A stretch of 47,565 bases of DNA from Pelomyxa schiedti (taxonomy: Eukaryota > Protista > Evosea). A model generated the notes under the pieces. The model was not told the DNA's origin, did no database searches, and worked only from the letters and a program-made list of their open reading frames with translations. How positions within the stretch are numbered: position 1 is the first letter of the stretch; each line of letters opens with the position of its first letter. A program made the position numbers and the translations under genes. Of this stretch, positions 1 through 47,565 are shown in pieces. The stretch lies in the NCBI GenBank assembly GCA_020536535.1, contig JAHLWZ010000920.1, positions 1 through 47,565 of the forward strand, written 5' to 3'.

Positions 1-537
1 TGATATGATTATGAGATGCCGTGCAACTGCTGGCATTATGGAGACATGATACTGTCCATATGAGAACGCAGTAAATGCTTATTGGACTGGCAAGCGAAGG
101 CAGCACTCCGTATTGTTTTCTGTTAAGGTAGTGTAAGTGTAACTGACCGCCTATCCTGATCGTGGGCCCACGATAACGAAATTGACAGCGTTGGTGTTTT
201 ATCCCTTCACCAATTGGTATTTGCCTCGGTGTTCCAAGTTGGTGTTTTCTTCGAAGAAACAAGACCACAAAAGAAAGCAGGGCGGAGTTAAATCGAGACG
301 TACGTGACACAGATCATGTACAGGCCGTCTGCGCCAACATCCATTAGAACTGACTCAGTTGTGCTCGGTTTCTTGACCAATTTTTTTTTTTTTTTGCGCG
401 TTTTTTTTCCCAGCCCTTTTTTTTTTGTGTTTTTTGTCATTTTTCCCAACCTTACAACAACATAAACAAAACAAAGAAACAAACATAAACAAACAAAGAT
501 AGTGGTGCGTGATACACACGGATCTTCTTAGAGTGGC

Positions 538-680
538 TCGTTGTGGGAGTGTTCAGTTAAGTTTGGCGGCGGCTCTGTTCAGTTAAGTTTGGTGGCTCTG
601 TTGTGGGAGTGAGCGGACTGCGGACTTCACTTCAGTTCAGTTAAGTTTGGCGGCGGCGGCGGCGGAGGACTTCAGTTCAT
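538..680. repeat. Imperfect short direct repeats (gttcagttaagtttgg(c/t)ggc x3, with gttgtgggagtg x2 and ggacttca units)
   Basis: The unit gttcagttaagtttgg occurs at about 551, 577 and 635, interleaved with gttgtgggagtg and (ggc)n. No coding signal. Confidence 0.7.
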
Positions 681-721
681 AGGTTGTTCTATGGACAACC
701 GCACAACCTAAGGTGGCGGCT

Positions 722-1488
722 TCATTGTGGCTTCCTTCCAACTGTATTTTTTGTGGAACCTTCAATAAACAAATTTTCTTTTGGTGGTTTTTTTTTGTTG
801 CTACTATTGCTTTTTAGTTGGTTCTTGTGATTGCGTGGGTGTAGACGACAACGATTATATACCATTGAAATTTTTTTGTGTGTGGGTGTGAATTCCACAA
901 AAAAAAATTTCATCAAATAATACAACAGAACCACAGTAGTGTTAAAAGTGATTTCAGAGTATTGTGTGAAGCCTGTGGCCATCTCACAGAAGTTTGCTGT
1001 TGGTGTGTAGAGGTGGTACATTCCTGCCTCATAGTACCCCAGGCACTGTGAGCCTCAGCACTTGCGGCTTTGGAGAGGAGTCCCTTTGGTGAGGAATAAG
1101 TTGTGCTCAATTGTGATTTCTACTCTCTACTTGACAACAGTTGCTTGCTGGGCTTGTTCTATGAGGATGAACTGCATTTGTGCAAAGTGCCAATGGCCCA
1201 GTGGAAATATTTTGAACCAGTAGCAGGTGACATGTTGGGGCACTTCAAGTGACATACAAGGTCCTTAATCCATTGGCAACAATCCACCAAGTCATCAAGG
1301 AGTGAGTTATTAGGGAATTTCCGGCTGCGGTAGTAATCTTTGCGCACATCTGCATCAAACCACTCTGTGCAATGTTTCATAAGCGCCAAGCATTGTGTCA
1401 CAATAAAGCACTCAGGATGGGTAAATTGTTGCGTACAGTGATGGTAATACTTTCTGCAAGCCACAACAACAGTAGTTGACGACGCCAC
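722..1488 (-). pseudogene. Possible decayed coding or repeat-derived sequence (stop-interrupted ORFs)
   Basis: A chain of minus-strand ORFs (1159-1488, 913-1110, 722-1021) is broken by stops, not by recognisable introns. The DNA looks CpG-poor and TpG/CpA-rich. No family recognised. Confidence 0.2.
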
Positions 1489-1604
1489 TCGACAACGTCG
1501 ACATGCGCCTCCTTAATGGCAGTTTCAGCTCACAACGAGCTCTCGAAGTAACCGTAGTAGTTACTTATTTCTACTACAGAAGATACAGCGAGGAACTCAT
1601 ACCC

Positions 1605-1946
1605 CTTCATAATATAACATAACATATCACCAGTGCTACTAGTATCCACAAGAAGCAACACACCACACCAGCGCACAGGCCCTTATATATCTGTGCTGTT
1701 GTTCCTGGTGGCGTGGTTCCTCAGCNNNNNNNNNNNNNNNNNNNNNNNNNNNNNNNNNNNNNNNNNNNNNNNNNNNNNNNNNNNNNNNNNNNNNNNNNNN
1801 NNNNNNNNNNNNNNNNNNNNNNNNNCTTCATAATATAACATAACATATCACCAGTGCTACTAGTATCCACAAGAAGCAACACACCACACCAGCGCACAGG
1901 CCCTTATATATCTGTGCTGTTGTTCCTGGTGGCGTGGTTCCTCAGC
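1605..1946. other. Assembly gap (100 N, 1726-1825) flanked by an exact 121-nt duplication (1605-1725 = 1826-1946)
   Basis: The identical sequence cttcataatataac...ggttcctcagc lies on both sides of a round-number N run, which is typical of unmerged overlapping contig ends. Confidence 0.9.
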
Positions 1947-2185
1947 GCCCAGTTGATGACCCTCGTGCTGCCCGCGATGCCCCCGCACTCGAGCGCGAAG
2001 TAGCGCGACGCCCAGGACCTCGACTCGATGCCCCCAGTCGCTGGGCTCCTCGCGCCTCGCTGGGTCGGACAGGATCGCGCGGCAGGCGCGGGCACTTGCA
2101 TTCTGGTGAGCGCGTCGCCGTACTGGTGGAGCCGAGGGGCCGATCGTAGCGGACGACGCTGTCCCAGATGAACTCGCTAAAGAAC
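1880..2185 (-). pseudogene. Frameshifted fragment of a GC-rich repeat-protein gene family
   Basis: Protein-like pieces fall in different frames: FFSEFIWDSVV, ACRAILS, FALECGGIAGSTRVINWALRNHATRNN and GLCAG. They are separated by frameshifts and a TAA with no GT-AG rescue. From memory this resembles a lineage-expanded ankyrin-like family. Confidence 0.3.
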
Positions 2186-2242
2186 GTCCTAGAGTGACTT
2201 ACAGGGTGTATTCCTTTCCGGGATCAGATCCCGAAACTCCAA

Positions 2243-4450
2243 ATGCCACGAGGTGGTTCGAGACGTCACAGGGCTAGGCGTGGGCGACCCATCTCTACGA
2301 GTCCAGAGGAGGCAGTGCCAGCCACAGCAACAACAACAACAACGGCAGTGCCGACCCTGCGGCCCCCAGAGCCACCTGGCCCGGCCGTAACCCCGGAGTC
2401 GCCTCGACGCGACTCCACGTGGGACTCACCCCCCGAGCCGCTGCCACAACCAGGGGAGGCGAGGCCCCCCGCTGTGCTCGAGCGCGTGTGGCTCTCGGGC
2501 TCGCCGGGGCTCCAGGACGCCAGCGGCTCGACACACGTCAACCTGTTCCGCGTCTCCCGGCTCTTCGGCTCCGCCGTGGCCCACGACGTCTCCCTGTTCG
2601 TAGACGCCGAGAACTGGCCCTGCCACCAGGCGCCCAATGGGGGGGGAAAGAGGCGCGGGGGCGGAGGGGGGTGCGGGGAGGCGCTGTGCGGGGAGTGCGA
2701 GGGCGGGCGCGGGCGAGGGGGAGGGGGAGGCGGGAGCGGGGAGGCTGGGGTTGTGGCGGGGCTGCTGAGCCGCCCGGCGTTTTGCATGTGCAAGGCGAGG
2801 ACTGGGACTTCCTTGATCGTGTTCCCGGTGTCTTGGGTTCCTTGGGAATCCTCGGGGAAGCCGCAGAATCCACTCATGGAATCCCCGGGAACGGGCTCTG
2901 TCATGGGGAATCCTGAACATGATGGACTATTCCGCAGGGCCTTTTATGCTGTGTGGGCTGACGACCAGTTGCTGAAAACAGGGGTGTGGGCTGAAATTCC
3001 TCACCTCCTGGATTTGCGCAATCAAGTGCCAACTACACCACTGGTAGCCAGTCCTCCGTTTCTGGCTTTGTGTTGTGGAACCCACCAAAGGCTTGGAGCA
3101 CACAGCCCTGTTCGCCCTCTTCCAAGTTATGTGTTGCAAAAGATTGCCGACTATGCCAGGGGCTGGTCGCATCCTGGGATGCTAGTTCTTTCTCCCCAGA
3201 TAACCGCAGACCTTCTGTTCCAAGTTCGGCACTTCAGTATGCTGGACAAAAAAGTCTTGAAGCGCTTTTACTTGCCCGACGGTGTCCTTCCACTGTTGTG
3301 TGCTTTGTCTAGAAACCAACTTCTCTTCACTTACTGTGGATCTCCAAATATATGGTGTACACCGGGAGAAGCCGAGCTGGCGTCGGTGGTTGCCAACCTT
3401 ACATCTGTTTTACCAATTTGTAGTGGGAATGTTGGCTGTGAATACTTGGATACCCTCTTAGGCAGTGAGAGATACACCTTTGTTTGCCTAATCTCAGCCC
3501 ACACTTTGATTTGGGGTCCGGATTCCGACTCGGTGAGTGAAGAAGAGCATTTTAAGAAGTTGTACTTCTCTCAGAAAACAAATCAAGTGGTAGTTGCAAC
3601 TAATAACACCTGCATGTTATTGCAAGAATCTGAAGGGATTTTTGGCGGAAATACACCTGGAGAAAGAGTTTTATGCATCAATTTGAACAATGGCTTCACT
3701 CAATGGTGCATTTACATGGAAGGGGATGACCACGTCAGTTCTTTTTCTTGCACTTGTATACCAGGGAAAGGACCAGTTCTAGTAACGCACACGAACCGGT
3801 CCTCCACAGTGTGGTGCATTGACAACCCACAAGCCATCACCAAGCTCATCACGTTTACCCACGCAAAGTTCGATCCCCAAGTCCCATCAATATCCTTCGG
3901 CTTGTGCTCCATCCTGATGGCTTCCGAATACCACATGCAGTTCATTGGCATAGACAACGCGCACACGATCACTACCCTTCCAAGTCCGCCTCCCTCTACC
4001 GTGATTCCGTCCGATTCCGCGGAATCGGAGGCTGTAGTCCACTGCTGGCCACAGACCAATTCCGCGCAAGGGCTTATTCACTGGACCGCAGACACCGGCT
4101 CTTCTTTCTGCAACTATTGCAAAGGAGTGGCCCTGGGCAAGTGCGAGAGCGGGAGCCTGCTGGCTCTCATGTCCGCTGCCACTTCGTGCTGGACGAAACC
4201 CGGAACCTTCCCCGAGGAGCTGGGCCTTGTTGAAGTCTACCACGTAGCTCCAGGCAACAACCCCACTTTGCTGCACCGCATCAATGTGGACTGGCAGGGC
4301 TGGGAATGCCGGGATAGCAGGGACGAGTACGATAGAAGCAGAAACAGAACCTCGGCTCTGCCGGTGGTAAAAATGATGCTGTGGTGTGAGGGTGGGGGTA
4401 AACGGTTCAATCAATTTCATCCTGAAAGGAAGAGCACCTCCCCTCCATAA
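2243..4450 (+). CDS. Hypothetical 735-aa single-exon protein with an F-box-like motif and a putative C-terminal beta-rich region
   Basis: Uninterrupted ATG-to-TAA ORF of 735 codons. It has a low-complexity N-terminus, the motif FLALCCGTHQRLGAHSPVRPLPSYVLQKIADY (F-box-like LP-x-x-VL-x-x-I), and a beta-strand-rich C-terminal half. Confidence 0.75.
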   Translation: MPRGGSRRHRARRGRPISTSPEEAVPATATTTTTAVPTLRPPEPPGPAVTPESPRRDSTWDSPPEPLPQPGEARPPAVLERVWLSGSPGLQDASGSTHVNLFRVSRLFGSAVAHDVSLFVDAENWPCHQAPNGGGKRRGGGGGCGEALCGECEGGRGRGGGGGGSGEAGVVAGLLSRPAFCMCKARTGTSLIVFPVSWVPWESSGKPQNPLMESPGTGSVMGNPEHDGLFRRAFYAVWADDQLLKTGVWAEIPHLLDLRNQVPTTPLVASPPFLALCCGTHQRLGAHSPVRPLPSYVLQKIADYARGWSHPGMLVLSPQITADLLFQVRHFSMLDKKVLKRFYLPDGVLPLLCALSRNQLLFTYCGSPNIWCTPGEAELASVVANLTSVLPICSGNVGCEYLDTLLGSERYTFVCLISAHTLIWGPDSDSVSEEEHFKKLYFSQKTNQVVVATNNTCMLLQESEGIFGGNTPGERVLCINLNNGFTQWCIYMEGDDHVSSFSCTCIPGKGPVLVTHTNRSSTVWCIDNPQAITKLITFTHAKFDPQVPSISFGLCSILMASEYHMQFIGIDNAHTITTLPSPPPSTVIPSDSAESEAVVHCWPQTNSAQGLIHWTADTGSSFCNYCKGVALGKCESGSLLALMSAATSCWTKPGTFPEELGLVEVYHVAPGNNPTLLHRINVDWQGWECRDSRDEYDRSRNRTSALPVVKMMLWCEGGGKRFNQFHPERKSTSPP

Positions 4451-4527
4451 TGGAAGAAGAAAAGAAGGCGTGTTGGTTTCCTAAAACTATTGTTGGCTTG
4501 TTTCTTTTGTTTATGTGTTCGTTTTGT

Positions 4528-7472
4528 TTAGCTGTCGGGTGGGGGTTGCCAAACACAAATGGCACCCTGTTTTGTCGTTGTCCAAATGGCAGCCATGGAT
4601 TTGAAAATCGGCACTGCAACGCTAGTCTTGGCTGGTCCCATACTACAACCTTCCACATTCAGAGTCCGCATTAGGGCGTTCTTGAACGGATCCCAGATAT
4701 TGACGTTGTTGGCAGCGTCGCAACTAATTACTATGTTATTGGCGGCCGTAAGTTGTTCGACTTCAGCGGAATGTTGTAGAGTAGCAATCTCCTATCAGTT
4801 GGTGAGCTATTTTCTATGCGTGTTTTGCTATTACCGCTCCTGTATTGGAAGTAACACTGACAACATTTCCACAAGAAATCCATAGTCTGTCACCAACAGT
4901 GATGATTGCACATCTTCTGGGACCTGGAGTTGAGCTGATAGGTTGTCCTGTCTCACTGTTGAGCTGAAGAAGGCCAGTTGAACATCCCACAAACATTACG
5001 TTGTTGAATAATGCTAGAGAGTACACCTCACACTCCAGTAAAAGCTTGTGGGTAACAGTACCACGCTACACAGGAGTAAGGCATTGAAAAAAGAAACATT
5101 TCTCACCTTGTTCAATATGCATATCTGTGTTGCAGAAGAACTTCCGGAGCGAGCACAGCTCCATATACGGTTATGTGACCCTTCTGCTAAGTATAAAAGG
5201 TAGATGATGGGGTATTTTGGGTCATGTGGAGCCACTTTCTTATAGCGGAAAGCCTACGGATGTAAACAACACAAACGAGTATGTTGACATATTACCTCAA
5301 CTTCAAGAATGTAAATTGTTGCCTCTTCTGAGCCGATCCACATTGTATTCTTTACAGGGAGTAGGGCATTTACGTTGGTATGGTGTAGGGGCATTTGACT
5401 GGGCGATCTGAAATCGTCCGCTTTGTATATAAACAGAAGTCCATTGGAAGATCCGATCTAATTGGGTAAGGAGCGTTCAAGGATGAAATAGTATACCCAG
5501 ACACATTCTCCACTGGCAATAATGGAATGGGAAGGTGTTGGCGGATCTGTAGCCACAATCTCAGGCAAAAGTGCATGCACAAATTTTCGCTTTTGACTGT
5601 TTAGAAGAAAAAAGGTTAATACGCAATCGGAAACCTTCAGGGCTGTTTGCGGAGATTGCAAGTGATGTTTTAGTAGCATTGCCAGAGTTGTTTGTTCCTC
5701 AGGCTGAGGAGTACCCTAATAAGTCTTTGTTATGATTGTTGTTCCCAAAAAAAAAAAAAAAAAATACCTTTCCCCCAACGAGACTTAATGGTGTTGATGG
5801 AGTTTCACGAGGGGAAGCAGCTTCATCTGCGATTTCATTAGAACCAGGTCACGTTCCTCAAACAAAAAAAGACCTGCTCTCTTCGCGTGTTTATCATGCC
5901 TGTGACCATGTCTCCCAGATTTGTGTGAGTGATCATGCCTCCCGCCACTGCTTCCACCAGTACTCCCCCCAGTGCTACCTCCAGTGCTGCCCCCAGCACC
6001 TATACTACCACTACTTCCTGTGCTGCCTGTGCTACCTCCTTCTTCAGCTGATGCGAGTGGTTTTGGCGCCCTGGAGGGATCACTGGAGAGACACGTTAGA
6101 GCACCAGGTGGTGGCTACAACAAGCAACGTTGGAAAAAAAAAAAGAGTAATTGGAGGAACTACACACTCTAGTCGTTATCCAGGGATGGTTAAGTAAGTC
6201 CTCAGCCGAAGGTCTATCCTCTGGGCGTTTACGGAAACAACAACCCAAGAAGTCTTGCAAGAGCTAAAGAGTAAATAATTATTAGGATGTATTTAATTAT
6301 CTCTGGGAATGAGTACCGCGGAGGCAGACGCTGGAACAAGCATTGGGCTTTGCACTATCTTGAACATTGCGGTCATGGAATTAAGCCTTTGTAGCGGCGC
6401 TTAGTGCCACACAAAAGAAGATCAAAAGCTTTGATCAGAAACATACTGGAAATATGGAGGTTCCCCTGTAAGAAGCTCCACAACAGTGCACCCCAAACTC
6501 CTGAAAACTCGTTAGACTCAACGTGGGGGAGAAGACAACAAACCAAATGTCGGACATAGTATTGTGACCCTCTTCTGCAATAACTTCTGGGGCCACTGTT
6601 TCGAAGGTTAGACACCAATCAGAGAAAAGCGTGGGTGGAAAAGGGGAAACAACTCCAAAATGGGGATCCTACTACAGTGTAATGTTTTCCGACCTCTTGT
6701 GTTGCAACTCCAAAATCGGAAAGTAATATCCGTCCTTCATCACTGAGAAGAAGCTACTGCATATGGTAAACCAGGGTAATGATTTGTTTGGTGTTGCTTG
6801 CATTTGCAGCCTTGATGTCCCTGTGTATAATACTCCTTTTGTGCAGATACATCAGAGCTCGAAGGACTTGTTCAATGTACGCAGCTATTTGGCACTCGTT
6901 CAAGTGTTCTGACTGCACAATATTTAATAGAGACCCGTTCTGAGCAAACCTATGGAAAAAGTTATGATTGAATTTGAGAGTTCAAGACAAACTCTAAAAT
7001 CAAATAAAGGTAATCTTCTGAGGGATAACTTCCGAAAATTTTTACAATATTTTCATGTTCAAGTTTTTGGAGAAGTTGGATTTCATTCTTGACAGGATTA
7101 GAAAAAGAACTATTCGCCACCAATTTACCCGAATGGATTCCAAGGAATGACGAGGTACACCTTTCGTGTCTAATCTCTTCACAGCGTAAAAAAGTCCAGT
7201 TTCCATAGACTTTGCCTTGAATACGGTGGCAAATGCACCTTTCCCGATTTTATCAGTGATAGTCTGCACCACGATGTTATTCCAAAAGGAACAGAAATAT
7301 AAAAACATACTAATGTCCCCACAGAAGTAGGGAACGTAAGAGTTGGAATCGCCATCGGATTTGGATGCCTCAGGCTCGCCTTCGACGGCGGAGGCGACGG
7401 CGACACTGTGTTGGTCACTTTGGGTGTGGCAGTACGAACAGTGCCCGTAGTAGTTACCGCAGAGTCCGTCAT
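4528..7472 (-). CDS. STE-group Ser/Thr protein kinase (Cdc15/MAP3K-epsilon/STE20-like) with a C-terminal WD-like beta-propeller, multi-exon
   Basis: Spliced motifs: IGKGAFATV, AVK, HRDIKAAN|LLL, DFG, GSPFWMAPE, DIWSLG and RPSAEDLLNHPW. These are followed by a Gly/Ser linker and repeats ending LWISC, NVNIWDP and ICVWQ. ATG at 7472, TAA at 4528. Confidence 0.9.
6754..6801 (-). other. GC-AG intron (48 nt) in the kinase catalytic loop
   Basis: HRDIKAAN|gcaagc...gcagtag|LLLSDEGRILLSDFG. Removing it restores canonical spacing and removes an in-frame TAG. No GT donor is available at this position. Confidence 0.85.
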
Positions 7473-7712
7473 GCCAACGTAGCCACGACCGAACGAGATC
7501 TCAAACAAACCTGTTATTTTTTGTTTTTTTTAATTTTTTTTCTTCTCTCATGATTGTGTTTTTTTGCTTTGAAAAGCCTTGCTCTTCGAAACAAACGAGA
7601 TACAACACAGCCGGGGTTTCACTCTCCAAAAAAGAAATCACGTGTGTTGAGTGGTTACACAGTTTGTCAGTTACACCGAGATCATTTCCGCAACAAAATA
7701 CACGCAACAAGA

Positions 7713-9232
7713 CTGGCGTCGCGGTCTGCCCCTCCTCCGGTTTTTATCCTGCGTGGTCACGACTCGCCTGTCACAGACGGTGCGTAACGTAGATTGAAGA
7801 TCCACCTTTGTTTGCTTCGTTTTTGCTTACTAACATCAAGTCAAGTACTCTGCTGATGGCACTTTACTGTATTCGGCGTATGTTACGCTCTTGTCTGACT
7901 CTACGTGTGTTGTGTTTGTGCGTGTGTTTGGTTTTATTACCATATACATGCAGACAATCACAAATACACGTAAAAAAGCGTACCTAGCATGAGACTATTA
8001 ACTCAACAAAAACCATAGAAGCAAAAGTGGCGAATTGAAGGGCTGGAGGACTGATACCATGAGGCAGTGTTTCTCTGTTGAAAACCTCCATAATCGAACA
8101 GTAATGAAGGGTGCTTGTGGTGGCATTTCCTCGTTGTGCCCCTTGGATAATTCTCAATGTGTGATTTCTTGGATCACCAACCTCTTTCGCGTCAATTGAC
8201 CTGTTTCATTAGTGTTGACCTACGGACGAGATGGGATAATAAACAAATGGGATATTGGACAGGGATCCCCAGTAACAACAACGTCCTATCCTGGACTTTC
8301 TCGTGGTTTTTGTGGCATTTCCGTATTGAAGGTTCACCTTTATGCTTACATAACCCAACGCACTTTCCTCAAACAAATTAGCAGGTCTCGATGTGTGCAT
8401 GTACTGTCACTACTAAGGACAGTACATACTCATCTGAGAACTGCTATGTTTCAATTTGCTATTGACCAACTCCTTTGAACAGTCAGCAAATGGGGAATGC
8501 ATTGCCGCAGTAGATGACAGCGAGGACCATATATTGATTCTAAATAGCAATCTAGAAGTCATTCACAGTATCTCGAGAAACAAATCTGGTTTGTGTCCTA
8601 CTTCAATACCTCTGCACTTTTACACTTAAAACCCCATAGCCGGGATGCCAATGGCACTGAAGATATTTGGGACTAATGAATACCCCCAGTCTCCTCTTGT
8701 AGCTTGCCTCTCAGAAGACGGTAGCCTTTCTATTTGGAATACTGCAAGTCAACTGCTGCTCTGCTCGAAGTTGCACACTGGAGGGAATGCAGGAACGTGC
8801 TTTGACTTGAGTTCACAGGATTCGACTCTGGGCGTTTCTGGTTCGAGTGGGGATAATCTAACGCTCTTCAGCATCAACTTTCAGTTGGTTTGTAGCTCTC
8901 CAACTTGAATATGGTACCTAAAATACCTTCAGGGGAAAATTGTCAAGACCGCACCTCTACCTATTGGTTCTGGTGTCTCTAAGGTTGCAGTCCGGAAAGA
9001 TGGGAAATTATTTGTGGCTGCTTGCTGGGATCACAGGTACAACTATGCGGAAGACTTTGGATAGTATTGATGATTTTTAAGGGTACGAGTGTTTGCTCTC
9101 AGCGGAAAGCCCTTGGCGCTGTTACGGTTTCATGAGGAGAATGTGAGCTGCTTGGACTTCAACCCCACCATCCAGAACACTTTTGCTTCTGGCAGTGCAG
9201 ACAAAAGAATAGCGATATGGTCCATATTTTGA
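7713..9232 (+). CDS. GNB1L: WD40 protein, GNB1L/ASA1 family (start codon uncertain, possibly CTG)
   Basis: Spliced motifs PPPVFILRGHDSPVTD, LTYGRDG, GMPMALK, GVSKVAVRKDGKLFVAACWDHRVRVF, KPLALLRFH and FASGSADKRIAIWSIF* match the GNB1L/ASA1 pattern. TGA at 9230-9232. Confidence 0.8.
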
Positions 9233-9283
9233 TGATCAAAAAGATAACTTGTACATATTAACAACTCTTGGTTTACATTTACT

Positions 9284-10614
9284 CTAGTACTGTGGGTGGT
9301 TGGGGCAGGTTTGGTGCTTGGAGTGTGTGAACCACTCAAGAATGCACTTCTTGTGGAAGACACACAAGCACTCCATTGTTATCAATGTTTGTGAGGCTTC
9401 AAATGGCAGCAAGCAAATGGAGCACTCTTCATCTTTCCCAGCATGAAAGCTACCAGGGGTTTCTGGTGGTTCAAGCAAAGTCAGAGGTTGGTTTTGCAGT
9501 GGTTGTTTTTTTTGAGTACCATTGTAACTGACTACTTGGTATTCTTTCTCTGGTTCCGCAGGTTTGTTGTGTTGTGCAGTTGACTCTGTTACTGTGGTCT
9601 GGTCACATCCCAATTGAGCGTAGATAAGGTCAGAATGATCACGAATCAAATGGATTGCCAGATTGACTATTTTTTGTGAAGGTTCCGGTACCTTGACTCC
9701 CGTGGTTCTGGACTGCGTGGTATTAGGAAAGTTCAAACTATACGAGGTGGAGAAACCAGTAAAGCACATATTGGGCATGGCATCATTTGCGGTAGTCGGG
9801 AATGTGCTTCAAGAGCATGCATTATCCAATCTGAGGCCTGTTTTAAAGTTTAGAGGGCTTACTGCAAGGGCAATACAAACCTCCATTGGTTGTCCGCAGG
9901 AAGGATAAGGACAAAAAATCTCGAAAGGGGAACTCCTACCTATACTTGAGTTTCTTTCTCAAAAGATGTTGGTACCTTTCCACTACTTCCGCATCAGCCT
10001 CTACACCCATGGTTCAATGAGTATTCTTATCTCCATAAAAAAAAATGCAGGTGGTGGAAAGTACCAAATTCAGACAGTAAGTCCTCGGTGCTCTTTTCCA
10101 GAGGCCGTCTCCTCGTAGTTGCCTGTTGTCCTCTCGAGTCCAACAGCTTCTTCGCGCCACCAGTGCCTCTTCCTCTCGAACTTGCGAATCCCCCAGCTTT
10201 GGCAACTCCTGATCCCGGGACACCTGCACTTCCATGCACTCTCGGTTTCTCGGCAGATGCCCGAGGGGGTCCCAGAACAACGGCATCACCAAAGCCGTCG
10301 TCGTCGTCACGACGATGAACTGCAACACAAGAGCTCCCAGGTGGGCTAGTGGCAGCCTCAGTGGCGGCACTCTTGGTCTTTGGTTTCTTTGCTGTTTCTG
10401 CTACTGCTACTGATACTGATACTGATACTGCTGCCGGGGCTACAGCTGCCGTCGACGAAGACGAGGAACAGGAGGAGGTCGTCGTCTGGGCGGGTGACGG
10501 CGTCGAAGTTGTTGCTGGGGGATTCTTGAGGCACTCGTCAAGATGGGCATTGAGGTCTCGGAGGGGCATCCATCGTTGGCATACAGGGCACACTTGCACC
10601 AGCGACGTGAGCAT
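9284..10614 (-). CDS. E3 ubiquitin ligase: UBZ4 (Rad18-type) zinc finger, Di19-like zinc-finger pair and ZNRF-type RING-H2
   Basis: N-terminal CPVCQRWMPLRDLNAHLDECL; middle CPYPSC...HALEAH...CPIC...NLAIHLIRDH; C-terminal CSICLLPF...CLCVFHKKCILEWF...CPNHP. Confidence 0.85.
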
Positions 10615-10831
10615 TCGTTAACTAACTCGGCGCCTCTCGCTGTATGGTTTTTTTTGTTTTGGTGGTCGGTTTTCCTTGTTGTTTTCTTCTTTTGTGGCGT
10701 CTAGTGCGTGTGGTCGGCGAAGAAAAAAAATGCAAAGTGAGATATGAGGTTTATAAATGGACAGTTCTTTTTTGGTGGATGTTTGGAAGACGAAGTGGGA
10801 AGATGCTTCTAGGGGCGCGGAGAAAGAAAGG

Positions 10832-13800
10832 TCAGGACAGAACCTTGTCAAGAACGAGGGCGAGTGAGGAGAGCGATGCCGGTTTGCTAACATACTCGTT
10901 CATTCCTGAGGGATTGTTGGGAGTGTTAGCGGCCGGGTGTGAAGCACAGCGGCTTGTTACCTGCTTCTGTGCATTTGGTTTTATCTCCTTCAAGTGCGTG
11001 TGCTGTTAGGGCTATGATAGGGGTGGTAATCCCTAATTTTCGTATCTCTTTTGTTGTTTGGTAGCCATCCATCTTGGGCATCTATTAGAAATAAGGTTTG
11101 GTAGGATTTCGTTGAACGGGTTGTAATACCTGGCAATCCATGAAGATGGCATCAAAAGGCTGTTTATTGACAACAATCAGGGCTTCAATACCATTATCAA
11201 CTGCTGTGACTCTATGCCCAAGGCGTGCAAGTTGGGCATTAATAACTTTCTGGTTCACAGGGTTATCCTCAACAATGAGGATAGTGAGTGCCCTTTTTGC
11301 TCTTGGTATTGACGCTTCTTCACTCCTGTGGAAGGGCAGTACTTTCAAAGAAACAGAAGGCAAGGAAAATGGAATTGTCACACAGAAGGTGGAGCCCTTT
11401 CCAGGGGAACTCTTTGCTTGGATACTCCCACCCATTACTTCCGTCAGCTGCTTTGCAATGGCAAGTCCAAGTCCACTTCCTCCATATGATCGGGACGGGG
11501 AAGAATCAATCTGAGTGAATGGTTGGAATAGCTTGCTGAGATTTGTTCCTGCAATTCCAATTCCTGTATCTTCAACCTCAAACAGCAAAGTGATAGTTGA
11601 AGATGCATTTGCTCTGTCTGAAGCAGAAACCCTGAGGTTGACACTGCCAACTTCCGTGAACTTGACTGCGTTGCCCACCAAATTTGTGAGAACTTGCCTC
11701 ATTCTGTTCTGGTCACCACACACTTGTAAAGGAGTGGCGTTGGATATCTCCGCTGTTAATTGTAACCCTTTCTGTTCCGCTTGAGGCGTGAACAACGCTG
11801 TTATGCTCGTAACTAGTTTATGTACATCAAATGGCTCACAGACAAGAGTAAGCCGGTGTACATCAAGCCTGGCAAGGTCCAGAACACTGTTCAATACACT
11901 CAACAAGCTGTCACAAGAAGACTGCAGAATCGTTACATATTCTTGCTGGATTGCCGTGAGAGAAGTTTCAAGAAGCAAGTCCGCCATTCCAATCATTGCA
12001 GTGAGTGGGGTACGGATTTCATGGCTCATATTCGCCAAAAACTAATAGTAATTAAATGGACTAGTTTCAAAGAAAAAAGACACACCTCACTTTTTACTTT
12101 TGCTGACTCCATTGCCGCATCAGTAGCCCGTACAAGTTCAGAGTTCAGTTTCGTTAGCTCCTTGGTTCGTTCAGCTACTTTTCTCTCCAACATTTGCGCA
12201 AATTCCTTTTGCTCGTGGATATCAGTTGAGGAGCCAAACCAGCGTACAACAGTTACATCGGCGGTGCCTGGATAAATTCCTGGGTTGGCGTTATGCAGAA
12301 CATGAAATAGGAGGTATACGTTTCATATCCCCATTGATGTCACCTGCAAGTAGGGGAACACCTCGAGAAAGAATCCATCTGTACTGCCCATCCCATCTCC
12401 TGACCCGGTGTTGTACTTCAAAAACCGCAGTACTACGAATAGATTTCTCCCAGATTTCCAAGGTCGAACGTACATCTTGAGGGTGAACATAGAATGTCCA
12501 CAGATCCTTTGGAGGAACACCAGAAAAAGATGAACCCACAAAGCTATACCACTGCTTATTCACGTAGTCAATTGTGCCATTTGGCTAGGTACCGTTAATA
12601 AAGGGTAATAGGGAAAAGATGTACCTCTGCTGTCCATACAATCTGGGGCAGCGACTCCATCACTGATCGCAACCGTTTTTCACTCTCAATTAGTTGTAGT
12701 TGAGCACGTTTGATGTCTGTTATATCTCTTCCTTTCACACCAAGACCACACTTTCCTCCTGGGAGTGGTGCCGCAAAGCAAGTCAAATCCCACATTTGTA
12801 CAGTAGGATCTTCTATTGATTTGCTGTATTCAGCATCGAAGGGGATTCCCTTTGACACGTGATCTAAGGCAGGTTGCAGTACACTGGTGCAAAAGTCACT
12901 GTCCAGATCTGCACAGTTCTTGCCGATGAGTTTACTCTCCTCTTTGACATAGAAAAAGCTCAAGGCTCGCTTGTTTACTTTGATTACTCTGAGGCGCTGT
13001 TTGCGGCATGAGAGTGAGGCATTATCACGAGAAAGTTACATCGTCCAGCAGCATGAGGAGTCCCGGAGAAGCATTGAAGTATGATTGAAAAGTTGCTTCA
13101 CTAGCTTGCAAGTTTTCCTCAGCTTTCTTTCGAACACTGTTTGTGGTAAATTTGTGCTTTTTGAAGGGTTTTTACCTTATATCCTCCAAGGCTGCAAGCA
13201 TCAATGGAGTGTGGTCGACGGAGTTGTGCACTGCAGTTTTTCTTGTGTGAACCCACAAAATTGTCCCATCTGTCCTGATAAGGCGATGTTCTAAATCAAA
13301 GAATTGTATAGTTCCTTGTCGCAATCTGCACAGAAGTCACAAAAGACAATAGATGGAATTAGTTCCTTGTGTTCTCTTTCTCGAACTCCAGTCTATCTTC
13401 TTCGAAAATAATAGTCTCCAGACGTTTTCCACGCAGTTTAGAGCGACTTTCCCCCAAAATGTGGCACGCATGCTCATTAACAGCACTGAATTCATCCCTC
13501 TCGTTAAATTCTATCAGACCAACACCGGCATTTTGAAATATAACTTTCAAGTGTTGTTCACCCTGTGAGAATAACATTAATCATGAAACTGATTATGCGT
13601 ATCTACCTGTGTAAGTGCCTCTTCGGCACGCCTTCTTAGCCTGATATCATAGACCATAAATAGGGTCAAACAAGTAAATCCAACTCCAACAGAGAGAGAA
13701 TATGCCGCATATGCAAAGTTGGCGCTGTTGTCGCATTCCCCCAAAGCAGGGAAAGACACCCAACCAAGGAGCCTCAACGCAACCCACACGCATATACAAA

Positions 13801-13900
13801 TCAGCGCCACAAGCACAGATAACAGTAGCGGGCATGGAAATGGCAACGATCTAGGATATGACGGTGCAGGGAGTACATTTACAACAGTACTGTCGCTCAT
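10832..13900 (-). CDS. Membrane-bound hybrid sensor histidine kinase (2 TM, 3 PAS, HisKA, HATPase, REC)
   Basis: H-box [14 protein letters not shown]-box [15 protein letters not shown]1 DTGIGI, G2 GSGLGL, and receiver VEDN...MDCQ|MPKMDG...TAHA...KP. Three PAS repeats ([23 protein letters not shown]). The start could be 13942. Confidence 0.93.
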
Positions 13901-14429
13901 CGAAATACACTTGCACGCATCTTGGCAACTTCCGGCGAACATGAAGCACGTCGTTCCTCGCCAGGGACATTTTCTGTGCGGAAACACAACGTGAGTATCA
14001 AAACATCGGAGATTGAGCAACGATGCGAGCAAAAGAAAAGGTCACGCACCCCGCACTACCACCGAGGCCCATGTCAAAGATTCGTATTAATGTTTTACTT
14101 CTGATGAGATCTGCGGTGGCATTACGTATTGACCCATGCCGGCACTGGCAGCAACCGCTAAAGGCGGGTTTCGTCGAAAGCCGAAATTTGATCAAATTTT
14201 GATGATGATTTGCGTTTCTCCTTAAAGAGCGGAAAAGAAAAAAAATCACAGGTCACGGGTGATGCTCTGTCAGGGGAATGGTGTCAAGAAAAAAAGTGGA
14301 CGGAGGAAGTTGCCGTTTTTTGCAAATCATTTTAATTAAACAATATCCTGGAGGCATCCTCGACGTGAGATCACAGCGTGCCGCATTTGATTCCAAGACA
14401 ACCGAATAAGATTTCGCACCACCTAAACC

Positions 14430-16204
14430 ATGCAAGACCTAGTTAATATTGGCGCCGTACCTGGCTCGATCACTTTGCTCAAGTGAATTCTCTTTCTAAA
14501 CGTGATACAAGGTCACCTTTGTTAATTGTGTGCAGAGTAAGAAGGGAAGATATGAACAGACTTTCTCCAGCAATATTGCCTTTACTACTGTACCCACGGT
14601 GAATACCTCCGATCGACATTAATCTTTGTTAATTTCATTTAGAAAATCGTCTCGATTTTTCATCTTCATAGAAACAGGTATGAGGCTTAGCCTCTTGTTT
14701 AATCTTGACATATCTTAGACTCTGAGATCTCTTTGTTTCTAGATCAACAGACGTCGCAGTATGCTTTTTTTCCTTTTCATCCATCACTTACTTCCATCAG
14801 AAATTTCTCCTACAAATATGTAAGACCTTGTTCGACGAAATGGCGTGCTCTTTCTATAGGAACTGGTGCATCAGTTCAAGGTAATTACACTGAGATATTA
14901 TGTAGTCATCTGATTTGTCCAAGGGGCCATTGCTCAAGTATCGTCCCTACTTAGGTATAGTGACTGGGTTCCTTTCCCTTATAACACCTTAACAGTGCAC
15001 TTGGTGTTCCTATGTTTGTGGTCTCTACGTATGCCAACTACGCAGCTTTTTTGTGATTTTAAACCGGCACAAGGTTTGACTTGGACTACATTCTAGTCCC
15101 AGAGGATTCTTTGACCCGAACTGTATCTGTATTGATGAAGAAGTTTTCGCCAGACTCTTCACTTCTACAACAACTTCAGCAGCAACACCTGCAGCAGCAA
15201 CAGCAGCTCCAACAACAACAACAGCAACACTTACAACAACTTCAACAATTACAGTTGCAACAACCGCTGGACAGTCACACAGAACAACCTGACACAACAA
15301 ACACCGTGCAAAATCCAACTGATCTAGCAGAACACTCCGAGCTTTCTGACCACTCGGATCTTGCGGACTACGACCACTCCATAGCCGACAGTGAGTCCAG
15401 CACACCTCTCGGCTCGTGCACTGTTGACGACTACCCTGGAAATAAGTTTGCCTTGCACACAGAAAAGTAATCTCCGTTATCTAAGATGGTTTTTGTATTA
15501 ATTCTCAAAATTTGTACTAGAGTGATCTTAACAAGGTATCATTATTCAACAGTTGACCTATGCTCTAAAAATTCTAAGACCCAGAGACCTGGATAGTATC
15601 ACTCAGGCACTACTTCGGATGATGTTTTACCCCACAAAGTACCAACTTTGGAGTCTCTAAATTTTCTTACTCCTTGCAGGCCTAACTGGTTCTTCTGTTA
15701 TGTTGGTATTGGCATATGTTCTATATTATTATCTCCTCCTAACTCCGCCAGACATTGCTGAAGAAATATCCGTTTATATGTCCGAAACACTTTACAATAA
15801 TTTCCCACATAGATCTATGGTGAAACTCAATAATAACTTTGATCTTTCTTGTACTAAAACCAATAAGTGTGAATCTAGTGAGTGGCGAGTACTACAGTGG
15901 CTGAACAAAAGTTCCAAAGTGTCTTTTCTCTCTGAAACAAAGGCACTCAGTGAGGCAAGCGTTCCTCTTGCGATAGCTGGTTTTGATGTCTTATATCTTT
16001 CAAGCTTCACCAGCTCTTATTTGATGGTGAGGAACGCCACTACGGGAACATTCTAACAGCCCACAGGTACAAACCGAGAAAATCAGTGGTGCTGTTACCG
16101 CACTATTACACAGCCATGTCAATGTAGTGAACGAGTCCCGCCAGCCTCTCGTCGTGGAAGAACCCGTAGAAGACGAGCTTGCAACACTAGGAAACATTTA
16201 CTAA
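14430..16204 (+). CDS. CASTOR/GATS-like four-ACT-domain protein with a poly-Gln linker
   Basis: Spliced first half: ILPLLLYPRKSSRFFIFIETDSEISLFLD...WRALSI...LGVPMFVVSTFDLDYILVPED. Second half: LLRMMFYP...FFCYVDIAEEISVYMSE...WRVLQ...PLAIAGFDVLYLSSFTSSYLMV. Both are collinear with the two halves of CASTOR1. Confidence 0.8.
15166..15262 (+). repeat. CAA/CAG-rich poly-Gln/Leu coding repeat
   Basis: Encodes LQQLQQQHLQQQQQLQQQQQQHLQQLQQLQLQQ between ACT2 and ACT3. Confidence 0.85.
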
Positions 16205-16576
16205 CCATAAACAAGAAGCAAAAAAAACAAACGGCGTTCTAGTTGCAATTGCTTTTCTTGGAGAATTTTTCTCTTTGGAAGAAAACCCACAAGTACCAGC
16301 CACGGGCTGGAACAAAAGCCGAAGAAACTGAGAAAAACAGACTCAACCCTAAATCTCACACCGCTGGACGCGACCTGCAGGCAACCACCTGCAGCGATGT
16401 AACATGCGGTTCATCGATTTTCAAGTGTAGTACCTGTTCTTTTCGGGGTGCCCTCTAGAAATAGTGTGGCCCTCCAGCAACCTTCCGTTGCGAAGAACAA
16501 TTTTTTGCGGCCTGCGACGGACGTGTCCGTCGCGGGCCCCTTTAGCAGAAACACGAAAAAACCAAACACACGGAAG

Positions 16577-19539
16577 ATGCCGGGTCTCAGTTGCCACAGG
16601 ATCGTGGTGTGGTCATTGATGAGGACGCTGTACAGAGACGAAGAGTGCCGCTCCGTGGTGTCGTCGTGGGACACTGCGGCGTCGTCGCTGTGCCGGTCGT
16701 TCGTGGTGCGCCACATCACGACGTGCGGCGGAGGCATCGTGAAGTCGTCGATGTCTGTTACGGGGACGGCGGCGGTGCCTAAAGTGGGAGGCCCGCGGGA
16801 ATTGTGGGATGAGATGAGGCATTATGTTGGGTCCAGGGTGGAGCCGTCGCAGCTCGAGGCTGTTCTGGCACTTGCTAATCAAATGGTAATGCTCCAAAGT
16901 CCTCATTGTGGGTTGTTTCTGGTGGCCATCATCACATTTTGTGCCTTTTTTTTATTTTTTATTTTGTGGATACTGCTATTTGCTCATGTGCATTTTGGGA
17001 ATGAATGGGTACAGCTTATGGAAATTGTGTCCACACAGCCACCTATGGGACTCCACAGACTTGCCTCTGACTCACTACAGCTAATGCAAGTTGCGAGAAG
17101 CACACCTGAGGACTCAGATTCAAAACCTCTAATAGTATGGAAAAACCGCTGTGGGGTGGGGGGGTGGAGTAGTCAAAAAGATGGAATTATGGCAAAATAG
17201 TGATTCGATAGTTTTAAGAAGTATACTTGTGACCACAGCAACCATGGAGCCCGTTTGGAATTTTCATGAGACAAAATATTGCCAGTTTGAGAACTCTTTC
17301 TTTTTTGCAGCAGTGTGATGTCACACGTTCCTTGTCACAATTTCTAAGGGAAGGACACACAACTGTATCTATCCATCCACTTTTTCTTTCACTTTTTATT
17401 TAAAATAAAGCAATAATTAGTTAGCAGGACTTCAATTCCTCGGGATGTCACGAGAGTGAAACATCCCTAATCAGGCAATACATCTCTGCTTTTCCAAGTT
17501 GATCCTACTTATTCACTTGTTCTCCCAACTCAATAAAGAAAAGGCCTTCTTGGGTTCTGGAGTTACACAGAAATAAGGCACTTGATTTCTAATGTCAAGT
17601 TAATGGGAGGGAGCACTCCTTCTGTCCATTGGCTGAAGTTAGTAATCTTTTTTTTTCTCAGTGCTAATGGATGTAAAAGGTTTTTAAATGAGCTGTATCA
17701 TCACTCTGATAAAGCTGAGTACCACTTACATCGCTACTATGATGCCCACTACCGTCTTACTCCTCAAATGCCCGCAACACTCCCCACATCAAATGTCACT
17801 TCGCCTTGTGCTCTTTTATCACTTGCGCAACTTCACGATGAGTTTCGCCAATCGACCCTTTCCAGTGTGGCATTAAGGGAAGCCAGGGAGGTTGCACAAG
17901 AGCGCGGGTTGCACACAGACCCACATATCCAGGCTTGGATGCACTCTCTTGAGCAAAAGTACGAGTCTTGGCAAATTTTATTGTCCAACACTTCTTAGGG
18001 GAGATACAAGTCAACTGTCGTCCTTGCACCCTCTTTATCAGCCACCACAAGACTCGATCAAATCAATACCTGAAATTACTTCCACTGGTCAAAGAAGAGA
18101 AACGGAGTTACCAAAGAAACCCTTTTCAGATGCAAACACGTATACTCCCAACTAAGTTTCGATCTTATGAGTTATTAGTCAGTACCTCTGTCAAGGCACC
18201 GAGTTTAATGAAGCTCAAAATGAACAACTCTCTGCAGCTTTATCAAATACCATCTTTTGGTCAAATAACGGTAACCCAAGCATGTCTGCAGCGTGGAAGA
18301 AAGTTTCAGATACACTCTGCCCTACAAAGGTCTCAGTGGAAACACCCGTTTCAAGTTCATGCATTACTCATAATCTCGGAAAACAATCCATCTTAGTTTG
18401 TTTCTCTTCTTCATAATTGGTCGTTAACTGGCACAGGAACTGGAAACTGGACATGTAACTACCTCTGTCAACACGCTATGTACCGCATCAACAATCATGA
18501 GTCACTCGGAGTCTCCTTGTGGGAAGTACTTCAGATGCGTTCTATATTGGGTCCTTGCTTCCATTTCAGCGCGTCGCAAGATGCTTCCTTCTGTTAGGCA
18601 GTTGCTTTTACGTGGATTTGCCGGAATTGCAGAGGGTCTTCCCAGTCACACCACAGCCAATTGCTCTTCCCAGAGCCAGTTGACGTCGTGGCTTCAAGGG
18701 CTGTTTGATGCTCTACATGGAAACTATGTGCAGGTATATGCCCTTGCATAGCATCCGATACTATACAATGTTAAATCATGCCAAGGCACATCGGTGCCTT
18801 ACCAGGTCTTGTTCAAAGTATGCAGGACAACCACCTCCACCAGACTCCGTGTCTTTACACGATGTGGAATGCCTCACCAGAGTTGCTTATCTATACAATG
18901 TATGTATGCCCATAGCAGCCTGGTAAAGCTCTAACAACTTTCCCCGGCCCCAAGGTCTCAGGCAATCCCTTGCGGGGAATGTGGTCGTCACTTAGCACAT
19001 ACTTGTGGTGCAAATCCCATAAGCAGAGCCAAATGACTGCCGAGTCGGCGCTATTGCTGTGCCACGCCATGCTGTATGGCTTACGGAGCCCGCAAACGGC
19101 CTTGAACTTCCTCGACAAGATAGACCGCTACATACCCGAAGACAGAGGGGAGGCCCCGGCCAAGCTCAAGGCGCAGTCGCAGTCGCTCAGGGCCCGGTGC
19201 CTCATCGCACTCGCGCCGGGGGGCCACCCAAGCTCGGCACCCATTCTCTCCGAAGCTGCCAGGCTGCTTTCGCAAGCCGGGATACAGTTCGAGGCAGCAC
19301 TGCTCATCGAGGACGCCGCGGAGTGCATGCACGCGCTCAGCCTCACCGCCCACGCGCTCCACTGGGCGGCGATAAGGAACTCGGCGGCCAGGGCATGGAA
19401 GTCACTCACCACAATGGCATTACAAGCACAGAGCACAGCGCCGTCGTCCCTGGACACTCCTTGGGCGTGCCATTCACTGCACGATGCACTCGAGCACTTC
19501 TTGGCCACCAACCCACAGACCCACTTCTGCTCCCTGTGA
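16577..19539 (+). CDS. ANAPC5: Anaphase-promoting complex subunit 5-like TPR protein
   Basis: AEYHLHRYYD...ALLSLAQLHDEF...ALREAREVAQE matches the APC5 signature (LxxYFD...ALLNLAxLH.FG...ALxEAIRIAQE). The N-terminus is CHRIVVWSL and the helical C-terminus ends ...HALHWAAIRNSAARAW. Confidence 0.7.
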
Positions 19540-19631
19540 ACCCCCTCTTAACTTTCTAAGAAACACCCATCAAGCAATATATAAAACGAGGAAAATAAAA
19601 AATAAAAAAAAAAAGGAAAAAAAAAACGACG

Positions 19632-20763
19632 ATGGCGGGTATTTGGGAGCTGCCAACGGAGTTTGGATACGAGTCAGCGTGCAAAAATAGATACAATATG
19701 CCTTCAGTGGTCAGCCCTAAAGGTTGAAACCAAACCAACTTTTTTTTATTACTCCAAACCCCATGATTTGTGGTCCTTTCCTTTTTTAACTGTTTGTGCC
19801 ATCAGGACTCAAGATTGAGCTGATGGTCAGCAATGGGTTTGTGAGACTGTATAATCAAACAGGGAGGGCATATCTAGTAGCACAGGGAAACACTCTTCAC
19901 GTGACTCCTGACTGGAAAGTCCATTTCTCTGTTTGCAAGGAGGACATTCCACGGGCATGGTGTGCTACTAGTGCTGTTTTATTATCTGAAGAAAAATGAA
20001 CATTAGAATCATCTATCTACACTCTCGCATATTTTGCATCAATGACCTTCTTGACAGGGGAATATTGACAAACTTTGTTGTAGAATGCAACTTGGTTGCC
20101 ACAGCCATGAAGGCCGTAACTTTCTTGGATTCTTCTATTGACGGGGATAGATGGCCTGAAACAATGCATGGGAGGGAAATTACTGTTTATATTTATAAAT
20201 ATCATTCCTCGTATGTACTTCATTGAGGGGTTTGCAACGCTAATATACGCCTCTACCAGATACGGGAAGGGAATAGAATACACTGAAGACGGTAAAAATC
20301 TTTTGATTCCTTTACGGAAATGTGACGAATGCCCACCTCGATTCTGGCTCGACTTTATCTCGAAGGCTGATAAAATGGTGCGATTTTTTTTTTTTCTTAG
20401 TCGGACTCAGCCCCTGTCTAAAAACAGCTTGCCAATGAGAATATCCATACAAATGGGGGATGTGCCAAGGGTGATTTGCCAATGGGGAAGTATGCCAGTT
20501 TGAGAAATGAAGCCTTTGTGCTCTGGCCAAAAGAGGTCATACATGCCGATCCCAAAACCTCCAGTAAGGAACCTGAACTGGAGTACTGTTATCCTCCAAA
20601 TGAAAGCGGCTGGAATGGCGCCAATCACGAGCCTCCTTTCCCTCTAACAAGACTAGGAAAGTTATATGCCTCACCACTAACCAGAGTTGCCATATTTATG
20701 TGTTGTGCTTGTCTGGCCTTGGCCATTTTTCTCGCCGTATCTCCACACAACACGAATCCCTGA
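19632..20763 (+). CDS. OspF/SpvC-like phosphothreonine lyase homologue with a C-terminal hydrophobic segment (283 aa, 4 introns)
   Basis: Introns at 19723-19805, 19960-20057, 20211-20259 and 20378-20427 (all GT-AG) give an 852-nt open CDS. Motifs in order: DWKVHFSVCKEDIPRAW, TAMKAV, GREITVYI, DFISKADKMLANENI and GDLPMGKYASLRNE. The 3' end may extend if another intron is used. Confidence 0.75.
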
Positions 20764-21250
20764 AGCCAAAGAACATTTTGTACAAACATTTTTCCTATTG
20801 GTTCTTTACTGTTCCCCAAAACCCTGCAGAATCGTTCTGTTTGCATCGCTACTTGCCTCACCTGGCAAGTCACAGAACATCCAAAGCCTGGAAGAACACA
20901 TGTCAGGACACTGGAAAAAAGTGAATAAACATCTGCTGTTGGTACGAAAGAGCAAGTTTCATTCGTGGATTGGCCGTTCTAACACTTACAGTGCGGAGAA
21001 TGCAGTCGAAGCAGCAGAAAAAACCGTTGTTCCTTAGCATAATTCCAACTGGTTAGCGTAACCAAGACGAAGTACAAGTACTTCAGGGCGCATTAAAAGC
21101 CCGTTCACATGAAAACAACCATTTCAACCAAATAACCAAAACGATAAAGCGAGCGGCAACGCGAACCAACGCAACTTACGGGCCGTGCTACCCACGCGAA
21201 ACGAACGAACGAACGCTAAGCGCGTACTACCTACTACTACAACACAAAAT

Positions 21251-23765
21251 ATGGCCACGTCACGAGTCATGAGCGCACCAGTCTACGACGACAGCAACAG
21301 CGCGTACCTCTCGCTTATGGGATACTGCCCCGACGTACTCCCCCTCTCTTCCGCTCCCTCCTACTTCCCCGAGGACTTCCCCACCTCCTCCTCATCTTCC
21401 TCCTCCTTCTCTGCCAACGACGAAACCGGGCCGATCGCGCCGTCGATACGCCCATATCCTTTCAAGACAGAGCAGAACCCCACAGCAGCAACAACAACAA
21501 CAACACCCATCACCCCCACGAAAACTGCGCCCCTTGAGCAGCAACAACAACAACGACGCAAGCGAAGACGCACGCACGAGGTGCTGAGCATCTCGTTCGA
21601 GGGGGCGTCGAGCATCAAGCAGTCCTCGTCGCCCTCTACGTCGCCTAGCAGCAGGCCAAACTCCACGCCGCTTCCCGGGACTCCGTCGCCGACCCTGTCG
21701 CCCAACGGCTTGCTGCCTCTGCCTATTATGGGACTCACCGCTGCCTCCTCCTCTGGCTGCTCTCTCGTGGGAGGATCTGGATTCGCTACTTCCACTACTT
21801 CTTCTTCTTCTTCTTCGCAGAATGGCCGTGCCGGGCCTCATCCTCCCCCTCCGTTGCCTGTGATGCTTCCTGTATCTTGCTGTTCTGAGAAGATTGCTGA
21901 TGAGCTGCAGTCTCAGCAGAACTTTCCGGCGTGCTCGATCTCGCCTGAGATTGGAAGCCCTGTGCTGGAGCCTACCCAGTTCTATTCCAACATAATCAAC
22001 TTCCCACAGCAGTTGCCTTTCTTGGAGCCTCTGGAATGCTCCACTCCCACAATTAATGTGTCCCCAACAATACCCCCTACGCACCACCCGGGGTTCCCCG
22101 CAACGACTAATTCCCCTGTTCTCGGCTCGCCGCTCCCACAGCGCAATTTTAACGTGCAGTCTGAGTGCCCTTTCCAATCTCCCACAATGACGCCGCTGAT
22201 GTCGCCGGCGGTGCCCAACGCTGCCTTCAGTTGTGCCTCGACTTTGGGGGATCTCTTCATTGATACACTTTCACCCCCTTCGGCAACTTCTGGGTGTTCT
22301 TCACCTACCTCTGCAATTGTGGACACTTTGGCGCCAACAAGTTGCCAGTTCTCTGATGCAAGCCTTCCCATAATCACGTTGTCTACTTACGATCTATTCC
22401 CGCGAAGAGTCGAAAGAGTATGCAGGGGAAAATAAACAAAAGGGGGAGGGTAGAACCTAAAAACGAACAATTCTAACATATGCACCAAAAAAGATGACAG
22501 TTAACGTTCCCTCAGCTTGGAGACAACAAAGAGGCTTATCTGAAAGGGAGATAGAAGCCCAAGTCCTTGCATCACAAGTTTGTGGTGCGAATGGCACTGT
22601 TGGAGGTACATAAAAAACCGCATACCATTAACACCATCTCACTCATGAATAGTTCAATGCTTTAAATGCAATAAAGTGACTGGTAGTGTCATTGAAATCA
22701 CCCGCTTGACAGAATCTTCCCCTAAATCTACATCAAGTACTTCCACAACAATGGAAAGATTTGTGTTTGGGATAAAATCTATCTGCACCTCCTCTGCGTG
22801 AGTACTCTTTTGTTTGCTTTTTCAAAATATTCACTGAGCAATAGACAACACTTGAGAGGACCGGTAGTAATATCTGTCACATTCTTCCCTGGTTGCACAG
22901 TGACAACCGCCCCGTTTAACTTACACTCTCGAGCAAAAGAAAGAGGGATGGACTGTCGCGTACGCCAGAAAGACAGAGGTAATAGATAAAGAATAACTCA
23001 AACAGTGTTTTCTAATTACCGCACAGCTCTCTCTCCAACGAATCGAGACAAACTCGTGGCAACATCTTGTGCTCCCACCCCCTATTCTGCTCCAGTTTCT
23101 GTTCCAACAATCACTCCAATTCCTAGTCCTGCACCAGCCCAATGTGAGTGTCTTTTTATTTCCCTGTCAAATAAATAGCTGACTGTACACATAGATACCC
23201 CCACCATGGTGGCAGTTGTTCTTGGTGGTCTGATGCCATCCAACTCTGCTCTATCAGCTGATGCCAGTGGATCAGTGGGATTTGATCAATTGCATTCCCC
23301 TAGTGCCGATTCCTCCACTGCCCCTGAGAGAGGAAATCCAAGCGTCGGCAACATTGACAACAGTGACTTCGAAATGCTCCGTTTCATCACCGCAAACTCG
23401 CAATTCTTCCACAGTGTGCGTGTGGTTACGATTCCCGAATGCAACATCAACCTGGAATCCTCAGTGAACGTGAATGCAGTTTGTTTGAAAGACTACAGTG
23501 TGGTATGAACCTCAAACACAAATGTTTCCGCATCTTCTTACACAAATTTACAGCTGTGTGACCTTATCTCCCAGCATAAAGTGCAAGCTGTTTTTTCTTC
23601 TAGAACCTGGAAAAACCTTTTGTCTGACTTTTGTGATGTCTACTCTGTACCGTATGCACACCTTCAATGTATTCAAACAACACGACTTACTCTAAAATCA
23701 GATTCTCTTCCAATACTGGAACTGCGTGGTGTATACTAAATTCTATACTGCCCCATGCTTGTTAA
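21251..23765 (+). CDS. Putative CudA-like transcription factor, paralogue 1 (long Pro/Ser/Thr-rich N-terminus with NLS)
   Basis: NLS-like RRKRRR and a low-complexity N-terminus. The core is VPSAWR...CFKC...FVFGIKSICTSSAQHLRGPVVI...PFNLHSR. It is clearly paralogous to 39443-41020. The CudA assignment is from memory and tentative. Confidence 0.55.
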
Positions 23766-23966
23766 AGTAGATTGGCACAAGCACTAGGGCATGTACAAAC
23801 AAGTACAAATCATGTACAAAGAGTAAAAACAACTGTATTTATTCATTTTTTTTTTCCTAAAAAACGAACCCTGTTTTTGGGGTGGTGCCTTGGTTCCATG
23901 GCACGATGGCTGGTTTTTCTCTGCTGTATAAGTACAAGGGTTGTAAATAAATAAATGAAAGCAAGC

Positions 23967-26422
23967 CTAATGCCCAGCAGCGGACATTTTGGCTAAGTCC
24001 CGAATTTCCTTGCGGCCTTTCGCCGTCAGAAATTTGAACATTCCTGATAGTGAACAAGAGCCTATCAATGCTGCTCCAGTAACTGCAGTAAGAAATATAA
24101 AAGCATCCTTGAATGATTGTTCTGAGTAGCCAGTGTAGTAGTGAGTCTCGTAGCCATCACTGCTATCGCTCACTGATACGGAATAGGCTATGGTATAGGA
24201 ATGCTTGTTGAGGAATATTGTTACAAGTACAGGGCCAAGAGAGCCTCCAACGAATTTTAGGCATAAATTGGCTCCAGATATAGCGCCAAACTCGTCACTC
24301 TTACTGATGACAGTTATCATGTTGATTATGGCAATTGTGAGCATTCCTAGACCAACTCCAGCAACAGTATTTAAAATCACGGTTTGTGCTACAGTGTCGT
24401 GATATTCAATCATCAAGCCTATCCCAAGTACCGTGACAGCTGAAGACACAACATTTGCAACAGGATACCCTAAGGTCATCCCAAAACCAAGGGCACCAGG
24501 CATTGCTGCTATCATTGCAACACCAAAGGGTAGCAAGTACAATCCAACTTGGAGCATATCACTGGGTTCTACCTGGGGGCAAAGTTAGTTGTATAAAACG
24601 TGGAAAAACTACTTTGAAAGCCATAGATGGCTCCATGTAGAGATAAGGTAGCATCTGGAAAAGAGCGAACTGAGCAAGCCCAGATGTAACGGAAACGAAA
24701 ATAAGAACGAGTTGGTTTCGATTCAGAAGACTCTTAACAGGAATTATGGGGTGGGGCACCCAGAGTTCCCAGAAAACAAGTACAACAAGCAGGCAAAAGC
24801 CTATAATGACGAGGCACAAAGTGCCAACATCATCCCAGCCCCATGAATCGCTGTGGCAATGTTAGAGCAATGATGTCGTCAAGCCACTAAACCTGAGTGT
24901 GAAACTCATCAATATCATAATGACACCAGCAGCAAGTAAAAAGGCTCCAATTACATCCATCTTGAAGAATCTCTTTCTCATTGTCATAGGTCCCTCATCA
25001 TCCGCGTCTGCGTCTTCTACGGAAGTATTGCCATCGTCGTCTGGCCAATACTTTTTGCAACAAGGCAGGCCTAAAATACACTTCGGGATTCCCGGCATGG
25101 TGATTGCCAAGGCCACAGTAAATAAAAAGATGATAGGGAATGTTATCCAGAACACAGAGTGCCACTTGATTTGTTCGAGTGCGGCAGCACCTCCAACAAT
25201 TCCTATACTCATCCCTATACTCATCATACTTGAAATAATTCCCATTAGGGGGGTGACCAATTCATCAGGGAAAGATGTCCTTACAATAGTGAGGCCCAGT
25301 ACAAATATCTACGGCTACTAAGAATATAAAGCCAAATAGAAAAATAATACGTACAGCCATGCCAAATCCCTGCAAAGCACGCCCAGCAATAAGAACAAAT
25401 ATGCTGCTTGAACTCAGAGCACAAACCACCTGTCCTATCATGTACACTGATAAACTGGCTATAGTTATCCATTTGGGGCCAAACATATCTGCCAGAGAAC
25501 CAGAAATTGGAGTCCAAACAGCACCAATGATATTGTAAATGGATAAAATCCAGGGTACCCAGTCAGAATCCTCATAGAATTGCTTCATGATTTCGGGCAG
25601 AGCAGGGACCAAGCACAGCTCCACAAACATAACTGCAACAGACAAGAAAATCAGTTCCGATACAAGGAACCACTGGCGAACACTCAGAGACCTAAAAGGA
25701 TTTCGCTTCTTGGCCGGAGGTGTAGCATCAGGATTCTGAGTAGAAGCAATACTTTCCGTTGGAACAGGCGGTGTCAGTGATGTAACATTTATTGGCTCGT
25801 GAATGATAACTTCCAATTCAACTTCGGACTGATTTGTGGGCTCTTTTGGTGGCTCTGCCCTTTCGTGATGTTTTGTGGAATGTCTGTGGTGTTGATGGTG
25901 ATGAATGTGCTGCTCCCTCTTGGCACTAGACCCATAACTGGAACTTGTAGTACTAGACCGAGATTGGGAGCTGGAACTGGAGCTGGAGCTTGATTTGGAA
26001 CGAGAGCGAGAATGGTGAGCGGGCCTGTGGTGATTATGGGATTGATGTTGGTGCCGTTTATAATGTTCCGATGAGGGAGTTGCTGATGTTGCCGATGAAG
26101 ACGACGACGATGAAGGCGATGAAGACGACGCCGACGAGGAAGAAGAAGGGGACGAGGATGACGAGCCCGAGGAAGACGAGGACGAGGAAGACGACGAACA
26201 AGACGGGGAATGAGAACGAGACCTAGAAGAAGACGAAGAGTCGTCGTGGACTACCTTGGTTCGGATTTCTTCGTGGTTATTGGAGCCACGGTGCGGTGAT
26301 GAATATGAATGATGGGACGGGCTGTGGTGGGGCCCGTGGACTCCCCCACGACGATGATGGTCGTCGACGCGGCTGCGGGATGTGGCGTGGTGTGGCCGTT
26401 GGGGTTGTGGTGAGGACGACAT
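23967..26422 (-). CDS. MFS transporter (DHA2/14-TM-like) with a ~240-aa Ser/His-rich N-terminal extension
   Basis: LVPALPEI, WILSIY, motif A GSLADMFGPK, motif B GRALQGFG, WHSVFW, MDVIGA, PIIPVKSL and GGSLGP, plus many hydrophobic helices. Confidence 0.9.
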
Positions 26423-26747
26423 CTCTTCGTCTTCTGTCGCACGAATTTTTGTGTGGCAAAGAGGAATTCGTTTCTTTTATGGCGATTATCGGTTTTCCTG
26501 CGATTTTCGGAAGATCGTGAAGTTCACCTAATACAACAAGAAAAGATGACTCAGGTGTGCCCCTGCACACTTTCACAAGGAAATGGTCGAAGGCACAACC
26601 CAAGGGTTTGATGTTCTGGAATCAGTCGGGGTTCTGAGGATTCAGCTGGACGCCCTTCGTCGCCCAGAGTTTTGTGGATCAAAAAGGCCTACAGGATTGC
26701 GCAGTGGTGAAGGCTGACTGTACCTAGTGGGGCTTCGTCGTACGATT

Positions 26748-28341
26748 ATGGGAGGTCACCGGTGGGGCGCCCAGACTTGTCTCGTTGCGATCTACTCCCT
26801 TGCCGTCCTTGTTCTGTTGGCCGTCGTCGTGTCCACCCTCGTGATGGCGTTTACCAACACCCATAAGTGCTACACCCCGATGCCGGAGGACGACGACGTC
26901 TACTCCGACGAGTACTGGGGACCCTGGGACGCTCACCCTCAGGCTCTCGGCGTCGCCAGAAGGAACCTCACCGGCGCCGAACGAGCCCTCCTCCCACGTC
27001 AAAGTGGGGCGGCGGAAGGAGACACAGACTCGGAGTCCACGTCGGATTATGGGAGCAACGACGACGATTCGTTGGTGGGGGGTGTGCCCATGGTAATTCA
27101 CATGTTCTGGGAAACGTCGTTTGGAAATGAGCCTCCAAAGTGTATGATGCTATTGCCTATGATGTCAATGATGAACGTAATGCCTGGAAGGTTTTTACTC
27201 GTTTCCTTCGTAAAATTTGCCCTAAAATAACGTCTAGACCCATAGTCATTCATTCAAATACACTGCCAGTGGATTTCTTTAGTGAACTTCACAATGTAAC
27301 GCCAGATGGGGTGTCACTGCTCCAGTTTCTTACCATTTAAAATAGGCAAATATTCAAATAGAACGCTATGATCTCGCAAAAATGGCTGCAATGGAAGAGC
27401 TCCCAGGTTCCATTTGGCTTCAGCACAACTTACAGTCCATCTCTTTGCACTTGAGCACAACCAATTCCTCTGTCAAACCGCTGGGAAGATGGGGAATGCA
27501 CCACCTTAGCGACTTCTTACGGCTTGCTTGGTTGTATATGTATGGAGGATCTTACCTTGACTTCGATTTTGTCATTGCAAAGAAGTTCCCGACTGTGACA
27601 AATCTCGTTGCGAGAAGCGAGGCCACTGGGTGCCCTTCAAGGTACAAGATGGCACCTTGCATACCACAGCGGTTTCATGATTGCTATCATGACAAAACTC
27701 CTCGTACGCCTAAAGTTTGTAACATTGATTCCTATGTTTAAATACATTACTCGCACATAAGACTAATCTTCAAATGTCCTATAGCTGATTCTCCAGTATT
27801 CTTCCTGCCTCATAATGGAGCGTTGTTCAACTTTAGACCCCAGAACGCCTTTATAGGCCGCTGCCTTGAACTGTATGTCTGACAAGGAAACAGTGTTAAA
27901 GAAAACATTTTCTCCAGGTTTAATTCCTATTACAACAAGGACTGCAAGGGTTGCGTTGGGCCAGGGCTTATTACCAACACATACATGAATTTTCTCACTC
28001 GAACCCTTAAACCGCCACGAAAGCTTCATACAATGCCCTCTTCAGCACTTCTAGTGACCAGAAATGCAGGGTAGTTGTTCTCACCTACACCTAACTTTTT
28101 CTCACATTCATTTGCAGAGAGAAGAATGGAATCCCGGAAGAGTGGTCAGCAGTCATTGTTCATTTCCTTCACGGCACAAGTACCAACTCCTCACGCCCAT
28201 TGAACACAGCTACCTTTGCATTCAAGTGGTACAAGTATGTTTTCTCCTCACTTTCCTGTTGTAACAACCACTTCTAGATACCTCCATTCTCGGCTCACGA
28301 AAAAAGGTTTGCTGGAGGGTCCATTGGGTGTCTGTGGTTAA
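26748..28341 (+). CDS. Type II membrane glycosyltransferase, GT32 / alpha-1,4-glycosyltransferase-like
   Basis: N-terminal signal anchor, IHMFW, IHSNTL and HLSDFLRLAWLYMYGGSYLDFD (DxD motif). Confidence 0.85.
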
Positions 28342-28445
28342 ATGTTGAAAAGACCGCAAAATACAAAAAAAAATTTTGGTTCTACCAATATCCCCATTGG
28401 AAAAGCCGTTTTGTTATTTTGAAACACAAACACAATTGAAAATGG

Positions 28446-29689
28446 CTATGACCTGCGCAGGGACTTCACTTTCACCATAAAATCAGACACTCTCTGCCTT
28501 TCCACTTGATTAGCCCAGTAGCCCCCAGTTTTGAAATATGATCCAACAATAAGGGCGTCGGAGGCTTCCAGGTAGTTGTTTACATTGTCAATTGTGACAC
28601 CAGACCCAACAAGCACAGGAATATGAACATGGCTTTTCACCTTCAGGTTTTTTTTTGTTGTGTGAACCTTGGAAGTAAACGAAAAGGGGAAGTAAGGGCA
28701 TACTCGGCGAATTGCATCGAGGTCCGCTTCGGCTCCTGTAGCAACTCCTGTAACTATAACTCCATCACTAAGTAGAAGTAAGTTTTTTGAGGGAAGAAGA
28801 GTTTTCGTGCCTTAAGAAATACTCTGCCGCCTTGGCTGTTTCTTCTATACTGACATCGGCAGTTATGGCATGGGAACTATGTTTCTTCTTAATGTCCGTA
28901 ATCTTTTGAAAAAAAGGGTAGTGATTTTGGATGTTTGAAGAAGGAAGGGGAAGTGGTACAATTTTCACATTGTCTGCACCTATTGATTTTCTGTAGCGAA
29001 GTAGTTTCCCTGCGCAACTGTCCATCATGCCTGTGTATTTGAGTTGAAAGTATCAATTCGAACTTAAAGGACTATACCCTCGTCTGCCATGTGTCCAAAA
29101 ACAAATCCCTCGGCCCGAATGAAATCCAACCCAGAGGCATGTGCCACTGCAATAGCTTCTTCGTTCTGAGCAGCAAGAATCTGAATTCCGCAAGGAAGGG
29201 CAGGAGCAGCAGATTTTACCTGGTTTGGTCATCAGTACCAACTTCGAAAAAAGTAAAATAAGACAACATAAAAACAAAATGAAAATCAACAAAAGTACTC
29301 AATAGCTTCCAAAAAAGATCAGCTACTTACTGCTAGAGAGACTGCAGTCATTGTGGCAACAACCTCAGGACCAACAGCATTGAAGTTTCTGTTGAGATAA
29401 GGCACATCATGCATATTTTCCACCATAAGTGCATCAATCCCACACTCTAGGGTTTTTTTTTTTTTTAGAAGAGAACAAACCCTCAAATATAAACACGTCC
29501 CCACCCCTCGCTATACGAGTTATGGGTTGCAGGTTTACCTTTGTACAATGCCGCCTCGTTAACAGCGTTTTGGACAATTTGTGACACGGTCTTACAGCAC
29601 CCGGGGGTGCCAGGCAACGCCCCAACGTGTATCATTCCCACAATTACGCCCGGGCGCCCACCAAACAAAGGTACTCCTCGTGCGGCCAT
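28446..29689 (-). CDS. BtpA/SgcQ family TIM-barrel protein
   Basis: IVGMIHVGALPGTP, VENMHDVPY, DFIRAEGFVFGHMADEG, DIKKKHSSHAIT, DGVIVTG and PVLVGSGVT...IVGSYFK. Confidence 0.93.
28768..28810 (-). other. GC-AG intron (43 nt) in the BtpA-family gene
   Basis: TTC TTA AG|gcacg...acttag|T GAT GGA restores the conserved FLSDGVIVTG. Confidence 0.85.
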
Positions 29690-29770
29690 CTCAGAGGTTG
29701 CTTGATTCGTGATTGGTTGTACGGCGAACGAACTCGACACAAAGATTCGCCAATTTTCGCGCTGCATCAG
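29690..29770. promoter_or_regulatory. Very short head-to-head intergenic region (81 bp), candidate bidirectional promoter
   Basis: Divergent ATGs at 29689 and 29771, with ATTGG at 29712-29716 and CCAAT at 29750-29754. Confidence 0.5.
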
Positions 29771-32700
29771 ATGGCGACGAAGGGGTCACGAAACGTGCCT
29801 GCCAAGTCGACGACGCCACCGCCGGCGGCGACTCCCACGTCCACGACAACAACCACAACTTCTTCTTCGCCGGGAGCCACGAGCACGGCGTCGGGGTCGC
29901 TCAGCGCGTCGGGGGGCGTGACTGGTGCAGGCGCTGCCCAGGATTGTGGGATAACACTCACGATCGAGAAGTTTGCCAAGAGAACGGAAACCAAGGTCCG
30001 AAGCCCTGTGTGGAATAACGAGGGTTTGCAATGGTATTTTCGCCCCCTTTTTGTTTGTTGGTGTTGTGTTTCGTTCGCTTGTGGATTTGGTTTTTTTTTT
30101 TTTTTTTTTTTTTTTCTTCAAGTTTTGAAGAAAAATCTTTCCTGTGGTGGTTTTTTTTTTGTTTACATTTTTCTGTACAGGAGATTGAAGGTGTTCCCAA
30201 AGGGGAACGACGAAGAGGGTTGGATATCGGCGTATGTTGAGCTTGCTAACGCTGGTGAATTGCCTACTCCTTGGTCAGTGGAATGCCGGTGGAAAATAAC
30301 ACTGGTGCACAACGAAGACAAGTCCAAGTCAATTGAAAACAGTTGCGAAACTTGACCATTTCTACCTAGTCGCTTATGTGATCATTTTAAAATTGTCAGA
30401 ATTTAGATATACGTTTCAGCACGAATCAGACACACTGGACTGGGGTTTTAACAAATTTGTGGATTTCAAAGTTCTTCAAGAAGACCGAAACTTCTTCAAC
30501 AAAGGCGGCGCACTCACCTTTAAAGCGAATTTACTCTCTGCTGTTGTGACACCTCCACTGAGTATTTATTCCTCAATGGAGTGCAACTCACATAGAAATT
30601 CAGTTGTCAAAGTTAAAGTCTTCACGGAAAAAGACTTCTTCACACACAAGCTTGCAGACCTGATGGATGTCGATAATAAGCCTATTTCCTTCAGTGTTTC
30701 GAACAACGTTTCCTGCACCACACTTACTGTGCACTGATTTCCTTCGGTTTTTTCGTTACTCATTTTCATAAGGCTCGTGTGTCCTCATTTCTCAACATTG
30801 GAACGAAATGCTTCAGATTGTGGCGAATGGTGAGAAGAAAAAATAAAACAACTAGACCCCACGAAGTAGTAATGGAGAAGGAATTACTTAGGTGTGGACA
30901 CTTTTTTGTTCGTTTTATTAGTAACACAAAAACCCTTAGAGTAATGGCTGGGGAACTACTTCTTTTTGCGGAATGCTGTGAAGCACCTCCCCAACCACTT
31001 CCTCAGGTAGCTTCAATCGTACTGCCTACCCGTAACATGCCATAAGTATTATGCAGCTTTCCCACCGCTACCAGCAATTCTCATCTTCTTGAAATATTAC
31101 GATCCCCTATTCAGACGCCCCTGGTAGCATAAAATACTTTGCCTCATTATTCATGTATCCCAGTTATGTCGGGTCTCTCTATCTCGATCCTCTAGATTCA
31201 CTTAAATCCACCTCTCCAAAATTGCGCCAACTTGTTGGTTTACCAACGGACGCTGACTTAACTTTTTACGAGGTAACCTAAAGGCCAATAAACTGAAACT
31301 TAAGTCTAGTCTTAGGAAATTACCCCAACTAACATCGAAGTTCTGGATGCCAACAAAAACTTCAAGCAAGCCGAGCTCGTTTCTGGAGGTAAGCTTGCTC
31401 ACATATTTCAATCTGAGTCCTGTAGATGTAATTGTATATCAATCCAAGACTCTGAAAACACACAAATTGGCATCAGCATATGACTGGTATATGCATGCCA
31501 ACAACCATGTAACAGTCAAATTCGTGTATGACGCAGAAGATTCACCTCCCACTGCAACAGTAGACACTGCCCTCTCTTTTTCATTAAAGATGCATATTTT
31601 TGCATCAAAAGCACGAGTGCTTGAAAAAGTAGCTAAGAAGCTTGGAGAGATCAATCCTGAATCTTTGCTGTTACGAGACAAGAAAAAAGAGAAGCCATTG
31701 TGAGCTTTCACAGACGCTTTTTTCCCCCTTTAATAAACCAGAGGTCGGTACGAAACATTACAGGATATGCTTCTGGGTGCTGATGGCAAGGTTATCTTTT
31801 TTGAAGTTGTTGGATTTACAGAAGTGAAACTCAAAACTTTGATGCTTGTGTGCCCTCTTGTATTATATTTGAGTTTTTCTCACCATTGGTACAACTAAAG
31901 CAAAAGGCGGCCATTGACGAGGACTTGATGTGTCCTGCCTGCAAAAAACCTCATTCGACTCCCATGACTCATACCTGTGGGGCTCTTGTCTGCAATTCTT
32001 GTTTAAAGGTACCTGTTTAGCAGCTTCCCCCCCCTCCCCCCCACCTTCCATAGGAAATTTGCCCAGTGTGCAAGGTCTCTATTACACGAGATTCGATAGT
32101 GCGTGCTCCTGCTGTTGTTGAAAGGCGATTGAGTGCTTTCCACATATCCTGCCCAATTTGCAGTATGAATATTTCTCTTAGAGATTTGGAGGTCCACAGA
32201 AACGAATGCTTTATAGGTGTGCAAATTTCATGCTTACTTTTTTTTTTTAAAAAAATAATCAACAAAGATTGTCCTAGTGGGTGCAGTCTACCCGTTCTTG
32301 TCCACAACCAAAGTGAGCATCAAAGTATTTGTGCAATGAGTGCTGTTACTTGTGCCACTTGTGGTGTGGTTGTAAGGAGAGGGCACAAGATAACTCATCA
32401 CTCAAGGCGCTGCATTTCCCGTACCACTCCGCACAGTTATTTCTTTTCCCTGATTACCATTACCCCAGCATGTGCCAACGCCGGCTGTTCCCAGAACGTA
32501 GTACCAAATGGCCAATCGAAGCACGACATCGACTGCGCATTCAAAACAGTTCCCTGCCCTCAATGCGGGATGCCTATAACTACATCCATGCTTAACAAGA
32601 AGACTCCCCACTGCCAACGTAATTCATATCCCCAATATCTCCCCCCCCCTCCCATCCCCTTCTCTCTTTCTCACACAAACCCAAAAATACCAAAAATACA

Positions 32701-33013
32701 CCCAAAAATAGTGTGCACGGCATGCGGGCTCATGGTCGAGATATCGTCGATGGCGCGGCACGCCTCGCAGCTGTGCGCGGCCACCGAGGTGCCGTGCGAC
32801 TCGGCCGACACGATGCCGTGCACGTGGCGCGGGCCGAGGGGGAAGCTGCAGGACCACACCCGCGGCTGCATCTACAACGGCCTCAAGCACGTGCTGTCTC
32901 CGGTGGCTGCGCGGGAGGCCAAGGCAAAGGCCATGCTGGCCGCCGCTGAGCAAGAAAATCTGGCCCTCAAGGCCAGAATAGCAGAACTACAACAGAGGCT
33001 CTCTTCGTTGTGA
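29771..33013 (+). CDS. USP7-derived chimeric protein: MATH, USP7-type UBL1-3, RING, TRAF-type zinc fingers and coiled coil (no USP catalytic domain)
   Basis: MATH: WRLKVFPKGN...DWGFNKFV. UBL: FRLWRMVRRKNKTTRP, ILIFLKYYDP, FYEEI, ELVSGDVIVYQ, VLEKVAKKLG. RING: DLMCPAC...TCGALVCNSC...CPVC. Then TRAF fingers and a coiled coil, all joined by GT-AG introns. Confidence 0.85.
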
Positions 33014-33380
33014 GGCCCACAAAAGTTAAGCAAAGAAAAGATCATTTTCCATGAACTTGTGCACACAGGAATTTCCATGTCCAAAAGTGGAAGCTGGCTT
33101 TTCTCGATGCGATCGGAAAAAGGGGAAAAGCCGGAAATTCCGATGAGAAGAAGGCCACTTTTTATTTCCCTATCGGTAGGCTCGGGCTGGCGATAGGATC
33201 GAAAAAATAAAAAAGATAAGGCAGAAAAATGGCTGTTGCCTGTCGCCTGTGTTTTGGCGGCGCATAAAAGGCGATTTTTTGGGTGCTTGACACAACCACA
33301 ACAAAAACCAAACAAAACGATAACAACAAGCTTGTGAGGCAACACCTCTCAACTTTAACGACGACGAGATCTCAGCCAAG

Positions 33381-34862
33381 ATGTGGCCATTAACAAAAGA
33401 AAACGGAACAGCAGCGGCTATTGCGGCAGCGTCAGCAGTGAATCTGCAGTCTACGACGAGCAGCTCCACTCTAGTGTATTTTTTGACAGCTCTGTCTGTT
33501 CTGACTCTCGGTGGTTCTCTCATCGTTGACGCGCTATCACTCCTTCTTCAAGGATTTGGCGCGTTGCTGTTGACGTGTGTTGTTCTCCTGGGAACGGCCG
33601 ACGCTATCGCTACGTCCATAAAGAGCCTGTTCACGGGAAGAAATTTGAACGACCCGTACGACGTGCCTGTTGATGACAAGGACTACGAGACTGATAACGT
33701 CTCTACAAACGATGTCAAGGTACTGGCTGAGCACAACGGTTTGCAGTACGAGGAACACTTGGTACCGACTGACGACGGTCACATCCTCCTCGTTCACCGC
33801 GTCTTCTGCTCCAAGTACTCCGGATCCAAATCTTTCCTTCCTGTTTTATGTGCCCATGGCGTTTTGAACCGTGCCGGTGTATTCATTGCTGGATCCAAGA
33901 GGAGTTTGGCAGTTTACTTGGCCAATTCTGGACTGGATGTGTGGCTCATGAATTCCCGGGCCATTTTTCCTTTACATACCTTTATGAGGTAAACAACTCC
34001 CTACATATCAAATGTATTTTAATACTGAAATAGCACAAATGACCCACGTTATTGGGACTGGTCCCTTGATGAACTGGGACACTACGATGTACCTGCGGCA
34101 CTTGCTTTCGTACAGAAAGCTACCTCTAGCGCTAAGGTGGCTTACATTGGCCACTCCCAGGGTGCCGCCCAAGCGTTTGTTGCATTACACGACCATCCGG
34201 ATCTGGCCAACGATATCAGCGTTCTGATAGGCCTCGCTCCAGCCGTGTTTGTTCACCCCCCTTCGCAGTGGATAGTCAAGAACTTCCTCTCACGGATGAG
34301 TGTACCCCTTATCCGGATTTTATTTGGGCATTCATCCTTCATCCCGCTCATGCTATTGGTGCAAAAATATGCCTCGGCTTATTTCTTTGGGAGCTTGGCT
34401 TATATTGTGTTCAACTACCTCTTTTCATGGAACGACCACACTTGGCAAAAGTGGCGCCGAGGGACCTACTTCCAGTTCACACCGGCTGCCGTTTCTTCTC
34501 GATTGGTAGGCCACTGGCTTGCCAATTTGCGCAACGGGAGACTGAGGAAACTTCGCCCAACTCCAGTCAACTACAGTAAGTCATCAACTGACGACGAACC
34601 CAGTGAGTACAGCAACAACGAAGTGGAAAACTACCAATTCGAAAACGTGAACTGCAATGTGGCCATATTCCACGCCGGAAATGACAACCTCGTGGATAGC
34701 AAACCACTAGCACAAGCAATCAGAGAACAGTCTAGTGGGAAAATTGTTCACTACGAGGAACTAGCAGGATACAATCACATGGATGTAATTTGGGGCAAGG
34801 ATGCCCCAGACCGAGTCTTCCACAACATTGTAAAGTTGGTCAGAACATCCACGCGAAAGTGA
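33381..34862 (+). CDS. Acid lipase / steryl-ester hydrolase (Tgl1/Yeh-like alpha/beta hydrolase), one intron
   Basis: EEHLVPTDDGHILLVHR, HG oxyanion motif, YWDWSLDELGHYDVPA, nucleophile GHSQG, catalytic Asp (GNDNLV) and His (YNHMD), plus N-terminal hydrophobic segments. Confidence 0.93.
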
Positions 34863-35314
34863 ATTTCTGCGTCCTTGTTTCTGCTTGTACAAAAAAAAAC
34901 AAAGTAAAAAACAAATACTTGTAGTTTGCAGTTCACCACAATTTTTTTTCTTCATAAGGAATATGTTCTCTTGCAGGGTGTGATGGCTCTGGGCATTTAC
35001 AGATGTCCAGATAGAAAGAAGGTTTGGGCTGGAAAACAGACAGAAACCTGAGGGGTTCGGGATTTTAAAAAAAGGAACATCAGCACATCAAAGAAAGCCG
35101 TTATTGACGAACCGGTTAGACACAACCTACGAAAGTCGTTTTTTTTCGTAACTTCCGTTAGGTTTTTTTGTTCATAACGTTTTTGGTCACGCAGGTGTAC
35201 AGCGACTAGTGGCGCCCGATAGATAGGGAGGGGAAAAAAAAAATTGAGGGCCACGAGGAAACAAAACACGAGGAAGCCAACAACACGAACCAAAAACACC
35301 CTTGGACGCTCAGC

Positions 35315-37321
35315 ATGATCATCAACAACAGCAATAGCAACGGCAACGGCAACGGCAACGGCAACGCTCCCGCTGCCTCGCCGGTTCTAAGAGGAAACGT
35401 GAACGACTTGGTGGTGGACGTTGGGGGCGTGGACGACGAGGCCAAGAGCCGGGCTTTGCTGTTACAACAGCAGGCAGATAGGATCGGCATCCACAGCAGC
35501 CAGCAAAATTCGACTGCTGGGGTGATTCAGGCGCAGTTGCAGCAATTGGGAATGGAATCGCAATTGACATGCGCTCAGCGCCAGTCTGTTTTGATGTATG
35601 AAATGCAACAGACGGTTCACCAGCAACACCAGCAGCAACAACAACAGCAACAGGAGCAAACAGAGAACCAACGTGTAAGGAACTTCAAGCATAATTCCCA
35701 GCAGCCAAGGCAGCAGCAAAGAAAACGCCAGAACCCAAATGTTATTATTGGTTCTGGGTCTCCAACTGTGTTGGAATATGAGGAATCGTTGCAGGATAGT
35801 GACGATAAAAAACTTGACAAGTTTGTACACACTCCCCCTTTTTTCCATCCCATTGAACACTTCAATGTAGACGTAAGAAGGGACCATGGACACCCGAGGT
35901 AACTTGGATTTTTGTTTTTCCCCACTTGTTATGACTCACTTCCCTTAGGAAGACGCTTTGTTGACTCAATTGGTTGCTGAGAATGGCACCGGGCAGTGGA
36001 CTACAATTGCAAGTCAGATAAATGGGCGAGTTGGAAAACAATGCAGAGAAAGGTTTTAATCCGGGCCCGTTGTGAAGGTCTAATTGTCCTCAGGTACTTC
36101 AATCACCTTGCACCAGCAGTTAGAAAGGATCCCTGGACAGCTGCAGAAGATGAACTAATAATAACTGCCCACCATACTTTGGGTAATAAATGGACTGATA
36201 TATCCCGTATGCTGGAAGGCAGAACTGCCAATTCTGTAAAAAATAGATGGAACTCAACACTGAAGGTTTAAAAGCGGTTCTTAAAAAGAGATAACTAACA
36301 ATTTATGAAGAGAAGAGTTGCTGAAAACGCCAGCCAAGTACCCATTTCTCCTTCACAATCTAGTAAAAGACGAAAAGTACCAAAGGAGAGCCAGCCTCAA
36401 CACCCAATTCCACTGGAAGATGACAACCAGGGCTCACTTTCCCCACTCCCCACCGTGGGGCAAAACCAAGCATTTCCACTACAAATACCCGGAGACTTAG
36501 CCGCATCACGATACAATGAAATTCTGCCACCCATTACCTTAGGCCTTCCACAGCAGCATCAACATCAACACCAGCACCAGCACCAACACCAGCATCAACA
36601 CCAGTCACAACCACCACTGCCAAATACTCCCGGGATGCTTCGCCACTTGCAACCCTCACTTCCTCCCCCATCCTCACCCCCTTCGCCGGATTGCTCATCT
36701 TCCTCCTCCGGTTCCTGCTGCTCCTCGCCATCCCCGCCTCAAATACAGTCTACTGTGCCTCTGCCCTTCCCGCCGCCTCTCTCTGCGTTCTACACACCCC
36801 CTCTGCCCATTTACTTCAATCAGTACGACGGCAGTTCGCTTCAGTTCTATCCGGCGAACATTCCAAAAATGGACGGGACTCCGGGCATCCCTCAGTGCCA
36901 ATCTTACGCCAACTTCCTGGAACTTCTCTGTGCACCAAGCGTAGTCATTCCAAACGCCGTTCGTGCGTTTCCCAACAAAGATGGTTCCCGCGGTGGTGAA
37001 ATAGACCAGCAACATCGACAGCAAGAACTTCAAAGAGAAGAACAAGAAGAACAAAAACCGCAACTCACAGCACCACCCACCCAAGAACAGCAATCATCAC
37101 TATCGCAACAACAGCAACATTCCTGTAACTGCAACTGTCACTGCCACGATAACAACAGCCACAGCCCTCCAAGCAATTACACACAGCAGCAATCCAACAG
37201 CAACATAGCCAACTATGGTACATCCTCACCACTCAGGCAGCTTCCCAAATCAGTGTATCTTGGCAATCCCAATCTCCCTCCCTACACTCAATACAATCCA
37301 CAAGATTGCACCCTCATGTAA
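35315..37321 (+). CDS. R2R3-type Myb transcription factor with Gln-, His-Gln- and Pro-rich regions
   Basis: KGPWTPE|EDALL...WTTIA...GRVGKQCRER|YFNHLAPAVRKDPWTAAEDELI...GNKWTDISRMLEGRTANSVKNRWNSTLK. Confidence 0.93.
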
Positions 37322-37429
37322 ATACTCCTGCACAATGTTGCTTGTGATTGTAGTTGTATCATGAATAAAAAACAACAGAAACTTCTTTTTCTCACAAAGA
37401 TCGTCCATTCGCCGAATTAATATTCGTTG

Positions 37430-39088
37430 ATGAAGGAAAGCCCAACAGCAACCACCGCAGTAACTAACAATGTGTCCGAGCCCACGAACAAGAGAGACCA
37501 CGTGGGGGCGGCGAGAGCCACACGATTGGTCCTTATGGGAGACTGTGCGGCAGCCTCGATCGCCGCCCACGTCGCGGAGTTACGGGGCAGGACTACACCA
37601 CGAGCCACAGCTAGCGAAAACGAAAATAACCCTGAGGGAGCGAGGAGGGAGCAAGTAAATGGAGGCCAAATTACTGTAAATCCACTAGATCCCAGGAGGC
37701 AACATGCTGCTGTACTTTCCTTGTTGCTTTGCGTTTTTTTCTTATTATGGGAAGCCAGGTTGTGATTCAGAGGAATTTCCGAAAGCGAAGGTTCACCATT
37801 TTTTTTTGTTTTTGAGTGAGGTTAACCTTTAGGTAGATTTGTAGGATATATTACAAAAGTAGCTGCTCAGTGCAGAAATAAGAGATCCTCTGTCATTGAG
37901 CTACGTACAACGGAACTGGATTATATTGCGCATCTTCTCGAACTGAGAGAGACGTTCCAGATGCCATTAGTAACACATAACCTCTTGGAACCTGAAAAAA
38001 TAGTTGCGCTGTAATTTTGTACTTATATTGGCTGAAACCAGAAAATAGATGATAATATTTCCCTATTTGCATAAGTTATCTTCTCTCCACGCGGATTTCG
38101 TAGCCAGACTCACACCTGCAGTAAAGGACTGGAAGTCCTATTCACAAATAGGGAATTTACTATGCGATTTCGTTACAGATCCTCAATTCTTTGAAGCGTA
38201 TAGAAGTTTTATCTGCAGGTACTCAGTTAGTTTGGTGACCCCAAATCATAACTATTACAGGTTTGAAATAATACAACGCCACGTGGACTTGTATTATCAA
38301 ACAGAGAAGCCCTTCCGCGAATATGTTGACTCCAGGATATCCTCAACCATGGGCAGTGGGAAGCAATATTTGCAGTCACTGCTAATAACCATTGGTACTT
38401 ATGAACGATCTCTACCCAATTGCCTCATGGTTCACATTTAGTTCAGAGACTTCCACGTTATCAACTGCTTGCAAGGGATCTTCTCAAGTGTGTTCTTTAA
38501 CACATCCAAATTTGTGCCGATTGGAACGTTAACTGTTAACTACAGATATACGTATACAGAACACTCTGATACAGTCACTCTGAAGAAGGCAGTAGAAACG
38601 CTCAGAGAAATAACCTCCAACATCAACCGGGCAACGGGAAAGGATCACGATTGGGCTCCAATAACATTCCCTTCTCCTGGATGGTGCCGGGTCTGTGATC
38701 AGAGGCTACTGGGGTACACAATCCCAATCCTCCGAATTAACTGCCAACATTCGCACCATAGTTTTGGATTACGAGGCATCAAATGCCTAGCCTGTAATAT
38801 AGTTGTTCACAAGGAATGTTGCGGTTCCCAGCACCTTGCTCCCTGCCCAGGGCACCCGGAAAGCTTCAATGGGGTGTGTTCTTTCCCTTCCCTTCCCTTT
38901 CCTTTCATGAGGCTAATTTTCTAACCAACCATCTAAAAGGCACTTCTGACCCACGTGGCAACGACGATTTCCGAGACCCACAAAAAGGCAACCCACAAGG
39001 AGTAGGCCGTCCCTTGTGGGTTGCACATCCAATAATACATAGAAAGAGTCAAGTCCCCCTTGCACCGCGTTTGCGAAACCAAGTGTAA
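37430..39088 (+). CDS. RhoGEF: IQ-like motif, DH domain and C1 domain (3' end uncertain, may reach ~39376)
   Basis: AAVVIQRNFRKR; ELRTTELDYIAHL...LQSLLITIVQRLPRYQLLARDLLKYT; C1 HDW...WCRVC...CLACNIVVHKEC...C. Confidence 0.85.
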
Positions 39089-39442
39089 GGTTCGTCCCAA
39101 TTCAGACAATCGCCGAAAACCAGCGTAAAGTGCCCCGAACAGAGGAAATGCAAACCCCAATAAGGCTATTCCTACGCGATTTAGCCATCTGGAACACTAC
39201 AAACAAAGCAGTCGGATCTTTTACTCGAATCATAACTGATATGATGTTGTGTTTCCGCTGCCCTGACAGTTTTTTTTCTGGGAAATATCCAACTGCCTAG
39301 AGTCTTTTTCTTCCCCAACGGTCCCGACAAAGTGACAGAGACACAACGAAACAAAGCCCTCGGGGTGTGCAGTTAAAACACAACGGGAAAAGAAAACAAA
39401 AAGCGAAGGAGTCAACTCAGTACCCCCGAACCCACGAAAGAA

Positions 39443-41020
39443 ATGACTCTGTGTGCCACCCCAAAAAATGGAAACTTCAGTGGCAACAAGGACACTGGAT
39501 GGACCACATTCTCTTCTCATTTTCCCATAAGTGGAGACCTGGTTTCGCCCAGCACGCCAGGTACACAGCCGCTCAGCACCCCAACTTGGGTGCACTCTGA
39601 TGAGAGAGGCGTTTTCACTGAAGCCCAAACTACCCCATGCACTACGACGCCACAATCTGAACCTCGGAAGCTGAGACTGGAGAGTTCCCAGATGATTAGT
39701 TCACCTTGTAGAATGCCTAAGAAGGCGTGCACGAGGTCAATGACGAGAGCGAGTGATGGGACTATTCAGCATCCACTCCCGACGAAAGAGCTTGACTCGA
39801 ACCCAGTGCAAATAGTTCTCAGTGATACCGAGATATTCAAGTTTCGAATGGTCGAGGTGATGCGAATATTTTCCACTTGAAAGATTCTAATTCTGTATGT
39901 TGGAAATTACAGGTTTACATGCTTGTGTCTAGAGCGTGGAGAATAGCCCAAGAGTTGGATCAGTCGTATCTATTTCTTGCAGGACTGAGTGCTAAAGCAT
40001 GCCTTCATAACAGCCATGAGGGTACTGAGTAGCATTCTTTTCTACTAATCTAAAACCGTAGTAGAAGCAAGGTGCCTTAGGTGCATCCCTGATAGCGGAA
40101 AGCTTATTTCAATTGAGGTGAGTACGAGATGCACAACTCATGGTAGAGCACCAGATATTCTTGAGTGCTATCAATTTCGTTTGAGATCCCACTGCACTTC
40201 TTCAAGGTACATATGTGTCCATGTTCCAAGACAAACTTCATTCCAGAGATCACTTGGGGGACTCCCTTGTATTGAGGATTGATAACCTTGTGGGCTCTCG
40301 TGGCATATATTCCTCTCCGTTTAGACTTTTAGCTCGAGTTCACTTCAGGAAGAAGGAACCAGGTTTGAATGTAACCAATCAAAAACAATGGTTCTGATTC
40401 AACTATGTTACAGTGACCGGGAACACTGTAGTTCCTAGTGAAATCCCCCGTTTCGATCTGCCTGAGACTCCAAGGAATGTAGATGCTGAGAGGGACACGG
40501 GCGGGACTTGTCAGAAAGAAATCCTCCTGCTTCAGCAATCACCCCAATTGCTCGTTCACTTGGATTTTCAGCCACTGACCGTTGCATGTTCGCTCTTCCC
40601 AGTAAAACTGTTCACTCACTGATATCCTTAGCCACAAAGAATGGAGCTGAGCTTGGGGTAATTGTCCGGCTCGTGAAGCACAGTGTTGCTCCCATCATTT
40701 CCACAAAGTTGACCATGAATGCATTTCAGTTCCTTCGAGCAACCTTTGGTGACCAGTTCATAAAGATTGAATATGTTCCTCTCACAAGTGCGTTTTCTCG
40801 GTTTACTGAATGCATATTACAAATAACAATTTAAGCTCCAACTAACAATCCCACAGATGGATTTTGCATTACAGTTGCCTCGTTCAGGACACCAGAATCA
40901 GCCCAACGCGGGCTGCAAATTTTTCATCACTACTTGTCAAATACAACTCTCAATGGTCTTGGAATCGACTTCCTCTCCACAGCCATCATCACTCCTGTTT
41001 GGATGGTGCCCAGTTGGTAA
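39443..41020 (+). CDS. Putative CudA-like transcription factor, paralogue 2
   Basis: Core LVSRAWR...CLRC...YQFRLRSHCTSSRDHLGDSLVL...PFRLLAR. It shares intron positions with 21251-23765. The family name is tentative. Confidence 0.55.
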
Positions 41021-41381
41021 GCCTTATTTCAAGCACTTGTAACAAAAGGATTTTTTGGTCAAAACATACACAAATTCACCTGTTGTTTGCCCTCACACTC
41101 TCCCATGAACAAACTGAACACCACCATCAGTCCGTATTGTACACGGAAGTGAGTGGAGTTTTAGATTTTACGGTTAGTCCACGAAACTACACGAACCGAA
41201 ATCCGAATTGCGGAATTCAGTGGGTGACAACATTACCCGGAAGCACGTACACGGAAGAACAAGAAAAACCTCCCAGCAACACGACAAACACAAACAAACA
41301 GAGATCTCGTTGGCGGTGTGCCGGACCCAAAGGCGGATGGCAGCAAGCAGGATCAGACGTTGTTTGTCTCCTTCGCCTTCA

Positions 41382-44300
41382 ATGCCGTTTATTGTCAACA
41401 CGTCGCCCCCACTATCTCACGCATTGGCTCCCAACTCGACTCCCGCAAGTCCAGAACACCCACACACGACCGCCTCTACGACCCCGGAAATGCGCCATTT
41501 AGTTCGGTTACGATGCAGCCAAAGCGCCAGTTCCGGCGCATTGGAGCCCAGTGCTAACGTGCCGTGCAGATCAAGCGCCCCCAGCGATGCTGATTCCGTA
41601 GGGGAGAACGAGTCACCCCGCGGTGGGCCGCCGAGCCCTCGCCTTTTTCTGTCTCAGTCGTCTCCTGTTCTCACGTACCCACCACCTTTCACGCTGTCCC
41701 ACTCGCCAACTCCTCCGATAACCATTACGGCACCACCGTCTCCTCAGCATCAACGCCGAAATTCGTTTTCCTCAGCTACACTTCTAAGTACATCGCCCTT
41801 CTCATTCCGGAACAGCCTTGCTACTACCCCGTCTTGTGTCTTTGGACAGCCAACTGTGTCTGTGTGCACAGCTGGTCTTGTGCAGCTCTACCCACAACTT
41901 GTTTCGAATATGATTCAGTCTTGTGTTACATGGGCCGCAGATTTCAGACCTTCTACTAGTAATGTGCTCAATTTCCATTGTTATTCAACCAAGAGTATGA
42001 CCCTATGAAGGTTTCTGCAATCCTATGTTGGCACAACAACATCTGGATAGGTGATGAGAGAGGCTCTGTTTCTATTTGGACTGTGAACCAAGATAAAGTA
42101 CGATTAAATTACTTCTTGGGAGCTCAAAGAATCAGATTCAACGAACTGTGGATGAATTCCAAGCGCACGATACAAAACTCACATCACTCGTATGTGTGAA
42201 AGGCGCCCAAGATCATGTTGTGTGGTCCTCATCGAACTATGGTGAATGTAGAATATGGAATGCTGAGGTTTGGCAATTGCATGAGAGTTTTCCCGTGGCT
42301 TAGCGTAAACAGAAGCACACACTACTTCGCACTGTGCCACTGCCAGCGCAATTCGGGCGACAAGCTGTCACCGGCCTCGTGTCAAAGTCCTGCATTGTTT
42401 GGGGCTTCTTATATCAAGATGTTGTAATCTGGGACACTGAGGTATTCATTTTTCGCATCTTCAGGTCTCACAGAATTAGGGTAACTTTTATGGGACTTAT
42501 ACTGTAGGTTGTGCAGGCATTGGGTGTGTTACTTTGGTTACACCCTACTGCATATGGTTAACATCTGGCTCGCGAGTTAACGTAGTGACCCTATCCAAAG
42601 AAAAGGTACAAACTACTCAAAAGCCTCTCTGAATCCTTGTTACTAGTGTGAGCAGTTGCACAACCAATGGCAAATTTCTCCGGGAGCCAGTTCTATGAAA
42701 TCTGCAAGTGATGTAAGCTTCAGTAAACCATTCAGGGTGCTGACAACAATTTTAGTTCAAGGAAGAAAATGCATTTTGGTTTTCACCTGACGAAAAAGAC
42801 AGCTCCATTGACCATTCATTGACATGTATTAAGACAATTGGAGGCCATGTGTGGACTGGGGATGTCTCTGGTTACATACGCATCTGGGATTCCGATGTAG
42901 GCCTAATCATTGAGAGATCAATAACCCACAACCATAAGACACAAGAACTCGTTTGGATAATCGAACCCGTGAGTAAAAATTCGAGAGTTACTGCACTATG
43001 TGATGCAAGATTACGAAATCCACCTTCTGTACTTTCGACATATGACGATGGCCTGGTGTGCATGTGGCACTCTGAGGTTTTTTTTTTCCCTTTCTCTTGG
43101 TTTCGTCAAAGTTTGGTGACACATTAGAAAGACATACCATTGCCTCTGTGATTGGCGGATGCATAGTGCTGCAATTGATTTTGCCGTTTCAATGACCATG
43201 TCAATGCTCATTCTATCCTTCCATTCAGAGGGAAGCATCCGTGTTTGGGGAAGAGAACCTCAGAAGGAAAGTCCTCAAGGCATGATCTTAGATGAGGGTG
43301 TAAAATACGTTGGGGGTATCCTGGAATTCGGAGGAAAGCAACTAAAGCATGGAATGGTGTGAACGTACAACTCTCTGCAACATAACCGTTCAACTAGGGT
43401 GAGCTTCACTTGACACAAGGGGCACAGACAATACTTTATGTTGGGCATTGGTTAAATGACAAGGTATTAGAACAATTATGCTTCCCCTCTAACATTCTAA
43501 AGCGCAACGGTTTCGGTGTTGAATCTTCTAGTGATGGTCAGTACTATGGACATTGGCGAGATGATGAAGTACATACATTTCTCTCACACTTTTTTTTAAC
43601 TTGTATGCAGAAATCTGGATTTGGAGTATGGAATGACCGAGGCAATTTTTTCAATAACACTTTCTTCAAAGGTTGCAATACAACCTGATGGTACGTGTCA
43701 TACTGGACTTTTTGCACGGGGTAAACCCAAGGGGCAAGGAAGTATGTATGATACGAATAAATTCCTTACTTTGCTGATAACCCTCCAGCTTTGTCTTTTA
43801 CGAGTGGGGATTGCATCTCTGGGTCATTTGAAGGAAATTCTGTCACTGGTGTATTGATAAAGTAATAATGACTGGCACTGTTCCATCGCCATTACATAAC
43901 TTTTCTGACAAAATATAGCCAGAAAAGGAAACCGTCACCCGGCAACCCAAGTAGAATGGAAAATAAATTTCCGAAATGGCGATTCCTTTGCCCCGTGACC
44001 CCAGAAGATAAATCCCTTGCATCATTTAATTTCCCCTTAGATGAAGTTCAAAAGGTTTTCCGATCTTTCCTCATTACCTACCTCTCACTTCAAAAGCCAT
44101 CAAAATGGACAGAGTATATTGTTTCTCGATTCCCCGAGAAACAGATAAATCCAAGAATATTTTCTGTTTTGCTCAAGTACTTGGTGCCTCTTATCTCGCC
44201 GTCTTATCTTCCATAGTGACCTAAACCATCCCCTCGGCCAATGTGTATACAAGTTTTGTCAAATCTTCACCGTTTGCTACCACGGGACACCGAGGAAGGA

Positions 44301-46199
44301 AGCAGCACCTGTTCTCGCTGATGCTGTGGATGACATCAATATGTTTGCAGGTATCACTGCGGAAAATTCAACATTAGGTTCATATTTATTAGAACAGATA
44401 ATCAGATGCACTGAATGTTTATTCAGTGCGCCAAGTGCCCCTAAAAAGCGTGAGTGGTTGCACTGCGCAAAAACAGTTCTGATTGCAAATACTTCCAGTG
44501 ATCTGTTCGCCCTTTACAGACAGACAGTTCGGTTTCTTTTTTTTACTGCACTTAAGTTTGACGAATTTTATGAGTAGTACAAAAGCGAGGGCCAGACATT
44601 AGCAATGAACCTGAATGCGCAACGTTGGAGATCTTTAAGGGAGCTTGGTGTTTCCAAAAAGTTCTGCCTGGAGGTTGTTCCATTTCTTACCTATATTATT
44701 ACTATCTTACATAAATTCCATAAAGGAGAGTCAGTTATTGCGCAGCAATCCTAAAGTAAGAGATATCAATTCAGTCAGTCCACCCCTGTCCAACAACATT
44801 GCAGAGGTAGAAACGGTTAATCTGCCAGGACCTATTCTCCCAACCCCGACAATTGCCGTGCCACAGGATTTCAACAGTCAAAATTCATTACCCGATGGGC
44901 TAGTTCGGAGTTCTGCCATCAGAATCCAGGAGGTGCCTCTCCCGCGCGGCTGTGCCAGTTTCGCTGTATTCCAGGAGACTAACGAGACACAAGTGACACC
45001 TACCCCCGAGAGATCAATTTCCACGCCCATTTCCGCGCCTATTCATATGTATACGCGGTCTTCTGCTCCACTTGGGCATCTCTCAAATGAAGATCCTTTC
45101 CTCTATCCCTCGAATCCCTGTTCCCCTCAATTGACACACTCTTTATATGGCAATAGTGGTACCAGTGGAGATAGGGAAGGTACGCCCCAGGAATTCTTAT
45201 GTAAACCTAAAGTTTCTGAAGGTTACACTCCTTACAAGCGGGCAATTAAACAGTTGCGGTTACTTCCAAGATGCAACTCTCTTCAGGCTATCTTGGAGTG
45301 CATTACTAGAGTTTCAAATGATATTAACATTGACATTGAACAGTACTACAATCAGTCAGCACTACCGGGTACTGATGTACCGCATGTGGAATTGTATCAC
45401 GATTTCAACTCACTTCCCAACCTTACAAACACAAAGGGGCCCAGATGACCGACTCTCTCTTCTCACATATGTGATGATAAAGGCCAATGTTACAGACATC
45501 CCGGCCAAGCTAGCGTTTGTATCCGACTTTGAGGATAAGACTTTACTTTCTGATGTTGCTGCTTTCAGGTAATAGTTACACTATCGGCGACGATGGTAAT
45601 GTAAAGTAGAATTCGTCAATTCGAGCAGGCAGTAAAATACAATCAAGGTCTCCAGTGGGAAATTGTAGATGAGAATGGGATTGTAGTGTCAATTCAAGGT
45701 AAACAACTGGTTTTTTTTTTTGTTGTTGTTTAATTGAAGAATAGTACTTGAAAAAAGACTTATGGAAATCCTGGAGGGATTCCCTCTTTCTAATAAAGAC
45801 AATCTCATTATAAACTTCGTCACCGAATTTTTACTTCTCTGTGGAACTGCTCCCTGTGACATTTTTGTTGTCGAGGGTTAGAGCTGTACACCCTTTAAGT
45901 GATTTCACAAATCATGCAGAGAGACTTGCACGCCCCCCATTAAAAGTTCCCTTCAGTCACCCACGCTTACAATGGCTTCACTTACTCAAGGATGATATGT
46001 ACTACAACAATGCAACCTTGTTCCCTTTAACCTTAATTTTAGCTTTTGGAAAGTGGCTAGCACTGTACTTAGCACTATTGGGATAGATTTGCAGTCGGTT
46101 CCACCTGATGGGCAGGAGGTAGAATTTAGATTTTCGACCAGTTATTCATCCCAAGTCTACCTGCACCTCTCCAAAAAGGTGGACTTGCTCAGAATGTAA
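41382..46199 (+). CDS. Alsin-like Rab5-family GEF: WD40 propeller, MORN repeats and VPS9 domain
   Basis: WD repeats (IWIGDERGSVSIW, VWTGDVSGYIRIWD); MORN (YVGHWLNDK|RNGFG, YYGHWRDDE|KSGFG); VPS9 (PYKRAIKQL...GPDDRLSLLTYVMIKA...FVSDF). The start may be 41337. Confidence 0.85.
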
Positions 46200-46315
46200 T
46201 TAAAGTAAACTATGTATGTAACTGTAAACTTCTAAAACAGTTTTGTTTATACTTGCTTCCATTGTTTTTGATTCAACCACAACCACAGTAGCACAGCACA
46301 CCACGCCACTCTTCA

Positions 46316-47299
46316 TCACAGCTTTTGCTCCTCAACAGCTGTCAGGGGCACACTAGACGGCCTGTCATCATCCCAGAAGAGCACAATAGATACTCTAGCA
46401 TTTCCCAAATCACACCAAAATAGGAACTCCACACCAGCCAGACTAATAAACATAAACCACTCGCCAACAGCCGCTATCATTTTGAATAGAGGTGCATCTG
46501 CAAGTCCCACCTTTCCGCAAATGATGAAGACAGAAACTGCAGTTAGACAGCAAGTATTAGAGGTATGGTAAATTTAAATTTGTACAGCGTATCCAGGGAG
46601 AAAGAAAAAGGGTAGGATCCGTACCAACAAGGAGTCCTATAACAGAGCAACACAGTGACGTTGTGAGTACAACAAACTCCACAGTAGACTTATGTGTGCA
46701 CTTTGCCAGAACACAAGCAAGGAAGTTGTAACAAATAAGCCCCACAAAAGTAACCCCGGCTGCTGTAAACTATGAAACACCCGTTAGAATAGGGGGAACA
46801 AAAAAAAAACCCTTCCAATACATGAATGTGTGGCATGTCTCTCGACTGAAAGGAAGCCACCACCGCGGTTCCAGCCGCAATAGTCACACCCACAATGAGG
46901 GAAGCCAAGTTCGCCCACCTGTACTTCCGGCTCCGATGACCACTCCCAGTAGCCATCCCCACCCCAATCCCAATCCCAGTCGCGGTCCCACAATGAGCAG
47001 CCGCACCCATCCCCCCCAAGGCCATGTACCTCAGCACCACAGACGCGAGGAACAACAGGGCCACGAGCCAGAACCCCGCGGTGAACACGCAGCGCTCGGG
47101 CACCGACACGCCCGTCCCGGATATCGAGGGGAACGGCGACGCTAGGTGGCGGTACGCCGTGGCCAGTGCATACGTGGTAGCGAGCGTGGAGCTGGCAACA
47201 GCGACCGTCACTGTTTATTAGTTGTGTGTGTTCAAACAAGTGATGAAGGAAAGTACTCAGAGGAAAGAATCTTGCTTCGATGTTTCCCAGCCTCACCAT
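46316..47299 (-). CDS. Frag1/DRAM/Sfk1-family multi-pass membrane protein
   Basis: TYALA...H..SPFPSISGTGVSVPERCVF, VLRY, VVASFQ...HIH and AAVGEW match the family pattern. Confidence 0.8.
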
Positions 47300-47565
47300 C
47301 ACCAACAACCTGCCTCGTCAACAGTTTGGGGCACTGCTTGTGACGTTTCCTGAGTCATGGTTCCCAGCCCTTCACGGAAAACACACGAAAGAACAGTTGG
47401 TTTGAAGTTAAAAGAACTAAAAGTGCACAAACCACACAGTTCCGCCTTGCAGGGGTTCCAGTTGTACTTCCTCGTGCGAGCAACGAAGGTGTCCCATTCC
47501 ACCCTGGGCTCAAGTGCCCTGGGCAACTGGCTGATGTGTGGGACACCATGTATCTGGCACCAAAT

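Follow-up and report, generated by a model that had tools for sequence, protein, structure and literature searches.

A spliced Pelomyxa schiedti gene for a probable endogenous lyase from an unnamed, mainly protist branch of the OspF/SpvC-LanKC/LanL superfamily

A spliced gene in a 47,565-nucleotide stretch of Pelomyxa schiedti DNA (contig JAHLWZ010000920.1, hereafter the window) probably encodes an endogenous pSer/pThr beta-eliminating lyase. Its family, as yet without a name and found mainly in protists, forms a branch of the OspF/SpvC-LanKC/LanL superfamily and retains nearly all of the active site of the bacterial enzymes. A genome-wide search published in 2014 found no sequence homologues of phosphothreonine lyases outside bacteria; BLES03 was there proposed as a eukaryotic lyase from its fold alone, with two of three catalytic residues and no sequence link (PMC4159009). 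Unlike BLES03, the family described here has a sequence link to the lyases together with the full acid-base set of residues.

The gene occupies positions 19632-20763, and all of its features lie on the + strand. It had been read from the DNA as four GT-AG introns splicing to a 283-aa product, a structure that we could reproduce: the exons sum to 852 nt (283 aa plus stop) with zero internal stops. Exon 1 (19632-19722), begun at an upstream ATG, is followed by intron 1 (19723-19805; 83 nt, phase 1), exon 2 (19806-19959), which holds the family motifs Y-x3-Q and PDWKxH, and intron 2 (19960-20057; 98 nt, phase 2). Exon 3 (20058-20210) holds the catalytic Lys and the GREITVY motif and is separated by intron 3 (20211-20259; 49 nt, phase 2) from exon 4 (20260-20377), which encodes a variable loop and then the beginning of a conserved FW helix. 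Intron 4 (20378-20427; 50 nt, phase 0) precedes exon 5, which runs through the stop codon (20428-20763). All four introns are GT-AG, and none of their lengths is divisible by three; in the published genome (52.4 Mb, 5,337 scaffolds), 98.4% of introns are GT-AG (PMC8887013). The NCBI model Pelo_14169 has exons 2-5 at 100% identity and four identical junctions, and starts at the second ATG (19698), making it shorter by 22 N-terminal codons (19632-19697) that match homologues. Because residues 7-26 of exon 1 match homologues, the upstream ATG at 19632 is the more likely start. A single contig from an RNA run covers 20437-20780, that is, exon 5 and 17 bases 3' of it, and neither spans an intron nor confirms a junction. 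It ends at 20780, 17 bases past the stop, with four unaligned letters, possibly marking a poly(A) site. Other genes on the contig encode a hybrid histidine kinase (11085-12038, -), an MFS transporter (25265-26422, -), a MATH-domain protein (29627-30355, +) and TRAF/Sina-type zinc fingers (32066-33013, +).

Homology searches of the window gene were run exon by exon. Scored singly against a 99-member family HMM that leaves out the window protein, the five exons matched in collinear order, with E values of 5e-3, 5e-22, 1e-13, 5e-5 and 3e-27 for exons 1-5. The relationship to the OspF/SpvC fold, first suggested from motifs, was supported both by profile comparison (PDB search and hhalign) and by structure comparison (Foldseek and VIA). 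Against PDB sequences, the family profile retrieved VirA (4.9e-8), SpvC (6e-6) and OspF (2.6e-5), with LanKC next at 0.64 and nothing else. Alignment to SpvC by hhalign gave a probability of 95.6 and an E value of 1.1e-8, and SpvC scored 29.1 bits against the family profile where the maximum among 1,000 shuffles was 6.5. Atlas searches agreed with lyase homology, as leads only. The relationship is nevertheless remote: members are roughly 15-18% identical to OspF/SpvC/VirA/HopAI1 (PF03536) and lie under the Pfam cut-off. No window exon, nor the locus, gave a PF03536 match at the gathering score of 25 bits; a full-length relative, P0002, reached 18.2 bits and the Mastigella protein P0015 had no match. 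At E≤0.01, single members matched PF03536 in 11 of 99 cases and PF25816, the LanKC/LanL lyase domain, in 14 of 99, mostly under Pfam cut-offs. Genome scans with PF03536 and PF25816 missed the window locus, and searches of single exons against Pfam and PDB sequences returned no match, the individual exons lacking the length and similarity that such searches need.

The fold was predicted for the Mastigella orthologue, a transcript-derived sequence that is the closest full-length relative (51% identical), in place of the window protein. Its AlphaFold (AF2) model has a pLDDT of 89. The ten best Foldseek matches to this model were all SpvC, VirA or OspF (E 2e-5), and VIA placed SpvC first, with Z 13.2 over 176 residues and an rmsd of 3.4. 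Lower Z scores were obtained for ThurKC (11.3), CuvL (10.6), SalKC (10.3), HopA1 (8.6; range 7.7-8.6), eIF4E (about 6.5) and BLES03 (5.8; eIF4E/BLES03 range 5.6-6.6). As judged on this modelled orthologue, the alpha/beta phosphothreonine-lyase fold is present.

The initial annotation held that the catalytic residues are kept, and its codon positions proved right. For each of SpvC K104, H106, K136, Y158, D201, R213, N214 and E215, the aligned family column has the same residue, which is also present in the window exons. These columns are 99-100% conserved among 99 aligned members and 152 further sequences, where mean column identity is 19%, a conservation that is partly circular because members were gathered with a profile. 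In the window gene, the Lys (codon at 19916) and His (codon at 19922) of 19916-19924 correspond to SpvC K104 and H106 (ThurKC K65 and H67) and are 100% conserved, and the Lys at 20110-20112 corresponds by profile alignment and conservation to the SpvC catalytic base, K136. Profile alignment likewise matches the Tyr at 20188-20190 to Y158 and the RNE motif at 20503-20511 to R213, N214 and E215. The Asp of a GD motif at 20473-20475, equivalent to D201, had been missed in the initial annotation. Alignment to solved structures would bring these residues together in one pocket, with roles taken from work on SpvC and ThurKC (PMC4159009, PMC10604976, PMC2843593).

Two phosphate-binding arginines of SpvC, R148 and R220, had been thought to lack an obvious match. 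This stands for R220. For R148, the invariant Arg of GRE (20173-20175) aligns to the Lys of the ThurKC SGK motif, which is K117 by count, and K117 has been named as the counterpart of SpvC R148 (PMC10604976); the early guess that the GRE Arg substitutes at the LanKC GK lysine therefore holds. No R220 equivalent was found by sequence, and after RNE the family has no conserved basic residue except one His. ThurKC supplies its own R220 counterpart from a displaced position (PMC10604976), and the missing gapless match in the family is thus not decisive. Among the four phosphate ligands of SpvC, then, K104 and R213 have direct equivalents, the GRE Arg has the place of R148, and R220 has no counterpart by sequence. 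Several invariant family residues are absent from SpvC, namely Y-x3-Q, DW, the Glu of GRE and a YPPN-x2-GWN motif (20590-20619) that follows the RNE strand and has no sequence match in SpvC.

A further difference from SpvC concerns substrate recognition. The pTyr pocket of SpvC is formed by K134, K160 and F100 (PMC4159009). These positions are not conserved in the family, where they are Gly/Ala, Tyr/Phe and Thr/Leu, respectively. Moreover, the structural alignment opens with SpvC residue 53 opposite residue 9 of the model, and the first 45-50 or so residues of SpvC are absent. This N-terminal region carries the MAPK-docking motif of SpvC. With pocket, N-terminal extension and R220 equivalent all absent, MAPK specificity is doubtful, and the case for an irreversible kinase-off role is weaker than the initial annotation implied.

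Set against known systems, the family resembles OspF, SpvC, VirA and HopAI1 in fold, in consisting of a single stand-alone domain and in its catalytic equivalents, and departs from them in its LanKC-type basic residue for R148 and its extra YPPN-x2-GWN motif. The window protein also bears a membrane tail and comes from a spliced nuclear gene, whereas theirs are injected effectors. Pfam score, pTyr pocket and the N-terminal secretion/MAPK-docking extension, each a mark of the OspF/SpvC family, all set the window gene and its relatives apart. With the LanKC/LanL lyase domain (PF25816; ThurKC), the family shares the fold (Z 10-11), the WKxH motif, lack of a pTyr pocket and a basic residue straight after Gly in the G-x-x-x-T-x-Y strand (K117). 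In contrast to LanKC/LanL, it has Arg for Lys, lacks both the kinase and the cyclase domain, comes with neither a precursor peptide nor a gene cluster, and is nearer SpvC in its C-terminal half; a class III/IV lanthipeptide synthetase is a lyase-kinase-cyclase fusion with a precursor gene, whereas the window protein is a 283-aa single domain. Similarity to the HopA1/LanY lyases (PF17914; Z 7.7-8.6) and to BLES03/C11orf68 is distant and one of fold, and LanY is without K104 and H106 equivalents (PMC9486802). On present evidence the family would be OspF-like in its working, and it is best classified within the lyase superfamily as a new branch.

The hydrophobic C-terminal tail noted earlier was confirmed by a Kyte-Doolittle 19-residue mean of 2.74 at 20686-20742, a predicted transmembrane (tail-anchor) segment followed by six residues. 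Exon 1 contains no signal-like hydrophobic stretch, and this prediction is therefore read most simply as a tail anchor that leaves the domain in the cytosol. Tails are also present in the Mastigella, Platysulcus and Spironema proteins. Across the family, they occur in only 22 of 99 members and are absent from the dinoflagellate and bacterial-contig members examined.

Single-exon searches of the P. schiedti assembly (52,367,397 bases, 5,337 contigs) revealed two paralogues, on contigs C790 and C845, making the window gene one of three. Both retain the motifs and the hydrophobic tail. Matches on C423 and C939 were dropped as weak and not recovered by the family profile. The C845 paralogue lies at about 14600-15700 (-), with frames at 1426-1734 and 800-1290 of locus L002 (P0175). 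KAH3746134.1, a 465-aa protein that NCBI names 'ADP-ribosylation factor 1', joins this paralogue to an adjoining ARF gene; since the lyase frame ends in a tail and stop codon of its own, the entry is probably a merged gene model under which the paralogue is misnamed. The genome also contains four LanC-like (PF05147) loci, on C650, C721, C42 and C1769, none of them near the lyase genes.

A natural 218-codon open frame in the C790 paralogue led to four intronless homologues from short contigs; their profile in turn recovered 187 proteins. Searched against 1.84 billion representatives, the 99-member profile matched 574 clusters at E≤0.001, with a weak tail that may include true OspF or LanL proteins, 250 at 1e-10 and 148 at 1e-30. 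The family occurs in amoebozoans (Mastigella, Protostelium, Nematostelium), choanoflagellates (Salpingoeca, Didymoeca), dinoflagellates (Cladocopium, Ansanella, Polykrikos, Amphidinium) and one each of cryptophyte, rhizarian, stramenopile, hemimastigote and metamonad, with Rhodomonas, Lotharella, Platysulcus, Spironema and Paratrimastix as further named members, as well as in one giant-virus MAG and on a few contigs of bacteria. Two metagenomic members sit among eukaryotic genes. Animals, fungi and land plants contributed none of the named members recovered, and the reach of the family to model organisms therefore looks limited. A fusion of the family domain with DUF1810, present in P0104 (a Rhodomonas cluster) and in P0089, may hint at function. 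The family is unnamed and without description in the largely open-access literature searched.

Prokaryotic members are rare, amounting to 3 loci in 2 MAGs among 185,579 prokaryotic species (GTDB) plus a few bacterial-looking contigs, and the phage and plasmid collections searched held none. Neighbours of the bacterial-contig members include RCC1, F-box, LRR, Sel1 and TPR proteins, which are typical of bacteria inside protists. Three such members have in common a gene that lies head-to-head with them (L034 7307-7879, L035 7299-7964 and L038 7281-7949, all -); it encodes 190-222 aa, is 53-64% identical among the three and has no Pfam match. In the gammaproteobacterial MAG contig CAVRXV010000005.1 (L027 and L028, 5980-9160), a 3.2-kb block comprising a family gene and an unknown 480-aa ORF occurs twice, 99% identical and about 50 kb apart, amid RCC1, F-box and LRR genes. 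The giant-virus MAG GVMAG-M-3300014493-9 encodes a full member (L030 4896-5735).

In a quick maximum-likelihood tree, where the NCBI protein Pelo_14169 stands for it, the window gene pairs with its Mastigella orthologue (support 96). The C790 paralogue lies far off, with Spironema and environmental sequences (99), the dinoflagellate sequences cluster together (98), and members from bacterial contigs appear at two separate places. The earlier proposal of a 'domesticated' bacterial effector is not supported by these results, given a broad and mostly eukaryotic family, the pairing with Mastigella and the divided position of the bacterial-contig members. Copies in other protists were found in many lineages; the tree is unrooted, with a poorly resolved backbone that gives no direction of transfer. 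Its topology agrees with inheritance within Pelomyxidae, in a family that is old, has been kept patchily and has seen some transfers.

By analogy with SpvC, whose chemistry is beta-elimination of phosphate (PMC2843593, PMC4159009), the Lys at 19916 and the Arg residues at 20173 and 20503 would hold the phosphate, the Lys at 20110, aided by the Tyr at 20188, would take the alpha-proton, and the His at 19922, with the Asp at 20473, would protonate the leaving group. The product would be dehydroalanine or dehydrobutyrine, which could not be re-phosphorylated. The C-terminal helix may anchor the enzyme at the cytosolic face of a membrane, where its substrate would be a phosphoprotein selected without pTyr, probably through the family's own Y-x3-Q, DW and YPPN-x2-GWN. 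Eukaryotic LanCL enzymes act on dehydroamino acids (PMC9934072), and, as a putative link, LanCL proteins encoded elsewhere in the P. schiedti genome could use glutathione to cap the product.

Four other readings were weighed against a protein lyase of this kind. The fold and pocket might serve another job, with the protein binding a phospho-residue or nucleotide or acting as an enzyme on a small phosphorylated molecule. The missing R220 equivalent and the invariant residues that SpvC lacks are compatible with such a role, the same fold serves cap binding in eIF4E, and conservation so uniform across distant protists suggests one fixed ligand. We nonetheless regard this as unlikely, because three residues that only catalysis requires (the base, the acid and the Asp that partners the acid) are all invariant, eIF4E is without K136 and H106 equivalents (PMC4159009), and the displaced counterpart in ThurKC lessens the weight of the R220 gap. 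It is quite unlikely that the protein is a true OspF-like inactivator that attacks pT-X-pY loops and irreversibly switches off MAPKs of the amoeba itself or of its prey: loss of the pTyr pocket and of the SpvC N-terminal region speaks against it, even though SpvC, VirA and OspF outrank LanKC in both profile and structure comparisons and the YxSxRNE strand resembles that of SpvC.

Very unlikely, in our judgment, is a lyase working in a dispersed lanthipeptide-like pathway of kinase, lyase and LanCL that makes thioether-linked peptides or proteins. In its favour, two motifs, WKxH and G[KR]xxTxY, are of LanKC type and the genome has its four LanCL loci, but LanCL is common in eukaryotes by itself, and neither a kinase nor LanC was found as a fusion or a neighbour in the window, at the bacterial loci or in the ten longer members scanned; a lanthipeptide cluster was rejected. 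The chance that we are dealing with a fortuitous string of motifs, with contaminating bacterial DNA or with an effector gene acquired recently is close to negligible. Capture might be suggested by the member in a giant-virus MAG and by those that neighbour RCC1, F-box, LRR and Sel1 genes on contigs of bacteria, and no read crosses an intron. Against this stand four canonical introns common to the NCBI model, eukaryotic neighbours on the contig, a nearest relative in the sister genus Mastigella and the rarity of the family in prokaryotes together with its absence from the phage and plasmid collections searched, and recent bacterial capture was rejected as largely refuted.

Taking the endogenous lyase as the preferred reading, we tentatively advance a wider one, somewhat short of an even chance: that the family is an old, native eukaryotic eliminylase retained in at least seven major protist lineages, a third branch standing between the OspF effectors and the lanthipeptide lyases. 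Protists would, on this proposal, convert their own phosphoproteins to dehydroamino acids, possibly feeding LanCL, and would have lent the gene to intracellular bacteria and to giant viruses of protists. On sequence grounds, the family offers a direct candidate for a phosphothreonine lyase native to eukaryotes. Its members are small single-domain proteins and occur in culturable protists (Salpingoeca, Amphidinium, Rhodomonas and Paratrimastix). If active, they would give eukaryotic signalling a further modification, made by an enzyme and irreversible, and would bear on the origin of the OspF effectors.

Follow-up and report, generated by a model that had tools for sequence, protein, structure and literature searches.

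What function can be expected of a protein that carries the substrate-recognition scaffold of the deubiquitinase USP7, has lost the protease, and continues into a RING and a series of TRAF-type zinc fingers? The question is raised by a gene at positions 29771-33013 on the plus strand of a 47,565-nucleotide stretch of Pelomyxa schiedti DNA (contig JAHLWZ010000920.1, here called the window), whose product of 803 aa, encoded in 16 exons, is annotated at NCBI as 'hypothetical protein Pelo_14174' (P0001 in the following). A sequence-only reading of the window had described this gene as a USP7 scaffold turned into a putative E3 ligase, and all the peptide strings on which it relied are found at the positions that it gave.

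The gene is real and it is expressed. The model spliced from RNA junctions is one open reading frame of 803 codons with 15 GT..AG introns (37-147 nt), and it is identical to the database protein P0001, which was retrieved with an exon-level query (32054-33010) and on which the full-length analyses were then run. The RNA contigs belong to one single-cell RNA-seq study, to which three runs (X1, X2 and X3) contributed, and the P. schiedti assembly comprises 52.4 Mb in 5337 contigs (PMC8887013). Overlapping RNA contigs tile positions 30204-33011, and 14 of the 15 introns are confirmed by joints across 30341-32712; exon 1 and the predicted intron 1 (30034-30180) lie outside the RNA cover and are based on the NCBI model and on residues 59-87, which are homologous to the opening strand of the USP7 MATH domain. 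Intron 11 (31848-31900; 53 nt, phase 0) marks the point where the USP7-derived part of the gene passes into the TRAF-like part. Its joint, 31847>31901, occurs in runs X2 and X3 and brings the exon that closes the UBL region next to the one that opens the RING; the shorter flank of the joint measures 66 letters. A contig from another run overlaps the joint and reaches 33006, taking in the exons of the RING and the zinc fingers. The two canonical introns that had been predicted to lead in frame into the RING are thus seen in RNA, as the joints 31847>31901 and 32008>32054, and the former ties the UBL and RING halves into one spliced mRNA, which contradicts the alternative of separate transcripts.

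Several irregularities in the RNA contigs deserve a comment. Logan contigs stop at 31921 and at 31966, which could be taken for transcription starts internal to the gene; this possibility was rejected, because the loose ends are the sequence of the Smart-seq template-switch oligo, to the 3' end of which the genomic CCCATG at 31966 is complementary. These stops are library artefacts, not transcript ends. An apparent joint 32618>32818 ('GT..CC') was likewise rejected as alternative splicing, since it resolves into the normal acceptor at 32712 and a 105-nt deletion bounded by direct repeats of GTGCACG (32713-32719 and 32818-32824). Within 32712-32825 this deletion is present in one X1 contig, the other runs covering the full exon; it is in frame and removes 35 residues, about one zinc finger. 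Probably it is an artefact of reverse transcription or assembly in GC-rich sequence, a deletion allele being the alternative. Finally, at 30341-30407 run X3 takes an acceptor 7 nt downstream (30407 instead of 30400), which shifts the frame and leads to a stop at codon 189, and this form is therefore non-productive.

The nucleotide sequence itself is uneven. The GC content is 0.62 in the first exon (29771-30033) and 0.66 in the last exon (32712-33013), against 0.39-0.52 in the 14 internal exons and 0.38 in the introns. The depth of DNA contigs falls in the last exon, and the DNA contigs of run X4 break at a long poly-T tract (30077-30126) within intron 1. Eight of the 15 introns (30034-32711) have a length divisible by three; positions 32054-33010 read open through three introns without a stop, and intron 3, if retained, would add 14 in-frame residues.

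The first 58 residues, including the start codon (29771-29944, in exon 1), form a low-complexity region rich in Thr, Ser, Ala and Gly with pLDDT below 50, which lies outside the RNA cover and agrees with the NCBI model. They are followed by a MATH domain (residues 59-184; 29945-30527) spread over exons 1-3, which are separated by introns at 30034-30180 and 30342-30399, the latter confirmed by the RNA joint 30341>30400. Pfam assigns MATH_2 to residues 62-184 (E 1.9e-19). The best PDB match of the domain is USP7 (E 1e-6; aligned human residues 69-192), followed by SPOP (2e-5), and the list of PDB matches contains no TRAF MATH domain. The DWGF motif of the groove is retained at residues 155-158.

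Downstream of the MATH domain the protein consists of an 11-residue linker, the USP7 UBL1-3 region (195-512), the RING (523-554), about seven TRAF-type zinc fingers and a long C-terminal helix. Human USP7 (full length, 9plr_C, E 1.7e-18) aligns with it in two blocks, residues 69-192 with 59-183 and residues 563-800 with 195-420; therefore 11 residues of P0001 stand in place of approximately 370 residues of USP7 (193-562), which include the entire catalytic core. In agreement with this, P0001 has no Pfam match to UCH (PF00443), and none of the genome's 119 UCH matches is located on this contig (C920). USP7_C2 (PF14533), which covers UBL4-5 and the C-terminal activating tail, also has no match in P0001, and the PF14533 matches of the genome are confined to contig C72. 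The UBL1-3 region (30604-31847, exons 4-11) gives exon-wise matches in profile order, with all joints present in RNA, and USP7_ICP0_bdg matches residues 251-471 with 125 bits (E 3.8e-36); together with the colinearity with human USP7 563-800, this bears out the USP7 identity that had been proposed for the three UBLs. When the largest UBL exon was compared with PDB by phmmer, no match was obtained, and the full-length protein and Pfam profiles were needed. In the acidic patch of UBL2 (USP7 D758, E759, D762 and D764) two of the four acidic residues, the second and the fourth, are kept.

At the site of the absent catalytic core lies intron 3 (30562-30603; 42 nt, phase 1), which is spliced out in runs X1 and X2. 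The MATH domain had been thought to run into UBL1 within a single exon (30400-30730) that leaves no room for a USP core. The stretch in fact comprises two exons, and the absence of the core stands; with intron 3 removed the gap between MATH and UBL1 shrinks from about 20 residues to about 10, which makes the argument stronger. The full domain set that had been expected is recovered by Pfam in part: MATH and USP7_ICP0_bdg are found and UCH is absent, but the RING and zf-TRAF models remain below their cut-offs.

The same genome also contains an intact USP7, on contig C72, where UCH is followed by USP7_ICP0_bdg and then by USP7_C2. The introns of that gene, inferred from the sequence as GT..AG, can be compared with those of the P0001 gene. 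Three of the latter (3, 4 and 7) coincide with C72 USP7 introns in position and phase. Intron 3 corresponds to the intron before UBL1 (L007 6674-6719; phase 1, within a codon that lies ten residues ahead of the conserved 'DFF'), intron 4 to an intron inside UBL1 (phase 0), and intron 7 to the intron before 'Y-[VM]-G' (phase 2); introns 5, 8 and 9 have no counterpart in the C72 gene. The best PDB match of the MATH domain, the colinear UBL1-3 and the three shared introns support the derivation of the N-terminal 512 residues from USP7. The coincidence of intron 3 with the pre-UBL1 intron suggests that the catalytic exons were removed by an intron-to-intron deletion. On the 5' side, the C72 intron after MATH (phase 2) and the end of exon 3 (phase 1) are 4 nt apart, so that homology is approximate here and exact at the 3' side of the deletion alone. 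A simple exon-skipping origin, with no further adjustment, is unsupported, as the 5' side differs by these 4 nt and in phase. The switch from UBL3 to RING also occurs at an intron (phase 0). The simplest reading, judged from gene structure, is that a USP7 gene was duplicated at the DNA level, that the catalytic exons of the duplicate were lost by a deletion from one intron to another, and that it gained the 5' half of a TRAF-like gene through a further intron. Besides the C72 gene, a second gene with UCH and USP7_ICP0_bdg is present on the minus strand of contig C810 (106732-109047, L008), which may be a USP7/USP47-like paralog.

The gene is a member of a small family. On contig C866, exon peptides are colinear with it over the whole series of MATH, UBL, RING, fingers and helix, and the encoded protein P0002 (KAH3745578.1, 813 aa) has the same Pfam layout, with all 15 introns at matching alignment columns. 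A third copy, on contig C214, shows the same junction between MATH and UBL1 and the same RING; the passage from UBL to RING is kept in the C866 and C214 copies alike. Outside Pelomyxa, a 5'-partial transcript of the archamoeba Mastigella eilhardi (P0003) contains the UBL-to-RING junction, the MATH and core region being outside the sequence; the fusion is therefore older than the split between Pelomyxa and Mastigella. The search for the same architecture in other genomes, which the sequence-only reading had proposed as a check, thus has a positive outcome for the UBL-to-RING part. An exhaustive HMMER search with the C-terminal half against 1.84 billion representatives returned 41 matches, and among those scanned the USP7 UBLs occur only in P0001, P0002 and P0003. 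P0001, alignment A1 and the UBL region by itself also served as queries for word-indexed protein searches, which returned the query and one ordinary USP7 only; they missed a known paralog and are uninformative on distribution. A scan of metagenome contigs with alignment A1 gave no relative, and the clusters obtained from the ESM Atlas by features were all generic (ubiquitin-like and RING/TRAF) and below 0.9. In the papers searched, no description of such a protein and no co-occurrence of both Pfam domain names was found. The combination of MATH, UBL1-3, RING and zinc fingers appears to be undescribed; the architecture is a variant assembled from known modules.

The RING (residues 523-554; 31931-32071) is split by intron 12 (32009-32053) and was recognized by alignments, by a PDB profile and by fold. 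The profile built on alignment A2 finds TRAF6 (5vo0, 3e-8) and LNX2 (1.2e-7) in PDB. A model of residues 508-660 (three-sequence alignment, pLDDT 79) resembles the RING and zinc fingers 1-3 of TRAF6 almost from end to end (3hcs_A, E 1.6e-9, 154 columns), the next fold matches being TRAF5/6, LNX1/2, RNF125 and TRAF2. By profile and by fold, the RING and TRAF-type fingers that had been claimed for this half are accordingly TRAF6-like. No RING model of Pfam reaches its cut-off on P0001, the zf-C3HC4_3 model scoring 20.4 bits against a cut-off of 27 bits. The pattern of the domain is C-x2-C-x9-H-x-C-x4-C-x2-C-x4-C-x2-C, with Ala540 in the position of the canonical His, where it aligns with the His ligand of TRAF6 as had been noticed before, and with Ala525 in the E2-contact position. 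Order and spacing of the zinc ligands therefore depart from C3HC4 at Ala540, and an alternative candidate set of eight ligands includes His536. In all three members the canonical His after Cys-Gly is replaced (Ala, Glu, Ala), and in all three His536, located two residues before the third Cys (Cys538), is invariant together with seven Cys, which gives eight candidate zinc ligands; the Pro of the last C-P-x-C pair is also retained. An upstream His combined with loss of the canonical one is further found in plain RING/TRAF-finger genes on C464 and C807, in the C214 copy and in three database proteins. Its presence in plain TRAF-like genes suggests a working RING variant, one with a relocated ligand, rather than decay, and His536 probably compensates for the absent canonical His.

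The E2-contact position, two residues after the first Cys, is less favourable. RINGs that bind E2 usually have Ile, Val or Leu in this position, and in well-studied RINGs its replacement by Ala disables E2 binding. P0001 lacks a bulky hydrophobic residue here, carrying Ala525, whereas Val is found in P0002, P0003 and the copies on C214, C464 and C807. In view of this residue, ligase activity of P0001 is putative, though plausible.

The RING is followed by about seven zinc fingers of the TRAF/Sina C2HC type (residues 581-756; 32150-32869) in exons 13-16, the joints of which are present in RNA. This region matches TRAF6 (5vo0) with E 8.6e-7. The zf-TRAF and Sina_ZnF models of Pfam are below cut-off, Sina_ZnF with 17.8-22 bits against 32 bits. 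The full-length AF2 model has low confidence (pLDDT 61.5, three-sequence alignment) and was used for secondary structure only, where it shows about seven beta-beta-alpha fingers. The protein ends with a long helix (residues 746-802; DSSP, pLDDT 73-84), which with the stop codon occupies 32837-33013 and is covered by an RNA contig over 32735-33011. The helix is a probable coiled coil. No TRAF-C (MATH) domain follows it, the sole MATH domain being N-terminal and of USP7 type.

What function, then, could such a protein perform? Its anatomy, expression and origin follow from the evidence above, whereas client binding, E2 binding and ligase activity are inferred. On the favoured reading, an intron-bearing duplicate of USP7 gave rise to a small Archamoebae family after losing the exons of the catalytic core between the post-MATH and the pre-UBL1 intron, and its UBL4-5 were replaced at an intron by the RING/zinc-finger/coiled-coil half of a lineage-specific TRAF-like gene. 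The USP7-type MATH groove, in which DWGF is kept, and perhaps also UBL1-3, would bind client proteins, the TRAF6-like RING/ZnF module would recruit E2~ubiquitin, and the C-terminal helix would oligomerise the protein. P0001 would in this way ubiquitinate proteins that bear USP7-type docking motifs, either as a RING-type E3 or as a subunit of one, its clients being recruited through the MATH groove. We favour this reading with moderate confidence, and several features are counted against it: the RING scores below the Pfam cut-off, the canonical His is missing, Ala525 occupies the E2-contact position, and the acidic patch of UBL2 is half eroded.

In the explanation that we rank second, the RING of this copy folds and does not engage an E2 by itself. 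P0001 would then be a non-catalytic adaptor or partner, a TRAF-like scaffold or the inactive half of a RING heterodimer with a paralog, and would deliver clients of USP7 type to a different ligase or to a signalling complex. Ala525, where all related sequences have Val, and the RING scores under the Pfam cut-offs speak for this explanation, the fold matches include RING heterodimers of TRAF5/TRAF6, and three paralogs coexist in the genome. Its appeal is reduced by the retention of all eight candidate zinc ligands and of the Pro of C-P-x-C, and by the resemblance of the fold to active RINGs that were solved with E2s (TRAF6-Ubc13 and RNF125-UbcH5b); we regard it as possible and rather doubtful. 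Third comes a decoy or competitor of USP7, in which the protease-free MATH and UBL surfaces sequester clients or partners and the C-terminal half serves for oligomerisation or localisation only. The precise loss of the catalytic core from a protein that keeps the DWGF motif, in a cell that has an intact USP7, would fit such a role; a decoy, however, would have no use for an invariant set of RING ligands, nor for some seven zinc fingers that three paralogs in two genera have conserved, and we consider it improbable. A truncated USP7 copy merged with a neighbouring TRAF-like gene by annotation or assembly is effectively excluded, for although none of the RNA contigs extends over the entire gene and a contig is no proof of a single molecule, the GT..AG joint between the halves occurs in two runs, overlapping contigs tile 30204-33011, the reading frame is continuous, and the same layout recurs at two other loci and in the Mastigella transcript.

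The ligase reading has a stronger form, in which these proteins constitute a natural 'anti-USP7' and would be active E3s that read USP7 docking motifs with the MATH and UBL domains of USP7 itself and use a previously unrecognised RING subtype with a shifted His. This form is speculative, and we think it unlikely. If it were true, a writer and an eraser of ubiquitin with one common reader would be present in the same cell. 

If P0001 is active, its family and USP7 would be rivals for one set of docking motifs and form a built-in on/off pair of ubiquitination, and the family would offer a route to the clients of USP7 in an anaerobic lineage that has been little studied. The protein would be a clear natural case in which the substrate-recognition scaffold of a deubiquitinase is re-used by a ligase module, with a genomic mechanism that would still be readable, both loss and fusion lying at intron boundaries. 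The RING with a shifted His, which an expanded TRAF-like family of this amoeba shares and which Pfam misses at curated cut-offs, would also widen the sequence definition by which RING ligases are detected.

Comparison with known systems shows how the modules have been rearranged. Like USP7/HAUSP (peptidase C19, MATH-USP-UBL1-5), P0001 has an N-terminal MATH domain with DWGF, colinear UBL1-3 and three intron positions, with their phases, in common with the organism's own USP7; unlike it, P0001 has neither the catalytic core nor UBL4-5, keeps two of four residues of the acidic patch, and has the RING, zinc fingers and helix at the C-terminus. SPOP (a MATH-BTB adaptor of CUL3) and TRIM37 (RING-B-box-CC-MATH) follow the same logic, a peptide-binding MATH domain tied to ubiquitin-ligase machinery, and neither is derived from USP7. 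SPOP, whose MATH domain is the second-best PDB match to that of P0001, has no RING and uses its BTB to recruit a cullin, whereas TRIM37 differs in domain order and lacks UBLs. SIAH1/Sina likewise combines a RING with a substrate-binding domain of MATH fold, and shares with P0001 a compact RING whose final Cys pair follows after a short spacing, a string resembling 'G-x-L-V-C-x-x-C' and weak Sina_ZnF matches. Membership in SIAH/Sina was nevertheless rejected, because Sina_ZnF stays below cut-off and the C-terminal substrate-binding domain of SIAH is absent; the fold match is also weak (9g0l, E 2.9e-3). With TRAF6 and the TRAF family (RING-zinc fingers-coiled coil-C-terminal MATH) P0001 has all four types of module in common, including a RING and zinc-finger array that is followed by a long helix. 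The order, however, is permuted, with a USP7-type MATH domain at the N-terminus, an internal RING and three UBLs between them; the C-terminal TRAF-C is missing, and the His ligand of the RING has moved upstream of the third Cys.

Plain genes of the RING/TRAF-zinc-finger type form an expanded family in P. schiedti, with 38 exon-level matches to the C-terminal half of P0001, among them genes on contigs C464 (L012), C807 (L011), C966 (L010) and C559 (L013). In those inspected, on C464 and C807, the RING is of the same variant type, its His preceding Cys-Gly.
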